Source of the DNA: Nitrospirota bacterium
Lineage (GTDB): Bacteria > JACPQY01
Direction of reading: 5' to 3'
Assembly (NCBI GenBank): GCA_016190245.1
Contig: JACPQY010000011.1
Span: 35,512-99,511, forward strand
Length of the DNA stretch: 64,000 nucleotides
This document shows, piece after piece, positions 1 through 64,000 of the stretch. The notes under the pieces were generated by a model, which saw only the letters and a program-made list of their open reading frames with translations, was not told the origin of the DNA and ran no database searches. Position numbers and translations under genes: made by a program. Numbering within the stretch: the first letter of the stretch is position 1; each line of letters opens with the position of its first letter.

Positions 1-2
1 CG

Positions 3-569
3 GGCCACGCGCCCTGGCTTGAGCACTTCCTCGCGCCCACGTTTGCCGCCGCCGAAGGGCTCCCCAAGACATTCACCGGCCACGAGGCCCACCGCCTCGA
101 GTGGCTTCTCATGCTCGCTTCAACGGCCGTGGCCACGATCGGCCTCGGTCTGGCCTGGTGGCTCTATCGCGGTCGCGACAATCCCGTGCCCGCGCAACTC
201 GCGGCGCGTTTTCCCGGGACGCACCGGGTCGTCTTCAACAAATACTTCGTGGACGAGGCCTACCAAAGGAGCTTCGTGTGGGGATTCATGTCCACGAGCC
301 GGCTGAGCGCGTGGTTCGATCAGCACATCCTAGACGCCCTCGTCAACCTCGTCGCCGCCCTCACCCGCCTGTTCGCCGCCCTCGACGGCCTCATTGACGC
401 GTACGTCGTGGACGGCATGGTCAACACGGTCGGCAACGGCGTCCGTGCGAGCGGCCGCGGGCTGCGGCAGTTGCAAACGGGCCGCATCCCGCAGTACCTC
501 GCGGTCGTCGTCGCCGGAGCCGTGATGCTCGTGGTGCTCGCCCGCTTCATCGTTGATGTTTACACCTGA
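3..569 (+). CDS. nuoL: NADH-quinone oxidoreductase subunit L, C-terminal part (5' truncated by window edge)
   Basis: Frame open from base 3; NKYFVDEAY, VDGMVN, LRQLQTGRIPQY motifs; directly upstream of nuoM/nuoN. Confidence 0.93.
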   Translation, partial: GHAPWLEHFLAPTFAAAEGLPKTFTGHEAHRLEWLLMLASTAVATIGLGLAWWLYRGRDNPVPAQLAARFPGTHRVVFNKYFVDEAYQRSFVWGFMSTSRLSAWFDQHILDALVNLVAALTRLFAALDGLIDAYVVDGMVNTVGNGVRASGRGLRQLQTGRIPQYLAVVVAGAVMLVVLARFIVDVYT

Positions 570-581
570 CGGAGGCCGCTC

Positions 582-2198
582 ATGATCGAGACGCAAACAA
601 CCTTGCTCACCTGGATGACTTTCACGCCGCTCATCGGCGTGGCCGCTATCGGCCTGCTCCTCATGGCGCGGCCGCTCCTTGGGCTGAGCCAAAGGGCCGT
701 GGACCATGGCGCGCGCCTCCTTGCCCTGCTCACCACCCTGCCGTCGCTGGCGCTCTCTTATGTGATGTGGCGCGATTTCGACGGGGCCGCGGGCGGCGTT
801 CAGTTCGTCCACCACACCCCATGGATCCGCGCCTTCAACATCGAATACTTCATGGGCGTGGACGGTCTGAGCGTCACCATGGTGATGCTCACGGCCCTGA
901 TCTCCTCGGTCGCCGTCATCGCCTCCATGCCCTGGGGCATCGCCCGGGACGATTCTCACCACTTTTCGCGCCGCCAGGTTCCGGGCTACATGGCCCTCCT
1001 GCTCCTCCTCGAGACGGGCATGTTCGGCGTCTTCTGCGCCCTCGACTTCTTCCTCTTCTACGTCCTTTGGGAGCTCGTGCTCCTCCCGATGTACTTCCTC
1101 ATCGGCATCTGGGGCGGCCCGAGGCGGGAGTACGCCGCCATCAAGTTCTTCCTCTACACGCTGGCCGGCTCCGTGCTCATGCTCCTCGGCATGATCGCGC
1201 TCTACTACGCGAGCGAGCCGACCACGCTCGTGGACGGCACTGCGGCCGCCCATACCTTCAACATGCTCAAGCTCGCCGAGCAAGCGAACCGCTTCGAGCT
1301 GATGGCGCCCATCCTCGGCTTGCCCTTCACCAAGGTCGTCTGGGTGGGGATGTTCATCGCCTTCGCCATCAAGGTGCCGATGTTCCCCTTCCACACGTGG
1401 CTGCCGGACGCCCACGTGGAGGCGCCGACGCCGATCTCGGTCCTCCTGGCCGGCGTCCTCCTGAAGATGGGCCCCTACGGCATGCTGCGCGTCAACTATC
1501 CCATCCTGCCCGAGGCCACGTTGTGGGCCCAGTGGGGCGTCGCAATCTTCGGCGCCATCAACATCGTCTACGCCGCCTTTGTCTGCATGGCGCAGAAGGA
1601 CCTCAAGAAGCTCATCGCCTACTCCTCGGTGAGCCACATGGGTTTCGTGCTCCTGGGGATGGCGGCCTTTACGCCGCAGGGCATCTCGGGCGCCGTCTAC
1701 CAGATGTGGAACCACGGGATCATCAGCCCAGCGCTGTTCTTGATTGCGGGGGTGATCTACGACCGCGCGCACCACCGCGAGATCGAGGGCTTCGGCGGCC
1801 TGTCGAAGAATCTCCCCGAGTACACGGCGATCACGGGCCTCGCCTTCATGGCCTCCCTGGGCCTTCCGGGGCTCAACGGGTTTATCAGTGAGGCGCTGGT
1901 CTTGGTCGGCGCCTTCCCGGTCTTCAAGGTGATCACGATCGTCTCCGCGAGCGGCGTGATCATCACCGCGGCCTACTACCTCCTCACCATGCAGCGCGTG
2001 TTCCTCGGCAAACTGAACGAGAAATACGCGGCGCTGCGCGATCTCAACTGGCGCGAACGGCTGACGCTCTACCCGCTGGTCGCCCTCATGGTCGTCCTCG
2101 GCTTCTATCCCATGCCGATTCTCGACCTCATGAACCCCACCCTGCACTCGCTGGTCCTCCCGTTCGCGCAGAGGACCGGTCTCGTGACAGGCCCCTGA
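582..2198 (+). CDS. nuoM: NADH-quinone oxidoreductase subunit M
   Basis: WELVLLPMYFLIGIWGG, KVPMFPFHTWLPDAHVEAPT, KKLIAYSSVSHMG motifs; GGAGG RBS. Confidence 0.97.
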   Translation: MIETQTTLLTWMTFTPLIGVAAIGLLLMARPLLGLSQRAVDHGARLLALLTTLPSLALSYVMWRDFDGAAGGVQFVHHTPWIRAFNIEYFMGVDGLSVTMVMLTALISSVAVIASMPWGIARDDSHHFSRRQVPGYMALLLLLETGMFGVFCALDFFLFYVLWELVLLPMYFLIGIWGGPRREYAAIKFFLYTLAGSVLMLLGMIALYYASEPTTLVDGTAAAHTFNMLKLAEQANRFELMAPILGLPFTKVVWVGMFIAFAIKVPMFPFHTWLPDAHVEAPTPISVLLAGVLLKMGPYGMLRVNYPILPEATLWAQWGVAIFGAINIVYAAFVCMAQKDLKKLIAYSSVSHMGFVLLGMAAFTPQGISGAVYQMWNHGIISPALFLIAGVIYDRAHHREIEGFGGLSKNLPEYTAITGLAFMASLGLPGLNGFISEALVLVGAFPVFKVITIVSASGVIITAAYYLLTMQRVFLGKLNEKYAALRDLNWRERLTLYPLVALMVVLGFYPMPILDLMNPTLHSLVLPFAQRTGLVTGP

Positions 2199-2213
2199 GA
2201 CCGGAGGCGGACG

Positions 2214-3713
2214 GTGCCGACCCTCGAAAGCCTGCCCCACGTCCTTCCCGAGGTGGCGCTCGCGGTCACCGCTGCGGCCCTGTTCGTCCTCGAAGCCCTG
2301 TGGCAGCCCCGGGGCCGAGCACGGCGCGTTGGGTTTCCGCTCTTGGCGCTGGGGGGCCTGCTCGCGGCGCTGCTGTTCCTCGTCGCCTCGCCATCCTCGG
2401 CGGAGCCGCGGTTCTTTGGCGGCCTCCTGACCCAGGATCCCTTCTCGACGTTCGTGCGCGGCGTCGCCATCGTCGCCACCGCCCTCGCCGTGGGGCTCGC
2501 TCTGGGAAGCCCCTCGCTGCCGTCGAATCGCCGCGTCGAGTATCACGGCCTCTTGGTCCTGCTCGCGCTCGGCATGTGCCTCCTCTCGAGTGCCGGTCAC
2601 CTGCTCATGATCTACGTGGCCATCGAGATCGTGAGCCTCACGTCCTACCTCCTCGCCGGCTTCGACGACCGCGGTGGGCGTTCGGCCGAGGCCGGCCTCA
2701 AGTACGTGCTCTTCGGTGGCGTCGCCTCCGGCGTGATGTTGTTCGGCTTCTCCCTGCTCTTCGGCCTCTTCGGCGACCTGTCGCTCTCAGGCCTCGGCCA
2801 GGCACTCGCGCACTCGACCACACTCTCGACGGGCGCCGGTCGCTGGGCGACGCTCCTGGCGCTCGTCTTCGTGCTCGCAGGCCTCGGCTTCAAGATCGCC
2901 GCGGTGCCCTTCCATATGTGGTGTCCCGATGTCTACGAAGGGGCGCCGACGCCCTTCACGGCCCTGCTCTCCGTGGGCCCGAAGGCGGCGGGCTTCGCGG
3001 TGCTGTTACGCTTCGGCACCGGCCTGTGGCCCGAGCTCGCGACCGACGCCGCCGCGGCAACGAGTGCGCTCCCGTGGCTCCTCCTCCTGGGCGTGATGTC
3101 CACGGTCACGATGACGGTCGGCAATCTCGCCGCTATCTGGCAGGACAATCTCAAGCGGCTGCTCGCATACTCGAGCATCGCGCACGCGGGCTACATGCTC
3201 ATGGGCGTGGTGGCGGGCGGCCGGGAGGGCCCGGGCGCCGTGGCGGTCTACCTGGCCGTCTACCTGATCATGAACATCGGGGCCTTCGCCGTGGTCTCCG
3301 CCGTGGATCGCTCGGCGCACAGCGAGGACATCGGCGTCTACCACGGCCTCGGACGGCGGGCCCCGCTCCTCGCCCTGGCCATGGCGGTGTTTCTCCTCTC
3401 GCTCACGGGACTTCCACCCACGGCGGGATTCGTGGGCAAGCTGTACCTCTTCGCCTCGCTCATCCATCACGGCGGCTTCTGGTACGTGCTGCTCGCCGTG
3501 GTGGGCGTTCTCAACAGCGTCGTGTCGCTCTATTTCTACGCCCGCGTACTCAGGGCCATGTTCCTTGAGAGCGCGGCCGGCGAGCCCGCGCCGGTGAGTC
3601 TCGCCAACTCGGCGGCGGCGCTCGCGGTCGTTCTCGCCGTCCCGACTCTCGCCCTCGGGATCTTCTGGCAGCCGCTGGCCGCCATCGCCAATTTCTCCGG
3701 CTCCCTCTTCTGA
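2214..3713 (+). CDS. nuoN: NADH-quinone oxidoreductase subunit N
   Basis: EAGLKY, FKIAAVPFHMWCPDVYEGAPTP, KRLLAYSSIAHAGY motifs. Confidence 0.97.
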   Translation: MPTLESLPHVLPEVALAVTAAALFVLEALWQPRGRARRVGFPLLALGGLLAALLFLVASPSSAEPRFFGGLLTQDPFSTFVRGVAIVATALAVGLALGSPSLPSNRRVEYHGLLVLLALGMCLLSSAGHLLMIYVAIEIVSLTSYLLAGFDDRGGRSAEAGLKYVLFGGVASGVMLFGFSLLFGLFGDLSLSGLGQALAHSTTLSTGAGRWATLLALVFVLAGLGFKIAAVPFHMWCPDVYEGAPTPFTALLSVGPKAAGFAVLLRFGTGLWPELATDAAAATSALPWLLLLGVMSTVTMTVGNLAAIWQDNLKRLLAYSSIAHAGYMLMGVVAGGREGPGAVAVYLAVYLIMNIGAFAVVSAVDRSAHSEDIGVYHGLGRRAPLLALAMAVFLLSLTGLPPTAGFVGKLYLFASLIHHGGFWYVLLAVVGVLNSVVSLYFYARVLRAMFLESAAGEPAPVSLANSAAALAVVLAVPTLALGIFWQPLAAIANFSGSLF

Positions 3714-3837
3714 CGCCGACGCCTAGGCGGAACCCCTCCATCTCCCCGTTGAACCGGTGCGAGATCGGACAAGATCGCTTGGATGTGGGCGCTCGTGCGC
3801 CGCAGTCCCACAGGGGTGGTGCCTGCCACGTCCGTAT

Positions 3838-3960
3838 CCCGCCGCGGCTCCGGCCGCCGAGGCCATCGCCGAGGATCCGTAAGTTGATTCCGAAATGTGC
3901 ACGACCTGCGACGAGTGCACGCGGATCAATCCGAGGATGTTCGCCTACAACGCGAACAAG
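3838..3960 (+). pseudogene. Fragment of a 4Fe-4S ferredoxin-like domain with internal stop
   Basis: Reads PAAAPAAEAIAEDP*VDSEMCTTCDECTRINPRMFAYNANK (TAA at 3880-3882); homology-like sequence stops at the repeat beginning 3962. Confidence 0.6.
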
Positions 3961-3961
3961 T

Positions 3962-4014
3962 ACTACTGGGGGTCACTACTGGGGGTCAGGTCTTGCAATC
4001 GTGCAATACGACGC
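3962..4014. repeat. REP-like GGGGTCAGGTCTTGCA element with 13-bp tandem duplication
   Basis: ACTACTGGGGGTC twice (3962-3987), then GTCTTGCA-ATCG-TGCAATAC imperfect hairpin; related copies near 4482-4504, 8291, 8381 and 8739. Confidence 0.6.
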
Positions 4015-4015
4015 A

Positions 4016-4081
4016 GAAGAGCGGCATGTGACGATTCCTGCGCACAGAGAAATCGATGCGGGAACACTCCGTGCGATCAGG
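4016..4081 (+). pseudogene. HicA-family toxin C-terminal fragment
   Basis: EERHVTIPAHREIDAGTLRAIR matches the HicA VTVPxH...GTLxxI motif; no N-terminus or start codon. Confidence 0.6.
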
Positions 4082-4112
4082 GCCGAGAACGGCCGGACTA
4101 TTTCCACAGGAA

Positions 4113-4200
4113 CTCCCCTCCTTTGTAAGGAGGGGAAAGGGGAGGTAGAGGCCGCCGGCGGGCTCTACCCCACCCAACCTCCCCTTACAAAGGGGAGGAG
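4113..4200. repeat. Inverted doublet of CCCCTCCTT..AAGGAGGGG palindromic REP-like repeats
   Basis: CTCCCCTCCTTTGTAAGGAGGGG...GGAGGTAGAG and CTCTACCCCACCCAACCTCCCCTTACAAAGGGGAGGAG. Confidence 0.7.
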
Positions 4201-4260
4201 ATTTCGGATGCACTCTGGCACTACTACGCCACTTTCGCAGAGCGGGAAACACCCCGATCC

Positions 4261-4317
4261 GTCGTCCCCGTGAAAGCGGGGACCCAGATTCTGGATTCCC
4301 GCCTGCGCGGGAATAAC
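4261..4317. repeat. dRS3/RPE-like palindromic repeat doublet (GTCATTCCCGCG...GGGAATGAC family)
   Basis: GTCGTCCCCGTGAAAGCGGGGACCCAG...CTGGATTCCCGCCTGCGCGGGAATAAC; second copy at 28051-28105. Confidence 0.7.
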
Positions 4318-4567
4318 GAGGAGTGGCCTCCCAAGTCGCCGGACCCGTCTCATGCACCGTCATCATGGCGAAAACCGGATGGCAACGGAGATCAAAGATG
4401 CGTTGTAGCGCTAGATCGCATCCCTACTGCGGACCCGGACGAGGCGCCCGGGCAGCGGCCGGCCGATCACCTTCGCCAAGAAGTCCAGAATCATGCCTGA
4501 CCCCGGTGTCCAGTAGCACGAGCTCCACGCCGACTCTCGTGGCCACATTCAACATGCCAACCACCTT

Positions 4568-4966
4568 TCAGTTCGGCCCATTCTTCTTGACTGCCGTCCG
4601 CCACAACACAAAGGCTCCAGCCACGGCGACTTCGGTCCACCGGCAGGGGTAGTAGCACTGCCCCCGGATCTCGCCGGGGGTTGTCCTGCTCGTCTCGAAT
4701 GTGACCCCGGGTCGCACGCCCGAGCCGCGCAAGACGGCGAGCTCCGTCCAGTAGAGCACCCCAGCCCAGACGAATCCCTCAATTCGCGTCAGACACCGGG
4801 GGTCCGGCCAGTAGAGCGTTCCGCGGAAACGAGGCGGGTCCACCTGCTCAACGGTCATGATCACGCGAAGGTCCGCGCAGGAATCGTCCCCGCATTCATG
4901 AAACCAGCCGTTCCACTCTCCGCACAGATTCGCCGGTTGGAGCGCAAGTCTGCGCGGATCCTTCAT
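4568..4966 (-). CDS. Hypothetical protein (132 aa, predicted beta-rich)
   Basis: ATGA overlap with upstream ORF; last gene of a coupled operon. Confidence 0.65.
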   Translation of the reverse strand: MKDPRRLALQPANLCGEWNGWFHECGDDSCADLRVIMTVEQVDPPRFRGTLYWPDPRCLTRIEGFVWAGVLYWTELAVLRGSGVRPGVTFETSRTTPGEIRGQCYYPCRWTEVAVAGAFVLWRTAVKKNGPN

Positions 4967-5166
4967 GGTGGCAACTCACGGGAGGAAGTTGATTCCCCGA
5001 TCGTGATGTTCAACTGCTTGTCGACGTACTGTTTGTCGATGTAGTAGGTCGAGCGGCGATACAGCTCGTCGTACAGCTCGATGTCCCGCTGCCAGCGCCA
5101 CCTCTCATACTTATCGATGGCCCTAGCGAGGCAGAATATCCCCCAAAGAATCAACAAGAACCCCAT
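4963..5166 (-). CDS. Small hypothetical protein with hydrophobic N-terminus (67 aa)
   Basis: GAGGAGG RBS before ATG 5166; MGFLLILWGIFCLA hydrophobic segment. Confidence 0.6.
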   Translation of the reverse strand: MGFLLILWGIFCLARAIDKYERWRWQRDIELYDELYRRSTYYIDKQYVDKQLNITIGESTSSRELPP

Positions 5167-5217
5167 GGGACCTCCTCTCGTTTTGGACGTTTTGCCATCA
5201 CCATGCGGCACCAACCC

Positions 5218-5739
5218 CTATTTTCGGAAAAGGCGTTTCACCCATCCGGAAAAGCCGGAACCTCTCCGTTCCCAAGCAGTCTTGTGCCGGTGGACGAATG
5301 TCGGCAGGAGTTGCATGTTCGACGGCGTATCAAGGCCGCCTTTGAATAGGGGCGTCACGTGGTCGACCTGGTATCCGGTTGGGACCTTTGAGTATCCCCG
5401 GCTTTTCAGAAAGGCCGACTTGGCGAAAAGGCTCCGGGTCCGAACCGCCAGCCCGGTTGTCCTGTATCGACGACCGGTTGTAAAAGATCGACCAACCGAT
5501 GCCCCGCCTATCCTCGAGGATCCTGGCCTCCGGATCCTCGGCATCCGAAATCGCGGCGTGGTCGCGGCACGCGAGATGCGAAACGGCTTGAACGCTGGAG
5601 CATGGCTGCGGAACCCTGCAGATATCCTGCTCCGTGGAGTCCGCACCCGGTGCGGTCGGAGTCGAACGCCTCTTCCCATCCGTGGAGAACGGAATGGGCG
5701 GAAGCTCGATCTGGAGGCACGATACCTAAGTATTCGCAT
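5218..5739 (-). CDS. HNH endonuclease with long Arg-rich N-terminal region
   Basis: GYQVDHVTPLFKGGLDTPSNMQLL..H..KT HNH motif; AAGGGGG RBS before ATG 5739. Confidence 0.8.
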   Translation of the reverse strand: MRILRYRASRSSFRPFRSPRMGRGVRLRPHRVRTPRSRISAGFRSHAPAFKPFRISRAATTPRFRMPRIRRPGSSRIGGASVGRSFTTGRRYRTTGLAVRTRSLFAKSAFLKSRGYSKVPTGYQVDHVTPLFKGGLDTPSNMQLLPTFVHRHKTAWERRGSGFSGWVKRLFRK

Positions 5740-5968
5740 GTGTTCCCCCTTTCGCGGGTTGTTGTGGTCCTGAACCGCAATGAGCGGTGGTTCGGTCCGA
5801 ACCTGCCCAACACCGAAGTTTCGCTGCGCGAACTTGCTCGGTGGCGCTCCGGAAGCACCTTGAGCACAGATCATGGCCGTCCACGAACTTCCAGATCGGC
5901 GCGGCCCTGTCCCGAGCCAGTCTGACGACGATTCTCCTACCGCAGGTGCAGATTCTTGGAATTCTCAT
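5726..5968 (-). CDS. Small putative Zn-binding protein (CxC...CxxC)
   Basis: GGGAGG RBS, ATGA overlap with upstream gene; ICTCGR...HDLCSRC. Confidence 0.55.
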   Translation of the reverse strand: MRIPRICTCGRRIVVRLARDRAAPIWKFVDGHDLCSRCFRSATEQVRAAKLRCWAGSDRTTAHCGSGPQQPAKGGTHANT

Positions 5969-6336
5969 GCCGACCTCCCTTGACCATTCGTGCGATTGAA
6001 GGAGCCTTCTGTCTTCAACGGATTCCGGAACAGATTCTCCGCCCACCTGATCTGCTCGTCCGTGAAGAGGGGCCTGAAACGATATTCGAGCATGAGCGCC
6101 TCGAATGACAGGTGGAGACAGCCCGCCATGTGCAGGCGGTAAATCCCATCCGATCCGTGATCCGAATACCTACCCATGAGTTCGAGGACAGTACGGTGCG
6201 CGTCACCTCCGTTCTTGCGAAGCATTTCAATGATTCGCCCTGGCCGGTACCCGACCTTCGCGGGTATTTCCACGGTGTACCGGTATTGAAATGCCCGGTT
6301 GAACTCTCGTAGAAGATCAGCCTTGTTTGTATTCAT
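5965..6336 (-). CDS. Hypothetical protein (123 aa)
   Basis: AGGAGG RBS; GY.P...M....GG...SDG...L....L.LS.EAL.L....LFT.E pattern recalls an uncharacterised domain seen near or fused to restriction-type nucleases. Confidence 0.75.
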   Translation of the reverse strand: MNTNKADLLREFNRAFQYRYTVEIPAKVGYRPGRIIEMLRKNGGDAHRTVLELMGRYSDHGSDGIYRLHMAGCLHLSFEALMLEYRFRPLFTDEQIRWAENLFRNPLKTEGSFNRTNGQGRSA

Positions 6337-6413
6337 CTCGTGCCTCCTTCTTCCGTCTTCCGCATTTAGTAGGGATTCATTCGGGCTCCGTCATTCGTCT
6401 CGTTCATCCAACC

Positions 6414-6499
6414 ATTATATCGTGGGTTCGATCAGGCCATAATTCGTTTTATCGTATTGACAAACTAGTGAATACAAATAGATACAAATATCTAGTTTG
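6414..6499 (-). promoter_or_regulatory. Putative -10 box and operator upstream of the HNH operon
   Basis: TATAAT on minus strand (6414-6419); inverted repeat CAAACTAG (6461-6468)/CTAGTTTG (6492-6499) enclosing ATACAAATA twice. Confidence 0.5.
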
Positions 6500-6604
6500 A
6501 GGGAACTACCAGTTTCCAAACTCTATACAGTAAGTGGGAACTAATACCGATGGGGAGCCGTTGTGGCGATATATGATTGTTGGTTCAGCCTTTCTGGGGA
6601 GGAA

Positions 6605-8287
6605 TCAGGGGCGGTCGGGATAGCGGCGGCGAAGTATGGTGATGATCTTGTTTACATTTTCCTCAGATAAATCGAATTTCCCCCAAGATAATTTCTTGCC
6701 TGTGATTTCCCAGAGCAGGTCCAAGTCCGGCTTGGTCACAAATTCGCGGATTCCGTCTTGCCTCTCATACTCGGCGATCCCGTAGGCTCCCGCTTTTCCG
6801 TTTGCGTATGCCCACACCAGCAACTCACCTCGGCAAGAATATATCCTGAAGGTTGGAATCTGGGTCCCGGTCCCGAACATGATCAAGAGATCGGGGTGCT
6901 CGCGGGCGAAGTTGTACAATCGTCTCGCTTGCTCACCGTCGCCCCCCATCACCCCGCACAGGCCAAAAAAGGATTCCTCATCCCATTTCGCGCCCTTGCT
7001 GGTCTTCACCTCGTAAGGAGGACATCCCACGTGCCGAGCGCCATGTCTCGGCCACCAAAATATTCTCGCGCCCACTTCGATTAGTCCCCCGCAGGAAAGA
7101 CAGTGGCCGAGACGCCTGGATTTCATCCCTACTTCCGCAGGTCTTCTCATTGACGATCTCTGACGCAACCAATCGGGCCACCCGCGGGGGATAGGCTTCG
7201 CCTCCGGGACAGCGGCATCGGGGGAGATCAACTTGAACTCCCTTTTCTTGTTGTCCACTTCCGGTTTCTCGAATTTTGGCCGGCTGTGTGGACCCAGCAG
7301 CAAGTTACGCCAGAGACCATCTCCTAATTCGCCGGACGAGATCTCCTGCCCGTGGGCAACCGTTAGGGCCCATCGATAGGAGAATGCATTAGAGTATGGT
7401 TGATCGGGTGGGACGCGTGCCGGGGCGAGATGGATCAACTCCCTGGCCTCTGAAAGGATCTTGTTGATTCGCGCTCGCAGGCCATTGTTGTCCGCCCATT
7501 CCAAAGTCGAATTCGCCTCGGGTGGTATCCCTCCAAGAAAATCCTCTGGCTCGCTCAGCCTTAATTCAGGCCAGAGAAACCGATGGACAGCCGTGGAAGG
7601 GGGAAGGTTGTGCTGAATGAATCTGCTCAGCACCCCATCCTTTGCCATCCTGACCAGCCCCAGCCGATGGTGGAGGTGCAAATCACCCGATCCTTGGACA
7701 GGCAATTCGACTTGGAACAAGCCAACGAGCCGAACACCGCCGCCGGAGCGGTGGGTGGAATCCAACTCCACTGATGCGATCCACGTTCGTTGACCGAGTC
7801 CCTCATGGAAATTCTCCGCCGGGCCAAACAGGATCCTCCGGAATGTATCGTGCATCTTCCACGCGGACTGATACGACCCGAGGGGCAATCGTCGTTGAAG
7901 CTCTTTCGCAGTTGCTCCGCACTCTGCGACCAAGTACGCACCTAGGAACCATTTTCTCACCGGGATCCTGGACCCTTCCATCACCGTGCCGGCCAGGAGA
8001 GACACGTGCTTTCGGCATTTGATACAAGTCCGGCGGCTCGGTCGTTCAGTTTCCCGCCACTTCAAGCCCCCTCCGCATCCGGCGCTTGGACACGACAGTC
8101 CGCCCTTCCGTCTCTCATGCCACTCCGCGAGATATGCGTAACAGGCTTCATCCGTCCCGAAGCGCGCCGAAAAGTCTGCTACGCCTCGTTCCTTCTCTTC
8201 ACCGAAGTTGGCCATGAACGAATCATAACCAACGATTAGCCCGCGCTCCAGCTCAGCCCGGCTCAACGGACACCGCACTTTCTGCAC
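6605..8287 (-). CDS. IS1595-family transposase-derived protein, catalytic motif degenerate, with extra C-terminal Zn-finger-like and unknown domains (alternative start 8215)
   Basis: F.TDEAC..YL, CP..GC/C..CR, SLLAGT.MEGSRIP..KWF..AYL, ELQRRL..GSYQSAW.M = IS1595 N-terminal Zn-ribbon/HTH; VELDST replaces VExDET, VHRF replaces V.TD. Confidence 0.75.
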   Translation of the reverse strand: MQKVRCPLSRAELERGLIVGYDSFMANFGEEKERGVADFSARFGTDEACYAYLAEWHERRKGGLSCPSAGCGGGLKWRETERPSRRTCIKCRKHVSLLAGTVMEGSRIPVRKWFLGAYLVAECGATAKELQRRLPLGSYQSAWKMHDTFRRILFGPAENFHEGLGQRTWIASVELDSTHRSGGGVRLVGLFQVELPVQGSGDLHLHHRLGLVRMAKDGVLSRFIQHNLPPSTAVHRFLWPELRLSEPEDFLGGIPPEANSTLEWADNNGLRARINKILSEARELIHLAPARVPPDQPYSNAFSYRWALTVAHGQEISSGELGDGLWRNLLLGPHSRPKFEKPEVDNKKREFKLISPDAAVPEAKPIPRGWPDWLRQRSSMRRPAEVGMKSRRLGHCLSCGGLIEVGARIFWWPRHGARHVGCPPYEVKTSKGAKWDEESFFGLCGVMGGDGEQARRLYNFAREHPDLLIMFGTGTQIPTFRIYSCRGELLVWAYANGKAGAYGIAEYERQDGIREFVTKPDLDLLWEITGKKLSWGKFDLSEENVNKIITILRRRYPDRP

Positions 8288-8419
8288 GCCGGGGGTCAGG
8301 CTCTGGGGCCAGGATTCTGGACTCTGGTCGATCTATCTTTCGGGTTGAGGGGCCAATCAGAAGGATGCAAGCAAGGGACCTGGGGTCAGGTCTTGCCATC
8401 GTTCAGGTCGCCGGTTCGT

Positions 8420-8626
8420 CCGGCCTCCATAGCGCTGGTGGCAGGACATCGGGCAGCCCACGCAGCGGAACCCGGCCGGCGAAAGGTGCGAACCTTGCGG
8501 CGGGCCTGCAGACCCTCGCGGGTCCCGGCGAGATCGTCGTCAGCGCCTCCACCTACACCTCGGCCAGAGGCTTCGTCACCGAAACGGACCTCGGCGAAGG
8601 TCCGGTCAAGGGCATCGCGCGGCCTA
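8420..8626 (+). pseudogene. Class III adenylate/guanylate cyclase C-terminal fragment
   Basis: ANLAAGLQTLAGPGEIVVSASTY...DLGEGPVKGI matches NLAARLQ..A.PG.I.IS..T...LG...LKG; upstream part frameshifted, no N-terminus. Confidence 0.65.
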
Positions 8627-8953
8627 CCGCGGGGCGGTCGTCAGTCCACCTCGGTGATGTCGGGGTCGCGCATGTCACGCCCGACAATCACCTTCGTCTT
8701 CCCATTGCGGTTGTGCGACGGTGCGACGGCGGTGCGACGGTGTCAGGTCTTTCGTTCGTTCTTTTGGAACTGGCTCGAAAAATCCACATGGGCCGTTGTT
8801 CGCGCGTATGGAAGGGGTTTCGTGGGACAGCTTCGTGCTTCGTGATACCGCGGGGAAAGACTCTCCTTCCGTGCGTCGCACCACTGGTGCGCGCTTGTCT
8901 GTCCCGATCCGTCATTGCTTTTGCCCTCTCGCAGTCGTATCCTATTCTCACTC

Positions 8954-9196
8954 ATGAAACGGAAAATGGAAGCCGTGTACGAAAACGGCACCCTCAAACT
9001 GGCCGAGCCGCTGCCGCTGGCGGAACACGCACGCGTCTACGTAACTGTTGAGGACCCGCGGGAGAACGACGACGATCCGTCAGAATACGCATGGCTCCGC
9101 GGCGCGGCGTCAAACTCGGCCTTCGACTTCCTGAACGATCCGGCTGAGGATATCTACGGCCCGGCCGACGGGAAGCCGTTCCGTGACGCGGAATAG
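8954..9196 (+). CDS. DUF104/AF2212-like antitoxin
   Basis: EAVYENGTLKLAEPLPL.E...V.VTV motif; acidic C-terminus (FDFLNDPAEDIY); overlaps downstream toxin start. Confidence 0.8.
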   Translation: MKRKMEAVYENGTLKLAEPLPLAEHARVYVTVEDPRENDDDPSEYAWLRGAASNSAFDFLNDPAEDIYGPADGKPFRDAE

Positions 9197-9526
9197 CATC
9201 GTTCTCGTCCCTTTCCCCTTCGACGATCTTTCCGGAACAAAGGTCAGGCACTCTGTTTGACGTAGCCGATCGGTCCCCAGCGTCACGTGATCATCGCCTT
9301 CATCACCAGCCGCATCCCACCGGACCCTGTCGGGACCGATCGTGTGATTTCCGCCGACCACCGTGACTTCGCGTCGACCGGTCTGCGAGTCGCTTCCACG
9401 GTACGCCTGCATCGGATGATGACGATCTCCTCGAAACTTGTCCGTCGGAAGTTGGGTTCGCTCCCTTCAGCATTTCATGAGGAGGTGAGGCGGAACATTT
9501 CCGCCCTATTCTCGCTGGTGGAATGA
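9183..9526 (+). pseudogene. PemK/MazF-family toxin, inactivated (frameshift plus nonsense)
   Basis: IVLVPFPFDDLSGTKVR, frameshift, then LCLT*PIGPQRHVIIAFITS...TGLRVASTVRLHRMMT...KLGSL. Confidence 0.8.
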
Positions 9527-9646
9527 CCGGACACTTCCAGAGAAGGTAACCAGTGCCGGAATGGCACTCTTGTGCTCCCCCTCAAGGGCTGGTGATGAGA
9601 ACTGCCATATGCGTGAGGTCAAATCGGGGAGCTTTCGGATGGACTC

Positions 9647-11161
9647 TTACTTGATCCGCCGGCCCTTGGTGCGGAGGTGCAATGTGCCGTGGAGGCTCGC
9701 CAGGTAAAGCTTTCCGGCGTTCTGGAGACACCACGCGTAGTCCGGACTCGATGCCGAGATGCCCACGTTCAACACGTTGTCCTCCGAGAGGGTGGGGCCG
9801 GACGGGTCGAACACGTCCGTCACGGAAAAGGTCAGCGTCTCGATGCAGGTCCTGGATGCCTGGGTCTCGTCATCCCAGTAGGGGACGGGGATTTCGACGA
9901 CCGACGCGCCGCTCATCGAGAGGGGCGAGTGATAGATCACCTCCGTGAGTGTCCGCCTCCCCATGGGCTCGTCCAGCGTCACAAAGAAACCCGGCTTCTC
10001 CGCCGTGGCGGAGAGGTTGAACGCGACGCCCTCTTCACCTCGAATGAACCTGTTGAGATAAGCCGTATCCACCGTTCGCTCGCGGATGCAGACATCCGGC
10101 GGATCCTCTTCCAACGCGCCGATGCAGGCGGAGTAGCAGACCGCCTGCTCGGCGGCGCCGGTAAGAGACATGCACGTCCGGCGCTCTCCACCAGGGCCGG
10201 CGGACTCACAGACGCCGAGGAAATCCTCCCAATTCCCAGACGCTGGTGGTTCGGGGGCAAACGCGAAAGCCTTCTCAAGCGATTCCTGTCCAACCTGCAA
10301 GGCTGCGCCAAGTCCCGCAAGGATCTTCTCTGATAAACCCTCCGTGGATCCGCAACCCTCGAAAAGGCCCTCGCTCGTCCAGACGCCGAACAGGTACCTC
10401 CGGCGGTCCGAGGCCGAGTCTCTGATAACCGCGCGATGGAGATAGATGAGCTTCCCACCGATTTCCATCAAGCGGGGAGGACAGTCTTCTATCGCCGTGC
10501 CCTTCCACCATTTGCACTCCGTCTCCTCCCACGTGCCCGTGAAGTCGAAGTTCGGATCCTCAGCCTCCGCCTGCTTCACCGATGAAACCACCACCTGCGA
10601 GAGACGCGACAGGTCCGCTACCGCCGCGTAGGCGGCACGGTCAACGATCACGGTGCCGAGATCGGCATCGCGGTCCAGGCTCACACCACCGGCGAGGGCC
10701 TCGGCCGATCCCACCTTGAAGATGAGGTCGGCCACGCGCTCCCCCGCCCCATCGAGCACGAAGCATCCGAACGGAACCTGGGCGGCGGCAAGCGACAGGA
10801 CGAACCGGGACGACGCATCGGTCACTCCCTTCCCGGCCCGGGGCGTTTCTTCAAATGTCACGCAGTAGAGAGCGTATCCGGATAGCGATCCTCCCGAGGC
10901 GCCGGCACGCCGAAGCCCCGAGGCACGCACACCTTCTTCCTGCCCCGCCCTCACGCCGCCGCTTTGTCCGGCCCGCACGCCCATGCGGACCCCGTCGCTC
11001 AACACCCCCTCCGCAAGTGTTCCGGTCAGTTTGAGCTCATCGCCCTCCCCCTTGGCCGCGTCGCTGCCGGTACAGCCGAGCATACAGGCAACGGCCAGGA
11101 CGCCGGCCGCGCCCCGCACGGTCGGCCAGAGAATCCCCCACTCGGACAAGCTCCCCACCAT
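9647..11161 (-). CDS. Putative lipoprotein, Cys-rich; paralog of 15973-17181
   Basis: Signal/lipobox-like VACMLGC; shared GY...C....GC.VLD..G.RVADL.F...LG.V.VD...GTW pattern. Confidence 0.75.
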   Translation of the reverse strand: MVGSLSEWGILWPTVRGAAGVLAVACMLGCTGSDAAKGEGDELKLTGTLAEGVLSDGVRMGVRAGQSGGVRAGQEEGVRASGLRRAGASGGSLSGYALYCVTFEETPRAGKGVTDASSRFVLSLAAAQVPFGCFVLDGAGERVADLIFKVGSAEALAGGVSLDRDADLGTVIVDRAAYAAVADLSRLSQVVVSSVKQAEAEDPNFDFTGTWEETECKWWKGTAIEDCPPRLMEIGGKLIYLHRAVIRDSASDRRRYLFGVWTSEGLFEGCGSTEGLSEKILAGLGAALQVGQESLEKAFAFAPEPPASGNWEDFLGVCESAGPGGERRTCMSLTGAAEQAVCYSACIGALEEDPPDVCIRERTVDTAYLNRFIRGEEGVAFNLSATAEKPGFFVTLDEPMGRRTLTEVIYHSPLSMSGASVVEIPVPYWDDETQASRTCIETLTFSVTDVFDPSGPTLSEDNVLNVGISASSPDYAWCLQNAGKLYLASLHGTLHLRTKGRRIK

Positions 11162-11261
11162 GGCGGGACGATCCTACTCCGCCTGCTTTCGCCCGGTCAA
11201 ATCCGGAGCGCCATTTGCCGACCCGGTCATGGGCAGCAACGTTCCAGGCCATCACGGAAAC

Positions 11262-11332
11262 GGGGACGTTCCTGTTTTTCCCTCCCCATCCGGAATCGCG
11301 CCCGGGCGGAAGCGAAAAAGAGGAATGTCCCC
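11262..11332. repeat. Inverted REP-like doublet
   Basis: GGGGACGTTCCTGTTTTTC (11262-11280) and GAAAAAGAGGAATGTCCCC (11314-11332), 17/19 complementary. Confidence 0.65.
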
Positions 11333-11360
11333 TTTTCTCCTTGCTATACTCCCCTCCTCC

Positions 11361-12776
11361 ATGAGATCGCACGCTCACCGAGTCGCGCCGAGCCTCGTCC
11401 GATTCGTCCTCACAATCTCCCTCTGCGCATCGTGCGCGAACGATGGGCCAAGTCCCTCCAGCCAAGCCTTCCCAACCGAACCCACGCCCTGGCCGCGCTG
11501 GGCTTGGGAACACTGGGTGTGGGAAGGCAACGAGGAAGTCTCAAAGCAACAGAGCACGCAGACGGGCGCACTCGACCTCGTGGACGGCTACCTGCAGCGC
11601 GACATCCCGGTAGACGCGATCATCATAGACAGCCCCTGGGCCACGGCATACAGCACCTTCGATTGGGACCCGGCCCGATACCCCGACCCCCAAGGCCTGG
11701 TGGACGCGATGCACGCCCGCGGCGTGCGCGTCATGGTCTGGACCGTGACGGCGATCAACACGGACAGCCCCAACTTCGCCGAAGCGGACCGGAACGGCTA
11801 CTTCCTCACGAGGGGCCCAGGCGAGGGGACACTCGTAGTCGAATGGTGGAAGGGACCCGGCGGTCTGGTGGACTTCTTCAATCCCGCCGCCGTGGAGTGG
11901 TGGCACTCGCAGCTCGACAATGTGCTGAACCTGGGGATAGACGGCTGGAAGGCGGACGGAACGGATTACTCACTTGCCTTCGGGAAGTTCTTCTCCCCCG
12001 CTGCCGGCCGGTACATCGAGCGTCCCGAGTACTCCCACGCGTATTACCGCGACCTCTATGAACACACCCGCGGCCGGCTCGGCGAGGATCGCATCATCAC
12101 GGCGCGTCCGATCGACAACTACGGCCTGGGGCTCGGGGGCGACCTCGTGGCCTTCGCGCCGGTGGACATCAACTTCGCCGGGTGGGTGGGCGATCAGGAC
12201 GCCACGTTCGAGGGGCTCAAGGCCGCGCTCGACAACATGTATCGCTCCTCCGAGCACGGCTACCTCGCCTTCGGGTCCGACATCGGAGGCTACCGCACCG
12301 ACCCCTCCGCCCCCGCAGCGTGGGGCCGAACCAAGGAGCTCTTCATCCGCTGGGCACAACTCGGCGCCTTCTCGCCCGTGATGGAAAACGGCGGGGGGGG
12401 GGAACATCGTCCGTGGATGTTCGACGAGGAAACCAGCGAGATCTACCGCCGATTCGCGAAGATCCACTACGCGTTGCTCGACTACCTCATGGCCGAGGGG
12501 GCCCGGGCATGGCGCCAGGGTCGTTCGCTCATGCAGTTTCTCAGCCGGCGCGACTTCAGCTATCTCCTCGGGTCCGACCTTCTGGTTGCGCCGATCCTGC
12601 AGGCCGACGGCGAGGTGACGGTCGCCTTCCCCACGGATGGGGATTGGATCTACATGTTCGATCCGGACGAGCGCTACGAGGGAGGCTCAGGCGCGACCCT
12701 CAAGATTCCCCTCACCGAGTTCCCTGCGTTCCTGCGCGAAGGCTCGACGCTGGAGGCGCACTTCAGGCTTCCCTGA
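11361..12776 (+). CDS. Glycoside hydrolase family 31 protein, probable lipoprotein
   Basis: DIPVDAIIIDSPW, GIDGWKADG nucleophile, WVGDQ, SDIGGY, ELFIRWAQLGAF; LCASC lipobox. Confidence 0.88.
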   Translation: MRSHAHRVAPSLVRFVLTISLCASCANDGPSPSSQAFPTEPTPWPRWAWEHWVWEGNEEVSKQQSTQTGALDLVDGYLQRDIPVDAIIIDSPWATAYSTFDWDPARYPDPQGLVDAMHARGVRVMVWTVTAINTDSPNFAEADRNGYFLTRGPGEGTLVVEWWKGPGGLVDFFNPAAVEWWHSQLDNVLNLGIDGWKADGTDYSLAFGKFFSPAAGRYIERPEYSHAYYRDLYEHTRGRLGEDRIITARPIDNYGLGLGGDLVAFAPVDINFAGWVGDQDATFEGLKAALDNMYRSSEHGYLAFGSDIGGYRTDPSAPAAWGRTKELFIRWAQLGAFSPVMENGGGGEHRPWMFDEETSEIYRRFAKIHYALLDYLMAEGARAWRQGRSLMQFLSRRDFSYLLGSDLLVAPILQADGEVTVAFPTDGDWIYMFDPDERYEGGSGATLKIPLTEFPAFLREGSTLEAHFRLP

Positions 12777-12947
12777 AGCGCGGCAGCGTAAGCCATCAGC
12801 GGTCAGCTTTCAGCCGCGTGCTCTGTCGAGAATCGTGGAGGAACACCGCACGGCGTGGTATTTGTGGCAAGGGATGGCGGGCGAACAGATCCCTTCAGGC
12901 GACAACATCTGTGGCGCGTTCCGGTACCGTCAGGAGGAAATGGAACG

Positions 12948-15614
12948 TTGCTTCGGCTGAGGATCAACGGCCGGTGGTGCGAAGGCGCGGAGGGCGCGAC
13001 CGTGTTGCAGGTCCTCCGATCCCATGACGTTCACATCCCCACGCTCTGTCACGACCCCCGCCTGAAGCCGTTTGGCGGCTGTCGCCTCTGCCTCGTCCGC
13101 ATTGGAGGGAAACCGAATCCGGTTGCCGCCTGCACCACCCCTGCGGCGGAGGGCATGGAAATCGAAACACATCCGCCTGACATCGAGGATCTGCGCCGCT
13201 CGCTCCTGCAACTCCTGACCTTCCGCCATCCGGCGGAGGACGCGCGGTCGCGACCGGGGAAGGAGTTCTATCGCCTCCTGGCGGCGTACGGGGTTGATGG
13301 AACCGGCGTCGGTGGAGGGGAGAGGCGGGCCGCCGACGACTCGCATCCCTACCTTCACGTGGACATGTCCCGCTGCGTTCTCTGCTACCGCTGCGTGCGC
13401 ATCTGCGAGGAGGTGCAGGGGCAGTTCATCTGGACGGCCTGGTACCGGGGGGCACGCACACAGATCAGGCCGGGCGACGGGCCCTCTCTCCTCGAGAGCG
13501 GCTGCGTGAGTTGCGGGGCCTGCGCGGACACCTGCCCCACCGGGGCGATCGAAGACCGTTCCGTCCTGGCGCTGGGTGAGCCGGAAACTCGGACAAAGAC
13601 CACCTGCCCCTACTGCGGTACCGGATGCGAGATGTCCGTCGGTGTCCGAGCGGGGCGCCTCGTCACGATCGCTCCCGAACGCGATTCCCCGGTCAACAAA
13701 GGCCATCTCTGCGTGAAAGGCCGCTACGCCTTCGAGTTCGTGTACGCGGAGGACCGCGTGACGCATCCGTTGATTCGCCGTGCCGGCGGGTGGGAGCGGG
13801 CGTCGTGGGACGAGACGCTGTCGTTCACGGCAGAGCGGCTCCGGGAGGTCCTCGGTCGCCACGGACCCGACGCGATCGCCGTCCTGGGTTCCGCGCGTGC
13901 CACGAACGAGGAGAACTACCTCGCCCAGAAGTTCGCGCGCGCCGCGATCGGGACGAACAACGTGGACTGCTGCGCCCGCGTCTGCCACGGGCCGACCGCA
14001 GCGGCCATGAAACTCATGCTCGGTACCGGCGCCGCCACGAATTCGTACGACGACATCGAACTCGCGCGTTGCCTGCTCGTGTGCGGGGCCAACGCAACCG
14101 AGAATCACCCCGTCATCGGCGCGCGACTCAAGCAGGCTGCCCTGCGGGGGACGCCCCTGATCGTCATTGATCCGCGGGCGATCGAACTCACCCGGTACGC
14201 CACCCTCCACCTCGCCCTGCGCCCCGGCACCAACGTCCCGCTCTTCAACGCCCTGGCCTGCGCCATCGTGGAGGAAGGACTGGCCGACGAGTCGTTTGTC
14301 CGTGAACGAGTGGAGGAATGGGACGATTTCCGCGCGTTCATCAGCGCCTACAGGCCCGAGGACGTCGCCTCCCTGTGCGGCGTCGAGGCCGCCCTCATCC
14401 GCAAAGCCGCCCGCCTCTATGCCACGGCCCGACCCGCGATGAGCCTCCACGGCCTCGGGATGACCGAACACGTTCAGGGCACCGAGGGCGTGATGTGTCT
14501 CGTCAACCTTGCCCTCCTTACCGGCAACCTGGGCAAACCCGGAAGCGGCATCAACCCCCTGCGCGGGCAGAACAACGTCCAGGGCTCGGCCCACATGGGC
14601 TGCGACCCGGGGACGCTCACCGGGTCCATCTCGATCAAGGACGGCAAGGCCCTCTTCGAACGCGTCTGGGGTACCCCCCTCCCGACGCGACGCGGGCTCA
14701 ACCTCCTGCAGATGATGGACGCCGCCGAGGCGAACCGGCTCAAGGCCCTGTGGGTGATGGGTTATGACGTCCTCCTCACGAACGCGGACGCGCATCGAAC
14801 GAGAAAGGCCATGAAGAATCTCGATCTCGTCATCGTGCAGGACCTCTTCCTCAATGAAACGGCCAAGGAATTCGGCACGGTCTTCCTCCCCGCGGCTTCC
14901 TCGTTCGAGAAAGACGGAACCTTCATGAACGCCGAGCGGCGCATCCAGATGGTCCGGAAAGTCATCGAGCCGATCGGAGAATCGAAGTCCGATTGGGAGA
15001 TCGTCTGCCTTCTGGCCGCGAAGATGGGCCGGGGCAATCTCTTTCCCTATCGGTCCGCCGAGGAGATCTGGGATGAGATCCGTGCCGTGTGGAATGCCGG
15101 GGCCGGGATCAACTACGCGAGGCTCGCCACGGGGGGCATCCAGTGGCCCTGCCCCTCTGGGGACCACCCCGGAACAAAGATCCTGCACACCGAGACTTTT
15201 CCCATCGGCCCGAAGGCCGTGCTCCGATGCGTCGAGTACCGGCCCACGGCTGAGGCACCTACAGAGGTGTTTCCCCTCCTCCTCACCACGGGCCGATCGC
15301 TGTACCACTTCAATGCGGGCACCATGACCATGCGGACGGAAAACGCGAAACTCAGGCCGACTGACCTCATCGAGATCTCTCCCGTGGATGCCTCCCGCTT
15401 GGGATTGGTTGAGGGCGGACGGGCCAAGGTCGTCAGTCGGTACGGCGAGGCCGTCCTTCCGGTCACCATCACCTCCACGGTCAAGCCCGGCGAGTTGTTT
15501 GCGACCTTTCAGGATCCCCGCATCTTCCTCAATCACATCACGAGCCCCTTCCGGGACAAGTACGTGAAGGCTCCCGAGTACAAGGTCACCGCCGTGCGTT
15601 TGGAAAAGGCCTGA
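12948..15614 (+). CDS. fdhF: Formate dehydrogenase alpha subunit (FdhF-like, Cys at active site) with N-terminal 2Fe-2S/4Fe-4S domains
   Basis: IPTLCH..GCRLC, CVLCYRCVRIC, CPYCGTGC, CARVCH, PLRGQNNVQG; AGGAGG 10 nt before TTG 12948. Confidence 0.9.
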   Translation: MLRLRINGRWCEGAEGATVLQVLRSHDVHIPTLCHDPRLKPFGGCRLCLVRIGGKPNPVAACTTPAAEGMEIETHPPDIEDLRRSLLQLLTFRHPAEDARSRPGKEFYRLLAAYGVDGTGVGGGERRAADDSHPYLHVDMSRCVLCYRCVRICEEVQGQFIWTAWYRGARTQIRPGDGPSLLESGCVSCGACADTCPTGAIEDRSVLALGEPETRTKTTCPYCGTGCEMSVGVRAGRLVTIAPERDSPVNKGHLCVKGRYAFEFVYAEDRVTHPLIRRAGGWERASWDETLSFTAERLREVLGRHGPDAIAVLGSARATNEENYLAQKFARAAIGTNNVDCCARVCHGPTAAAMKLMLGTGAATNSYDDIELARCLLVCGANATENHPVIGARLKQAALRGTPLIVIDPRAIELTRYATLHLALRPGTNVPLFNALACAIVEEGLADESFVRERVEEWDDFRAFISAYRPEDVASLCGVEAALIRKAARLYATARPAMSLHGLGMTEHVQGTEGVMCLVNLALLTGNLGKPGSGINPLRGQNNVQGSAHMGCDPGTLTGSISIKDGKALFERVWGTPLPTRRGLNLLQMMDAAEANRLKALWVMGYDVLLTNADAHRTRKAMKNLDLVIVQDLFLNETAKEFGTVFLPAASSFEKDGTFMNAERRIQMVRKVIEPIGESKSDWEIVCLLAAKMGRGNLFPYRSAEEIWDEIRAVWNAGAGINYARLATGGIQWPCPSGDHPGTKILHTETFPIGPKAVLRCVEYRPTAEAPTEVFPLLLTTGRSLYHFNAGTMTMRTENAKLRPTDLIEISPVDASRLGLVEGGRAKVVSRYGEAVLPVTITSTVKPGELFATFQDPRIFLNHITSPFRDKYVKAPEYKVTAVRLEKA

Positions 15615-15737
15615 GGTTGGCGGGCGGGTTCGCCGGGTGGCCGCTGTAGCCCCGGGCATAGACCCATCCATGCCCCCTCGCGCTTCGCGCGGTCATCGTG
15701 GCCGCGCCTGATGCTCGGGGACAAACCATCCATGGCA

Positions 15738-15810
15738 TGGGTCGTGCAGGACTCGAACCTGCGGCCCGCTGATTAAGAGTCAGCTGCTCTACCAGCTGAG
15801 CTAACGACCC
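15738..15810 (-). tRNA. tRNA-Lys(CTT)
   Basis: GGGTCGTTAGCTCAGCTGGTAGAGC, anticodon arm GCTGA-CTCTTAA-TCAGC, GGTTCGAGTCC, acceptor ACGACCC-A; no encoded CCA. Confidence 0.96.
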
Positions 15811-15972
15811 ATCCGGACCTCGGCCGGGAGGGGCCGATACCCGGAGGGGGCGTGAACGAGGGTAAGCATAAACGGATCGTGGGCGCGTGACAACCGGGGA
15901 GGTCAAACGTGGGGAGGTCAAACGTGAAGTCGTGAGGTCGGGAGGTCGGGAGATCGCGAGGCCCCGGAGGGG

Positions 15973-17181
15973 TCACGGGACCGGACGGGCCTGGGCGCGC
16001 AGGCGGAGGCTCCGGGCGAGGGAATAGGGGGAGGCCGGGATCTGCTTGAGGTTGGTCCTGCACCACTCGTAGTCGGTGGTAGTGGGGGAGATGTGCACCG
16101 AGAGAATGAGACCAACGAGGGCGAGATCGTTCGCCCGGCGGGAGACATTCATTTGCATGTCGAAGGCGATGTCGCAAGATCGCGTCCGGCCCCCGGCGTC
16201 GGGCTGAGGCGCCTCCTCGATCTTGAATACCCCCACCGACCAGGTTTCGGGGTCGGAGTAGAGCATCTCGGGAAGGTAGTCGGTGCGGAGGAAGGTCGGG
16301 CCCGCGTCCGAACAACCAGCCTCTCTTGAGGACTCCGCGATTTCGATTCCGTATCTCTCCCGCGCCGAGGAGGGAGTGAGCGCCGAGGTCCCGCCGCACG
16401 ACGCAAGCTCGTCACGAGAAGCCCGGATGTCGGCGAGAAAACGGGGGCGGTTGGTTTGGATATCCGTTCCTGAGACCCGCACCAGGTGGAACGACGGGAT
16501 CTCCGCCGTGAAGGAGGTGTACACGGACTCCTCGGCCTCCGAACAGGGCTTGTCGTCATGATTACCAAGGCAGCCGGTGAACATCCACGTGCCGGACGAG
16601 TCCCAGTATGCCGACGCGGACGCCGCCCCACTCGGGCCCAGACTCGCGAGCGCAACGCCGGTGTACTCATCCACCCAGACGTCGCCCAGATTGGTGGCCC
16701 CATCGAGGCGGGCAGTTCCGCTCATCAGGAGGTGGCCATCCGGTCCACGCGTGTCGCGTTGAAAAAAGAGGTCGGCCACCCTCGCGCCGGAGAGGTCGAG
16801 GACCATGCAGCCAGCGGGTACGTGGGATTCCGCGAGGTAGAGCGTGAAGCGACCATCCGGATCCGCGATGCCGCCACCGGCCGCTCCCGCTTCCGAGAGG
16901 ACGGCGCAGCGAACGCCGTAGCCCGGAAGGGCCCAGCCGCTGTCCAGGCTGGTCACTTTCCGGTCGCAGGAGGCCCTGACACTGCCCCGCTCAACCGCGT
17001 TCCCTGACGGCGACACACCCCTGCGGACGCCCTCGGAAGCGAACCCGGCGACGAGGCGCCCCGAGATCTCAATTTCGTCGGCACCTGAGGCGCAACCGTG
17101 GACGACGGGGACGGCGAGAGCCACAGCGGCCCACACGATCGGCTGCACCCATTCGAATCCCCCCGAAGACCGGCCGGCCAT
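15973..17181 (-). CDS. Putative lipoprotein; paralog of 9647-11161
   Basis: AVALAVPVVHGC lipobox; shared N-terminal motif pattern. Confidence 0.75.
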   Translation of the reverse strand: MAGRSSGGFEWVQPIVWAAVALAVPVVHGCASGADEIEISGRLVAGFASEGVRRGVSPSGNAVERGSVRASCDRKVTSLDSGWALPGYGVRCAVLSEAGAAGGGIADPDGRFTLYLAESHVPAGCMVLDLSGARVADLFFQRDTRGPDGHLLMSGTARLDGATNLGDVWVDEYTGVALASLGPSGAASASAYWDSSGTWMFTGCLGNHDDKPCSEAEESVYTSFTAEIPSFHLVRVSGTDIQTNRPRFLADIRASRDELASCGGTSALTPSSARERYGIEIAESSREAGCSDAGPTFLRTDYLPEMLYSDPETWSVGVFKIEEAPQPDAGGRTRSCDIAFDMQMNVSRRANDLALVGLILSVHISPTTTDYEWCRTNLKQIPASPYSLARSLRLRAQARPVP

Positions 17182-17259
17182 GCCGGATCTTATCTTACTC
17201 GAACGCGCGATCCGGCTCAAAACGCGCGTCCCCGGAACGGGTCGGGCCGCGGGGGCCCC

Positions 17260-17700
17260 TCAGCCCAGAAGGATCGGCTGGAGGCGCATGGCGAGGGTCA
17301 GCTCGCCCTTGATCTTCACCTTCCCCGTCATGTAGGCGGTCATCCCCCTTTGCTTGCCACGCGCCATGTTCATGAAGACCTCCGACTTGGACGTCATCGT
17401 CACGTCCGGCTCGCGGGTTCCGGCCGGCTCGACCACGAGCTTGCCTTTCTTCATCTGGAGGTCCCACGAGCCTCCCCCTTCTCCCTCGACCACGAAACGC
17501 ACGATCTTCCCTTCGTCGAGCTGACCCTTGAGCTCCTCGGCGCGCTTCTCGTAGCCCACGGGGATGACGACCTCGAGGACCTGCTTGGGCGTGGCGTCCC
17601 AGATCACCTCGCGCAGCTCATCGCGGTTCAGGTAGTCTACGGTCTTCATGATCTTGCGGACTTCTGCGAGGCTCATGCTCGCTTGAACTTTCTGGCTCAT
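17260..17700 (-). CDS. SCP2 sterol/lipid-binding domain protein
   Basis: GEGGGSW, PDVTM, AYMTGKVKIKGEL.LAMRL; GGAGG RBS. Confidence 0.88.
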   Translation of the reverse strand: MSQKVQASMSLAEVRKIMKTVDYLNRDELREVIWDATPKQVLEVVIPVGYEKRAEELKGQLDEGKIVRFVVEGEGGGSWDLQMKKGKLVVEPAGTREPDVTMTSKSEVFMNMARGKQRGMTAYMTGKVKIKGELTLAMRLQPILLG

Positions 17701-17908
17701 GCTCTCACCTCCATCCGGTTGGCTCAAAGGCCGGAAATGTACCAAATCAGATGCGTGAAGGGGAGCGATTGGGACCGACCTGAGGCCAATGTTGCTTCGG
17801 TAGTCTCGCCCCTGTTGACCCCCTCGTGTAGCAACGCGGCCTGAAGGCCGCGCCTACCATAACCGAGGGTCCGGGGCAGACCCAGCCTTTGCGCCAGCGG
17901 GTGCGCCC

Positions 17909-19084
17909 TCAGAGCACCTCGAACAGGCCGGCCGCGCCCATCCCGCCGCCGATGCACATGGTGACCACGGCGTACTTGGCCTTCCTGCGGTTGCCTTCGC
18001 GGAGGACATGCCCCACTTGGCGCGCCCCGCTCATGCCGTAGGGGTGCCCGATCGAGATCGCCCCGCCGTTCACGTTGTACTTGGCGTTGTCGATCCCGAG
18101 GCGGTCCCGGCAATACACCGTCTGGACCGCGAACGCCTCATTCAACTCGATGAGATCTACGTCGGTCAGCTTGAGACCGGCCCGCTTGAGGAGCTTGGGA
18201 ATGGCGAAGACCGGACCGATTCCCATCTCGTCCGGCTCGCAGCCCGCGATGGCGAAGCCGCGGAAGGCGCCGAGGGGGCGCAGGTTCCGTTTCGCGGCCT
18301 CCTTGGCCTCCATCAAAACCACTGCGGCTGCCCCATCCGAAAGCTGGCTCGCGTTGCCGGCGGTCACGGTCCCTCCCGCAACGGGCTGGAGCGCAGCGAG
18401 CTTCTCCAAGGTGGTATCCGGCCGGTTGCCCTCGTCGCGCTCGAGCGTCACCTCACGCACCGACTCCTCGCCCGTCTCCTTGTTTTTCACCAGCATCTTC
18501 GTGGCGAAGGGCACGATCTCGTCCTTGAACTTACCGGCCGCCTGCGCCGCCGCCGTGCGCTGCTGGCTCTGGAGGGCGTAAACGTCCTGAACCTCGCGGG
18601 AGATTTTGTACCGCTCCGCCACCACCTCGGCGGTCTGGAGCATCGGCATGTACAGGGCGGGCTTGTGCTCGGTGACCCATTCCTCGGTGTAGCCGTTCAG
18701 GTTGAGGTTGTTTTGAACGAGGCTGATGGACTCCACGCCGCCCGCGACCAAGACGTCCGCCTCCCCGGCGATGATCCGTTGCGCCGCGATCGCGGTGCTC
18801 TGGAGGCCGGAGGAGCAGTAGCGATTGAGCGTCATCCCGGGCACCGTGACGGGGAATCCTGCCCGAATGGCGGCCACGCGCCCGATGTTGTTGCCTGTCG
18901 CTCCCTCGGGGAGTCCGCACCCGATGACCACGTCCTCCACCTCCGCCGGGTCGAGACGGGCTCGCTCGACGGCGTTGCGGATCACGAACGCGGTCATGAC
19001 GGCGCCGTGGGTCATGTTGAGACTCCCCCGGAATGCTTTCCCGATGCCCGTTCGGGCTGTGGAAACGATCAGTGCTTCACGCAT
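17909..19084 (-). CDS. Acetyl-CoA C-acyltransferase (thiolase)
   Basis: [27 protein letters not shown]. Confidence 0.96.
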
Positions 19085-19291
19085 GGCTGCTACCTCCTAT
19101 CTTTTCCGGCAGTCGGCAGTCGGGATACTCGCCCTTCTGGCGCGGCCTTCCTGGCCGCTCGGGAGGGGGAGAGTACCGCGCCGTCCCTGGCTGGGTCGGC
19201 AGTCGCAGGCGGTCCATCCGGTTTGAGTCCAGTTTCTCCCGTCGGCCGGCCGGCTACTCTGCCACGAGTCCGCGGACGTTTTCCATCCGGA

Positions 19292-20503
19292 TCACAGCAC
19301 GCGGATTCCAGTGAGTTCCTTGGCCACGATCGCGCGCTGGATCTCGCCCGTGCCTTCGAAAATGTCGAAGATCTTGGCGTCGCGCATCCATTTCTCGACG
19401 GGATAGTCGCGCAGGAAACCGTAGCCGCCGAGGATCTGCACGGCCTTGACGGTCACGTCCATCGCCACCTGCGCCGCGAGGTACTTGGCCATGGAGGCCT
19501 CTTTCACATTGGGGATCTGCTTGTCCGCCATCCACGCGGCCTTCCAGATAAGCATGCGGCACGATTCCACCGCCGTGGCCATCTCGGCCAGCGTGAAGGC
19601 GATGTGCTGCTTGCCGGCGAGGGCGCAGCCGAACTGCTCCCGCTCCTTGGTGTAGTCCACCGTGTACTCCAGCGCGGCCCGCGCGATGCCGAGCGCCATC
19701 GAGGCCACCACGGGCCGTGTGGCATCGAACATCTTCTTTGCACCGGAAAAGCCCTGCCCAGTATCGCCCAGGATCCACTTGGCAGGGACGCGGCAGTCCT
19801 CGAGATAGACCGGCGCCGTCTCGCTCGCGCGGATCCCGAGTTTCTTGTCCTTCGCGCCCGGCACGAGCCCCGGCGTTCCGCGCGGGATGAGAAAAGCCCG
19901 ATGACCGGCGCGTCCGGCCTGGGGGTCCACCGTCGCCCAGATGATGAAGATGCTGGCGGAGTGGCCGTTGGTGATGAACTGCTTCTGCCCGTTGAGGATG
20001 TAGTGGTCCCCGTCCTTCTTGGCCGAGGTCCGAATCATGGAGATATCGGACCCGGCCTTCGGCTCCGTTATGGCCATGGCGGCGATCTTCGGGTGACCGT
20101 TTTCGTCGTCGCCCGTCATCGCGTCAATGAACATCTCTTTCTGCTCGGGCGTGCCCATCTTGGCCACGGGCGTCGCGGCCAACCCCGAGCCGTTAATGGC
20201 GTTGGTGATGCCCGCGCACCCCCACGAGAGCTCCTCCGTGGCGAGGACGGCCAGAAGGTTCCACCCACCACTGCCCATGATCTCAGACATGGCGGCGGAT
20301 CCGCCATCCTTCCCGTTCTTTTTCGAGAGGCCGAACGATTGGGGCGTGCCCATGCCCATCACCTGGGCCTGCTTCATGATGGGCCACGGCATCTCCTCCT
20401 TCTCGTCATACTCCGGCGCGGCCGGACGGATGACGTCCGCGGCGAATTGATGGAGCGCATCCTTGATCATCCTCTGCGTTTCCGAGAGTTCGAATCCGAA
20501 CAT
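19292..20503 (-). CDS. Acyl-CoA dehydrogenase
   Basis: AITEPKAGSD, NGQKQFITNG, KLGIRASET, GGYGF...YPVEKWMRDAKI..IFEGT; AAGGAGG RBS. Confidence 0.95.
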   Translation of the reverse strand: MFGFELSETQRMIKDALHQFAADVIRPAAPEYDEKEEMPWPIMKQAQVMGMGTPQSFGLSKKNGKDGGSAAMSEIMGSGGWNLLAVLATEELSWGCAGITNAINGSGLAATPVAKMGTPEQKEMFIDAMTGDDENGHPKIAAMAITEPKAGSDISMIRTSAKKDGDHYILNGQKQFITNGHSASIFIIWATVDPQAGRAGHRAFLIPRGTPGLVPGAKDKKLGIRASETAPVYLEDCRVPAKWILGDTGQGFSGAKKMFDATRPVVASMALGIARAALEYTVDYTKEREQFGCALAGKQHIAFTLAEMATAVESCRMLIWKAAWMADKQIPNVKEASMAKYLAAQVAMDVTVKAVQILGGYGFLRDYPVEKWMRDAKIFDIFEGTGEIQRAIVAKELTGIRVL

Positions 20504-20585
20504 GGCTACCTCCTTCAATTTCGGCAGTCGGGAGTCGCCGGAGCGAGAAGTCCCCTGGCTCGCGGTCGCTGTGCCCTCCGGCTGC

Positions 20586-21230
20586 TCACTGTTCACTGTT
20601 CACTTCTTTTGCGATGCCCTCGACGAGGGCGCGTGTCGCGTGCAGAATCATTTCCTCTTTCGGCACGGCGAATCCGTGGACCATCAGGTCGGCGAGGTGC
20701 ATGCAGGCGCCGATCACGCCGTGCACGATCACTTCGAGTTCGTCCTCTTTGAGGGGCCTGACCCGCCCGCCCTCGATGCCGCGGCGGAGAAGATCGCGAA
20801 GGACGAGGGCCATCCCCCCCACGGCCTGATTGACGACGGCCCGGATGGCCGGTCGGGGAACACTGCCCTCTCGGAAGAGGACGATGAAGTAGGGCCGGTT
20901 GCCGTCCACGAAATCGAAGAACGCGCGCATGCCGGCCTCGATGGCGGAGGGGAGCCCTTGCTTCTCGGCGGCGCGGGTGGACACCCTCTGCTGCAACAGG
21001 TGGGCGCCGGCGTGGAGGATCTCGAGAAATATTTCATCCTTGTTCCGGAAGTACTGGTAAAAGGTGCCGATCCCGCAGCGGCAGGCGCGGACGATGTCCC
21101 TAACCTGGGTGTCGGCGTACCCTTTGGAGGCGAAGACTTCGATAGCACCTTTGAGGAGCTCCTGCCGGGTTTCGGGGCGTCCGTGAGGCTCAGGCGGGGG
21201 AATCTGTGGCGACCTTGGTTCGACGTCCAT
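20586..21230 (-). CDS. TetR/AcrR family transcriptional regulator
   Basis: F..KGY..T.V.DI......GTFYQYF.NK HTH. Confidence 0.92.
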   Translation of the reverse strand: MDVEPRSPQIPPPEPHGRPETRQELLKGAIEVFASKGYADTQVRDIVRACRCGIGTFYQYFRNKDEIFLEILHAGAHLLQQRVSTRAAEKQGLPSAIEAGMRAFFDFVDGNRPYFIVLFREGSVPRPAIRAVVNQAVGGMALVLRDLLRRGIEGGRVRPLKEDELEVIVHGVIGACMHLADLMVHGFAVPKEEMILHATRALVEGIAKEVNSEQ

Positions 21231-21236
21231 TTGCTA

Positions 21237-21288
21237 GAACGACGCGTCGTTCCGGAAAGCATCATATACGCAATTTTCCAGATGTCAA
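21237..21288 (-). promoter_or_regulatory. Sigma70-like promoter plus perfect 16-bp palindromic operator for the tetR-ACAD-thiolase-SCP2 operon
   Basis: TTGACA (21288-21283), N16, TATGAT (21266-21261); GAACGACGCGTCGTTC at 21237-21252, 6 nt before the ATG. Confidence 0.65.
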
Positions 21289-21526
21289 GTTGGAATTGAG
21301 ATACACATAGCTGATTTTATTAATTAGTACTTATATTATTACTAGTAAGTACAATATGATATATTGTAATATGGTAACTTACATAGATGTAATCAAGACA
21401 AATACTTGCTCAACAACAAGCCATCTGAGAATCGCTTGGCTATATTCCTATCGTTCTTCGAGCAACTGATTCTGGACATACCAGCCCTTGAAAAACCCCC
21501 AGCCTGGGCGGGCTGGACGCCGTGGC

Positions 21527-22438
21527 CTACAGCAGCCCGTTGAGGTGGTCTTTGAACCAGTCGGCGGCCATGGCGATCGAGCGCCTCGAATCGGACTGCC
21601 ACCAGAGGTTCATGAACCCGTGAATCGAACCGGGGAAGATCTCGAAATGGACGTCGCGTCCCTGTTCGACCAAGTCACGCGCGTAGGACCTCGATTGGGT
21701 GAAGAGCGGGTCCATCGTACCGCAGAAGAGGAGGGTGGGAGGCACCACCCGCGCGCGGTCGAGGTGCATTCGCGGACTGGCCTCAAGCATGGCCGCTTCG
21801 CGCTCGGGCCCCTCCGGACCGAAAACGGAGTGTAGGATCTGTTCCGTCCGCCGGTACGGCACCCGCGCAAACTTCCGAAAGTCGAACACCCCGTACCAGT
21901 GAACGGCCGCGGAGACCTTCGCCAAGTCGCCGTTGTGACGCGATCCCACCGGTCCCAGTCCGTTCGAGAGGAGGACCGCGGCATAGGCGCTCAGGTGCCC
22001 GCCCGCGCTGTCCCCAAACACCCCGACGCGCTCGGGGTTTCCGCCGTAGCGGTGGACATTGGATCGAACCCATTTCAGCACGGCCGCCACATCCTCCACG
22101 CAGGCCGGGTAGGCATATCGTGGCGCGAGGCGATACTGCGGGACGACCACCAAGAATCCCCGGCGGGCGAGGGCCGCCGCGACCTGATGCAAGTTCTCTT
22201 TCACACCAACGATCCACGCACCCCCGTGGAAGCCGACCACGACCGGGAATGGACCCTCGTCCTTAGGCGCGACCACATCCAGGTGGAGCACGTCGTCGCC
22301 AGTGTCCCGGTAGGCGATGTTGCGATGAATGCGATAACCCAACCCCGTGCCGAGGCGCGCCACGCGGGGGAGGGCGTTGTTCACAGCAAACACCACGGCA
22401 CGACCCGCCGCCCGATCCATCGCGTTGAGAAGCGTCAT
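21527..22438 (-). CDS. Alpha/beta hydrolase (HSL-family esterase/lipase)
   Basis: HGGAW oxyanion hole, YRLAP, GDSAGG, DPL, HGF. Confidence 0.92.
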   Translation of the reverse strand: MTLLNAMDRAAGRAVVFAVNNALPRVARLGTGLGYRIHRNIAYRDTGDDVLHLDVVAPKDEGPFPVVVGFHGGAWIVGVKENLHQVAAALARRGFLVVVPQYRLAPRYAYPACVEDVAAVLKWVRSNVHRYGGNPERVGVFGDSAGGHLSAYAAVLLSNGLGPVGSRHNGDLAKVSAAVHWYGVFDFRKFARVPYRRTEQILHSVFGPEGPEREAAMLEASPRMHLDRARVVPPTLLFCGTMDPLFTQSRSYARDLVEQGRDVHFEIFPGSIHGFMNLWWQSDSRRSIAMAADWFKDHLNGLL

Positions 22439-22626
22439 CGCCAGGTTGCCGTGGGGTTTCGGTCGCCATCCAACCCACGGCCGAGGGGCCGCGCAGGCCG
22501 CCGCTGTGGTCCCCAGAATGGACGGCTCAGGACCAGCCGCCAACCCCGCAGGCCGTCTTTCAGGGCCACCTCGTCGCCGTCGGACACCGGCAAATCGAAG
22601 AATCTTGCCCACGCTTTCAACTCCAT
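22435..22626 (-). CDS. Possible small hypothetical protein (63 aa)
   Basis: Stop overlaps esterase start (ATGA); no recognisable motif. Confidence 0.35.
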   Translation of the reverse strand: MELKAWARFFDLPVSDGDEVALKDGLRGWRLVLSRPFWGPQRRPARPLGRGLDGDRNPTATWR

Positions 22627-22663
22627 TCATGCCTCAACTTGAGGCGGGAAGATACACTCTGAG

Positions 22664-22795
22664 TAATGTTTCGGTGAACCCGTCTGATCAATACGAGAGA
22701 GATAGTGCCTGGTAGCCGCAGGCTTTAGCCTGCGCACGACGGCGCGGACGCAACCTAGAGGTTGCGGCTACCATGATGGGTTCACCGAAACATTA
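22664..22795. mobile_element. MITE-like element (132 bp) with 18-bp perfect terminal inverted repeats, containing a GTAG-type REP doublet
   Basis: TAATGTTTCGGTGAACCC ... GGGTTCACCGAAACATTA; flanks ACACTCTGAG / CCACCCTGAG (8/10); internal GTAGCCGCAGGCTTTAGCCTGCG and CGCAACCTAGAGGTTGCGGCTAC. Confidence 0.75.
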
Positions 22796-22987
22796 CCACC
22801 CTGAGATCGGCCAATACTCGGCAACTCTTTAGTTTTCCATGCATATCCCGTCACCTTCGCAATAGACATCTATTCCGACATTTCCGCCTAATGCAAATGC
22901 GCGTTTCGTTCGATTATTGAAAGGAGGGCAAGTCCCCCGGGTGGGGGGCGGAGAGCTGAAGCCTCAACTGAATGGGGAGGACGCAGC

Positions 22988-23392
22988 GTGACCGAGGAGC
23001 GACCGTGGTGGAACCCTGAAGAAGAGAGAATTGACCGACTTGTGGCGGCGGTGACGGACGCGTTGGAGGCGATAGCCGACTCTGCAGAGCCGCCGTGGAA
23101 GCCCGAGGCGGACCGATGCGTGGAGAGCTTTGCGCGGGATCTCACGCGGGCCCGCCGCTATTTCAACGAGCATCGCCGGCACGAGGCCGGCCTTTTCATC
23201 CGGATGGCCGATCATGCCAACGAGGCCGGCTACGTGCTGCGCCGCCTCCTCTACTTGGCGGTGGACGGAGACCTCATCGAGGGCAAGCGCGGGACGCAGG
23301 CGATCCTGCCTTTCCTGTCGCAGATCAACTGCGACCATTTCAACTATCCGGAGCGACTGAGCAGCCTTCTGACGTACTTCCGGGACCGGTAG
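22988..23392 (+). CDS. Hypothetical protein (134 aa)
   Basis: GGAGGA RBS before GTG; GC3-biased codons. Confidence 0.65.
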   Translation: MTEERPWWNPEEERIDRLVAAVTDALEAIADSAEPPWKPEADRCVESFARDLTRARRYFNEHRRHEAGLFIRMADHANEAGYVLRRLLYLAVDGDLIEGKRGTQAILPFLSQINCDHFNYPERLSSLLTYFRDR

Positions 23393-23595
23393 GGCCGGCA
23401 GAAATCGGCTATCGGCTATTCTCCGCCGAGACTGCGGAGAGGGCGGACACGGCAGCTATCAGCCGGGGGAGGCCAGCCGATTCGAATCAACTGTCACGAT
23501 CGGGCGCCGGTGCCCCGGCGTTGATGCCTCCACTCCGAAATCCGGAAGCTGAAAGCTGATCCGCCTGAGGCGGACTGACCGCTGAGGGCTCCTGG

Positions 23596-24015
23596 CTACT
23601 CCCCGATGATCTTGATCAGCACCCGCTTGCGTCGGCGGCCGTCGAACTCCGCGTAGAAGATCTGCTCCCACGGCCCGAAATCCAACTTTCCCTCTGTGAT
23701 CGCCACCATCACCTCCCGCCCCATCAACTGCCGCTTGATGTGGGCGTCGCCGTTGTCCTCTCCGGTTTGGTTGTGGCGGTAGCGGCTCGTGGGCTCGTGA
23801 GGCGCAACGCGCTCCAGGAATTCCTCGTAGTCTTGGAGGAGGCCGCGCTCGTCGTCGTTGACATACACGCTGGCCGTGATGTGCATGGGGTTCACGAGAC
23901 ACAAACCTTCCTTCACGCCGCTCTTGCTCACAGCAGCCTCGACCTGGGGTGTGATGTTGAGGAACTCGCGGCGGCTCTTGGTGTGAAAGACGAGCTCTTC
24001 GCGGTAGGACTTCAG
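23596..24015 (-). CDS. yjbQ: YjbQ / UPF0047 family protein (apparent CTG start)
   Basis: [39 protein letters not shown]. Confidence 0.9.
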
Positions 24016-24239
24016 GCCGGGTTCTCCTCCACTTCGAGATTCGAAATCCGAGATTCGAAATCCGGCGTGGCCCTCGCGCCCTCCCGCGGCTTCTTCTCTT
24101 CCTTGTCCAACTCCTCCTGCGCGTCCCGAGCGCGCTCGCGCACGCCGGGATCGGGCTTCGGCTTGGCCGAGGAGCACGAACACATGAACACGCTGAGGAC
24201 CGCCGCCGCGATCCACCCCCGAGATTGCATCGATATCAT
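24012..24239 (-). CDS. Small putative lipoprotein
   Basis: [14 protein letters not shown] lipobox-like; AAGGGGG RBS. Confidence 0.6.
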
Positions 24240-24289
24240 CGATACCCCCTTTCTGCTGATGGGCCCGGCCGCCCGGCGTGCGGCCCGGG

Positions 24290-24775
24290 CTATTCCGCCT
24301 CCGGGCCGTCCTTCCTCTGAACTCGAACGTCCGGCCTGAGACGAACCGCTTTGCCCTGCACGGTCACGCACTCCGTGCGGTAAACCCAGTAGTCGCTCCC
24401 TTCCGTGCGCGAGCGCAGGGAGAGAACGAAATCCGCGCCCTTGATCCGTTCGATGGCGTTGTACAGGGCGGCCTCTTCGAGCGCGGTAAGCCCGGTCCAT
24501 GGCAGACGCAAGCCGCTCGATGTCCCGGACAGGTAGACCCGCCGATCTTCGTAGCCGATCGGAATAAACCACAGGAGGACGCTTCCGCAGGCTTGGCCCT
24601 CGAAGTCGCCGACGACTTGGAATTCGTCCCGCTTGAGGTTATCGAGTGTGATCGAGCCGATCATCGGCCGGTATTCCTGCCGCATGCCCTTGAACGAGCA
24701 CGCGCCAAGGATGAGGCCAGCGCATACCGCGAGGCAGCGGAACCAGTGCGGTCTTCGAAGCACCGCCACGGACAT
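24290..24775 (-). CDS. Putative lipoprotein (161 aa)
   Basis: LILGAC lipobox; [12 protein letters not shown]...A.YNAI...GAD...C.TV.G.A pattern. Confidence 0.75.
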
Positions 24776-24984
24776 GATTCGTAGCTACCAGATTCGGCGC
24801 CGATCGGCAAGGGGGAAAGGCAGCGGAAATCCGAACGGCGAATGTCGGAAGGCGAAAAGGGAAGGGAAAGAAAGGAAGGCCCCGTCCGCGTTGAAACACT
24901 CCCGGCGGGCTGGTATAGCTACGGCACCGTGCACACGGCCCCGCCCACCATGGTTCGCGCGAGTCGGTCGTGTGCCTCGGCGAC

Positions 24985-25917
24985 ATGCCCAAGTTCGCGC
25001 TGATCTACAACCCCAAGGCCAAGCGCAATCGCAAGTTCCCGTGGCGCATGTATCGGTACCGCTCCATCATGCGCCGGCTCGGGGGGGATGGAGCATTCAT
25101 CGTCAGCGAAAACCTGACACACCTCGAGGAGATCCTCGCCGACCTCCGACAGAGGGAGTTCGGCATCCTCGGCATCTGCGGGGGGGATGGCTCCGTTCAG
25201 ATCGTGCTCTCCGCCGTGCAGCGCATGTGGGCCGGCGATCCTCTGCCCCGATTCGCGCTCATCAAGGGCGGGACCATGAACACGATCGTGACGGCCATCG
25301 GTTTCCACGGGATGGGGCGATCGCTCCTGCGAGGCATCGTACACCACCTGCTCCACGATCTTCCGCTACGCGAGGTTGAACATCCCATGCTAAGGATCAA
25401 CGACACTCACTGCTTCATTTTCGGCCTGGGGCTCGCCACGCGATTCATGACGGCCTACTACGAAGGCGGCGGCGGTGCTCGGACAGCGATCAAAGTCATC
25501 TCGAAGGCCGTGCCCTCGCTCGTGGCGGACACCGAGTTCGGACGGTGGGTCGCGGAACCCTTCCAGGCTCGCGTCACGCTGGACGGGCAGGTCTGGTCCA
25601 TGGACCGATTCACCACCATCCTGGCCGGCACGATCGATCGGTATCCGCTCAACTTCATGCTGATGCCGCGGGCTCGCGAGAGGGAGGGCCACTTCCAGAT
25701 TCGATTCACTTCCATGCCCCTGCGCGGGTACATCGGGAACATCTACATCCTGCACCGAGGCCGCCCGACCCCACTCGTTCCCGACGCCATGTCGCAGAAG
25801 GCGGAGATCGAACTGGCGGTTGAACAACCCGCCATCTTGGACGGGGAGGTGACGACACTGGGCGCGCGCCTGTCGCTGGAATTGGGTCAGCCCCTCACCT
25901 TCGTGGGGCCCGCGTAG
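24985..25917 (+). CDS. Diacylglycerol/lipid kinase family protein
   Basis: YNPKA, GGDGS, GGTMN, LDGE motifs. Confidence 0.88.
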   Translation: MPKFALIYNPKAKRNRKFPWRMYRYRSIMRRLGGDGAFIVSENLTHLEEILADLRQREFGILGICGGDGSVQIVLSAVQRMWAGDPLPRFALIKGGTMNTIVTAIGFHGMGRSLLRGIVHHLLHDLPLREVEHPMLRINDTHCFIFGLGLATRFMTAYYEGGGGARTAIKVISKAVPSLVADTEFGRWVAEPFQARVTLDGQVWSMDRFTTILAGTIDRYPLNFMLMPRAREREGHFQIRFTSMPLRGYIGNIYILHRGRPTPLVPDAMSQKAEIELAVEQPAILDGEVTTLGARLSLELGQPLTFVGPA

Positions 25918-25929
25918 GGGCGGACCCTT

Positions 25930-26895
25930 TCAGGCCGGCAGGGTGAGGCCGAGGGCGCCGAGGACGCGGCGGAAATCGTCCGGGACCGGAGCCTTGAAGG
26001 TCACAAAGGCTCGCCGCGCGGGATGGAGAAACGTGATCCGATGCGCGTGAAGCATCGGGCGGGTCGCCTCTCTGGCGAGGTGCCCCGGTTCAAGCCCCTG
26101 CCGGTGGCCCTGTGCGGCGCGTGCACCGTATTCGGGATCCCCCACGATGGGGTAGCCGAGGTAGGCCAGGTGGACGCGAAGCTGATGCGTGCGGCCCGTG
26201 TGGGGATGAAGTTGGACCAGACTCGCGCGCTCGGCGCTCCCCAGCCGTTCCCACGACGTGACCGCCATGCGTCCGCGTCCGCCTCGCAGAACGGTCATCG
26301 TCTTCCGCTTTCGCGGATGCCGGCCCACCGCAGCGTCCAACACTCCGCGCGGACGAATGCACCCCCAAACGATGGCGAGGTAGTCCTTCTGCACCTCCCG
26401 CCGCTCGAACTGGGCCGCCAGCGAGCGATGCGCCACCTCCGTGCGCGCAACAACGATGACGCCCGACGTGCCCTTGTCCAGGCGATGGACAATCCCCGGC
26501 CGCACCGGCGCACCCAGCGGCGAGAGGCTTCCGTATCGGTGGAGCAACGCGTTGACGAGCGTGCCGCATGCCACGCCTGCGCCCGGATGAACCACCATGC
26601 CGGCGGGCTTGTTGACGACCACGAGATCGTTATCCTCGTGGAGGATGTCCAGGGCGATCGCCTCCCTTCCCAGTTCGACCGCGGCCGGCGGAGCCAGATC
26701 CGCGGTCACCTCGTCTCCCGGGCGAAGCCGGTAGGAGGCTTTCACCGTGTGACCTCCTACGCGGATTTCGCCTGCCTCGATCCCCTCTTGGAGCCGCGAC
26801 CGCGACAATTCCGGCAGGACTTGGCGCAGCCACAGGTCTAGCCGCACGGGCGGATCGGTTGGCCCCTCGAAACGGCGAACCGTCTTCATCTTCAC
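25930..26895 (-). CDS. rluD: RluA/RluD family pseudouridine synthase
   Basis: N-terminal S4 (RLD...SRSR), NKPAGMVVHP, HRLDKGTSG, TGRTHQLRVH, GDPEYG. Confidence 0.92.
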   Translation of the reverse strand: MKMKTVRRFEGPTDPPVRLDLWLRQVLPELSRSRLQEGIEAGEIRVGGHTVKASYRLRPGDEVTADLAPPAAVELGREAIALDILHEDNDLVVVNKPAGMVVHPGAGVACGTLVNALLHRYGSLSPLGAPVRPGIVHRLDKGTSGVIVVARTEVAHRSLAAQFERREVQKDYLAIVWGCIRPRGVLDAAVGRHPRKRKTMTVLRGGRGRMAVTSWERLGSAERASLVQLHPHTGRTHQLRVHLAYLGYPIVGDPEYGARAAQGHRQGLEPGHLAREATRPMLHAHRITFLHPARRAFVTFKAPVPDDFRRVLGALGLTLPA

Positions 26896-26941
26896 GGGGT
26901 CAATTCTGAATATTGACTTCTCGACGGATCGCTTCGCCCCC

Positions 26942-27850
26942 TCAGTCGATCCAAGGCGTCAGATACCGCAGGATTCGCTTCGGGGTCGAACGCCGGATCG
27001 CGGCCTTGAGTTCCTCGAGGCCCGCCCGGGCCGTTTCTTCTCCGCGGACGAGCGCGCGTTCGAGCTGTGAGAAATCGGCCCAGTGCACCTCGGGCATCGT
27101 GGGACGCCACAGGAGATCGGCTTCCTCGCACAGGAGCCTCATGAGCCGTTTGCGCGCGACGAAGTTGGCGCGGTTGATGATCTCCAAGCTGTGGCCCAGC
27201 TCCGTCACGCGGTCCAGTTCCTCTCCGACGTCCACGGCCAGCACGAATTCAGCGCCCAGTCGATAGGCCGGACGGATCGGCACTTGGTCTATCCACCCGC
27301 CGTCCACTAGTGTGCGACCGTCCAGCCGGATCGGGGGCAGGAGCCCCGGGATCGCGGCGCTGGCCGCCACCGCCTGCCGCAACGGCCCCTTCGTGAGCAC
27401 CACTTCTTCGCCCTTGACGAGGTCCGTGGCCACCACCGCGAAGGGAACGCTCAAATCCTCGATCTTCACGTCCGGCAGGACGCTCGCTATGATATCCATG
27501 TAGAGATCCTCGCGCACGTAGGACGCGCGGCGCATGGAGACAGTGTAGACGTAGCCCTTCTTCAGTGCCGCGGCTATCCCCGAGAACCGACCGCCCTGTT
27601 CCTCCTGGAGCTGCTGCCGGAAGAATCCGATGCGGCTCTTGTAGAAAAGCGGCCCCGTGAGGAACCGCTTCACGCGTTCGGTGATCTCCGCGATGTCGTT
27701 GTGGACGATGTAAAGGGCCCCGATGATCGCGCCCATGCTCGTCCCTGTCAGGGCTTGAACCCGGATTCCGTTTTCCTTGAGCACCTTCAGGATGCCGATG
27801 TGGGCGAGGCCGCGCGCCGCGCCGCCGCCCAAGGCCAGGCCGATCTTCAT
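26942..27850 (-). CDS. Patatin-like phospholipase
   Basis: GGGAARG, GTSMG, DGG motifs. Confidence 0.93.
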   Translation of the reverse strand: MKIGLALGGGAARGLAHIGILKVLKENGIRVQALTGTSMGAIIGALYIVHNDIAEITERVKRFLTGPLFYKSRIGFFRQQLQEEQGGRFSGIAAALKKGYVYTVSMRRASYVREDLYMDIIASVLPDVKIEDLSVPFAVVATDLVKGEEVVLTKGPLRQAVAASAAIPGLLPPIRLDGRTLVDGGWIDQVPIRPAYRLGAEFVLAVDVGEELDRVTELGHSLEIINRANFVARKRLMRLLCEEADLLWRPTMPEVHWADFSQLERALVRGEETARAGLEELKAAIRRSTPKRILRYLTPWID

Positions 27851-28050
27851 GGCGACACCTTGGTGGCGGCAGTCCGCTCAGCGCGGACTCGGCGTCCTGC
27901 CTCGCGCGGCACCGCGACTGTCCTGTCGCAGGCCGCGGCGCCGCCCAAGGCCAGGCCGATCTTCATGGGAACCGCTATCGGCTTTCAGCCATCAGCATTC
28001 AGCACGAACCTCGGAGCTGCAGGGCCACGAAAGGCGTTCGCAAGTCTCTT

Positions 28051-28105
28051 GTCATGCCCGCGGAAGCGGGCATCCAGGCTGGATTCCCGTTTTCACGGGA
28101 ATGAC
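28051..28105. repeat. dRS3/RPE-like palindromic doublet
   Basis: GTCATGCCCGCGGAAGCGGGCATCCAG-CTGGATTCCCGTTTTCACGGGAATGAC; same family as 4261-4317. Confidence 0.75.
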
Positions 28106-28183
28106 GGATGAGAGGCAAACGGGAGCGAGCCCTTCGCAAGTCGTTGCCGTCACGCTAACTCGCCGTCGGCCCACCGCTGACCA

Positions 28184-28783
28184 CTAGTCTTCCTGCAATT
28201 TCGTGTTCCAATACGCGGCGTCCACGAAGCTCAGGAAGGGAAGCCACTCCTTCTTCACAAGATGGGAAGCGTTGAACTTGGACGTGGGCCACCACGCCGG
28301 CTTTACCGGCGCCCTCACGAGCCTCATACCCGCTTCCTGCGGCGTCCGGCCTCCTTTTCGCAAGTTGCACGGGATGCAGGAGCAAACGATGTTCTCCCAC
28401 GTGGTTCTTCCCCCGCGCGACCGTGGCTTGACGTGATCGAGGGTGAGTTCGTTCTTGGGGAAGTGGGCGCCGCAATACTGACACGTGTTGCGGTCGCGCA
28501 GATAGATGTTGAAGCGGTTGAATCGCACTTCGCGGCGCGGGATGCGGCTGTAGGTCTGCAGAAGGATCACTTTCGGGATCCGGATGAAACCCTGAATGGT
28601 CCCCAGCGCGCCGTCCCCGCGCGCCGCCGCCAGCTCCCGCCACGAGTCGAAATCGAAGATCCGAAGTTCCTCGTCCACCGCCGCGGCCGCACCCTTGTAG
28701 AGAAGCACCAGAGCCTTGCGGGCCGTCGTGACATCGATCGCCATGTACGACCGATTGAGAACGAGGACGGCGCTGCCGAGCAT
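28184..28783 (-). CDS. HNH endonuclease (McrA-like, widespread chromosomal type)
   Basis: VLVLN.SY, RDRNTCQYCG, LTLDHV.PRSRGG.TTWENIV..C..CN..K. Confidence 0.93.
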   Translation of the reverse strand: MLGSAVLVLNRSYMAIDVTTARKALVLLYKGAAAAVDEELRIFDFDSWRELAAARGDGALGTIQGFIRIPKVILLQTYSRIPRREVRFNRFNIYLRDRNTCQYCGAHFPKNELTLDHVKPRSRGGRTTWENIVCSCIPCNLRKGGRTPQEAGMRLVRAPVKPAWWPTSKFNASHLVKKEWLPFLSFVDAAYWNTKLQED

Positions 28784-28801
28784 GGCTCGTGGATCCGGAG
28801 G

Positions 28802-29149
28802 TTAGCGGCCCTTGTCCTTCTTTCGGTCGAATCGGACGGTGGCCGTCAGAGTCACTTCCATGCCATCCAGAACCTTCTTCGTTTCCTCCGCCACGTTGAC
28901 GTGACGCAGGTAGTCGCCGATCTCCTTGGCCAGAAGGTTCAGGAACTCCTTCTGTGCTTTCTGAACCGATCCGACCGCCGCGCCGATGATCTGTTGAGGC
29001 ACCTTGCCCTCCCTCAGCACGCCCCGCACGGCTCCTTCCGTTGCCGAGAGTGTACCGAGCCCCACCGAGATGGCCCGCTTTAGCAGGCCACCGGAGCGTG
29101 GAGCGGACGCGTCTCCATCTGGATCTGGTTGGCCGGTCCTCCTGGGCAT
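28802..29149 (-). CDS. Hypothetical protein (115 aa)
   Basis: Co-oriented with HNH gene; helical pattern; GC3 bias. Confidence 0.6.
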   Translation of the reverse strand: MPRRTGQPDPDGDASAPRSGGLLKRAISVGLGTLSATEGAVRGVLREGKVPQQIIGAAVGSVQKAQKEFLNLLAKEIGDYLRHVNVAEETKKVLDGMEVTLTATVRFDRKKDKGR

Positions 29150-29256
29150 GACTGTCGGAATGTAGCCCCGATTCCGCTCGAATTCAAGCTCGCGGCAGTC
29201 CCCCCCCCGGCGCGTTCGGCTTCCTTTTGGCAGTGCCTTCTGGTAGTCGTCGAGGC

Positions 29257-30633
29257 ATGGAGAGCATTCTCGGGAGGCGGGCCCGCTCCCACCTCGCCCT
29301 CTGCCTCGCCGTCCTCATCGGGTTCGCGCCGGCGCGTAGAGCTTGGGCCGCGGGCTACACCGTGCCGGACACGGGCGCGCGCGCCCTCGGTCGCGGCGGC
29401 GCGTTCGTGGCGCACCCCACGGATCTCACTGCCTTCTACTACAACCCGGCGGGCCTCAATGCCGTGGAAAACGGCGCGCTCGCCGGCTTGTGGCTGATCC
29501 ACACAAGAGCCTCCTTCCAACGCGCCCCCGAGGGGGGGACCACGTTCGAGAAGGAAGACAACGGCTCCGCCTTCTTCTTCACGATCCCCGCGCTCGTCGT
29601 GGCCCACGATTTCGGCGTGCCCCGCTTCAAGGCCGCGGCCGGATTCGTCACCCCCCTCAGCGGGGGATACAAGTTCGATCGCCGCGGTCCGCAGCGGTAC
29701 TCCGTCATCGATTCCGAGGTCGGCGAGGCCTTCTACGGCGCGGGGGGGGCGTACGAGATCGTGCCGGGACTTTCGCTGGGCGTCGAAGCCCTCTTTACCT
29801 GGATCTACGCCCAGTTCGATCAGGCCTACACCGTGAGCCTCAATCGAGAAGACCACCCGGAGTCGGACGGTTTCTTCCACATGAACGCTGAGGCCGTGAA
29901 CGTGCCCACATTCATGGTCGGTGTTCGTTACGCGCGCGGACGGCTGCACGCCGGCGCTTCCTACCAACCGCCCATCTCTCCGAAACTGAAGGGCGACGTG
30001 TCCGTCCAGCAGGACGCCGACTTCCAAACCATCCCGATCCGGATCGACGCCTCGAAGGGCATCACCGTGCCGCTCGATCTCCCCGCCCAGTTTCGGCTCG
30101 GGCTCGGCTACGAGGTGACCGCCCGCGTCTACGTCGAGGGCAACTTCACTTACACCCAGTGGGAGGATCTCCAGGAACTGGTAGCCGACCTCGAGAGCAG
30201 CACGTTCACTCTTGCCGAGCCGATTCTCGGAATCATCGACAAGATCGACATCAACGACGTGGTCATGCCGCTCAAGTTCGAGAACTCCTACGATGTTCGG
30301 TTGGGGGCCGACTGGCACGTTCTGCCCGCGTGGACCCTCCGGGCGGGCGGCCTCTACGAGACCTCGGCTATTCCGCCGCAGACGCAAACCCCTTCCCTCC
30401 AAGACGCGCCTAAGCTCCTCCTGGCCACTGGCGCAACATGGTCCGTTGCTCGCTGGTCGTTCGATCTAGGCCTGGGATACCTCTTCTACGAGGACCGCAC
30501 TGTTGAAGACAGCGAGGTCGAGTGGGTCAACGCGCTGGAGGATATGAATCTGGGACCCGCCAAGTCCGTCGGCAATGGCACGTACGAGCACGCCATCTCC
30601 AACCTCTCTCTGGCTGCAACCTATCGGTGGTAG
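29257..30633 (+). CDS. FadL/OmpP1 outer-membrane transport protein
   Basis: Signal peptide, GARALGRGGAFVA...YYNPAGL, C-terminal YRW. Confidence 0.9.
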   Translation: MESILGRRARSHLALCLAVLIGFAPARRAWAAGYTVPDTGARALGRGGAFVAHPTDLTAFYYNPAGLNAVENGALAGLWLIHTRASFQRAPEGGTTFEKEDNGSAFFFTIPALVVAHDFGVPRFKAAAGFVTPLSGGYKFDRRGPQRYSVIDSEVGEAFYGAGGAYEIVPGLSLGVEALFTWIYAQFDQAYTVSLNREDHPESDGFFHMNAEAVNVPTFMVGVRYARGRLHAGASYQPPISPKLKGDVSVQQDADFQTIPIRIDASKGITVPLDLPAQFRLGLGYEVTARVYVEGNFTYTQWEDLQELVADLESSTFTLAEPILGIIDKIDINDVVMPLKFENSYDVRLGADWHVLPAWTLRAGGLYETSAIPPQTQTPSLQDAPKLLLATGATWSVARWSFDLGLGYLFYEDRTVEDSEVEWVNALEDMNLGPAKSVGNGTYEHAISNLSLAATYRW

Positions 30634-30716
30634 GTGGTGACACGCGTCTTGTGTCATTGCGAGGGAGCGCATCGACCGAAGAAACCTCGGACGTGCTCTA
30701 TGACACAGATTGCAAA

Positions 30717-32813
30717 ATGAAGCCTGACCCCACGGTGACGTTCTGCAGGGTTTGTGAGCCGGGCTGCGGCCTGACCGTCACGCGCGATGAAGAAGGCCGC
30801 CCCACGGGCTTGAGGCCGGACCGGTCGCATCCCGGCACGCTCGGATTCGCCTGCGCTCTGGGGACGCAATTCCTCGCCACGGCCACCCACCCCTCGCGGA
30901 TACTCGCTCCGCTTCTCAGGGATGAGTCCGGCGAACTCGTCGCCGCGCGCTGGGAGGCCGCTCTCGACCAAGTCGGCCGAACCCTCGAGCGAATCCGAAA
31001 AGAGCACGGCCCCCACAGCATCGGCGTCTACATGGGTGAACCGGCAGGTTACGGCCTGATGACGCTGCTGGCCACCCCGGCGTTTGTGAAGGCCATCGGT
31101 ACGCGCAACGCCTTCAGCTCCGCCCCGCAGGATTGCAACAACAAGTTCTGGGCCGCGCGCGAGATCTACGGCCACGAGGCAATCCACCCGATCCCGGACT
31201 TCGATCGCTGCGACCTCGCCGTGATCGCGGGGATGAACCCGATGGTCAGCAAGGGAAGCTATCTGTTCCTCCCCCACGGCATGGAGAAGATCCGGGCCGT
31301 CGAGAAACGTGGGGGGCGCGTCTGGTGGATTGATCCACGGCGGACCGAGAGCGTACGATCAGTGGGACGGCACCTGCCGATTCGCCCCGGCACGGACGCG
31401 TTGCTCCTCACGTGGCTCGTCCAGCAGGTGGCACAGACACCAGGGTGGGCCGAGGCGGTGAAGATCACCCCTACGTTGAACCCTCTCCTGGCCGATCTGC
31501 CCGCCGTGTCGTTGGACGATCTGGCGCGCATGACGGATCTCGACCCCAAAGCCATTCTCTCCCTTCGGGATGACCTCCTCCAAGCACGCTCGCCCATCAT
31601 CCACATGAGCGTGGGGGTCAACTTCGGGCCCTTCGGGTCGCTCTGCTACGTCCTCCTCCACGCTCTCATGCTGGGGTTGGGCAACGTGGATCGCGACGGC
31701 GGGTGGCTGTATCACCCGTTCGGCCTTTGGCTGGGCCGGCACAGCAAACTCCTGGGGATCGGCACTCAACGCGCAAAGAGCCGGATCGGCGGCTTCGAAC
31801 CCGTCCTCGATTCCCAGCCGGGCGCGATCCTCGCCGGCGAAATCCTCACACCGGGTCCGGATCGCATCCGCGCTCTGATCGTGATTGCCGGCAACCCGCT
31901 CTGGTCCATCCCCGGAGAAACGAAACTCAGAGAAGCCCTCAAGGCCCTCGACCTGCTGATCGTTATTGACCTCTTCCGCGGCCAAACGGCGGAACTGGCG
32001 CACGCGATCTTGCCCGGGCGCACTTGGCTGGAGCGGGCGGATTTTTCCACGCTCGGCACGGTGATCCAGAACCGCACGTGGCTCTCCTACTCGGCGCCGG
32101 TGCTCGAGCCGTTGGGCGAATCGAAATCCGAATGGGAGATCCTGTTTCGCATCCTATCGGCAATGCATGTCGGCGGGCCCTTCCGAAGGCTTCTCCACGG
32201 GGCGCTCGCGCGGTGGGACCACGACCGATGGCTTGTCAGAGCCCAAGCGCTCCTTCGCCGACTTTTCGATCGCCATGGACAAGGGAAGGGCCGGGCGATC
32301 CCGGTCGCCGGTCCATCGGCACAGGGAAACGCGAGCCGGGCTTCCCTCCATCCCGATCACACACTCCACCTCTGCACCCCGAACATCCTTGCCGAGACCA
32401 AGCGGTTTGTAGCGTGGTTCAGTCAGATCCGCTCAGAAACCCCAAGCCTCCATGGAGAAGACGGCTGGATCCCCGTGAGCCTGATCGGCCGGCGCCGGTC
32501 GCTCATGTACAATAGCTGGCATGGATCGGACGGTCCCGGCGGGGGCGACGGCACCGCACTTGTCCATCCAGCCACCGCGGCCCGGATCGGCCTTGCAACG
32601 GGTCAGCTCTTGGAGCTTCGATCCAACGGCGGCGAGACGCTGAAGATGTCATGGGAAGCATCGGATGGCCTACCCGAGAGTGTCGTTTCCGTTCCCCACG
32701 GACTCACCACCATCAATGTCAATCGCCTGCTCCCCTCCGGTGCGGAGTGGGTCGAACCCCTGAGCGGCCAGCACATCATGACCGGAATTCCGGCCTCTGC
32801 TCGTCGCGCCTGA
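30717..32813 (+). CDS. Molybdopterin-dependent oxidoreductase
   Basis: CRVCEPGCG...C, IDPRRTE, PIRPGTD, AGNP, TAELAH.ILP, C-terminal dinucleotide-binding domain. Confidence 0.88.
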   Translation: MKPDPTVTFCRVCEPGCGLTVTRDEEGRPTGLRPDRSHPGTLGFACALGTQFLATATHPSRILAPLLRDESGELVAARWEAALDQVGRTLERIRKEHGPHSIGVYMGEPAGYGLMTLLATPAFVKAIGTRNAFSSAPQDCNNKFWAAREIYGHEAIHPIPDFDRCDLAVIAGMNPMVSKGSYLFLPHGMEKIRAVEKRGGRVWWIDPRRTESVRSVGRHLPIRPGTDALLLTWLVQQVAQTPGWAEAVKITPTLNPLLADLPAVSLDDLARMTDLDPKAILSLRDDLLQARSPIIHMSVGVNFGPFGSLCYVLLHALMLGLGNVDRDGGWLYHPFGLWLGRHSKLLGIGTQRAKSRIGGFEPVLDSQPGAILAGEILTPGPDRIRALIVIAGNPLWSIPGETKLREALKALDLLIVIDLFRGQTAELAHAILPGRTWLERADFSTLGTVIQNRTWLSYSAPVLEPLGESKSEWEILFRILSAMHVGGPFRRLLHGALARWDHDRWLVRAQALLRRLFDRHGQGKGRAIPVAGPSAQGNASRASLHPDHTLHLCTPNILAETKRFVAWFSQIRSETPSLHGEDGWIPVSLIGRRRSLMYNSWHGSDGPGGGDGTALVHPATAARIGLATGQLLELRSNGGETLKMSWEASDGLPESVVSVPHGLTTINVNRLLPSGAEWVEPLSGQHIMTGIPASARRA

Positions 32814-32869
32814 GGCGGACTCTCCTTCGCTCCACAACCATCTCCCCGTGCCCAAACAGCCGGAGAAGC

Positions 32870-33922
32870 CTACTGCCGGGGGGGGGAGGCGTAGCGGAAG
32901 ACGGGGAGAGGTTCGACGGTCGCTTCGCGGAGGCGATCGGCGGACGGACCGACGAGGACACGGGACAGATCCTCGTGTCGAGTGGTGACGTAGGCGAGTG
33001 CGATCCACTCCGCCTCGCCCGGCAGCGGGGCCACTGAGCGCACCTCGCCGCAGGGTTTGGGATCGGTCGGTTGCAAGAAGACCGAATCGCCGTTCCGGAC
33101 TTGGCCCGCCCCGGCGATCTTCAGTCGGCGCAAATGTCGTGCGGCTTGGCCGCGCTGAAGGATCCTCGTCACGAACTCCTGCCCCACGTAGCAGCCCTTA
33201 TCGAAGCTGACGGCATAGTCCTCCAGACCGGTTTCGACCAGGAGGTTGGTCGCATCCATGTCCACGCCGTACCGCGGCCAGCCGGCCTCGATCCGGAGCC
33301 CCTCAAACTCTGCTTCTCCCACAGGCGAGATTCCGGGAACAAGACGGCTCAACGCGTCCAAGGCTTCCTCGGCGCGGTCACGTGACACGACCACTTCCAC
33401 GCCCGGCACGCCAAAGCGGTGGAAGCGGATGGCCTCGACTTCGATTGACCCAAGTCGCAGCCGAGTCGTCCAGACGGAGCCGCCTCCCTCCACCCCCCCA
33501 CCCCTACTCTCCCCCTCCGGGGGGGAGGGGGGAAGAACGGCTTCGATGCCCACCCCCTGGAGTGAGAACACAGCCTTCGAGCCGCTCAAGTCTTCGAGTG
33601 CGACATCTTCCGAGACGATGAGCCGACCGAGCCCCTCCAGCAGGGGCGCAACGGGCGCGTAGAAACTGATGAGATCGAACCCGTCCCCCTCGCAAAGCAC
33701 GAGGAAATCGGCCAGCACTTTCCCCTTGTTGGTCAGGAACGCCGAGTAGCAACCCTCCCCCGAGGCAAGATTGCTCACGTCGTTCGTCACCATGTTCTGG
33801 AGGAACTCCCGCGCGTCCGCGCCGGTGACGCGCACGATCCCCGCCGAGGGCCAGACGTACAGTCCCCCCCCCGATGGGAGCCACACGCTCGTCGCGGGCG
33901 CTCCCTGCGACTGGCTGCTCAC
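32870..33922 (-). CDS. ygfZ: Folate-binding YgfZ/GcvT family protein
   Basis: VTGADA..FLQ..VTND, KGCYVGQE signature. Confidence 0.92.
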   Translation of the reverse strand: MSSQSQGAPATSVWLPSGGGLYVWPSAGIVRVTGADAREFLQNMVTNDVSNLASGEGCYSAFLTNKGKVLADFLVLCEGDGFDLISFYAPVAPLLEGLGRLIVSEDVALEDLSGSKAVFSLQGVGIEAVLPPSPPEGESRGGGVEGGGSVWTTRLRLGSIEVEAIRFHRFGVPGVEVVVSRDRAEEALDALSRLVPGISPVGEAEFEGLRIEAGWPRYGVDMDATNLLVETGLEDYAVSFDKGCYVGQEFVTRILQRGQAARHLRRLKIAGAGQVRNGDSVFLQPTDPKPCGEVRSVAPLPGEAEWIALAYVTTRHEDLSRVLVGPSADRLREATVEPLPVFRYASPPRQ

Positions 33923-36576
33923 GCCTTCTCGACGATGGAAGAGAAGGCCTCGAGACCTCTGGTCAGATGCTCCGGCTTCCCGACCCCTTGCGCGAAGTCG
34001 TCCCTCCCCCCGCCCTTCCCTTCCACAACTTTGCAGACTTCTGCCAGCAAGCGCCGTGCAGAGAACATCCCCTGAAGATCGGGCGTCAGGGCCACTACGA
34101 GGTGCCCGCGGTCGGCCTGTCGCGTGGCGAGCAGGACGAGACCGGAACCGAGCCGCGTGCGGATCTTGTCCGAGAGGGCCCGGAGCTGGTCTGGCGTCTT
34201 CCCCTCCGCCGCAAACGCGACCACCTTCACGCTGCCGACCTCCTTTGCCGAGCCGATCGCCCGTTCCACGTCCGCATCGAGCGCGTGAGCGCGCAGGGAT
34301 TCCAACTCCGACCGCAGGCGGCGGTTTTCTTCCACCAACTCGTCAATGCGCCGCGGGACCAGCGTCGTATCCTGAACATTCAAGGCCCCGGCGCTCTTCT
34401 CCAGAGCCTCCGTCAGGCGTTCCAACTCGCGCAGCACACCCTCTCCCGTCACCGCCTGAACCCTGCGGACGCCGGCCCCCACGCCTCCGGACTGCACGAA
34501 CTTGAAAAGACCAATCTCGGATGTAGCTCGGACGTGCGTGCCGCCGCACAACTCGATGCTGAAATCCCCCATCTTCGTCACCCTCACGACGTCGCCGTAC
34601 TTATCACCAAAGAACATGAGGGCGCCCATCTTCTTTGCCTCGTCCATGGAAGCGCTCATGCACTCCACTGCCAGGTTCGCCCGGATCACCGCCTGGACGC
34701 GGTCCTCGATGTGCTTCAACTCGGCCGGGGTGAGGGCCGCAAAGTGGGTGAAGTCGAATCGCAGGCGGGCGGGCTCCACAAGAGAGCCGTACTGGCGCAC
34801 GTGCCGGCCCAGGGTTTCCCTCAATGCGGCGTGCATGAGGTGCGTGGCACTGTGGTTGAGCATCGTCGCGTGGCGCCGGACGGAATCCACCACGAGATCA
34901 ACCTCCGCACCCGGACGGATCTCACCCCGGGTGATCTTCACACGATGGACAATGAATCGCTCCTCGCCGGCCCCCACCGGATGCGTATCCACCACGTCGC
35001 CCTCGGCGTCGGCGGATTTCAGACGGCCGCGATCCCCGACCTGACCGCCGCCCATCGGATAGAATGGGGTGCTGTCGGTCACCACCTCCACCGTGTCGCC
35101 CGCCTTGGCCTGCCGCGCGTCGCGACCCTTGCTCAGGAGGGCGGTGATTCGGGCCGGGTGTTCGAGACGGTCGTAGCCGACGAAGTTGGTTCGCAGTTCT
35201 CCCGCGCGGAGCAGCAGCTCGGGGGCCACACCGCCGGCGTCTCGCGCTTTCCAGGCGCTCTTCCCCATTTCCCGCTGCCGCTCCATCGAGGACTGGAAGC
35301 TCTCTTCATCCAGATGGAGGTTTTCCTCGTCCAGGATCGTCTTCGTCATGTCGAGCGGGAAACCAAAGGTATCGTAGAGGCGGAAGGCCACGTCGCCGGG
35401 CAGCGTTGTCTTTCCCTCGGCCTTGAGGGCTTCAATCTCGACGGCCACGAGTTGGAGTCCCTGGTCCAGCGTCTCCATGAAACGCTCTTCCTCGCTCTTG
35501 ATGACACTCGCGATGAGCGCCGCCTGCGGTGCCACCTCGGGGAACGCCCCTTTCATCAGGTCCACGACGCGGCCGGAAAGTTCGAACAGGTACGGCTCGT
35601 GGATGCCGAGTTTCTTGGCGTGGCGGATCGCGCGGCGCATGAGGCGGCGGAGCACGTACCCCCGCCCCTCATTGGTGGGCACCACGCCGTCTGCAACGAG
35701 AAAAGTCATCGCGCGGATGTGGTCCGCCAGGACGCGGAACGACACATCCATTTTCCCGTCGGCCCCGTAGTCGAGACCCGTGCGGCGGGCGACATCGGAC
35801 AGGAGGGGGGTGAAGAGATCCGTGTCGTAGTTCGAACGCTTCTCCTGAAGGATGGCGACGAGGCGCTCGAGGCCCATGCCCGTGTCCACGTGCTTGGCCG
35901 GGAGTTCGGTCAGCTTCCCGTCCGCCGCCCGATTGAACTGAATGAAGACCAGATTCCAAAGCTCGATGAACCGGCCGCACCCGCAGTTGGGCCCGCACGA
36001 GGGTTTGCCGCACCCCGTCTCCGCGCCCCTGTCGTAGTGGATCTCCGAGCACGGGCCGCACGGACCGGTCTCCCCCATCTCCCAGAAATTGTCCTTCTCG
36101 CCGAAAGGCAGGACACGGCTCACGGGGACGCCCGTGACTTTCGGCCACAGCCCCGCGGCCTCCGCATCGTCCCTATACACCGAGGCCCAGAGACGATCTT
36201 TTTCGAGCCCGTACACGCGCGTGAGGAGATCCCAGCCCCACGCGATCGCCTCTTTCTTGTAGTAATCGCCGAACGACCAGTTGCCGAGCATCTCGAAAAA
36301 GGTGTGGTGGTACGTATCCTTCCCGACGTCCTCGAGGTCGTTGTGCTTCCCGCTCACGCGCAGGCAGCGCTGGGAGTTGGCCGCGCGCCGGTAGGGCCGA
36401 GTCTCGACCCCTTGGAAGACGCCCTTGAATTGCACCATCCCCGAGTTGGTGAACAGGAGCGTGGGGTCGCCCGCGGGGATGAGAGGGATGCTGTGCGCGT
36501 ACGCGTGCCCCTGCGTCTGCGTGAAGTAGTCGATGAACGATCCACGGATTTCGGCGGAAGAGCGCGAAGTGGTCAT
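33919..36576 (-). CDS. alaS: Alanine--tRNA ligase
   Basis: DPTLLFTNSGM, HHTFFEMLGNWSFGDY, DTGMGLERL, NHSATHL, ELCGGTHV, GKGGG. Confidence 0.99.
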   Translation of the reverse strand: MTTSRSSAEIRGSFIDYFTQTQGHAYAHSIPLIPAGDPTLLFTNSGMVQFKGVFQGVETRPYRRAANSQRCLRVSGKHNDLEDVGKDTYHHTFFEMLGNWSFGDYYKKEAIAWGWDLLTRVYGLEKDRLWASVYRDDAEAAGLWPKVTGVPVSRVLPFGEKDNFWEMGETGPCGPCSEIHYDRGAETGCGKPSCGPNCGCGRFIELWNLVFIQFNRAADGKLTELPAKHVDTGMGLERLVAILQEKRSNYDTDLFTPLLSDVARRTGLDYGADGKMDVSFRVLADHIRAMTFLVADGVVPTNEGRGYVLRRLMRRAIRHAKKLGIHEPYLFELSGRVVDLMKGAFPEVAPQAALIASVIKSEEERFMETLDQGLQLVAVEIEALKAEGKTTLPGDVAFRLYDTFGFPLDMTKTILDEENLHLDEESFQSSMERQREMGKSAWKARDAGGVAPELLLRAGELRTNFVGYDRLEHPARITALLSKGRDARQAKAGDTVEVVTDSTPFYPMGGGQVGDRGRLKSADAEGDVVDTHPVGAGEERFIVHRVKITRGEIRPGAEVDLVVDSVRRHATMLNHSATHLMHAALRETLGRHVRQYGSLVEPARLRFDFTHFAALTPAELKHIEDRVQAVIRANLAVECMSASMDEAKKMGALMFFGDKYGDVVRVTKMGDFSIELCGGTHVRATSEIGLFKFVQSGGVGAGVRRVQAVTGEGVLRELERLTEALEKSAGALNVQDTTLVPRRIDELVEENRRLRSELESLRAHALDADVERAIGSAKEVGSVKVVAFAAEGKTPDQLRALSDKIRTRLGSGLVLLATRQADRGHLVVALTPDLQGMFSARRLLAEVCKVVEGKGGGRDDFAQGVGKPEHLTRGLEAFSSIVEKA

Positions 36577-36644
36577 TTCGGGCTTCCTGTGGAGAGTACT
36601 CGGTTCGGCGCGATCATCGGGGGGTGGACCTTCTCGGGCAAGCG

Positions 36645-37790
36645 CTACAGATCGATCGAGACTTCCGGGTCACCCTTCCCCGACTGTTCGAAATCCTTCC
36701 ACACCTGCTCTTCGCCCACGCCGCCCACGCCCTTGACGCGCAACGCGAAGTCATCGGGGTTCGTGCAGTTCCGGAGCGCCTCCTCATACGAGATGACCTG
36801 CTTGGAGTACATCTCCATGATCGCCTGGTCGAAGGTCTGCATGCCGTAGGAGGAGTGGCCCTTTGCCACGAACTGGGGGATCTCCTTCGTACGATCCTGA
36901 TTCATGACGCATTCGCGGATCGCCGAGTTGACGACCAGCACCTCGACGGCGGCGACCCGACCCTTCCCATCCGCGCGCGGGAGTAGCCGCTGCGAGATCA
37001 CACCCCTGAGCACGGCGGAAAGCTGGAATCGAACCTGCTGGTGCTGGTGGAGGGGAAAGAAAGAGATGATGCGGTTCACCGTCTCGGCGGCATCGAGCGT
37101 GTGGACGGTGGAAAGGACGAGGTGACCCGTCTCCGCCGCCTGGAGTCCCACCTCCACGGTCTCCGTGTCCCGCATCTCACCCACCATGATGACGTCCGGA
37201 TCCTGCCTCAGGGCACTGCGGAGCCCGGCGGCAAACGAGGAGGTGTCCTGTCCCACCTCGCGCTGCGTTACGATGCTCTTCTTGTCCTTAAGCAGGAACT
37301 CGATGGGATCCTCGATGGTGATGACGTGGCTCGTCCGGCGGGAGTTGATGCGCTCCAGCATGGCGGCGAGGGTGGTGGACTTGCCGCTCCCGGTGGTGCC
37401 CGTGACGAGGATGAGGCCACGTTGGGCATCGGCGAGTTTCTCGACGACCTTGGGCAAACCGAGAGCGTCGATGCTGCCCACGCCGTATGGCACTACGCGC
37501 AGCGCCATTTCGATGGTGCCGCGCTGGTGGAAGATGTTGCCCCGGAATCGGCCGAGACCGGCTACGCTGATGGCAAGGTCCACCTCGTGGAGCCGTTCGA
37601 GCTTGATCTTCTGCTCGTCGGTCATCAGCTCGTACGCGCAACGCGTGAGCTCTTCCTGACTCATCACCTTGCCGTTCTTGATCGGGACGAGGCGGCCGTT
37701 GATGCGCAGGATCGGGATGCCTCCGACCTTGAAGTGGACGTCGGACGCGCCGACCTGGAGGGCGAAACGGAGATACGGCTCGAGGGTCAT
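36645..37790 (-). CDS. pilT: Type IV pilus retraction ATPase PilT/PilU family
   Basis: GTTGSGKSTT, TIEDPIE, ALRQDPD..MVGEMRD, AETGH, GMQTFDQ. Confidence 0.92.
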   Translation of the reverse strand: MTLEPYLRFALQVGASDVHFKVGGIPILRINGRLVPIKNGKVMSQEELTRCAYELMTDEQKIKLERLHEVDLAISVAGLGRFRGNIFHQRGTIEMALRVVPYGVGSIDALGLPKVVEKLADAQRGLILVTGTTGSGKSTTLAAMLERINSRRTSHVITIEDPIEFLLKDKKSIVTQREVGQDTSSFAAGLRSALRQDPDVIMVGEMRDTETVEVGLQAAETGHLVLSTVHTLDAAETVNRIISFFPLHQHQQVRFQLSAVLRGVISQRLLPRADGKGRVAAVEVLVVNSAIRECVMNQDRTKEIPQFVAKGHSSYGMQTFDQAIMEMYSKQVISYEEALRNCTNPDDFALRVKGVGGVGEEQVWKDFEQSGKGDPEVSIDL

Positions 37791-37832
37791 GGAGCTGGGT
37801 CGGCCGGCACCCGCCGTGACGGGCGCAGCCGC

Positions 37833-38978
37833 CTATCGGGGCTTCGCGTGGGCGGCCTCCTTGTCTGTTCGCACGGTGGGCGGCACCGGTGCCTTCACCG
37901 CATGTCCATCTTTCCCGCCGTCCTTTGAAGCAGCCAGCGCGGCGGCCTCGGCAACGGAGGGCGCCTCGGCAGGCGCAGGCCGCTTGATCCCGGCCGCGGC
38001 CAGGACCTTCTTCTCGATCTCGCGCGTAATTTCCGGATGCTCCATGAGGAACATCCTGGCGTTCTCCCGGCCCTGTCCGAGCCGCTCCTTGCCGAACGTG
38101 TACCACGTCCCCGTCTTCTCGAGGACCTTATGTGTCACGCCCAAATCCAGCAGGTCGGCCTCGCGCGAGATGCCCTGGCCATAGAGCAGGTCGAACTCGG
38201 CCTCGCGGAAGGGCGGCGCCACCTTGTTCTTCACCACGCGCACCCGCACGCGGTTACCCACCACCTGCTCGCCCTCCTTGAGCGACTGCACGCGGCGGAT
38301 GTCCATCCGGATCGAGGCGTAGAACTTGAGCGCGTTGCCGCCCGTTGTGGTCTCTGGGTTGCCGAAGAGGACGCCGATCTTCATCCGGATCTGGTTGATG
38401 AAAACGATGATCGAGTTGGAGCGGGAGATGGTGGCCGTGAGCTTGCGTAGCGCCTGGGACATGAGCCGCGCCTGCACGCCCATCTGGGGGTCCCCCATGT
38501 CGCCCTCGAGCTCGCTCTTGGGCACGAGCGCCGCCACGGAATCAATTACGACCACGTCCACCGCCCCGCTGCGGATCAGCGTGTCCGCGATCTCGAGCGC
38601 CTGCTCGCCGTTGTCGGGCTGGGAGAGGAGGAGATCGTCCGTCTGCACGCCCAACTTCTTCGCGTAGCCGACATCCAGCGCATGCTCGGCATCAATGAAG
38701 GCCGCGGTCCCTCCTTCGCGCTGCGCCTCGGCAATCGCGTGGAGGGCGAGGGTCGTCTTGCCGCCGGACTCGGGACCGTACACTTCGATCACGCGGCCGC
38801 GGGGGTAGCCCCCCACGCCCAACGCGATGTCCAGTCCGATCGCCCCGGAAGGGATGACCTGGATGTCGCGGGCCAGCGCATCCGTGCCGAGTTTCATCAC
38901 GGCGCCTTTTCCGAAATTCTTCTCGATCTGGGACAACGCGAGGTCGAGTGCCCGCTTTCGTTCCTGCTTGTCGATCAT
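37833..38978 (-). CDS. recA: Recombinase A
   Basis: [36 protein letters not shown]. Confidence 0.99.
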
Positions 38979-39104
38979 GACTCCCCCTTTCGCCCGCCAC
39001 GATGCACCGCAAAGCCTAGCACGTTCCCGCGGGGCTGACCACTTGCACCGGGAGGGGAATCCAGTGGGGGCCATTTGATCGCAACTCGCCTTCGATCTAC
39101 CATC

Positions 39105-39554
39105 ATGCCCGTGTCCCAGCCCGATACCGATGCCCCAGCCGAAATCCTCCGCGGCGCCAAGACGATTGCCGTGGTCGGCCTCTCGGCGGATCCCGAGAAG
39201 GACAGCCAGGTGATCGCACGATACCTGCGCGACCAGGGCTACCGTGTGATCGGCGTCAGCCCCAACCCCAAGCTCAGGGCCGTCTGGCCCGACTCCGTCG
39301 CGCGCCTTTCCGAGATTCGCGAGCCCGTGGACATCGTCAATCTGTTCCTCCGGTCGGAGGCGGTGGCGCCGGTCGTGGATGAAGCGATCGCGGCGGGGGC
39401 GAAGGCGATCTGGATGCAGATCGGGGTCACCAACGAGGCAGCGGGGGCCAAGGCGGAGAAAGCCGGCCTCAAGGTGGTGATGAACACCTGCATCCGGACG
39501 GCCCATTCGCTGCACGTCCGATCGCGCGCGGGCCAGCCATCTTCCCACGTATGA
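39105..39554 (+). CDS. CoA-binding protein (YccU-like)
   Basis: [25 protein letters not shown]. Confidence 0.9.
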
Positions 39555-40258
39555 GCACCCTGCCCTCCCACTCCGAGGACCTCGCCCCTTTCCTCACCCC
39601 GGGCGAGTTCGTGGACTGCGGCCACCCCGACGTGATCGCGTTCGCACGGGACGCGGCGGCCTCTGCACCCTCCGACCGGGAGAAAGCCATCCGTCTCTTC
39701 AACGCGGTACGCGACGGCATCCGCTACGACCCCTACTCCTTCGAGGCGAATACGGAGATCTTCAAGGCGAGTACCACCCTTCGCCGCGGCGTGGGATATT
39801 GCATTCCCAAGGCGGTGCTGCTCGCTGCATCGGCGAGGGTCCTCGGCATCCCGGCACGCCTCGCGTTTGCCGACGTCCGCAACCACCTGACCACCCCTCG
39901 ACTGCGCGAGCGGATGGGCACGGATATCTTCTACTATCACGGCTTCAGCGAGCTGTACCTCGGCGAGCGGTGGATCCGTGCCACACCCACGTTCAATCTC
40001 TCCCTCTGCGAGAAGTTCGGTGTGAAGCCGCTCGATTTCGACGGCGAGCACGACGCCCTCTTTCATCCGTTCGACAAGGAGGGCCGTCGCCACATGGAGT
40101 ACCTTCGCTATCACGGCAGTTTTGCCGACCTGCCCCTGCCCATGCTCGTGGAGGGCTTTCTGCGCAACTATCCCAACTTTGCGGAACGCCTTCAGGAGAC
40201 CGGGAAACAGGAGGGCGACTTCGAGAAGGAAGCCGCGACGACCTCCGACCTCGCCTGA
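39551..40258 (+). CDS. Transglutaminase-like family protein
   Basis: [32 protein letters not shown]. Confidence 0.9.
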
Positions 40259-40328
40259 GCCGAGTGGCTCGCGTCAACCGCCCCACCGCCCAGCACCGAC
40301 CGACGATCAGTCAGCGTTCATCCCGGGA

Positions 40329-42302
40329 TCAATCCCGCGCTCGACGCAGCGTGGGGGGTGGAAGGAAGATCTCACCGCAGGGTGGAGTCTCCCCTCCGTA
40401 CAGGGTCCACACTTGATCGTCCTGGGTCGCCCCCAGGTCGGGGCCCATCTGGAGGAAGAGCAGCCATGGGCATTCGAGGTAGTAGACCTCGAGTCCACCG
40501 CTTGCGTCGTCAACGATTCTGCCGGCCACATGGCCGACGATCTCCCATTCCGGCGGCGCAGGGAAAAGCGCGGGCGACATCGCAAACAGTGTCGGGGTCA
40601 GGGAAACCCCCTCGTGGGTGCCGAATCCAATCCCATCGTAGAGCAGATGGACATCATCTTGGGTGTCAAAAACCGTCCCTCGATTCCTGAAAAGTTCCAG
40701 TGGCGATCCGTGGAGGAGGGCATCTTCGTTCGAGAGAAAGATAGGGTCCCGGGTGTTCATCAGTTCCTTGTCCAGAACCAGGCGATCGTCCGATTTGTCT
40801 GCCGGATCCTTGCCGTAGTCCAGAAGATAGGTTCCCAAGTTGGAGTTGATCCAGATCCGATTCTGAGGATCGGCCGCGATGCCGAAGAGCTGATCCGTCC
40901 AAAGGCCTTCATCCTGGGTGAAGTTCGCAACCCAACGCACCTCGTTCGACGCCGGATCGAGTTGGAAAACACTCACGCCATCCACCCCGCGGTCCAGGTT
41001 GGGCTCCAGGTCGTACGTGGACGCCCACAAATAGCCCTTGCCGTCCACGGCAAGACCGGAGACGTTCTCATCAATGAGACCTTCCACAGGGACAGGATCT
41101 GTAGAGAGGTCCAGATCGAATGCGAGGAGTCCCGCCCCGACGCCGGAGACCACGACTTTCTTGCCTTTCCATTCGACGATCGGGAACCCGTAGAACGCCT
41201 CTCCGACCCGGCTCAGGCTTTCCGACTTGATCCGCTGCGTGTAGTCGAACTTCCGGAGGACCGTGCCTTCAGCGTCGATGACGGTCAGGAGTGGGCCCGC
41301 ATAGTCCAATGAAACGTAGTTCTGGCCGAACCAGATCCGCCCCCTGCTGTCTCGAAACGGCTTGCCGGTTTGGTTCATGAGAACCTCAGAATCGTCGGGT
41401 TTCTCCCGAAGGACGAGAATCCGCTTCGCCGCGTCGTCGTCCGTCGTTCTGAGGTCCGCGCCCAGGTCGAGTCTGAGGAGCCCCTGAGTGTCGGTTCCGA
41501 TCCAGAGGACGGATTCGGATTCGCGCTCGATCCACCGGGCATCGAGGTAGGGGGAGAAATAGAGGCGGAGCGGATCCAGCGGTCCTTTCTTGTCTCGCGC
41601 CGACATTTCCACCATGTGCATCTCGACAGAGAGCTTGCTCGTCTCGATCTCGAGCCTCACCGGAAGGACGGACTGGAATTCATCGTCGTCTCGGGAGGCG
41701 TTCTCCGGGGCCACCTGGGGCGGACCGAACACGAGATTGTACGGCCCGGTCGCAATAGTCGAGGTGTACGCAGAATCGAGGAACGAGGTTCGATCCACGG
41801 TGTAGGTGGTCCCGTCCAGGGTGAACGTGAGATCGAGAATCGCATCGGAACCCACCTTGTATTGGTTCTCGAACTTCACCGTGTCCAGGAGCGGCAGTGG
41901 AAGATAGCCGGCGTGCACAAGGTCCACTTCCTTCCAGGGATCCCGCAGATCCTCCCTCCAAGGGGTCCTCAGGTTGTAGGCCAGGTATCGGTCCAGGATC
42001 CATTCATTTCCGGCGATCGCGCAGACCACATCGTCGGCAAGCGAAGACGTGTCGGGGCAGATGGATCGCGGGACGAGGGGCGCGGCCGCCGGGAGGTCCA
42101 GGAGCGCGTCGGCCGAGTGGATCTCTACCGTCGCGGCCTCGATTTCGAGATCGGGTGCGGGTCCGTCACCGCAACCGGAGACGGCCAAGGAAGCCGCGAG
42201 GGCCAGGGCGCGGGTCAATCCGGCCACGGACGGCCTCGGCCGCACTCCCCGGGCCGCGTCATACTCGCCGCCCCTCTCGTAGACCGACCGTGTTTTGTCC
42301 AT
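40329..42302 (-). CDS. Putative lipoprotein with beta-propeller (two-component regulator propeller-like) repeats
   Basis: LAVSGC lipobox; DSRGRIWFG, DGKGYLWAST, DPQNRIWI repeats. Confidence 0.75.
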   Translation of the reverse strand: MDKTRSVYERGGEYDAARGVRPRPSVAGLTRALALAASLAVSGCGDGPAPDLEIEAATVEIHSADALLDLPAAAPLVPRSICPDTSSLADDVVCAIAGNEWILDRYLAYNLRTPWREDLRDPWKEVDLVHAGYLPLPLLDTVKFENQYKVGSDAILDLTFTLDGTTYTVDRTSFLDSAYTSTIATGPYNLVFGPPQVAPENASRDDDEFQSVLPVRLEIETSKLSVEMHMVEMSARDKKGPLDPLRLYFSPYLDARWIERESESVLWIGTDTQGLLRLDLGADLRTTDDDAAKRILVLREKPDDSEVLMNQTGKPFRDSRGRIWFGQNYVSLDYAGPLLTVIDAEGTVLRKFDYTQRIKSESLSRVGEAFYGFPIVEWKGKKVVVSGVGAGLLAFDLDLSTDPVPVEGLIDENVSGLAVDGKGYLWASTYDLEPNLDRGVDGVSVFQLDPASNEVRWVANFTQDEGLWTDQLFGIAADPQNRIWINSNLGTYLLDYGKDPADKSDDRLVLDKELMNTRDPIFLSNEDALLHGSPLELFRNRGTVFDTQDDVHLLYDGIGFGTHEGVSLTPTLFAMSPALFPAPPEWEIVGHVAGRIVDDASGGLEVYYLECPWLLFLQMGPDLGATQDDQVWTLYGGETPPCGEIFLPPPTLRRARD

Positions 42303-42336
42303 CGCCCTTTCCCCTCTGGCGGCTGCGCTCGGGACC

Positions 42337-44049
42337 CTACGGCCTGGGCAGCGAGGGAACCAGCGTCCCGACCAGCTCGTTCAGGTCCACCGGATTTCCG
42401 CTCCCCTGAACGGCGATGAGCTTCTGCCGGATCCCGTCCAGCCCCGTACTCGGCGCGACCACCGAGCAGTACAGTTCCAGCGCGGCGGAGAGGTCTTCGC
42501 GCTCGGAGTCATAGAGGCTCTCGACGAAGCCGAGGAAACGATCCTCCTTCGCGCCGCTCAGCGTCCCGGCCATGCCGACCATGTAACCGGTCGGCACGAA
42601 GCACTCGTCGTGCCCCGACCATCTCTCGAATACGAGACCGAAGTGCAGGAGGGAAGGCTGAGTGTCCGGCTCCGCCGGTTTGCCCGCGCCCATGAAGCCG
42701 ATCACGAACCGGTCGCGACCACTGTCGCAGGAACCGTCGCCCGAGGCGGCGCACCGGGCCTGCCGAGCGGTGGGCGCCACGAATCCGATGTACGCCCCCA
42801 CCATGGCGCTGCCGTAAACTTCCGGGTCCACCACCCAGTAGCCTCCCGTAAGCCCCGGTGAGAGGTCCGTCTCTTCGAGGTTGGCCCACACCCCACCCCA
42901 CAGGCCCACATCGTGACTGTCGCCACTGGCCACGGGTGCCGTCAATGCATAGGCGATCCCCGTGTCGAGGCCGTCCTCTCTGAGATGGAAGCCGATCAGC
43001 GAGTATTGATCCACATCCTGACCCGCCAGGGTGGCGCCGTGGAGATACGGCTTCGTCCCGAGCAGGCTGTGGCCCACGTTCGCAAGCTCGATCCTCTCGA
43101 CCGCCGTGCCGGCGAAGCGCATTTCGACGCCGATGCCCAAGAGAGTCGCTTTGCATCCGAGGACGACCGCGAAACCGTCGCGCTTGGCGAGAACCGACGT
43201 CGTCCAGGAGATCTTCGCGCCGTCGCCCGACAGGCGCAGATCGTCCGGGGTGCCGCCCGAGTCACGCTCGGCCGGGAGAGGGATGAACTGCTCGGCCCGG
43301 AAGGCGCAGGTTCGCTTGGGATCGCCCGTGATCGCCAACTCACCTGAATACTCCCGCGCCGTCTCCGGGAGCTCCGCCTCTTTCTGAGGCGGACCCCAAT
43401 TCGCGAGGAAAAGATACGACGTGGTCAGCGATGGAAACTTCACACCGGCGACCGGGGGAATGGGCAACCTCACCTCTTTCGCGAACGTCAGCACGGACTC
43501 GCGTTCGGCATCCAACACCGAATGGACCGCCGCCGTCGCTTCCTGGAGGGTCGGATTCTCGGCCAACAGGGCGGCCAGGACGTCGGCCGGAGTGAGGGGC
43601 GTTGAGTCCTGAGATCCACTCGCCTCTTCGGTTGTTTCCGAGGTCTCGGATCCCGTCGTGATCTCATCAAGGCCCGGCTTCAGATCGGCTGGTACGTCGG
43701 GGCTCTCCACCACGGAGACGGAATCGGCCTGCACGTCCGCCGCTTCCGGTTCCCCGGTTGCGGGGTTCGATGAGTCCGCCTCTGCCTGAGCCGCGGGGTC
43801 GTCCACGGACGGTGCAGGCGCGACCTCGGCGCTGACCGTCTGAATTTGTACCGCCACGCCACCGGCCTCAGATCCTCGACCACCGATCAGACCGAGATTG
43901 AAAATTTCGTCCGCCGGTTCAGCCACGGCGGCCACCTGACCGGGCACGACCTCGGAAGTCGGGACCGATCCATCATCCTTCGAGCCTTGTGTGCCGCAAG
44001 CTGCGGCCAGCCAGATACCGAACATCGAGAAAGCCACTCTGGTTCTCAT
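42337..44049 (-). CDS. Putative lipoprotein with acidic low-complexity linker
   Basis: WLAAAC lipobox; AAAGGGGG RBS; long ORF with GC3 bias. Confidence 0.75.
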   Translation of the reverse strand: MRTRVAFSMFGIWLAAACGTQGSKDDGSVPTSEVVPGQVAAVAEPADEIFNLGLIGGRGSEAGGVAVQIQTVSAEVAPAPSVDDPAAQAEADSSNPATGEPEAADVQADSVSVVESPDVPADLKPGLDEITTGSETSETTEEASGSQDSTPLTPADVLAALLAENPTLQEATAAVHSVLDAERESVLTFAKEVRLPIPPVAGVKFPSLTTSYLFLANWGPPQKEAELPETAREYSGELAITGDPKRTCAFRAEQFIPLPAERDSGGTPDDLRLSGDGAKISWTTSVLAKRDGFAVVLGCKATLLGIGVEMRFAGTAVERIELANVGHSLLGTKPYLHGATLAGQDVDQYSLIGFHLREDGLDTGIAYALTAPVASGDSHDVGLWGGVWANLEETDLSPGLTGGYWVVDPEVYGSAMVGAYIGFVAPTARQARCAASGDGSCDSGRDRFVIGFMGAGKPAEPDTQPSLLHFGLVFERWSGHDECFVPTGYMVGMAGTLSGAKEDRFLGFVESLYDSEREDLSAALELYCSVVAPSTGLDGIRQKLIAVQGSGNPVDLNELVGTLVPSLPRP

Positions 44050-44279
44050 TGCAGTTCCCCCTTTCATCCACGCTCTCTAAGCGCAGGAAGCGTGCCAAGA
44101 CGGCGCGTTCCGGCAGGACCACACAACGGCTTGGAACACATGAATGTCTCAGACGGGGCTCCCGTCAAGCGGCGAGCGGGATTCCTTCGCCGCCCCTCCC
44201 GGCTGGATTCAGCCAGCCGATCGGCCGAATTCAGCCAGGAGTGGAGGTGGCTCGGCCGGCCGGCGCGTCCGAAGACGCC

Positions 44280-45104
44280 TCACGATATCGTGACGCTGCT
44301 CTTCTTTCCGAAAGGTGGATTGGTCAGGACCATCTCGTAGTGGCGACCGCCTTGGTCCGCGAGGGCATCCCGGACATCAATGGGCACCTTGTCCGCACCA
44401 TTGCCTCCGATGCCGTGGAGGAGGAGATTCATGCAGCATAGACGGGCCACTCCGTCCACAAGCTCGATTCCGTAGAGCGTTCCGCTCTTGAGGCGCTTTT
44501 TCTGCTCGCGGTCGAGCGTGTGGTGTTGGGCGATGTAGTCGTGAGCCGCGAGAAGAAACCCGCCGGTTCCGCATGCGGGGTCGCAGAGGGTCATTCCGGG
44601 CTCGGGCCGCATCACGTCCACGAGGGCGGCGATGAGCGGACGCGGCGTGAAGTACTGGCCGGCGCCGCCCTTCACGTCCTCCGCGTTTTTCTGGAGAAGC
44701 CCCTCGTAAGCGTCACCTTTTACGTCGGCGGACAGGGACGACCAATTCTCCTTGTCGATCAGGTCCACGATGAGTCGCCTGAGTTTTGCGGGGTCCTGAA
44801 TCTTGTTCTGGGCTTTCCGGAACACGAGTCCAAGCATGCCCTTCTCTTTTCCGAGCGATTCCAAGACGCGCCGGTAATGCGTTTCGAGTTCTTCGCCATC
44901 GCGGGCCGACAAACTCGGCCAGTCGGAGCCTTTCGGGATGGGAGAGGGCTTGTTGATCGGCGGCCGCGTCTGCTCATCCGCCATCTTGAGGAAGAGAAGG
45001 AACGTCAGTTGCTCGACGTAGTCGCCGTACGACAGCCCGTCATCCCGCAAGATGTTGCAGTAGTTCCAGAGCTTCTGGACGAGTTGTTGGGAATGGTCAG
45101 CCAT
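44280..45104 (-). pseudogene. hsdM: Type I R-M methyltransferase HsdM, C-terminally truncated
   Basis: GAGQYFTPR, DPACGTGGFL, NPPF; stop ~10 codons after NPPF at 274 aa, downstream sequence shows no HsdM-like continuation. Confidence 0.88.
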
Positions 45105-45151
45105 GCTCCGCGATAAGTCCAGAATAAGTCAAGTATGAGTCAAGCACCCGA

Positions 45152-45370
45152 TCATTCGGCCCGAAGTTCCTTGAGATGCCGCGAAGACTCCCGGGCCTGC
45201 TCGCCGGTGTAGTACCGCGTCCGGCAATGGGAGCAGTACATGAACCGATCCTTGTGGAGCCGCCAGGTTTTCCCTTCGACGACCACCTTGCGGCAACCTA
45301 TGGATTCCTTCGCCTCCCCTTTCCCGCAAACGCTGCACTTTTCGACCTTCACGACTTTCGGTCCTCTCAT
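45152..45370 (-). CDS. YgiT/MqsA-type zinc-finger protein
   Basis: CSVCG...CSHC..RYY..E pattern, 72 aa. Confidence 0.75.
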   Translation of the reverse strand: MRGPKVVKVEKCSVCGKGEAKESIGCRKVVVEGKTWRLHKDRFMYCSHCRTRYYTGEQARESSRHLKELRAE

Positions 45371-45438
45371 TCTTCCGATTCTGTCGCTGACTTTCGCATT
45401 CCGTGGAGTGGTGCCGGCGCGGCCTCCCCGCGGACCGG

Positions 45439-45831
45439 CTATTCCAAGCTGGCTGCAATCAGATGTCGAAAGATGTTGTCGCAGTACGTGTTCGCTGCCG
45501 CTGCCGCCAATCCAAGTTGGCCGTGCTTGAAGACCTCGTCGTAGTCCGCGGAACGGCGGTATTCCAACAGCTTTCGGAGGTCGCCTCCCAATTTCTGCCG
45601 ATAGATCTGTCTGGATCTCGCGAATTGATCCCGGACAAAGGCGTGGACCTCTCTGTCGGGCAGAGCTACCCCACCCATGACCAAGAGGGATCGCGAAAGG
45701 TGATAAGCTGCATAGTACGCCCTACTGATTGCGGATCTCCAGAGCGCCTCAACTTCACCGGGATCCTTCCCCACCCGCTGATTGACCAACCAGCCTGACA
45801 ATTTCCGGTACTCATCCCAGGCAAAACTCAT
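45439..45831 (-). CDS. HEPN domain protein (UPF0332-like)
   Basis: RSAISRAYYAAYH, H..V, RRSADYD; ATGA overlap with upstream gene. Confidence 0.85.
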   Translation of the reverse strand: MSFAWDEYRKLSGWLVNQRVGKDPGEVEALWRSAISRAYYAAYHLSRSLLVMGGVALPDREVHAFVRDQFARSRQIYRQKLGGDLRKLLEYRRSADYDEVFKHGQLGLAAAAANTYCDNIFRHLIAASLE

Positions 45832-46385
45832 GTGAACGCCGGCAGAATGACGATCAGCCCGGAGGATGCCATCGGTTGTTTGAGCCACCATTTGAAGTCG
45901 AACCGGTCCAGCCCTTCGATTGCGTCTTCGGGCGCCATTCCAGTTTCGACCTGTACGACCAGGTACTCCAATCCTTCTTCCTCATCCTTCGCCAGGCTCA
46001 ATTGGAACCCGGTTACTTCCGGAACAAAACTACGGACCTGCTCGGGAACCTGCGCGAGCACGTCTTTCAGATCACCGTGTTCACGCAGGAAGGTCATCAC
46101 GAGTCCATGGTCCAGAATGCGGTACCACTTCAGCAGGCTGGGAGAATCAACACTGGCCGCCAGGGAGGGCTGGCTGACTGCAATCGTCCATTTGCTCCAA
46201 TCGATGGAGTCCGACGTGAGTCTCAGGGTGTTGCAGACGGGCCGGGCCTGCGACTCCACAATCACTTTGGGGATACCCATTGAACCGGGACCCAGCGAAG
46301 TGGACCCCCGCTGAGGTGGAGACCAAGGTGCCATGACGGAGGAATACTTGATGGCTGGCTCGCGGCCAGGGAGTCCGAGGTTCAT
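45828..46385 (-). CDS. Hypothetical protein, HEPN-associated (candidate antitoxin)
   Basis: V..FL..H..L...L....QV..F....L....D.E..L.V...T....A...LD.FD..WWL pattern; zero-gap and ATGA coupling on either side. Confidence 0.7.
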   Translation of the reverse strand: MNLGLPGREPAIKYSSVMAPWSPPQRGSTSLGPGSMGIPKVIVESQARPVCNTLRLTSDSIDWSKWTIAVSQPSLAASVDSPSLLKWYRILDHGLVMTFLREHGDLKDVLAQVPEQVRSFVPEVTGFQLSLAKDEEEGLEYLVVQVETGMAPEDAIEGLDRFDFKWWLKQPMASSGLIVILPAFT

Positions 46386-47129
46386 CTACGCCGCCTTCTG
46401 CCGGCCAAATACGTCTCGGAGCCGGTCGGTTACGCATGATTCGAATGTGTCCTCGACCTGCCGATGCGCGTTCTCCACCCACGACAGCATGGCTGACGAT
46501 TCGAAGGCGGGCCTCTCGAACGAAAAGAAGTCGAGGTCGAATATCATTCCCATGTGTCCTGCTTTTGCCGCCTTCTGGCTGAGCAACTGTAAACGGAGCC
46601 GATTCCTTCCCTCATCGCATAAAAGCTCAAATCCGGCCATGAACGCAGCCACCGGGGGATGTCCCCCATAGTCAAAGTAAGGGAAGAACCGGAGATAGTC
46701 GCCAATCCGCGCATTCTCAGGGATCTCGAAATGATTGATATAGCGAAGGGTCTGCCCTTGGATTCCCTTCGGCTGGGCGATGGTCATGTACTCGCGCAGT
46801 GCATGCTGAATCATCGGTAAGTAGTTGACCCAACGCTCGTAGGGGTTGAGGCGGCTGACGGCCAATACGTGCGGCCCCAGAAGGATGATGCTCTTCGCGT
46901 TAGAAGTGGAGAACCGAATGACGGGAGTTGTTCTGACCTCTTGCTCGAGGATTTCGGATTCAGACTTTATCTGCGAATCGATCCGGGTTAGATCCTGCCT
47001 TTGAGAGAACTCGGACTGGATGGCTTGATAGTACATGCCCGGAACCGTGCTGTCCCACGGGCCTGATGGGTCAAACCGAAACTCGCAGACGGCCTCATGA
47101 AGAGGAGGGGTTACGTATTTTCCCGGCAT
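46386..47129 (-). CDS. TIGR04255 family protein
   Basis: Y..PPL.EAVCEFRF, PY..W, LRYIN, DLD, H...FE...TD motifs. Confidence 0.85.
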   Translation of the reverse strand: MPGKYVTPPLHEAVCEFRFDPSGPWDSTVPGMYYQAIQSEFSQRQDLTRIDSQIKSESEILEQEVRTTPVIRFSTSNAKSIILLGPHVLAVSRLNPYERWVNYLPMIQHALREYMTIAQPKGIQGQTLRYINHFEIPENARIGDYLRFFPYFDYGGHPPVAAFMAGFELLCDEGRNRLRLQLLSQKAAKAGHMGMIFDLDFFSFERPAFESSAMLSWVENAHRQVEDTFESCVTDRLRDVFGRQKAA

Positions 47130-47197
47130 GCTCGCCCAATTCTACACCCTGAAGACGTAGAAGTACCAGTTCGAAACGAGAGCGGATTTCAAGATTC

Positions 47198-47860
47198 TCA
47201 CTCGTATGCCACGAAACGCGGTGCGAGCATCTTCGCAAGCGCGGGCGTGCCGGCCTCCGGGATGAGTGGCGCAAATCCTTGAACACACGTGGGATTCCAC
47301 GTGAAGAAAATCCCCGCCAATCGGTCGATCGGCTCGGATCTCAGAACGTTGATGGCCGCCTGGATTTCGGCGTCTTCAACGTTGTGGGCGCTTTCAGACC
47401 ACAGGTATACGAAGAACATGCCCCTCGTACCATCGTTCTTCGATGCCTTCTTGCGAATGGCTTCAATCAACTGCGCCTGCACTTCCTTCGGATTGCCGTA
47501 CTCGGGGAGCACCCCGGTTCCCCGAGCTTCGCGGAACCGCCTTTCATCATTGGCGTCTTCGTCGCGCCACCGAAATTTCTTCACCTCGATCGCCATCTCT
47601 TCCGTTGAGAGGCGGACCATCAGATCGGGGTGTTCGCCGAATTCCAAGCGTGAAACACTTGGTAGGGAGATGAACTGAGCAGCCGCACGAATCTCCGTCG
47701 CGATATCGGCCGCGGTGTCAGGCGATTTCGCGTTTTCACGGATTTGCTCCAGCTTGCGGCCGAGGGAATCCTGATCAACGGCGCTGCTTTCGCGGAGTGC
47801 TTGCAGGCATGCCCTGAATTGTTCATCTGCGGGCAGCTCACCCGTCGTCGGCGCATTCAT
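47198..47860 (-). CDS. Putative PD-(D/E)xK nuclease-like protein
   Basis: E...HPDL-x9-IEVK motif; ATGA overlap with hsdS stop. Confidence 0.65.
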   Translation of the reverse strand: MNAPTTGELPADEQFRACLQALRESSAVDQDSLGRKLEQIRENAKSPDTAADIATEIRAAAQFISLPSVSRLEFGEHPDLMVRLSTEEMAIEVKKFRWRDEDANDERRFREARGTGVLPEYGNPKEVQAQLIEAIRKKASKNDGTRGMFFVYLWSESAHNVEDAEIQAAINVLRSEPIDRLAGIFFTWNPTCVQGFAPLIPEAGTPALAKMLAPRFVAYE

Positions 47861-49215
47861 AGCCCGCCCGAGAACGCCGCGTGCAAGATGGATTGGCGAA
47901 GGCGGGAGGCGCGGGAGAGGTTGGTGGCGACGACTTTTTCCAATTCCTTGACCGCGCTCAACCGGCGCTCGACTTCGGCGAAGATGCGGAGTTGCGCGGC
48001 AAGCGGCGGGATGGGTATGGGAAGGCTCTTCAGGGTCTCGATATTGATTCCGGTATACGCGATGCCCTTGGTACGTGCCAGCAACCATGCCTGGGAACGA
48101 GGAGAAGCGATGAAAATGCTCGTGGCCCGCGCAATTCCTGAGTCTACTAAGGCAAGCATTGCCACTTCACGAGAAATGTTGAAACCCGAACACTCGCGAG
48201 GAATCACGACCACCCCGCCTAGCGTTCCGCGGACGGTTACAAGAACCTCATCGCCTTGTAAGAAAGTGCGTTTGAATCTGGCGGCGATGCGAGGAGACAC
48301 GCGCTTCACATTCCCCAGGCCAAGTTGTAGGCTGCGGACGTCGCTTGATCTCAATACGGGAATGCCATTCTCGACCGAATCTCCAAGATTGATTACACCG
48401 TACGTTATCGAACGAACTGGATCGGTCAGTTGTTCGGCTGTTGCCCACGCCCAGCCATCAGGGAGTCGGGGGAGGTTGGAGGTGTCCGGGGGCTTGGGGT
48501 CGACGTATTTCTTATTGCGACCATTTTTCTTCTGATCTTTTTCCCAGGCTTCGCGGCGGGCGGAGAGGATGCGTGCAAGGAGTTGGGCGCCGGTTTCAAA
48601 GGGGCGACCTTCCTTGCGGGCGAGTTCGGCTTCGGTGGGAACGAGTTTCCCTTCGCACGCGGCTTTGAGAACGGCGGCGCGGTAGCGTTCCAGATTGGCC
48701 TGCACGCGCTTGAGCGCGGCCACCCCCGCCTCCAGCCGGGTGAACTGTTTCTCGATCTCGGCAACGATCCGCTGCTGTTCCCTTTCCGGCGGAACCAGCA
48801 CGGGAATCTGCTTCATCGGTCCCTGCGGTAGCTTCAAGCGTGTGGTTCCACTGACATAGGGGCGATAGTCGAGATTGTTCAGTTGGTAGAGGAGAAAGGA
48901 ATTCAGCAGTCCCGGCTTGGCCCGGAGCACATGCGCGTGATTACTTACCCACGACTTGCCGCGAATCAGATAGGCTTTCGGTTTCGTTGGATCGAGGAAC
49001 GGAGCGCCATCCTCGCCAAGAAGGACAAGTTCTTCATCGAATATAGGTGTGTCGATCCAGCCCACTTGGCCCGTCGCCCCGTAGTACGGAATCTGCCCCT
49101 GGCGTTTTTCCCGTTCCGTACTGTTGACGGGAATTCGATGTGAGTCGAGAATGTCCACTGCCTCTCTCAGTGGAACGGTGGCATGCCCAGCCTCAGTCGT
49201 GATGCCAGTGCTCAC
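47857..49215 (-). CDS. hsdS: Type I R-M specificity subunit HsdS
   Basis: Two TRDs, each followed by P.PP..EQ..IV.E conserved repeats; LPDGWAW; LRQSIL..AFSG.L. Confidence 0.95.
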   Translation of the reverse strand: MSTGITTEAGHATVPLREAVDILDSHRIPVNSTEREKRQGQIPYYGATGQVGWIDTPIFDEELVLLGEDGAPFLDPTKPKAYLIRGKSWVSNHAHVLRAKPGLLNSFLLYQLNNLDYRPYVSGTTRLKLPQGPMKQIPVLVPPEREQQRIVAEIEKQFTRLEAGVAALKRVQANLERYRAAVLKAACEGKLVPTEAELARKEGRPFETGAQLLARILSARREAWEKDQKKNGRNKKYVDPKPPDTSNLPRLPDGWAWATAEQLTDPVRSITYGVINLGDSVENGIPVLRSSDVRSLQLGLGNVKRVSPRIAARFKRTFLQGDEVLVTVRGTLGGVVVIPRECSGFNISREVAMLALVDSGIARATSIFIASPRSQAWLLARTKGIAYTGINIETLKSLPIPIPPLAAQLRIFAEVERRLSAVKELEKVVATNLSRASRLRQSILHAAFSGGL

Positions 49216-51992
49216 GCCGCCAAGGCCTCGTTGAGTTCATCCAGCAGCTTCGGAAAAGATTCGCCGAAAAGCCGGTGCGCCTTGCCGAGTCCGCCGCGCT
49301 GACTGAAGGGGGAATAATCGAAATCCTGCGGCTCAATGCTCAGACTCGTGGCGATGTGGTCGCGGATGAGTTCGAGCCACGCCAGTTGCTCGTCGCTGAA
49401 AGAAGTCCCGTTGGAGATCTTGGCCAAAACCCATGTCTTGAACCGAGCGTGGACGCTCTCGGCGAACGGTTCAAGAACCGGCTGGTGGGCCAGAGAGAAG
49501 TGAACCAGCGATACGAGGTCTGCAAATCGGCCCGCTTGGGATCGTCCGCGCACTTTCGTCGGCTCGACGGCGGCGAAGGCATCCCAAAGACGGTCCTCGG
49601 TCCACGCCGCATGGTTTTCCCGAAGCTTCCGTTCCAGATCCTTCAACATGGCCTCCGTCAGCCGGTGGCGATAGGGACGAGAATAAAGAATCTGAAGCGC
49701 TTCGATCTCGGACTTGTGCTTCTCGATGTAATCGCGAAATGACACTGTGGTCTTCCGAGCGTTAAGATCAGACTGGGTCGTGCCTCCGGCAAAGAGAACG
49801 CGGTCCCTTGAAATCACGTCGATGACTTGGTCCGCCGTCCGATGCACTTTGATCAAGAACTGCCGTAGATCCGGATTCCCCGCGAGTGGCGCGGCAGCCG
49901 CCTGCGCAAGGCCATCGGCAGCGGCTTTCAAGGACGTGGCGGTCGGTTCCTTGTAGCCCGGCGGACCACCACCTGCCGCCGCCAGGATCTTGTCCGGATT
50001 GGCGGCGTCAAGCAGGCTACCCGCAATTTCCGAAAGCGTCCTGCCTTTCGCCGTCGCCTGCACTTCCGAAACGAGGTGATCGTCGAGTCGCTTTTCCAAT
50101 CGGATCAACCGGTTGGCCAGACTTTCCAACGAATCGGCATCCCGTGCCCCCAGCGCCACGGCGTCGAGAAGTTTCTCGAATGGAACATTGGGCTTCTTCT
50201 CAAGCGGACGGGAATCGGTCTTGTCCCGTTCGCAGACCCCGACGGCATCCACGATCACGAACCGCGATTTTCTCTTAATCCCGGGATTGACCTGCTCCAT
50301 CTCCGTTTCCGAGATCACGCGCACGCCCCGACCCTTCATCTGTTCGAAGAAACTGCGCGACTTGACTGAGCGCATGAAGAAGACGATTTCCAACGGCTTG
50401 ATGTCCGTCCCCGTCGCGATCATATCGACGGTGACGGCAATGCGCGGGTCGTAGCTGTTCCGGAACGTCTTGATGAGAGTTTTCGGGTCCACGCCGGTGG
50501 TGAGATACGTGATCTTCTGGCAGAAGTCGTTCCCCTTGTCGAAGACTTCGCGACAGATGCGGACGATATCCTCCGCGTGGGAATCGTCCTTCGCGTAGAT
50601 CAACGTCTTGGGAACGTTCTCGCGTCCCGGAAAGATCTCAGTAAACAACTTATCCCGAAAGGTCTCGATCACGGTGCGAATCTGGTCCTCGGCAACGACT
50701 TCCCGGTCGAGCTGATTGGCCTCGTAGGTCAAGTCCTCATCGAGCTGTTCCCACCGTTTCTTGCGCGTGAGGCGGTCGCGTTTGTCGACGTAGAATCCGG
50801 CATCCACCTTCGAGCCGCTCTCGGTAATCTGCGTCCGGATTTTGTATACATCGTAGGGCACGTTGACGCCGTCCGTTACCGCCTGCTCATGGCCGTATTC
50901 CATCACGAGATTTTGCTTGAAGAAACCGAAGGTCTGTTTCGAGGGCGTGGCCGTGAGGCCGACGAGGGTGGCGTCGAAATATTCCAGGACCTGGCGCCAA
51001 AGGTGGTAGATCGAGCGATGGCACTCGTCCGTGACGATGAAATCGAACGTCTCGATGGGGAATTTCGGATTGTACTCCACGGGGACGGGTTCCTTGAAGC
51101 CCGATTCCGCCGCTTCGATGCCGAGGTCGTCCAAATCGGGCGGCGGCTGCGTTTCGCCCTTCAACATGGAGTAGACGCGCTGAATGGTTCCGATCACGAC
51201 GCGGGCGGAGGTGTCGAGCGTGTTCGAGGTCAGATGCTGAATGATATGTTCGTTCGGAAACTTGAGGTTGTTGACCGGGGATTCGAACTGTTGGAATTCT
51301 TTCAGGGTTTGATCGCCGAGGTTTCCCCGGTCCACCAGGAAGAGGATTCGGCGGGCGCCGGCGTATTTGACGAGACGGTAAACGAAATTGACCGCCGTGA
51401 ACGTTTTCCCCGCGCCGGTGGCCATCTGGATGAGCGCCCGGGGGCGGTTCGCGGCGAAGGATCTTTCCAGATTTTCGATGGCCGTGATCTGCGCGGGCCA
51501 CAGGGCCTTTTCGACCAGTGGGGGCATTTCGCGGAGCCGTTGGTGGAGTTGCTTCTCGGCTTTCACCCAGTCGAGGAGCGTTTCGGGACGGTGAAACGCG
51601 AACACGAGGCGGCTGCGGGGCTCTGGATCGAGTCCGTTGGTGAAAAACGTTTCCATGCCGGTGCTCTCATAGGCGAATGGAAGTGGATCCCGCCACGCCT
51701 GCATGCCGGAAGGTACTCCCCTGATGTACTTCCCGGACTGTTCTTCGACGCCGCTGAGGGTGTGACCCTCCTTCTTGGCTTCAACCGTTCCGATGGCCTT
51801 GCCGTCCACGAACAAAGTGTAGTCCGGCTCGCCGGTTATCATGGAAAGATTGCAGAGGGCCACGCCACTTGAAGCGGCGAGATTCGCGCTCGACTTTTCC
51901 TGGACGGCCCACCCGCAACGCTCCAAGATCTCATCGATGTTCCCCCGAGCTTTGTCTTCGGGTGTTCTTATGCGTGGGCCTGGGGGGATCAT
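49212..51992 (-). CDS. hsdR: Type I R-M restriction subunit HsdR (EcoEI-like C-terminus)
   Basis: PDY..VEAK nuclease motif, MATGAGKT, DECHRS, LTATP, QMKGRG; GG.GKA..LFG C-terminus. Confidence 0.95.
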   Translation of the reverse strand: MIPPGPRIRTPEDKARGNIDEILERCGWAVQEKSSANLAASSGVALCNLSMITGEPDYTLFVDGKAIGTVEAKKEGHTLSGVEEQSGKYIRGVPSGMQAWRDPLPFAYESTGMETFFTNGLDPEPRSRLVFAFHRPETLLDWVKAEKQLHQRLREMPPLVEKALWPAQITAIENLERSFAANRPRALIQMATGAGKTFTAVNFVYRLVKYAGARRILFLVDRGNLGDQTLKEFQQFESPVNNLKFPNEHIIQHLTSNTLDTSARVVIGTIQRVYSMLKGETQPPPDLDDLGIEAAESGFKEPVPVEYNPKFPIETFDFIVTDECHRSIYHLWRQVLEYFDATLVGLTATPSKQTFGFFKQNLVMEYGHEQAVTDGVNVPYDVYKIRTQITESGSKVDAGFYVDKRDRLTRKKRWEQLDEDLTYEANQLDREVVAEDQIRTVIETFRDKLFTEIFPGRENVPKTLIYAKDDSHAEDIVRICREVFDKGNDFCQKITYLTTGVDPKTLIKTFRNSYDPRIAVTVDMIATGTDIKPLEIVFFMRSVKSRSFFEQMKGRGVRVISETEMEQVNPGIKRKSRFVIVDAVGVCERDKTDSRPLEKKPNVPFEKLLDAVALGARDADSLESLANRLIRLEKRLDDHLVSEVQATAKGRTLSEIAGSLLDAANPDKILAAAGGGPPGYKEPTATSLKAAADGLAQAAAAPLAGNPDLRQFLIKVHRTADQVIDVISRDRVLFAGGTTQSDLNARKTTVSFRDYIEKHKSEIEALQILYSRPYRHRLTEAMLKDLERKLRENHAAWTEDRLWDAFAAVEPTKVRGRSQAGRFADLVSLVHFSLAHQPVLEPFAESVHARFKTWVLAKISNGTSFSDEQLAWLELIRDHIATSLSIEPQDFDYSPFSQRGGLGKAHRLFGESFPKLLDELNEALAA

Positions 51993-52120
51993 AGGAGAAT
52001 CACCCTGGGGGGACAAGCTTACGGGCGTGCAGGTTGGGACCCCCCACGCGCCCCTGCACAGCGACAAAGAGGGATGGAAAACAGGGGTGAGGTCGGCTAA
52101 CCTTGCCAAGACACCACAGA

Positions 52121-52192
52121 GCCGGCGTAGCTCAATGGTAGAGCGAGGGTCTCATAAGCCCTAGGTCGGCCGTTCGATCCGGCCCGCCGGCA
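52121..52192 (+). tRNA. tRNA with CAT anticodon (elongator Met or Ile2)
   Basis: GCCGGCG/CGCCGGC acceptor, AGGGT-CTCATAA-GCCCT anticodon arm, GTTCGATCC T-loop; paired 1:72 so not fMet. Confidence 0.92.
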
Positions 52193-52336
52193 TTCGCAAC
52201 GGAATGTCGGCTATCCTGCCGACGATCAAGGTAGCGAATACCACCCGCCTCCTGTGGGTTCGCGGAGCCCGCCGGCACTTTCTCCACCGTTGAAAGTGCG
52301 GTCGGCATCACGTTCGAATTCGCGCGAGCATGCGTC

Positions 52337-52365
52337 TTGACAAGTTTCCCGCGCGCGCGTATCCT
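52337..52365 (+). promoter_or_regulatory. Sigma70-like promoter
   Basis: TTGACA-N17-TATCCT upstream of the GGDEF/EAL gene. Confidence 0.55.
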
Positions 52366-52461
52366 TCCTCGTTGACGCATCGTGTCACAAGGACGTGCCT
52401 CCGCTCCTCTCGGAAGATCCGGTAACCCGAATCCTCTCCTCACCGCCCCGCAGCCCGGCTC

Positions 52462-54591
52462 GTGAATCGCGTCCTGTTCCAAGTCCATCACCTGCACGAA
52501 CGAACGGCGCCGGCGCCCTACCAGGACTTGGTCCAACGGCTCGAGGCGATGCTCGATGCCGTTGAAGACGGCGTGCTGGCGACGGACGACCACGGCACGG
52601 TCGAGCTCGCAAACCGCGCGGCCCAGCAGCTATGGGGATACGGAGCCGAGGAGATGGCGGGGAAATCCCTGGACGAACTCCTGGAGAACGGCCCCGCTCA
52701 CCGCCTGCCGCTTGTGGGCGGCACCGATGGTCCGGAGTTTGCCGGGCATGCCTTCGGCACTCGCCTGGAGCTTTCCGCCAGGCGGAAGTCAGGCGACGCT
52801 TTTTCCGCAGAGGTGCGCATCGTTCCATCGCCCGGCGCCTGCCCATCCTCCTACCACGTAACCGTCCGAGACCTGACGCAAGCTCGGCGCTCAACCGGCG
52901 AGCGACTTGAGGCCGAGGAGCGATACGCCCTGGCCCTTCGAGGGGCTGATGACGGGCTATGGGACTGGAACCTCATGAGCGACACGCTCTACCTTTGTCC
53001 CCGATGGAAGGCCATGCTCGGCTACGATGAAAACGAAATGGGATCCACACCCGACGAGTGGTTCAGCCGGATCCACCCTGAGGACGTCTACTGGGTTCGG
53101 GCCGGCCTTGATGCCGCGCTCAAGGGCGGGCAACGGAATTTCGAAAGCGAATACCGGATGGTTCACAGAGACGGGTCCTTTCGATGGGTGCTCTGCCGGG
53201 GCATTGCCGTGCGCGATTCGGAGGGCCGCCCCGTGCGTGTGGTCGGTTCTCAAACCGACGTCACGTCGCGCCGCGTCCACGACCCCCTCACCGGACTTCC
53301 CAACCGGACCCTCTTCGCCGATCGCCTCGCGCGGCTCCTCGCCCGAGGTCGTCAAGGCGAGGGGTATCCTTGTGCCGTCCTCTTCCTCGACCTCGACCGC
53401 TTCAAGGTCGTGAACGACAGTCTGGGTCACGCCGCGGGCGACCAGCTCCTGGTCGAGATCGCCCGCCGCCTCGAAACCTGCCTGCGCCCACACGACACCG
53501 TCGCGCGCCTCGGCGGCGACGAGTTCACCATCCTCCTCGACGACATCCGGCACGCCGGCGACGCCCTGCGCGTGGCCGAGCGGATCCACCAAGCCTTGGC
53601 CTCGCCCTTCCGTATCGGCCCCCACGAGTTGTTCGCCTCCGCCAGCATCGGCATCGCCCTCAGCCGCGGCCGGGACGACCGGGCGGACGACCTGATTCGC
53701 GATGCCGACACCGCCATGTACCGCGCGAAGGCCCGGGGGGGCGCCCGCCACGAAGTCTTCGACAGTCTCATGCGCGCCCGTGCGGTGGAGCGCCTCCAGA
53801 CCGAAACCCAGATCCGCCGCGCCCTCGAACATCAACAGTTCGTCCTGAGATACTCCCCCGTGACCACGCTCGATACCCGGGAGTGCGCCGGCTTGCAGGC
53901 CCAACTCCACTGGCGCAATCCCGAGCGCGGGCTCCAGGCTCCAGCCGCGTTCGTGCCCATCGCGGAGGAAATTGGGTTGGCCCGCGCGATCGGCCTGTGG
54001 AGTGTCCGCACCGCCTGCCGCCAAGCCCGGGACTGGCGATTGAATGAGGCCCCCGGCCCGGTCTTCATCAGTCTGCGCTTCTCGGGCCGGCGCTTGGCCC
54101 AGATTGATCTGGCGGAGGATCTGGACAAGATCCTTGCGGAGACCGGGATGGAGGCCAAGCTGCTGCGGTTCGAGATCTCCGAGAACATGATCATGGAGAA
54201 CCCCGATCAGGCGGCCACGATTCTCGAACGCCTCACCGAACGCGGCCTCCGGGTGATGATCGATTCCTTCGGCACCGGCTACTCCTCCCTCAGCTACCTG
54301 CACCGATTCCCCATCCAAGGATTGAAGATCGACCCCGCCCTAGTGGGACGGGTGGACATTGACGAGGAGAGCGCCGAGATGGTGAGGACGATCGCCATGC
54401 TCGCCCGCGCCCTTTCCCTCGAGGTGGTGGCCGACGGCGTCGAGACCCAGGCGCACGCGACAAAGCTCCTCGATCTCGGCTGCCGATACGCTCAGGGGCG
54501 GTTTTTCTCGGAGCCCTTGGATGCCCCGGCGGCCGGGGAACTGATCACCGCCTCCAGCGCATCGGTCCCTCTCGCAGGTCAGGCCGGATAG
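52462..54591 (+). CDS. PAS-PAS-GGDEF-EAL protein (EAL degenerate)
   Basis: DGLWDW/IHPED PAS, HDPLTGLPNR, RPHD I-site, GGDEF; EAL domain reads QAQ, DSFGTG, ADGVE. Confidence 0.93.
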   Translation: MNRVLFQVHHLHERTAPAPYQDLVQRLEAMLDAVEDGVLATDDHGTVELANRAAQQLWGYGAEEMAGKSLDELLENGPAHRLPLVGGTDGPEFAGHAFGTRLELSARRKSGDAFSAEVRIVPSPGACPSSYHVTVRDLTQARRSTGERLEAEERYALALRGADDGLWDWNLMSDTLYLCPRWKAMLGYDENEMGSTPDEWFSRIHPEDVYWVRAGLDAALKGGQRNFESEYRMVHRDGSFRWVLCRGIAVRDSEGRPVRVVGSQTDVTSRRVHDPLTGLPNRTLFADRLARLLARGRQGEGYPCAVLFLDLDRFKVVNDSLGHAAGDQLLVEIARRLETCLRPHDTVARLGGDEFTILLDDIRHAGDALRVAERIHQALASPFRIGPHELFASASIGIALSRGRDDRADDLIRDADTAMYRAKARGGARHEVFDSLMRARAVERLQTETQIRRALEHQQFVLRYSPVTTLDTRECAGLQAQLHWRNPERGLQAPAAFVPIAEEIGLARAIGLWSVRTACRQARDWRLNEAPGPVFISLRFSGRRLAQIDLAEDLDKILAETGMEAKLLRFEISENMIMENPDQAATILERLTERGLRVMIDSFGTGYSSLSYLHRFPIQGLKIDPALVGRVDIDEESAEMVRTIAMLARALSLEVVADGVETQAHATKLLDLGCRYAQGRFFSEPLDAPAAGELITASSASVPLAGQAG

Positions 54592-54891
54592 AAGCGTCCA
54601 GCGTAGGGACACGGGCTGCCTGCCCGCCGACCCGTCCTCCGTCCGCCTCAGGCGGACTGCTACGGAAGCGGCGCAGGCGGGAAGCCCGCGGCTACCAGAA
54701 ACGGGGAGTCAAGGTAGGCGCACGCCATGTTGCATGCCGCGCCATCTCCGCCGCGGCGGACGCGGCGACACATGGGCAGGGAGCCCGTGGACCTTGCGGC
54801 TTCGAGAGCAAGGTCCACGTGCCACGAGCAGAAGGCAGCCCAGGACCTTGTTATGCGCGGGCCATCGTGGCCAGCACATACCACAGGGCTC

Positions 54892-55575
54892 TCACGCCGG
54901 CGGCTCGAAGCGGTAGCCCACGCCGCGGACGGTCTCGATCCACATGCCGCAAGGCCCCAGCCTGCGGCGCAGGTTGGCAACATGCGTATCCACCGTCCGC
55001 GTCATCACCTCCGCGTCGATCCCCCAGACCTTATCCAGCAGGTCTTCGCGGGAATGGACGTGCCCCGGATGCGCGAGAAAGAAGGCCAGGAGTTTGAGCT
55101 CCATCGCGGTCATCTCGACCTCGTTCCCCTCGACGAGGACGCGACGATCGGGCACATCCACGCTGAGTGTACCGATCTTGAAGCGGCGCTCCTCGATCTC
55201 CGGCGCGAGTCGCCTGAGAATAGCCTGCGCGCGCAGCACCACCTCGCGCGTGTTGAAAGGCTTGGTGATGTAGTCGTCCGCCCCCTTCTCGAACGCCGCG
55301 ACTTTGTCCGCCTCGGAACCGAGGGCGGTGATCATGATGATAGGGATGCGGCGCGTCTCCTCTTCGGCCCGCAAGCGGCGGCAGACCTCCGTGCCGACGA
55401 GATCGGGCAGTCCGATGTCGAGGAGGATGAGGTCCGGGCGCGTCCGCTGGGCCGACTCCATTGCCTCTCTGCCATTGCTCGCCTCGCGGACGGAATACCC
55501 ATGCTGCTCGAGGGTGCGTTTGAGCACGTCCACCACCTGAGGCTCGTCGTCCACCACGAGGATCTTGTGCGTCAC
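54892..55575 (-). CDS. OmpR/PhoB family response regulator
   Basis: VVDD, LLDIGLP, GADDYITKPF, RTVDTHV..LR, ETVRGVGY. Confidence 0.93.
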   Translation of the reverse strand: MTHKILVVDDEPQVVDVLKRTLEQHGYSVREASNGREAMESAQRTRPDLILLDIGLPDLVGTEVCRRLRAEEETRRIPIIMITALGSEADKVAAFEKGADDYITKPFNTREVVLRAQAILRRLAPEIEERRFKIGTLSVDVPDRRVLVEGNEVEMTAMELKLLAFFLAHPGHVHSREDLLDKVWGIDAEVMTRTVDTHVANLRRRLGPCGMWIETVRGVGYRFEPPA

Positions 55576-55642
55576 GCGCGTATCATATCATCCGGGGATC
55601 GAGGGGTTCAAAACCAGACCGGTGCGGCTTCGCAACCCTTCT

Positions 55643-57964
55643 TCAGCGGCCCTCGTCCTCCGCCACCCCCACGCGGACCGGAGTGTACCGATCGGTCGTC
55701 GTGCCATCGCCCAGTTGACCGAAGGCGTTGAGTCCCCAGCAAACCGGCGACGCCTCCGAGGGCCCCGCGCAGGTGTGGAAGACACCCGTGGTGATCGTCC
55801 GGGTCGGTGGAGCGCCGGTGACCGGAGTGGGCGTGCTCGTCTGCTGCGGTTCGGCCACGCCGAGTTGGCCGGAGGCATTGTCGCCCCAGCAGAGAACGGA
55901 CGAACGAGACCGGATCGCGCAGGTGTGGTTCTGTCCGGTCGCCACACGGATCCACTCCCCTTCCGCTTCAATCCGCGTGGGGGTGAGAATCGGCGCCCCG
56001 CCGCCCCCGATGATCTGACCGAAATCGTCGGCCCCCCAGCACCACAGCGAGCGGTCCGTTTTCAGAGCGCAGGAGTGGTTCCAGCCGGTGGCCACGACAG
56101 CCCAGTCCCGTTCCGTTCCCACCCGCGCCGGCTCGAGCGCGTCCACGCGGCTGCCGGTCCCGAGCTGTCCGAAGGCGTTGTAGCCCCAGCACCAGACCTC
56201 GCCTTCGCGGCTGAGGGCACACGTGTGGTTCGCGCCCGTCGCCACGCCCCGCCAAACGCTCGCGGCGCCCGCGCGTGCCGGCATCAGCTCGCCACCGCGG
56301 CTGCCGGTGCCGAGCTGGCCGTACGCGTTGCCGCCCCAGCACCAGAGAGAACCGCCGCTGCGAATGCCGCAGGTGTGCCGGTCTCCGGCCTCGATCTTCT
56401 CCCAGTCCGTCGCTTCACCAATGCGGACGGGGGCGAGGCGGGTCTCTGTGCTCCCATCGCCGAGTTGGCCGAACAGGTTGTAGCCCCAGCACCAGAGCGA
56501 CCCGTTTCGCCGGATCCCGCACGAGTGGAAGTAGCCGCCGGAGACCGCAGCCCAGTCGGATTCCTCACCGATCCGACCCGGAGTGCCCCGATTCGCGCGC
56601 GTGCCGTCGCCGAGTTGGCCATAGCGGTTGTCCCCCCAGGCGTAGAGGGCGCCCCCGTGCACGGCGAGGGTGTGGTACTTGCCTGCGGCCAGGCGCTCGG
56701 CCCTCGGCGCGGGAGGGGTGTGCACCACGATCTCGGGTGACTCGGGCGATCGCCCGTTCGTGTTCACGGCATAGACGCGGTACCGGTAGGTGGCCGCATC
56801 CTCGACACCCTGATCCGTGAACATCGCTTCGCCGTGGCCGACGCTGGCGACGGGCGCGAACGCCGCTTCAGATTCCGCGCGCTCGATCACAAACCCATCC
56901 TCCTCCCCCTCCCCGGGCAGCCAGGCGAGGCGAACTTCCCAGCCATCCGTAACCGCCACCAGGGAAGTGGGCGTGACGGGCAGCGGGCAAGCGGCCAGAT
57001 CATCCGCAACTCCATTGCAATCGTTGTCGATCCCATCGCCGCAGACCTCGGGAACGGCCGCGCCGACAGCGGCTGTGCATTCCACACCCATTCCATCCGT
57101 CCGGCAGATCAACACACCTGCACGCTCGCACACCCCGAGGCCGGATCGGCAGGCGTTGCCTTTCGAAATGAATGTTTCGTCGATGGCCCCATCAAGGTCG
57201 TCATCGCGACCGTTGCAGGTCTCTTCGCGCGCGACAACCGGGGGCGGCGCCGGCGGCTCCGCAGGCGGGGAAGTCGGCGCCACAGGACCGGCGACCGGCG
57301 GCACAACCGGCACGCTCTCCGCGGTTGCCGCGGCAGGGGTCGGGTTCACGGTGATCTCCATCGTCACGGGCGCGGGAGTCTCCACGGCTGTAGGCGCCGC
57401 AATACCCCCCGGAGGGGTCGCGGAGGCGGAGACGCCTGTGGCGGCAGGCAATCCCGTCCCTCTTTTCGCCACGGGGGGAGCGGGCTCGAGGTTCATCTCG
57501 ATCGTGTTCGACCCCCAGGCGATCTCGATCACATCGGTGAGGACCCAGTAGTTTTCCCGCCCGACCACCAGCGTGTAGGAACCCGGGGCGACCGACTCGA
57601 AGCGGAACGCGCCGGCATCATCGGTAACGGTCTCGGCCGCGATTTCGCCGTCGCTCTCCCGCGCGAGCCGGACCACCGCGCCTGAAACGGGGCGGCCGCT
57701 TGCGGAGTCGAGAATCTGGCCATCCACCGCCATGTCGTAGTCCCGCTCGGCGGCTGCCGGCCGAGCCAACCCTTCGAGGCGTCCCCCCTTCCCTTCGCAG
57801 CCTTCCAGCGCGGCGATCAAGATCGCGAGGATGGCTGCGAATGCCATCGGCGCGAAGCCGATCCCCCCCCCGATGGGCAGGGCCCTCAATTGGGGCGCGA
57901 GTGTCGCCAGGTGTTCCATCCCTCGCCTCTCATCCATTCGGAGTGCATCACGATTCATGCGCAC
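55643..57964 (-). CDS. Surface protein: carboxypeptidase-regulatory-like domain, Pro/Ala linker, Cys/Asp metal-binding repeats, FN3, RCC1 repeats (start uncertain)
   Basis: E.CNG.DDD.DG/CGDGIDNDCNG, YRYRVYAVN..G.S, repeated HTC...CWG.N..GQLG; ALEGC possible lipobox. Confidence 0.85.
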   Translation of the reverse strand: MRMNRDALRMDERRGMEHLATLAPQLRALPIGGGIGFAPMAFAAILAILIAALEGCEGKGGRLEGLARPAAAERDYDMAVDGQILDSASGRPVSGAVVRLARESDGEIAAETVTDDAGAFRFESVAPGSYTLVVGRENYWVLTDVIEIAWGSNTIEMNLEPAPPVAKRGTGLPAATGVSASATPPGGIAAPTAVETPAPVTMEITVNPTPAAATAESVPVVPPVAGPVAPTSPPAEPPAPPPVVAREETCNGRDDDLDGAIDETFISKGNACRSGLGVCERAGVLICRTDGMGVECTAAVGAAVPEVCGDGIDNDCNGVADDLAACPLPVTPTSLVAVTDGWEVRLAWLPGEGEEDGFVIERAESEAAFAPVASVGHGEAMFTDQGVEDAATYRYRVYAVNTNGRSPESPEIVVHTPPAPRAERLAAGKYHTLAVHGGALYAWGDNRYGQLGDGTRANRGTPGRIGEESDWAAVSGGYFHSCGIRRNGSLWCWGYNLFGQLGDGSTETRLAPVRIGEATDWEKIEAGDRHTCGIRSGGSLWCWGGNAYGQLGTGSRGGELMPARAGAASVWRGVATGANHTCALSREGEVWCWGYNAFGQLGTGSRVDALEPARVGTERDWAVVATGWNHSCALKTDRSLWCWGADDFGQIIGGGGAPILTPTRIEAEGEWIRVATGQNHTCAIRSRSSVLCWGDNASGQLGVAEPQQTSTPTPVTGAPPTRTITTGVFHTCAGPSEASPVCWGLNAFGQLGDGTTTDRYTPVRVGVAEDEGR

Positions 57965-58271
57965 ATGATGACGGAGGACGGACGCGTGAATATGAGGCTT
58001 CTGTCACAACGCCGGAAAAAGTTATCTTTGCAACACGTGGGAATTAGCCTTGAGGAATAATGCGATGACTACTGGAGCGTTCGATGTTGACGATGATGTA
58101 ACAATTGCCGGGGCCCTATCCGGCTGTGACCTGGGAATCCCGCAACACCCTTGCCCTCCCACTATGGCCCACAACGAGTTGAGGGAATGGGTGCGAACGG
58201 GATCTCAATTCTGTCAACCTCACAACTGGTTATGGTGAATCATTAGTAGTGCCAGGACTATGGTCCTCCAT

Positions 58272-58300
58272 TTGACACAGACCGGTTTGGGGCGTACTGT
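58272..58300 (+). promoter_or_regulatory. Sigma70-like promoter, possibly giving a leaderless mRNA
   Basis: TTGACA-N17-TACTGT ending 6 nt before GTG 58307; no RBS. Confidence 0.5.
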
Positions 58301-58306
58301 TTCCGC

Positions 58307-59368
58307 GTGGGCAGCAAGGCGCGGGCGCTGGAGTCCCCGTTTGCGCCTCCGGGGATAGCTTTTCTCTTCTTCTTGGGGTTTTCAGCGGGTTTCCATTACC
58401 TGCATGTGTCGGGCGCGTTGGCCCTGGCCGCTGCGCCGGCCGGGGCGGCGGGGTTCTTTCTCGGGATTGGCGGGGGACTCCTGGTGGCAGCCGTCTGCGC
58501 TGCGGCTGACTTTGGCTTCAGCGCGGTTTTCGATACGCCCGGTGAGATCGGCGCCAACATGGCGGCCTTTGGCGCCGCGAGCGCGGTTGCCGCCATAGCG
58601 GGTTTCCACCGACGGGTGCTCAGCCGCATCGAGGCCCGGTCGCGCGCCGAATTCGCGCGTGCCGAAAGCCGGGCCCGGGAGGCGGAGGAAATGAAGGCCC
58701 TTGCCGCCCATCTCGACAAGATGAGAGAGGAAGAGCGCGCGAAGCTGGCGCGCGACATCCACGACGATCTTGGCCAGATCCTCACGGTGCTCAAGATGGA
58801 CCTCGTTCGCCTCAAGAGAAACCTCCCGCAGGAGCAGGGGCAGGAAGTGGAGGATGCGGTGCTTGCCGTGGACCGCTCGATCGAGGCCGTTCGCGCCATT
58901 GCCGGCGAACTCCGGCCGGCCATGCTGAACGACCTGGGCCTGGCCGCCGCCGTGGAGTGGCTCGTCAAGGAGTTCGGCCGGCGCACGGGGATCGAGTGCC
59001 GGGCCGAGATTGAGTCCGACGGATCGGAGGTGGGACACGACCTCGCCCTGGCCGCCTACCGGATCCTTCAGGAATCCCTGACCAACGGGGTGCGCCACGC
59101 GCACGCCTCCGAGATCACCGTCCGGCTGGGCGTGGCGCCGGCCGAGGTTCGCCTCAGCGTGTGCGACAACGGAATCGGCCCCCCCCCCAAGAACCAACAC
59201 ATGCCCAGTTGCCTCGGCCTGGTAAGCATGCGCGAGCGCGTTGCGGCTTTCGGCGGTTCCTTCTCGATCGGGCCGGGCCCGGACGGCGGCACGATGTTGG
59301 AGGCGCGCTTTCCGCAGCCGGCTCCGGCCGCCATCGCCGTGGAAGCCATGGCGGAGGCATCGGCGTGA
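58307..59368 (+). CDS. Sensor histidine kinase (HisKA_3)
   Basis: ERAKLARDIHDDLGQ, ELRP..L..LGL, QESLTN..RHA, DNGIG, GL.SMRER. Confidence 0.92.
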   Translation: MGSKARALESPFAPPGIAFLFFLGFSAGFHYLHVSGALALAAAPAGAAGFFLGIGGGLLVAAVCAAADFGFSAVFDTPGEIGANMAAFGAASAVAAIAGFHRRVLSRIEARSRAEFARAESRAREAEEMKALAAHLDKMREEERAKLARDIHDDLGQILTVLKMDLVRLKRNLPQEQGQEVEDAVLAVDRSIEAVRAIAGELRPAMLNDLGLAAAVEWLVKEFGRRTGIECRAEIESDGSEVGHDLALAAYRILQESLTNGVRHAHASEITVRLGVAPAEVRLSVCDNGIGPPPKNQHMPSCLGLVSMRERVAAFGGSFSIGPGPDGGTMLEARFPQPAPAAIAVEAMAEASA

Positions 59369-59997
59369 CCCGCGTGTTTCTGGTGGACGACCACGCCCTC
59401 GTGCGCGAGGGGATACGGAGGATCCTGTCGGATGCCGAGGACATCACGCTGGTCGGTGAAGCGGCCACGGCCACGGAGGCCCTCGAGCGGGCCGGCGGGC
59501 TCAACGTAGACGTCGTCGTGCTGGACCTTTCCCTACCCGACCGGCACGGCCTGGAGGTCCTCAAGGATCTGCGAGCGGCCGCGCGGACTCCCTCCGTCCT
59601 CGTGCTCAGCATGCACGCAGAGCACCAGTACGCCGTGCGCGCCTTCAAAGCGGGCGCCTCGGGCTATCTGACCAAGCAGGCGGCCCCCGAGGAACTGATC
59701 GACGCGATCCGCACCATCGCTTCGGGCCGAAAGTACGTCACGCAGGCGGCCGCCCAGCGCCTCGCGGCGGCCGTGGCTGGCGACCGGCACGCCCTGCCCC
59801 ATCAGGCCCTGTCGGATCGCGAGATGGAAGTGATGATGATGCTCGTGCGCGGAAATGGGATCAGCGACATCGCCGCGCAGTTGCAACTCAGCCCCAAAAC
59901 CATCACCACCCACCGGGCACGGATCCTCAGCAAGATGGGCATGAGCAACAACGCCGACCTGGTCAGGTATTCCCTGGAGCACAAACTGATGGAGTAG
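59365..59997 (+). CDS. NarL/LuxR family response regulator
   Basis: VDDH.LVREG, LSDRE.EV, LSPKT..THR; GTGA overlap with kinase. Confidence 0.93.
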   Translation: MTRVFLVDDHALVREGIRRILSDAEDITLVGEAATATEALERAGGLNVDVVVLDLSLPDRHGLEVLKDLRAAARTPSVLVLSMHAEHQYAVRAFKAGASGYLTKQAAPEELIDAIRTIASGRKYVTQAAAQRLAAAVAGDRHALPHQALSDREMEVMMMLVRGNGISDIAAQLQLSPKTITTHRARILSKMGMSNNADLVRYSLEHKLME

Positions 59998-60247
59998 CGC
60001 GGCAGCAACCGTTCAGCCGCCGGCGGTAAGCTATCTGCCTCCAGACAAGGGACCGAGTAATCCGTGATGTGCAGTGTCTCTGTATCTGGGGCTGCTTGCT
60101 GATGGCTGACAGCCGAATGCTTCCGCGCCGCGGGCGGTTTGACAGGTGTGCGGCTGACAAGTAGCGTACGGCCGTGATTGCGCAGATAGGGGCGGCACCA
60201 TCGCCGGTCGTCCACGGCCCCCTTGCGCTTGGCGGCAGGGGAGCCAG

Positions 60248-60832
60248 GTGATCTACGCCTCCATTGCCGTCCTCGCCCTCGCGGTGGGGATCGTCATCGT
60301 TCTCTTCAACCGGCTCGTCATGCTGCGCAACCGGTTCAAGAACGCCTTTTCGCAGATCGAGGTGCAACTGAAGCGGCGGCACGACCTCGTGCCCAATCTC
60401 GTGGAGGCGGCCCGCGCCTACATTTCGCACGAGCGCCAGACCCTCGAGGCGGTCATCGCCGCACGCAACCGGGCTGCCGGGGCGGCCCAGGGCGCCGCAG
60501 CGGACCCCACGAACGCCCGCGCCCTCAAGGAACTCGGGGAAGCCGAGTCGGGGTTGACCGCCGCCCTCGGCCGTCTCTTCGCCCTTCAGGAAAGCTACCC
60601 CGATCTGAAAGCGAACCAGGTCATCGCGCAGCTCGTGGAGGAGCTGACGTCCACGGAGAACCGGATCGCGTTCGCGCGGCAGGCCTTCAATGACGGCGTG
60701 ATGGGGTACAACACGGCCCGCGAGGTGTTCCCGGGCAACCTGATCGCCGCGGGGTTCGGATTCGGCCCGGCCCCCCTGTTCGAGATCGACGACCGAAAGG
60801 AGACTGAACCCGTCCGCGTCAATCTGCGGTGA
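60248..60832 (+). CDS. lemA: LemA family protein
   Basis: QI.VQLKRR.DL.PNLV, E.YPDLKAN, ENRIAFARQ..N. Confidence 0.95.
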   Translation: MIYASIAVLALAVGIVIVLFNRLVMLRNRFKNAFSQIEVQLKRRHDLVPNLVEAARAYISHERQTLEAVIAARNRAAGAAQGAAADPTNARALKELGEAESGLTAALGRLFALQESYPDLKANQVIAQLVEELTSTENRIAFARQAFNDGVMGYNTAREVFPGNLIAAGFGFGPAPLFEIDDRKETEPVRVNLR

Positions 60833-62823
60833 CGATGGACTTCTTCGCGCGCCAGGATGAAGCCCGGCGCCGGATGCGCATCCTGCTCCTGCTCTTCGGC
60901 GGGGCCGTCGTCGCAATCGCTCTGGCGGCAGGGTTTGTGTTCCTGGTTGCCGTTCACGCCTTCGAACTCCTGCACGGGATCGAGGATCCCTCTGCCGGAT
61001 ACCCCCACGGACCCGCTTTCATGCGGACCGCCCCCCTTCTTGCCGCGATCGGGTTCACCACCGGCACGATCCTGCTCGGGACCGCCGTCGGCCTCCACCG
61101 GCTACGCGCCGGGGGCCGAACGGTCGCGGCCCTCCTCGGTGGCCGCCGCATCGAGCCGGCGACGGGGAACGCCGCGGAGCGACGGTTCGTCAACATCGCC
61201 GAGGAAATGGCCCTCGCCGCGGGGGTGCCCGTCCCGGATCTCTACGTGTTGGACGGCGAGGCCGCGCTGAACGCGCTGGCGGCGGGACGCGCGCCTGACG
61301 AGGCCGTGATCGCCGTCACCGCGCCTTGCCTCACCGAACTTCCCCGCGGCGAGTTGCAGGCCCTTCTGGCCCACGAGTTCGGGCACGTTGTCGGCGGCGA
61401 CGTGAGCCTCAACCTCAAGCTCATGGGCATCCTGAACGGGCTCGTCTTTGTCGGTGTTCTGGGGAAAGGCCTTCTGCGGGCTACCCCCACGAGCCGTTCC
61501 TTCCGGGCCTGGCCTGTCCTCTTCCCCGTCGTACTCCTCGGGACGGCGCTCACCGCGATCGGGCAAGCCGGCCTGCTCGCGGCCCGCCTCATCAAGGCCG
61601 CCATTCTCAGGAACACGGAGCACCGGGCAGACGCGTTTGCGGTGCAGTTCACGCGCGAACCATCGGGACTGCGCGACGTGCTGGCGCGGATCCTCGTTCG
61701 GCCCCGGGGTTCCCTCATCGGCCATGCCGGCGCGGAGTACGCGAGCCACATGTTCTTCGCGGAGGCGGTGCGGGCGGAGGGAGGGCCGCTCACGTCAACC
61801 CACCCGCCGCTTGAAGAGCGGATCACCCGGATCGATCCGGCGTTCGACATCGCCAAGTTTCTGCGACCTCGGCAGTCCGCGTACCTCAAAGCTCTGATCC
61901 GCGGTCGAGTCCGAAAATCCCCCGGCGGCCGACCTCAGCCTTCGGCGCCGCGCTCCCCCGCCCCCCCCACCCTCGCGCAGCGAGTCGTGAGCGAGGTCGG
62001 GGAGCCGACGGCCGAACATCTCGCCTACGCCCGCCTCGCGTACGCGCGGCTGCCGGACACCGCCCGCCGATGGCTCCAGGTCCCCGGCGGTGCCAAGGCG
62101 GCCGTGTACGCCGCTCTCCTCGACCCCGAACCGGGCGTTCGCCGCGTGCAGTACCGTCTGCTCAAGGAAGCGGGCGAGGCGGACCTGCTGGCGGAGGTCT
62201 TCGAATTCGAGCGGCCGGTGTGGGATCTCCAATCGGAACTCAAGCTGCCGCTCCTGGACCTCGCCCTTCCCGCCCTGCGAGTCTTGTCGCCGAGAGAGCG
62301 CCGAGACTTCCTCGAAAACGTGCGCCGGCTCTCGCGGGCGGACGCGCGCACGACGCTGTTCGAATTCGTGCTCGATATCATCCTTCGTCACAGACTCTCG
62401 CCGACACCTCCCGTGCGGCCGCCCTACCTCAGACAAAGCCTCCACCACGTCCTTCCCGAGGCCCTCATCGTGATCGCACGGCTGGCACGCGAAGGCCACC
62501 GCGAAGAGGACAAGGCGAACTCCGCGTTCGAGGCGGCGGCCGAGGCCATGGGCGTATCGCGCCACACACCTCCACTACCCGAGGCCTGCGGAAACGAGGC
62601 GATCAGCAATGCCCTCGGGAAGCTGCGCACGCTGTCTCCCACCGGGAGGAAGGAGTTTCTGCTCGCGTGCGCGACCTGTGTCCTGCACGACCGAGTCGTT
62701 CAAGTCTCCGAGATGGAGCTGCTCAGAGCCGTCGCCGAGGCCCTAGGCTGTCCGACGCCGCCCCTGGGTGCGGGCTTGCAGCCGACTCTGCCGCGGCCGG
62801 ATGAAATCCCGCAGCATGCCTGA
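60829..62823 (+). CDS. M48 family metallopeptidase (HtpX-like, extended)
   Basis: MDFF..QD.AR, N..EEMA.A.G, AHEFGH, ADA.AVQFTR, THPPL.ERI. Confidence 0.9.
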   Translation: MTMDFFARQDEARRRMRILLLLFGGAVVAIALAAGFVFLVAVHAFELLHGIEDPSAGYPHGPAFMRTAPLLAAIGFTTGTILLGTAVGLHRLRAGGRTVAALLGGRRIEPATGNAAERRFVNIAEEMALAAGVPVPDLYVLDGEAALNALAAGRAPDEAVIAVTAPCLTELPRGELQALLAHEFGHVVGGDVSLNLKLMGILNGLVFVGVLGKGLLRATPTSRSFRAWPVLFPVVLLGTALTAIGQAGLLAARLIKAAILRNTEHRADAFAVQFTREPSGLRDVLARILVRPRGSLIGHAGAEYASHMFFAEAVRAEGGPLTSTHPPLEERITRIDPAFDIAKFLRPRQSAYLKALIRGRVRKSPGGRPQPSAPRSPAPPTLAQRVVSEVGEPTAEHLAYARLAYARLPDTARRWLQVPGGAKAAVYAALLDPEPGVRRVQYRLLKEAGEADLLAEVFEFERPVWDLQSELKLPLLDLALPALRVLSPRERRDFLENVRRLSRADARTTLFEFVLDIILRHRLSPTPPVRPPYLRQSLHHVLPEALIVIARLAREGHREEDKANSAFEAAAEAMGVSRHTPPLPEACGNEAISNALGKLRTLSPTGRKEFLLACATCVLHDRVVQVSEMELLRAVAEALGCPTPPLGAGLQPTLPRPDEIPQHA

Positions 62824-63997
62824 AGTGACCCCTCCATCAGCAGAACCGCCGGACGACGACGAAGGACTCCGCCTCTGCCTCCGCCGCGACAGGCTACACG
62901 AGGGGAACACGGTTCAGTTGCTGAGGAACGGATCCGAGGCGTTTCCGGCCATGCTCCGCGCCATCGAGGACGCCCGAAGAACGATCGCCCTCGAAGCCTA
63001 CATGTTCAGGTCCGATCGGACGGGCACGCGGTTCGCCGACGCTCTCGCCACCAAGGCCGGGCAGGGTTTGGTGGTGGTGCTGATCTACGACGCCGTGGGG
63101 TCCCGCGGGGCAGATCCAGCCCTTTTCGATCGGCTCCGCCACTCCGGCGTGCGCATTCTGGAGTATCACCCGATCGCGCCGTGGCGTAGAGGTTGGGGCT
63201 GGTGGCGGCGCGACCATCGCAAGCTCCTCGTGGTGGACGGCCGAGTGGGCTTCACGGGCGGCATCAACATCTGCGACGACCATCTGGACGCCGCGGAGGG
63301 TGGAGGCGGCTGGCGCGACACGCACCTCCGCGTGGAGGGACCCGCCGTGCACGACCTCCAGAAGCTTTTTCTCTCGACATGGCGGGATGAACGGGGTCCG
63401 CAGCTCGACGAGCGATCCTTCCTCCCCGCGCTCGACCCCTCCGCCGGCCGCGCGCGGGCCGGGGCGCTCGGCTCGCGCCGCTATCGCAGCCGCCGGGCCA
63501 TCCGCTGGGCCTACGTCCACGCGATCAAGCACGCGCGGGGCTCGATCGCCATCTCAAACGCGTACTTCGTGCCGGACCGAGGCATCCTGCGCGCGTTGAT
63601 CAATGCCGCGTGGCGCGGCGTGGCGGTCCGGATCCTGCTGACGGGAGCCTCAGACGTCCCCACCGTGCGGTACGCGGGCCGAGCCCGGTATTCCCGGCTG
63701 CTCTCCACGGGCATCCGCCTCTTCGAGTGGCAAGGGTCCATCCTCCACGCGAAAACCGCTGTCATTGACGGCATGTGGAGCTCTGTCGGCTCCTACAACA
63801 TGGATCACCGGAGCGTCTTTCACAACCTCGAGCTCAATGTGACCGTTCTGGACCGCGATTTCGGGGCGGACGTGGAACGCATGTTCGAGGCCGATCTGGA
63901 AAATAGCCGCGAGATCACTGCCAAGGAGTGGAAGAAACGGCCGCCGCACATCAAGGCCCTCGAAAGCGTCCTGTACGCGTTCCGGCATTGGTTGTAG
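62816..63997 (+). CDS. Cardiolipin synthase (PLD family, ClsB-like)
   Basis: Two HKD motifs: HRKLLVVD, HAKTAVID. Confidence 0.92.
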   Translation: MPEVTPPSAEPPDDDEGLRLCLRRDRLHEGNTVQLLRNGSEAFPAMLRAIEDARRTIALEAYMFRSDRTGTRFADALATKAGQGLVVVLIYDAVGSRGADPALFDRLRHSGVRILEYHPIAPWRRGWGWWRRDHRKLLVVDGRVGFTGGINICDDHLDAAEGGGGWRDTHLRVEGPAVHDLQKLFLSTWRDERGPQLDERSFLPALDPSAGRARAGALGSRRYRSRRAIRWAYVHAIKHARGSIAISNAYFVPDRGILRALINAAWRGVAVRILLTGASDVPTVRYAGRARYSRLLSTGIRLFEWQGSILHAKTAVIDGMWSSVGSYNMDHRSVFHNLELNVTVLDRDFGADVERMFEADLENSREITAKEWKKRPPHIKALESVLYAFRHWL

Positions 63998-64000
63998 AAA

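Follow-up and report, generated by a model that had tools for sequence, protein, structure and literature searches.

A low-GC block of six genes, with an IS1595-derived fusion protein and an HNH gene, between two inverted host REP copies of an uncultured Nitrospirota bacterium

Within the window, which is the whole 64,000-nucleotide stretch of DNA analyzed here, six minus-strand genes at positions 4568-8215 form one low-GC block, and the two inverted ends of this block are diverged members of a short extragenic repeat (REP) family of the host. On balance, we lean towards a full explanation in which the block is a fixed, probably acquired, lineage-specific accessory islet in a REP-rich region, and which takes in the REP ends, the transposase relic and the operon alike.

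Anatomy and base composition of the block

The block consists of the following features:

4568..4966, minus strand, 132-aa protein with 6 Cys; ATGA overlap with the preceding gene
4963..5166, minus strand, 67-aa protein, hydrophobic in a single N-terminal segment; GGAGG upstream
5218..5739, minus strand, 173-aa HNH protein; N-terminal part Arg-rich and of low complexity, HNH domain C-terminal
5726..5968, minus strand, 80-aa protein, putative zinc ribbon (C7xC9...C35xxC38); GGGAGG upstream
5965..6336, minus strand, p123, a basic protein of 123 aa from a sparse unnamed family (about 100-126 aa)
6337..6604, minus strand, AT-rich intergenic region, GC about 0.46
6605..8215, minus strand, 536-aa fusion protein; ORF open back to GTG at 8287

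A preliminary description had placed all genes on the minus strand in the order fusion, AT-rich gap, p123, 80-aa protein, HNH protein, 67-aa protein and 132-aa protein, joined mostly by ATGA or short overlaps, and the ORF coordinates agree with this. Two junctions are ATGA overlaps (p123/80-aa protein and 67-aa membrane protein/132-aa protein), while the remaining operon junctions are a 14-nt overlap and a 51-nt gap. Shine-Dalgarno-like sites are located upstream of four of the six starts (GGAGG, GGGAGG, GGGGG, and GGAGG). The lower GC content relative to the flanks, which had also been described, proved to be that of a compositional outlier: the block has a GC of 0.573 compared to a genome mean of 0.647 (sd 0.018), an equally low value is reached by only 0.15% of 5987 genome windows of the block's length, and GC3 of the block genes is 0.58-0.78 compared to 0.89 for nuoN. 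Because of this outlier composition a foreign origin is likely, in line with the earlier suggestion of acquired DNA, and we regard the block as probably acquired; since no relative is close enough to show an empty site, it is the composition from which acquisition is deduced.

Between nuoN and the conserved genes that follow lies an accessory stretch of 5.9 kb, and the block is part of it. Host REPs and further small repeats crowd this stretch, which also includes a toxin-antitoxin pair of the MazF type. Contig C38 has another accessory region rich in REPs, with toxin-antitoxin-like genes (nucleotidyltransferase/HEPN, DUF433) and unnamed ORFs. The host has not been cultured, comes from groundwater, and belongs to a phylum for which sampling is very sparse. 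Contigs cross both block borders without differences, and contig depth is equal over block and flanks (14-16x in three samples of one study). In four sequencing runs, neither an empty site nor an excised form was detected and no contig joined across the block; the only apparent skips across it comprise 24 letters on one side and are located in other REP copies. The block is fixed in the population/chromosome.

The inverted ends and the host REP family

The two ends of the block and the REP copies around it are as follows:

3982..4005, plus strand, REP copy of the GGGGTCAGGTCTTGC subfamily, as found on both sides of the Y1-transposase gene on contig C74
4482..4513, minus strand, left inverted arm, REP copy of the subfamily GGGGTCAGGCATGATTCTGGACTTC as read on the minus strand
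8282..8323, plus strand, right inverted arm, REP copy with a 9-10 nt insertion
8382..8405, plus strand, REP copy with 92% identity to that at 3982-4005; GGGGTCAGGTCTTGC subfamily, the two forming a direct repeat
8739-8762, degenerate third REP copy of the GGGGTCAGGTCTTGC subfamily

The ends had been described as imperfect inverted copies of each other, with the guess that they are of REP type, and both statements held. The reverse complement of 4482-4513 aligns to 8282-8323 at 29 of the 32 left-arm positions, whereby the right arm is about 10 bases longer and a weak similarity extends for about 9 nt more outward of both arms. The local alignment score of the two arms is 32, compared to a mean of 15.8 (sd 2.4, maximum 29) in 500 shuffles; owing to the indel, the pair is missing from the 25 longest repeats of a gapless repeat finder. 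Both arms carry GGGGTCAGG. This is the head of a REP family that has dozens of copies across the genome and also flanks Y1-transposase genes. In the right arm this head lies at about 8292-8300 and in the left arm, as CCTGACCCC, at 4496-4504, in each case facing the cassette. At up to one mismatch, GGGGTCAGGTCTTGC occurs 26 times and GGGGTCAGGC 24 times in the genome, and the repeats are hence high-copy REPs, which speaks against the preliminary description, where they bounded a single unit. Furthermore, the REP motif is present in nine copies in the sister genome, compared to none for a control, and because of this we assign the family to the host lineage. Such a distribution fits the vertical inheritance reported for REPIN-RAYT systems (10.1101/2022.05.22.493013).

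Eight Y1_Tnp proteins, 220-338 aa long, are encoded in the genome, and every one of their genes has inverted flanks of its own. The gene on contig C74 is flanked by GGGGTCAGGTCTTGCA...TGCAAGACCTGACCCC and carries the GGGGTCAGGTCTTGC type, whereas the 3' end of the gene on contig C13 carries the left-arm type: it overlaps ...CTCCAAAATCATGCCTGACCCC, the REP copy at C13:24600, to which the left arm is identical, ungapped, at 22 of 25 positions. The left arm matches the copy at C38:20686 equally well, while the match between left and right arm requires a 9-nt gap, so that two copies on other contigs are better matches for the left arm than its partner. These host proteins are RAYT-like (they may be true RAYTs or IS200-like transposases), but in size and copy number they are unlike described RAYTs, whose genes are given as about 500 bp (PMC3337134) and which are reported to be typically present in one copy per genome (10.1101/119735).

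Given this family relation of the arms, the inverted flanks of all eight Y1-transposase genes and the crowding of five REP copies around the block, it could be proposed that the block is a mobile unit ended by inverted REP-type arms and moved in trans by a Y1 transposase. We consider this very unlikely. The crowding amounts to 5 of 35 motif copies within 4.9 kb, where 0.05 are expected, with a pattern that was written after the arms had been seen; an unbiased pattern gives 2 of 26 there. As REP and REPIN elements do, members of the family lie inverted on the two sides of Y1_Tnp genes and also make up short head-out doublets, and in this genome all seven close pairs are head-out, either with a spacing of about 50-300 nt or around a Y1-transposase gene, among them the one on C74. 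The cassette arms, however, are diverged copies that face head-in, one of them with the 9-10 nt insertion, and they lie 3.8 kb apart, compared to 63-291 nt (start to start) in the six REP doublets of the genome and to inter-REP distances of 71, 104-105, and 110 bp reported for Pseudomonas fluorescens SBW25 (PMC3337134). In addition, the block has no second copy in the 85%-complete genome, no excised form appeared in the four runs, and no target-site duplication of at least 6 nt was found at any plausible block boundary, where only two 5-mers are shared. The empty-site check yielded no junction bounded by the arms either. Overall, the preliminary description had named high-copy REPs, empty-site boundaries that do not match the repeats, and homologs that never co-occur as findings against its proposal, and this is largely what was obtained. 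Nothing found shows the block moving as a unit. Most likely, the arms are independent REP insertions, or REPs that pre-existed at the landing site, rather than termini belonging to the block. As for the REP copies at 3982 and 8382, both have an A at position 17 that is absent from the other copies listed; for this reason they could represent a duplication made at block integration, which counts against the islet reading.

The fusion protein and its IS1595 ancestry

The IS1595 derivation of the fusion protein, supposed earlier from the sequence, held: residues ~10-215 begin a DDE fold and also contain a helix-turn-helix and a zinc ribbon of the IS1595 type. The protein matches NCBIfam transpos_IS1595 with an E value of 2.6e-5, at model positions 2-67 of 215 only, and phrog_25593 with an E value of 3.7e-12, whereas no Pfam match was obtained at E<=1, PF12762 included. 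Relatives are encoded in 176 plasmid records and, where listed, are annotated as IS1595 family or DDE transposases or are unannotated; none of the 176 covers 80% of the query, and the 10 listed cover 38%. The zinc ribbon, the helix-turn-helix, the VE-x-D-x-T motif (VELDST in the fusion protein), and the second Asp (in ADNNG) align to IS1595 transposases at 28-32% identity. The third catalytic motif is not recognizable: the region of the N-x-x-E...K motif of the two transposases compared is a gap in alignment A3, and the stretch SNAFSYRW, picked by eye as a candidate, has Ser in place of Glu. Also unlike IS1595 transposases, the fusion protein has ~320 extra unique C-terminal residues. This part (residues ~216-536, 60% of the protein) includes a second CxxC...C element and has no recognizable relative, and a word-index search among 5.8 billion clusters returned no full-length relative of the fusion protein. 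We infer that it is a transposase relic that no longer transposes and that, if acting at all, would be a DNA-binding protein, possibly acting on the adjoining repeat-bearing AT-rich region.

IS1595-family elements with passenger genes are known from the insertion sequence literature. The block might thus be read as a decayed "transporter" insertion sequence of this family, with an end transposase, five passengers, and its own terminal inverted repeats. Besides the IS1595 ancestry of the N-terminal 210 residues and the foreign composition, the layout agrees with this, since the ATG of the transposase-like gene lies 67 nt inside the right arm, reading inward, and the last stop codon 55 nt from the left arm. 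Such closeness of the arms to the outermost genes is the geometry expected of an insertion sequence with its own ends and counts against the islet reading. Nevertheless, we judge this origin to be quite improbable: the arms have the head of the host REP family, which is found in the sister genome as well, and they match the REP located at one of the host's Y1-transposase genes; the third catalytic motif is missing or changed, without a PF12762 match; and, unlike IS1595-family elements, the cassette is single-copy and lacks a target duplication (two 5-mers, no direct repeat of at least 6 nt), while the 85%-complete genome has no further IS1595 copy.

The five-gene operon and its possible role

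The AT-rich region holds a TATAAT hexamer, the GGAGG ribosome-binding site of p123, and two ATTTGTAT direct repeats enclosed by the inverted repeat AAACTAG/CTAGTTT. It is likely the promoter/operator of the five-gene operon, an assignment made by inference, since a consensus promoter scan gave no sigma-70 site, and it would drive the tightly coupled genes together.

The HNH protein (20% Arg, pI 12.0) has 489 relatives at E<=1e-3, which form a widespread family of small HNH proteins that are normally secreted, and it also matches PHROG HNH families. Over its C-terminal 80 residues, the protein shares 33-44% identity overall with the relatives in alignment A1 (as much as 68% within the matched stretch), and all 24 invariant columns are kept, including DH...N...H; the catalytic residues D171-H172, N186, and H195 (218-aa ORF numbering) are intact. 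All 13 aligned relatives have a hydrophobic, signal-peptide-like N-terminus and a Ser/Tyr/Lys-rich linker, whereas the HNH protein of the window has no signal peptide and an Arg-rich linker. This protein, the one enzyme that can be recognized in the operon, would be a very basic form, located in the cytoplasm, of a small HNH nuclease that is normally secreted. Among solved structures, the HNH domain of type I-F Cas8f-HNH is closest to it (profile E value 3e-13), and the HNH domain of Cas8-HNH is reported to cut DNA (PMC11480323; PMC11459484). Unlike the cassette HNH gene, its relatives stand alone in varied contexts: the other cassette genes are encoded in none of 64 HNH-relative loci, contrary to the conserved operon expected earlier, and no neighbor family recurs in more than five of these loci. 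No conservation of the gene set was found.

For p123, a word-index search, which detects close relatives only, returned p123 itself as sole match. A six-frame search of 401 genomes yielded two remote relatives, at 39% and 34% identity, and further relatives occur in three metagenome loci; neither p123 nor its relatives match a Pfam or NCBIfam family. Alignment A2 has 23 invariant columns, including GG, a G-x-L-x-L-x-x-E core, and LFT, all of which are kept in p123. The five relatives found lie beside restriction- or defence-type genes, with different neighbors each time (an Mrr-type restriction enzyme; DUF488 and an HTH-M78 peptidase; an AAA ATPase and an S8 peptidase), but, unlike p123 of the cassette, none lies beside an HNH or IS1595-like gene. 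The 80-aa protein has no family match in Pfam, PADLOC, NCBIfam, or PHROG, and the 67-aa protein has a Kyte-Doolittle mean of 2.1 over residues 1-17. The 132-aa protein matched only itself in the word-index search; by Atlas feature search its nearest neighbors are unnamed clusters of hypothetical proteins with 128-153 aa (scores 0.93-0.94), to be taken as no more than a lead. Scans of viral contigs counted two stretches encoding relatives of p123 and one encoding a relative of the 132-aa protein, as counts without locus. Structure models had pLDDT values of 36 and 43.5 and were not usable.

Two further readings concern the operon itself. That the ORFs are decaying remnants without function is unlikely in our view. 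Most genes are orphans in a repeat-laden stretch and the transposase lacks one catalytic motif; flat codon-position GC in the HNH and 80-aa genes and an HNH protein without the family's signal peptide also fit decay. However, all six frames are open, the four ribosome-binding sites, the two ATGA couplings, and the intact HNH residues favor translatable genes, and p123 keeps the invariant columns of A2. Whatever the mobility of the block, the operon might conversely be functional, as a new kind of nuclease-based module for defence or toxin immunity. The intact HNH residues with a DNA-cutting solved relative, the loss of the signal peptide, which would retain the nuclease in the cell, the tight coupling to small partner genes, the neighborhoods of the p123 relatives, and the toxin-antitoxin pair next door would agree with this. 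We nonetheless regard it as rather improbable, since PADLOC gave no match at a meaningful E value, just as no named defence system had been recognized before, the partner genes are missing from all 64 HNH-relative loci, the word-index search gave no relatives for the fusion protein, p123 (close relatives only), or the 132-aa protein, and just four independent p123-family contexts are available. Nothing found shows the block defending against phages. As a best guess within the accessory islet, the operon would be a nucleic-acid-cutting module that is checked by its small partners and may be of the addiction or defence type.

Setting and composition of the six-gene block

The window corresponds to C83:35512-99511 in a metagenome-assembled genome of 3.29 Mb (86 contigs, 84.8% complete), and the whole stretch is present in four runs, all from one groundwater-metagenome study. 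Including this genome, two genomes of the phylum were available for comparison, the other one being a sister genome of the same family (G001). The NuoN proteins of the two genomes share 48% amino acid identity; synteny is broken directly after nuoN, and no shared gene order was found beyond this gene. The analysis concerns the following features:

4482-4513, left inverted end (left arm)
4568-8215, minus strand, block of six genes
5218-5739, minus strand, HNH protein
5965-6336, minus strand, 123-aa protein (p123)
6337-6604, AT-rich intergenic region
6605-8215, minus strand, 536-aa IS1595-derived fusion protein
8282-8323, right inverted end (right arm)

The other operon products are small proteins of 80, 67 (membrane) and 132 aa. 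The six ORFs on the minus strand agree with the preliminary description in order and junctions, with Shine-Dalgarno-like sites at four of the six gene starts and ATGA coupling at two. The lower GC content than in the flanks, which had also been described, was confirmed, as the block has a GC content of 0.573 compared to a mean of 0.647 (sd 0.018) for genome windows of equal length. Only 0.15% of 5987 such windows reach a value as low. Within the intergenic region GC goes down to 0.46, and GC at the third codon position ranges from 0.58 to 0.78 across the six genes, compared to 0.89 for nuoN.

The inverted ends and the host repeats

The two ends had been regarded as imperfect inverted copies of each other. 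Alignment of the reverse complement of 4482-4513 with 8282-8323 bears this out, with 29 of 32 positions matching and the right arm being longer by about 10 bases; the alignment score of 32 compares to a mean of 15.8 (sd 2.4, maximum 29) in 500 shuffles. GGGGTCAGG, present in both arms, forms the head of a repeat family dispersed over the genome. The alternative already named in the preliminary description, namely high-copy REP insertions, agrees with what was seen: GGGGTCAGGTCTTGC occurs in 26 genome copies with at most one mismatch (reversed control 0) and GGGGTCAGGC in 24. As expected for REP sequences, the repeats are short, extragenic and present in many copies, and family copies stand inverted around a Y1 (HUH) transposase gene. 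The left arm is identical at 22 of 25 positions to the REP (...CTCCAAAATCATGCCTGACCCC) that lies downstream of the Y1 gene on contig C13 and overlaps the 3' end of this ORF. Copies of the left-arm subfamily are located at C13:24600 and C38:20686, the latter also matching ungapped at 22 of 25 positions. Because of these ungapped matches, the best partners of the left arm are those on other contigs. Of all copies, the right arm has diverged most. The Y1 gene on contig C74 has GGGGTCAGGTCTTGCA... upstream and ...TGCAAGACCTGACCCC downstream, which are of the same type as the copies at 3982 and 8382 near the block. The REP motif is shared by the sister genome (nine copies, control 0), and therefore the family belongs to the host lineage and was not brought in by the low-GC block. 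We conclude that the inverted ends of the block are host REP copies.

The six short REP doublets of the genome and the C74 gene pair all have their heads outward, and the arms of the block have theirs inward. Start-to-start spacing is 63-291 nt in the doublets (n = 6) compared to 3.8 kb for the arm pair. Being 3.8 kb apart and head-in, the arms do not form a REPIN, i.e., an inverted REP doublet with a short, hairpin-forming spacer; for REPIN doublets, inter-REP distances of 71, 104-105, and 110 bp are given in PMC3337134. The head-in orientation also argues against the arms being the ends of a unit.

Five of the 35 REP copies of the genome are found around the block, compared to 0.05 expected, by a motif scan whose pattern was written after these copies had been seen; with an earlier, independent pattern (GGGGTCAGGTCTTGC-type), two of 26 copies fall into the same neighbourhood. 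The five copies are:

3983, plus strand, REP copy
4496, minus strand, REP copy
8293, plus strand, REP copy
8383, plus strand, REP copy
8740, plus strand, REP copy

The copies at 3982-4005 and 8382-8405 are directly oriented and 4400 nt apart; at repeat position 17 both have an A, which is absent from the other listed GGGGTCAGGTCTTGC-type copies. This shared A may be due to chance or to a duplication that arose when the block integrated between them. A second REP-rich stretch of slightly low GC is located on another contig (C38:12000-27000) and encodes a nucleotidyltransferase/HEPN pair, a DUF433 protein, a 1040-aa Kelch/fn3 protein, and several unnamed ORFs. As toxin-antitoxin-like genes occur in this stretch as well, accessory regions seem to be marked by REP crowding.

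Eight proteins of this genome belong to Y1_Tnp (PF01797); at 220-338 aa, they are far longer than the RAYT proteins of Pseudomonas, whose genes run roughly 500 bp:

Y1_Tnp (PF01797) genes of the genome (contig:position)
C13:23683
C79:86370
C79:44320
C28:69405
C68:363
C22:36679
C74:23051
C81:18246

For seven of the eight genes an own inverted flanking pair is visible in the printed flanks, with heads of the type GGGGTCA.. or GGGGAC... It looks as if several REP/Y1-transposase systems exist side by side in one 3.3-Mb genome. A decayed Y1-transposase gene next to the arms was considered and rejected, since the eight host proteins, compared by tblastn to 3700-4600 and 8200-9700, matched with a best E of 0.04. 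As no Y1 remnant matched, the peptide EVQNHA-stop at the left arm (compare KLQNHA-stop at the end of the C13 gene) is ascribed to the REP itself.

Other small repeats occur nearby. An 88-nt near-perfect palindrome (CTCCCCTCCTTTGTAAGGAGGGGAAAGGGGAGG...) at 4113-4200, of which half-copies are present on at least 12 other contigs, constitutes a second small repeat family unrelated to REP; Rfam gave nothing relevant, and sub-threshold microRNA-model matches on the palindrome were disregarded. Short repeats at 4260-4314 and 8640-8713 have further copies in the genome and also in the sister genome, there at 84-93% identity, which is above the about 67% DNA identity of housekeeping genes.

The preliminary description had proposed one acquired unit, possibly moved by a REP-associated transposase. 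Such movement found no support, as neither a target duplication nor a second copy nor a genuine excised joint was found. Target-site duplications of the IS1595 family are 8 bp long, and no direct repeat of at least 6 nt is present in the roughly 40 nt that adjoin each arm on its outer side. The six proteins yielded only their own locus in tblastn against the 3.29-Mb, 85%-complete genome, and PF12762 is absent from the whole genome. The block and both borders were covered at equal depth (14-16x) and showed no differences in contigs of three samples; in run X4, a low share of the stretch (0.39) went along with low depth (0-3x). Two apparent joints (4002->8382 and 3863->9895) were rejected as repeat artefacts because each is backed by a single contig, of which 24 letters lie to one side of the joint, inside REP copies. 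An empty site was found neither in the sister genome, where synteny ends after nuoN, nor across the four groundwater runs. Integration as an island at tRNA-Lys (15737-15811), which neighbours a molybdopterin oxidoreductase gene, was likewise rejected, since no tRNA-derived repeat lies close to the block; no integrase was detected among the scanned ORFs. In the plasmid and phage collections, p123 had no tblastn match in either, the 132-aa protein had none among plasmids, and the fusion matched one phage record at residues 15-97 only. In viral contigs, no relatives were found with the p123 family alignment, the C-terminal part of the fusion or the HNH protein. Viral-contig scans flagged stretches with relatives of p123 and the 132-aa protein, without giving loci, and an exact 30-mer matched nothing. 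Movement of the block as one unit is unsupported.

Next to the block, at 8915-9526, a toxin-antitoxin pair is encoded, in which the antitoxin is AF2212-like (PF01954, E 2e-8) and the toxin of the PemK/MazF type (PF02452, E 2e-6), with the toxin ORF spanning model positions 39-108 only. This pair shows 78% DNA identity to a locus of the sister genome, which greatly exceeds the genome-wide value, so that mobility between the two lineages is probable. A cyclase-gene remnant at 8500-8640, suspected from a motif, was rejected, as the ORF at 8365-9051 had no Pfam match at E <= 0.1.

The proteins of the block

The fusion (536 aa, counted from the ATG at 8215) resembles IS1595 transposases at residues ~10-215. 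Its suggested IS1595 derivation, with zinc ribbon and helix-turn-helix, was upheld by BLASTP and by plasmid matches. Compared to an IS1595 transposase with PF12760 and PF12762 (P0002), it shows 28% identity over residues 39-262 (pairwise E 1e-14). Among plasmids, 176 records matched with E down to 6e-17, none of them spanning 80% of the query; the ten listed matches cover 38% of the fusion, and those with an annotation are IS1595 family or DDE transposases. The NCBIfam IS1595 model matched at E 2.6e-5 over positions 2-67 of 215, with 24 bits compared to a cut-off of 75, and neither PF12760 nor PF12762 was found by Pfam at E <= 1. The first two acidic motifs align with VELDST and ADNNG of the fusion. 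In the family alignment, the third-motif region of two transposases corresponds to a gap in the fusion and, in the candidate stretch judged by eye, Ser replaces Glu; a complete DDE-type catalytic domain (PF12762) was thus not recognised. No full-length relative was found among 5.8 billion clusters. For the C-terminal 322 residues there was nothing credible in 401 genomes, viral contigs or the Atlas; three matches in the 401 genomes (E 0.0016-0.0073 per genome) are at chance level. A PDB sequence search with the fusion gave no match at E <= 10, and single-sequence AlphaFold2 models of the fusion and p123 were unusable (mean pLDDT 36.1 and 43.5, respectively).

The HNH protein has relatives in 489 representatives (E <= 1e-3). 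Thirteen relatives were aligned; they are small proteins in which a hydrophobic N-terminus is followed by a low-complexity linker and, at the C-terminus, the HNH domain. The protein of the block retains 24 of 24 invariant positions; it does not begin with a hydrophobic segment, and its linker is rich in Arg. As judged from the alignment, D171-H172, N186, and H195 are invariant and present in this copy, so that the His-Asn-His motif places the protein in the HNH endonuclease superfamily, presumably with the beta-beta-alpha-metal fold; the Pfam HNH score is 14.5 bits, under the cut-off of 21.4. Among solved structures, the HNH domain of the type I-F Cas8-HNH protein is the nearest by sequence to this small HNH family (E 1.4e-6 for the protein, 3e-13 for the family profile). 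According to PMC11480323 and PMC11459484, the HNH domain of Cas8f-HNH cleaves DNA. The family (P0004-P0152, loci L027-L090) is widespread; its N-terminus resembles a signal peptide, and its gene neighbours are not conserved.

In a word-index search, p123 and the 132-aa protein each found only themselves. Two remote relatives of p123 came from a six-frame search of the 401 genomes and three loci from a metagenome scan; neither Pfam nor NCBIfam has a model of this family, and its members are neighboured by an Mrr-type enzyme, by a DUF488 protein and an HTH-M78 peptidase, or by an AAA ATPase and a truncated S8 peptidase. The 80-aa, 67-aa, and 132-aa proteins had no family match in Pfam, PADLOC, NCBIfam, and PHROG searches. 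In the Atlas, the 132-aa protein lies near unnamed clusters only, and the Avidin match (score 0.86, 16% of members) offers a weak lead.

Conservation and meaning of the gene set

The six genes had been put forward as a candidate defence or selfish module belonging to no named system. The latter point stands, as PADLOC-DB 2.0 gave no meaningful match to any known or candidate model, but only two weak matches, to HTH (E 0.03) and to REase_II (E 0.0087, over 31 residues of the membrane-protein ORF in its 83-aa form, 4963-5214). A conserved gene neighbourhood was not recovered: none of 64 HNH-relative loci encodes relatives of the other five proteins, and the biggest neighbour family occurs at 5 of the 64 loci. 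The sole fusion match among them (L064) turned out to be an ordinary IS1595 transposase. The six-gene set is conserved nowhere among the places searched. Since few genomes of the lineage are available, this absence informs on sampling more than on function. With regard to a toxin-immunity pair, none of the relatives found for the block proteins has a known phenotype. A defence or toxin role of the block is unsupported.

Our preferred reading of the block is that of a lineage-specific islet, probably acquired and now fixed, in an accessory stretch rich in REPs; it combines a transposase relic with a coupled operon centred on a cytoplasmic HNH nuclease. It is improbable, in our estimation, that a domesticated dead IS1595 transposase with a new 320-residue C-terminus and an operon with a cytoplasm-retargeted HNH protein together form an undescribed nuclease defence or addiction module, in which the fusion would have kept its zinc ribbon and helix-turn-helix as a DNA-recognising or regulatory partner, and which would so far be private to a barely sampled groundwater phylum.

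As it stands, the islet is of little consequence; what it adds is one further fusion derived from a transposase, along with a few orphan genes, in a lineage that has been little sampled. It also illustrates that REP copies of the host can take on the appearance of a mobile element's terminal repeats. A by-product of some use is the small secreted HNH family related to the domain of Cas8-HNH effectors. The block would matter more if REP-assisted capture of DNA lay behind the five REP copies that crowd around it, and its importance would rise if the fusion were a domesticated DNA-binding transposase relic that controls a cytoplasmic HNH nuclease.

Follow-up and report, generated by a model that had tools for sequence, protein, structure and literature searches.

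In type VII toxin-antitoxin (TA) systems, the MNT partner AMPylates a tyrosine of its HEPN protein. PrrC is a fusion of an ABC ATPase with a HEPN domain of the Rx4-6H type, and it is held in check by Hsd proteins. The Panacea domain is part of the antitoxin, and in the tripartite omega-epsilon-zeta and PaaR-PaaA-ParE systems the first gene codes for the regulator. TAC systems such as HigBAC, CmdTAC and Rv1955-1957 are also tripartite; two reports describe that their chaperone resembles SecB and that the antitoxin carries a chaperone-addiction extension (PMC5105189, PMC6377645), and a preprint reports that a phage tail protein competes with the chaperone-addiction element for the chaperone (bioRxiv 10.1101/2024.02.24.581848). 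In these sources, TAC systems are presented as modular and antiphage.

Here we analysed three adjacent genes in a stretch of 64,000 nucleotides from a Nitrospirota bacterium, hereafter the window. An earlier note, made from the sequence alone, knew of no characterised system with this composition, and in agreement with it our literature search returned no paper in which TIGR04255 or one of its aliases is named (this family or that of the middle gene may stand under another label in the additional files of PMC3710099 or in the NetFlax/Panacea papers).

A conserved and translationally coupled triad

The three genes are encoded on the minus strand, in the following order of transcription:

46386-47129, minus strand: TIGR04255 gene (gene 1), 247 aa, matched by the NCBIfam TIGR04255 profile
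45828-46385, minus strand: middle gene, MID (gene 2), 185 aa, putative antitoxin
45439-45831, minus strand: HEPN-like gene (gene 3), 130 aa, putative toxin of the PF05168 / UPF0332 type

Both junctions proved to be as first noted. The stop codon of gene 1 (46388-46386) is followed without any gap by the ATG of gene 2 (46385-46383), and TCAT on the plus strand at 45828-45831 reads ATGA on the minus strand, so that the MID stop overlaps the HEPN start codon by 4 nt. The HEPN open reading frame begins with MSFAW, and the relative P0003 has the same start. Related operons are built alike: gene 2 starts -8 to +2 nt from the TIGR04255 stop in 63 of 81, and the MID-HEPN junction measures -8 to +3 nt in 60 of 74, of which 37 have the same 4-nt overlap. 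Given this repeated coupling, the junctions of the triad are not due to chance. A promoter and terminator scan of the locus gave nothing useful.

The neighbourhood analysis proposed in the earlier note was carried out, and the triad is indeed found elsewhere. In 71 of 79 loci, the gene immediately preceding the HEPN-family gene belongs to the MID family, and in 23 of the 79 this pair is itself headed by TIGR04255. Complete triads occur in Caldisericota, Chloroflexota, Clostridia, Verrucomicrobiota, Bacteroidota, Calditrichota and a Heimdallarchaeota bin. These counts support the view that the three genes are a conserved, translationally coupled unit in many phyla. The surroundings of the triads are unrelated to each other from one locus to the next (one triad lies between pgk and tpi), as is typical of mobile cassettes, which suggests that the unit is such a cassette. 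On the MID tree, the triad or pair state requires 13 changes, of which at least three are forced by well-supported branches; TIGR04255 has thus been gained and lost, and is accessory to the pair.

The HEPN-like protein and its upstream partner

Whether gene 3 can be called a HEPN gene depends on the level considered. Taken alone, the window sequence does not reach the Pfam cut-off (E 0.037, 14.6 bits against 22) and matches PADLOC HEPN_IX with an E-value of 0.011. At the family level the call holds: of the 34 members, 24 reach E ≤ 0.01 with PF05168 (best 1.8e-9), and the family profile matches, among solved chains, 9xbd (6.8e-9), the HEPN protein of retron-Kva2 (2.2e-3) and AF0298 of the UPF0332 family (0.028). 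By these profile matches, gene 3 is assigned to the HEPN superfamily, in its HEPN-T / PF05168 (UPF0332) branch. The protein of 130 aa has no further domain.

Ten residues are invariant in the family (R32, S33, S36, R37, A38, Y39, Y40, H63, R92 and D96) and Y97 is nearly so, with at least 90% conservation. The RRSADY motif singled out in the earlier note keeps the invariant R92 and D96, but the canonical Rx4-6H motif is absent: the segment reads R92-R-S-A-D96-Y97-D98, has no histidine and carries Asp at the position of the canonical His. Because this histidine is missing, RNase activity of the protein is uncertain. H63 is a second conserved histidine.

MID consists of a disordered, Ser/Pro-rich N-terminal extension (residues 1 to about 80) and a conserved alpha/beta core (81-185) with the motifs DPE/DEE and FD..WWL; the window protein reads DEE where the family has DPE. 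In the AF2 model, residues 1-80 are unstructured (pLDDT 45-58) and the core has a pLDDT above 90, in keeping with the compact FD..WWL domain recognised earlier. The N-terminal half had also been called low-complexity; it is biased in composition (Ser, Pro, Gly and Thr 41% against 20%) but its entropy is hardly lower (3.37 against 3.43 bits). The public gene call begins MID at M36, giving a protein of 150 aa; we favour the form of 185 aa because start/stop coupling is found throughout the family.

A search of 1.84 billion representatives returned 231 MID relatives at E ≤ 1e-3. The family is unnamed so far: scanning it gave no Pfam or NCBIfam match, and a PDB sequence search with its profile gave no significant match, with one chance-level hit at E 0.16. 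Foldseek, which the earlier note had proposed and which was run on TIGR04255 and MID, found nothing for the MID core at E ≤ 1e-3, and the best VIA score (Z 5.8, KH domain of ribosomal protein S3; SP14.3) is inside the noise range. A degenerate MNT was rejected on sequence, since no nucleotidyltransferase Pfam family (NTP_transf_2/Polbeta) matches any of the 56 MID-family members scanned and hhalign of the MID profile with 14 MNTs gave a probability of 0.2%. The fold echoes are weak: 1ylq, a putative nucleotidyltransferase, is matched by the core with a VIA Z of 5.7 (rmsd 3.1, 71 aligned residues), and other Pol-beta-type enzymes with a Z of 4.5-5.6.

The pair shares several features with HEPN-MNT systems (HepT/MntA, type VII): its HEPN protein is small and belongs with the nucleotidyltransferase-associated ones (relatives in PF05168 / UPF0332), the HEPN gene directly follows and overlaps a small partner gene, and a Tyr is conserved beside the Arg motif. 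It differs from them in that the partner is not a recognisable MNT, the catalytic His is replaced by Asp and, in the window, the cassette contains a third gene.

TIGR04255 as the common first gene of exchangeable pairs

The protein encoded by gene 1 is a TIGR04255 family member by the curated cut-off (E 5.2e-35, 121.5 bits against 30, model positions 2-251 of 252), and a profile search of the whole genome returned the same match. A Pfam scan assigned it to no family, and PADLOC has no model for TIGR04255 or MID. The comparison with PHROGs gave only phrog_5464 and phrog_5176, both families of unknown function, and a search of the ESM Atlas with a stored homologue as query gave TIGR04255 clusters only.

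In genomes sampled without reference to HEPN, we found TIGR04255 in 42 of 401 from Pseudomonadota and 33 of 401 from Chloroflexota, that is in about one genome in ten of two large phyla. Of 59 loci fetched, 11 have MID and/or HEPN downstream. Behind TIGR04255 there are almost always two small genes in translational coupling, which come as matched pairs: MID with HEPN, a VapB-like protein with PIN, other partners with MazF/PemK or with DUF7689, and several unnamed pairs. The Pfam names obtained for gene 3 were PIN (5), DUF7689 (4, from three sampled loci and the sister genome, whose TIGR04255 operon carries a DUF7689 pair and not MID-HEPN), HEPN (2) and PemK (1); a HicA match was below the cut-off. 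Since gene-2 and gene-3 families are exchanged as matched pairs, TIGR04255 appears to be the shared third component of tripartite TA-like operons. The earlier suggestion that it is a third partner of the pair gains from this, the same gene heading PIN, PemK/MazF, DUF7689, HEPN and other unrelated pairs. The view that the two genes after TIGR04255 act in the manner of a TA pair is supported as well. The type of downstream module is clustered on the TIGR04255 tree yet needs at least 20 changes (mean of 44.5 when shuffled; as low in none of 200 shuffles).

Two loci illustrate the exchange. L091 and L094 encode near-identical TIGR04255 proteins (tree branches of 0.08 and 0.09) and unrelated gene-3 products, PemK in one and a 223-aa protein in the other; their gene-2 proteins are alike over the first 82 residues (57% identity, E 1e-31) and not over the last 45 or so. 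By this comparison gene 2 is modular, its N-terminal module going with TIGR04255 and its C-terminal part with the toxin. An N-terminal domain common to the gene-2 families was not detected by hhalign (below 1% in 15 of 15 family pairs). An expectation-maximisation motif search in 63 gene-2 N-termini reached a log-likelihood of 312, against 300 ± 4.8 in 20 shuffles (maximum 310); this signal is weak and marginal, and we take it as a lead rather than a finding. When MID follows TIGR04255, at least 13 residues always precede the start of its profile, with a median of 48 (n = 33, three of them loci counted twice); in pair-only loci the median is 27 (n = 55, values being upper bounds). The extension is longer with TIGR04255 by a Mann-Whitney test that ignores kinship (p = 0.008).

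Panacea/SocA hyperpromiscuous antitoxin domains and combinatorial TA networks likewise show one conserved component associated with many toxin families. Unlike Panacea, TIGR04255 is a separate protein whose gene precedes that of the antitoxin.

The hsd operon and its cargo slot

The triad is flanked by the following features:

52121-52192, plus strand: tRNA-Met gene (ARAGORN), at the edge of a lower-GC island with the hsd operon and its cargo
49212-52109, minus strand: hsdR of the EcoEI/EcoAI type, 965 aa, with EcoEI_R_C, ResIII and HSDR_N
47857-49215, minus strand: hsdS, 452 aa, Methylase_S E 9.8e-20
47198-47863, minus strand: cargo gene between hsdS and the triad, 221 aa, outside the conserved cassette
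45152-45370, minus strand: cargo gene with CxxC pairs, 72 aa, outside the conserved cassette
44280-45104, minus strand: truncated hsdM, 274 aa, ending just past the NPPF motif

The earlier note had placed the triad inside a type I restriction-modification (R-M) operon. It does lie downstream of hsdR, between hsdS and hsdM, but hsdM is truncated and two more cargo genes share the gap. HsdR matches NF008521 with an E-value of 2.8e-108, under the equivalog cut-off. HsdM covers only positions 3-138 of the 311 of the N6_Mtase profile, nothing of its remaining part is found downstream of the stump, and most of 80 relatives have about 485-500 aa. Because a full-length HsdM is lacking, the local R-M system is probably dead. 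The GC content is 0.55-0.60 within 44.3-52.1 kb and 0.64-0.70 outside; no convincing direct repeats flank this island.

The 221-aa cargo protein has no Pfam, NCBIfam or PADLOC match, and a PD..(D/E)xK-like motif was seen in it by eye only. The 72-aa protein resembles weakly an MqsA-like zinc ribbon (MqsA_antitoxin E 0.0078, TIGR03830 E 7.3e-5, both under the cut-offs). Neither has a homologue in the 79 HEPN loci.

In this hsd operon family, the gap between hsdS and hsdM holds defence or toxin cargo in 49 of 55 relatives, including RhuM, M78 with DUF4411, OLD-like ATPases, AbiE, DarTG, GmrSD and a retron-type RT, among others; one relative (L186) carries a SocA_Panacea gene in the same slot. 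The position of the triad more likely reflects a general cargo slot than a dedicated link to the R-M genes. PrrC/EcoprrI and other R-M-embedded HEPN genes also place a HEPN-type gene in an hsd operon, as described in PMC3710099. The window HEPN protein differs from PrrC in being a stand-alone protein with its own upstream partner and no ABC-type ATPase, and its cassette is mostly found outside R-M loci.

Alternative readings

The AF2 model of the TIGR04255 protein (pLDDT 89.4) shows a duplicated beta-alpha-beta4-alpha fold, for which Foldseek, VIA and a viral structure library gave no clear relative; a PDB sequence search with the profile returned nothing. One reading makes TIGR04255 the transcriptional autoregulator of the operon, binding DNA through a TBP-like saddle, with MID-HEPN as an ordinary two-protein TA pair. 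Foldseek does rank TATA-box binding proteins first (probability 0.99, E 1.6e-4 to 3e-3), and they are also among the matches in the viral library; the gene is always first, like the regulator gene of the omega-epsilon-zeta and PaaR-PaaA-ParE systems, and coupled to gene 2, and since MID has no recognisable DNA-binding domain, a separate one would make sense. The superposition with TBP is poor, however (TM only 0.27-0.37, rmsd of about 12; VIA Z 6.1), some gene-2 proteins already have an HTH (L092 and L120, weak Pfam matches), and the division of gene 2 into a TIGR04255-linked module and a toxin-linked part is left unexplained. We consider this reading unlikely. TIGR04255 could instead be an enzyme that modifies the antitoxin or the toxin, or that makes or senses a small molecule, so switching the toxin on or off in a way comparable to the AMPylation of type VII systems. 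Its polar residues E12, N132 and H222, which are invariant, and E16, R129, D198, E230 and R238, which nearly are, would suit such a role, as would the Tyr kept beside the Arg motif of HEPN; one solved HEPN relative is available with Tyr (9xbd) and with Phe (9xbc). The best whole-chain matches by VIA are also catalytic domains, those of guanidino kinases (the protein-arginine kinase McsB, Z 8.5, rmsd 4.0, 180 aligned; the phosphagen kinases taurocyamine kinase, Z 8.0, and arginine kinase, Z 7.5), with glutamine synthetase and glutamate-cysteine ligase further down the list. A Z of about 8 is nevertheless in the range that the tool calls typical of models without true match or kinship, the ATP-binding arginine cluster of guanidino kinases is not evident among the conserved residues, and the longer proteins searched included no fused form that would hint at a substrate, which is weak evidence. 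An enzymatic role thus seems quite improbable to us.

The earlier note had further suggested that the triad may guard the R-M system. In the strongest form of this idea, the triad is a dedicated back-up of the PrrC type, in which the Hsd complex restrains the HEPN toxin and frees it when a phage disables restriction. The triad does lie within the hsdR-hsdS-...-hsdM transcription unit, another TIGR04255 triad, unlike this one, occupies the slot of an orthologous hsd operon (L166), the triad of L002 is wedged between type III mod and res genes with junctions of 4 nt and 2 nt (L064 is similar), and PMC3710099 mentions several instances of HEPN-T proteins clustering with R-M operons. An R-M gene is nevertheless near only 4 of the 22 triad loci examined (L002, L064, L016 and L018), the others being among housekeeping genes. 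In the neighbourhoods of the pair-only loci examined (65 proteins), modification or defence genes (PglZ and a DNA methylase) occur at a single locus, L033. The mixed cargo of the slot, the cassette's own neutraliser and the stump of hsdM, which probably leaves no Hsd complex to guard, all speak against the proposal, and we regard it as highly improbable. In a last reading, the local copy is a decaying remnant, devoid of present function, in a degraded defence island. The truncation of hsdM would fit with this, as would the DEE motif of MID, the HEPN score below the Pfam cut-off, and the long branches of the window copies (1.29 and 1.52 on the TIGR04255 and MID trees), the three proteins being the most divergent members of their families. 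Yet none of the three reading frames is interrupted or shortened, start/stop coupling is intact and every invariant residue of the three families is kept, which makes a remnant very unlikely as well.

Proposed mechanism

We consider it probable that the cassette is a tripartite toxin-antitoxin-like unit with TIGR04255 as its shared accessory partner. The three genes of the window would be one copy of a mobile, self-contained cassette of this kind. Gene 3, with its HEPN-T type domain (R92, D96-Y97, H63), would be the likely toxin and may act on RNA, and gene 2 would be the cognate neutraliser, its folded C-terminal core pairing with the HEPN family. TIGR04255, not tied to HEPN, always first and coupled, would be the accessory third component; it may bind or control the unstructured N-terminal extension of the gene-2 proteins that follow it and, by stabilising or releasing the antitoxin, set when the toxin fires.

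Among the roles considered for TIGR04255, that of an adaptor, sensor or chaperone acting on this disordered extension is the one we favour, tentatively and by analogy with SecB-type TAC systems. In these systems too, one accessory family serves several unrelated TA pairs, and the dependent antitoxins have an extra unstructured segment, comparable to the predicted disordered extension of MID. There are also differences: TIGR04255 is outside the SecB family by sequence and without clear fold kinship to it, SecB being absent among the matches listed by Foldseek and VIA; it is encoded first whereas the TAC chaperone is encoded last; and the extra segment of MID is N-terminal (1-80), its C-terminus being a folded core and not a C-terminal ChAD. 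A broader version, which is bold and which we hold just as tentatively, is that TIGR04255 is a widespread and so far unrecognised "master" TA partner, a non-SecB sensor-chaperone that would grip the disordered N-tails of unrelated antitoxins and arm at least eight toxin families against phage. HEPN, PIN, MazF, DUF7689 and several unnamed families would then be its exchangeable warheads.

Significance

TIGR04255 is a curated family name without a function, printed by annotation pipelines in thousands of genomes. The present analysis gives it a testable role, as the common first gene of three-gene TA-like operons in which the second and third genes change together. Moreover, the slot for defence cargo between hsdS and hsdM, seen here in a type I R-M family that has been widely transferred, is useful for mining new systems. 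If the adaptor or sensor reading of TIGR04255 is true, the family would represent a second, independent invention of the TAC principle, with one sensor for many warheads, and the MID family, the partners of DUF7689 and the "SQxCD" proteins would be unnamed candidate toxin or antitoxin families.

Organization of the hsd locus

The cassette studied here consists of a TIGR04255 gene, a gene encoding an unnamed middle protein (hereafter MID, the putative antitoxin) and a HEPN-like gene (the putative toxin). In the window, it is found among type I restriction-modification (R-M) genes.

Genes of the hsd locus, in transcription order
49212-52109, minus strand: hsdR, 965 aa (Pfam and NCBIfam)
47857-49215, minus strand: hsdS (Pfam and NCBIfam)
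47198-47863, minus strand: unassigned 221-aa ORF overlapping the hsdS stop region, no family match
46386-47129, minus strand: TIGR04255 gene (NCBIfam TIGR04255, E 5.2e-35)
45828-46385, minus strand: MID, 185-aa ORF
45439-45831, minus strand: HEPN-like ORF, 130 aa
45152-45370, minus strand: 72-aa Cys-rich ORF
44280-45104, minus strand: hsdM, 274 aa (Pfam and NCBIfam)

We observed that the TIGR04255 stop directly abuts the ATG of MID and that MID overlaps the HEPN gene by ATGA; the gene order and coupled junctions described in the earlier note are therefore correct. By eye, the 221-aa ORF contains a candidate PD...(D/E)xK-like motif of the type known from restriction-type nucleases. The 72-aa protein has two CxxC pairs and weak matches, below cut-offs, to MqsA-type zinc ribbons; the HTH half is absent. 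Elsewhere, the long ORF at 37833-39548 (minus strand) shows, also by eye, a candidate RecA-like sequence in its C-terminal two thirds.

The HEPN-like and MID proteins

The assignment of the third protein to HEPN is sub-threshold for the window sequence alone (Pfam E 0.037; PADLOC 0.011) and holds at the family level, where 24 of 34 members match Pfam HEPN at E<=0.01. A word-based search retrieved two distant relatives, one annotated UPF0332/PF05168, and scanning 185,579 species genomes with a pattern retrieved at least 418, out of which 79 HEPN loci were retained. In an alignment of 34 members, R32, S33, S36, R37, A38, Y39, Y40, H63, R92 and D96 are invariant and Y97 is conserved at 90% or more; the family lacks the canonical Rx4-6H histidine, in line with the table row that Anantharaman et al. 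give for 'HEPN-T (PF05168)'. The family profile matches the solved HEPN chains 9xbd (6.8e-9), a retron HEPN (2e-3) and the UPF0332 protein AF0298 (0.028). The closest solved relative was deposited in two forms, 9xbd and 9xbc, with a Tyr to Phe replacement at the position that corresponds to Y97 in the window; this tyrosine has evidently already been probed. A literature search for the two entries found no accompanying paper.

With MID, a word-based search returned nothing beyond the window's own protein, there called as 150 aa, and a complete HMMER search of 1.84 billion representatives gave 231 relatives at E<=1e-3. They share a conserved core of about 100 residues, L..Y.F....EV..FL..HP.L..LL.EA...I...F.......LEV..DPE.....L...I.T.L.P.EAL..LD.FD..WWL. 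These proteins are unnamed in their source annotations, none of the 56 members scanned has a consistent Pfam or NCBIfam match, and a PDB sequence search gave a chance-level match only (E 0.16). The N-terminal half, earlier described as low-complexity, is Ser/Pro-rich and predicted to be disordered, but its entropy is not low. In the AlphaFold2 model, residues 1-80 are disordered and residues 81-185 form a confident alpha/beta domain (pLDDT above 90), for which Foldseek found no match at E<=1e-3. VIA gave a best Z of 5.8, with many Pol-beta-type nucleotidyltransferases at Z 4.5-5.7, including the putative nucleotidyltransferase 1ylq; for this predicted structure, such values are within noise. 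A relationship with the minimal nucleotidyltransferases (MNT), the usual partners of HEPN in type VII toxin-antitoxin systems, was rejected at the level of sequence, since a profile-profile comparison with 14 MNTs was negative (probability 0.2%).

Conservation and mobility of the cassette

Using the MID-family profile, we found a MID gene directly upstream of HEPN at 71 of the 79 HEPN loci; the eight others (L049, L052, L068, L070, L071, L075, L076 and L077) come mostly from Planctomycetota bins. The MID/HEPN junction lies within -8 to +3 nt in 60 of 74 cases, 37 of them with a 4-nt overlap. TIGR04255 is directly upstream of MID at 22 loci by tblastn or phmmer and at 23 by profile. On a tree of the MID core, the distribution of triad and pair (MID and HEPN without TIGR04255) requires 13 changes, at least three of them forced by well-supported branches, and TIGR04255 is therefore an accessory gene, repeatedly gained or lost.

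The surroundings are diverse. In a Caldisericota bin (L002, 2893-8930), the triad separates a type III mod gene from its res, with junctions of 4 nt and 2 nt, and is therefore wholly inside the mod-res operon. Other triads have res downstream (L064) or hsdS nearby (L016), adjoin an Eco57I-like methylase and an AAA_21+DUF4276 pair (L018; L078), lie between pgk and tpi (L004, L022), or adjoin priA and HicA (L003) or Fic (L023). Pair-only loci have mostly housekeeping neighbours, one of them (L033) being flanked by PglZ and a DNA methylase. Such varied, unrelated surroundings are the pattern of a mobile cassette. A Calditrichota contig (L053, 3075-6309) carries two TIGR04255-MID-HEPN triads in tandem.

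The R-M operon as a cargo slot

The earlier note had proposed that the triad may guard the R-M system. We observed that hsdM is a stump covering positions 3-138 of the 311 of the N6_Mtase profile and ending after the NPPF motif at 274 aa; nothing of the rest was found further downstream, where a gene for an unrelated secreted protein follows within about 210 bp. The window's type I R-M system is unlikely to be active. Elsewhere in the genome there are three further N6_Mtase genes.

Relatives of the hsdM fragment (up to 83% identity) occur in many phyla, and 80 loci containing them show the order hsdR, hsdS, gap, hsdM on a single strand, hsdM being usually of about 485-500 aa. The distance from hsdS to hsdM is above 300 bp in 49 of 55 loci (median about 1.7 kb, largest 6.7 kb); in this widely transferred R-M family, the gap serves as a slot for defence and toxin cargo. 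Among the 101 ORFs scanned in these gaps were RhuM (9), OLD-like AAA_15/AAA_21 ATPases (9), Peptidase_M78 with DUF4411 (6), PIN (5), DUF5131 (5), Fic (3), reverse transcriptases (2) and GmrSD (2), as well as AbiEi/AbiEii, HipA-like+DUF3037, DarT+Macro, SduA, Schlafen, Panacea and nSTAND3. At one locus (L166), a different TIGR04255 triad occupies the same slot. At two loci (L166:7686-8345; L155:4520-4837) the cargo includes an additional piece of the hsdM 5' end, which suggests that recombination within the conserved start of hsdM exchanges cargo. In the window, the hsd island with its cargo (44300-52200) has a GC content of 0.55-0.60 against 0.64-0.70 outside and is bounded by a tRNA-Met (52121-52192); no flanking direct repeats were found. 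Since the gap cargo is so varied, the triad represents just one among many cargos that replace one another in a hot spot of a known kind and, with hsdM truncated, a specific guardian role is unlikely here.

TIGR04255 precedes several gene pairs

TIGR04255 is sporadic: it was found in none of 14 control genomes, in 2/2 from the window's small phylum, in 42/401 Pseudomonadota and in 33/401 Chloroflexota. Among 59 TIGR04255 loci fetched independently of HEPN, 11 have MID and/or HEPN downstream and most of the remainder have two other small coupled genes. Clustering of these operons revealed that gene-2 families are specifically paired with gene-3 families.

Pairing of gene-2 with gene-3 families downstream of TIGR04255
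MID with HEPN
About 125-aa protein with PIN
'W(D/N)G..A...EPDG' family with three related 115-155-aa families
'HPAYQQIIGMG' family with DUF7689, an arrangement also present in the sister genome (G001)
HTH proteins and others with 'SQxCD' proteins
One gene-2 family with PemK or a 223-aa protein

Pfam matches in the operons were PIN (5), DUF7689 (4), HEPN (2) and PemK (1), with HicA (1) sub-threshold. In 63 of 81 operons, the start of gene 2 lies -8 to +2 nt from the TIGR04255 stop; 26 of these have a 4-nt overlap and 8 show the abutment seen in the window. In these TIGR04255 counts, L116 (from genome G444, flagged unpublished) is one row, and no claim is made on it alone. The TIGR04255 tree is grouped by module, yet it needs 20 module changes (shuffled mean 44.5).

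The operon with the DUF7689 pair in the sister genome (L082:5956-11609) also sits in a defence island, next to hsdR-like and hsdM-like genes, a DUF4276-like gene and two genes for AAA-type ATPases. On a Thermus megaplasmid, TIGR04255 lies beside VapBC, a DNA methylase and cas6, and a Pseudomonas phage has a weak match right after its cI repressor gene. We found no paper with TIGR04255 (IPR026349, CHP04255) or DUF7689 in a literature search.

Possible function of TIGR04255

Two loci with almost identical TIGR04255 proteins (L091 and L094) were compared. Over the first 82 residues their gene-2 products share 57% identity, but the C-terminal stretch of roughly 45 residues is unrelated, as are their gene-3 products, PemK and a 223-aa protein; so the N-terminal part of gene 2 travels with TIGR04255 and the C-terminal part with the toxin. 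Every MID protein that follows TIGR04255 is extended at its N-terminus (at least 13 residues before the profile start, median 48; n=33, three being loci counted twice), whereas about half of the pair-only ones cannot be (n=55, upper bound of the median 27; Mann-Whitney p = 0.008, with no correction for relatedness). However, profile comparisons found no similarity between the gene-2 families and a motif search of their N-termini gave a marginal signal only, which counts against a simple shared docking domain.

The AlphaFold2 model of TIGR04255 is confident (pLDDT 89.4, pTM 0.87) and has two beta-alpha-beta4-alpha repeats. The top Foldseek match was TBP (E 1.6e-4), with a TM of just 0.27-0.37, and in VIA-align the catalytic domains of McsB and phosphagen kinases came out on top (Z 8.5, 8.0 and 7.5, with alignments of about 180 residues), followed by AdoMetDC and RepDE and then TBP at 6.1; a viral structure library gave nothing clearer. 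For this model, all these matches are in the range that the tool describes as common without kinship, so they are leads, towards a saddle-like binder or an enzyme, and no fold assignment. We rank first, as a candidate, an adaptor, sensor or chaperone acting on the N-terminal tail of the antitoxin; a regulator of the operon comes second and an enzyme third.

As judged from sequence, this is a genuine and conserved cassette of the toxin-antitoxin type, with putative toxin and antitoxin roles; what is new is that the TIGR04255 gene appears as a third partner shared by many such pairs.
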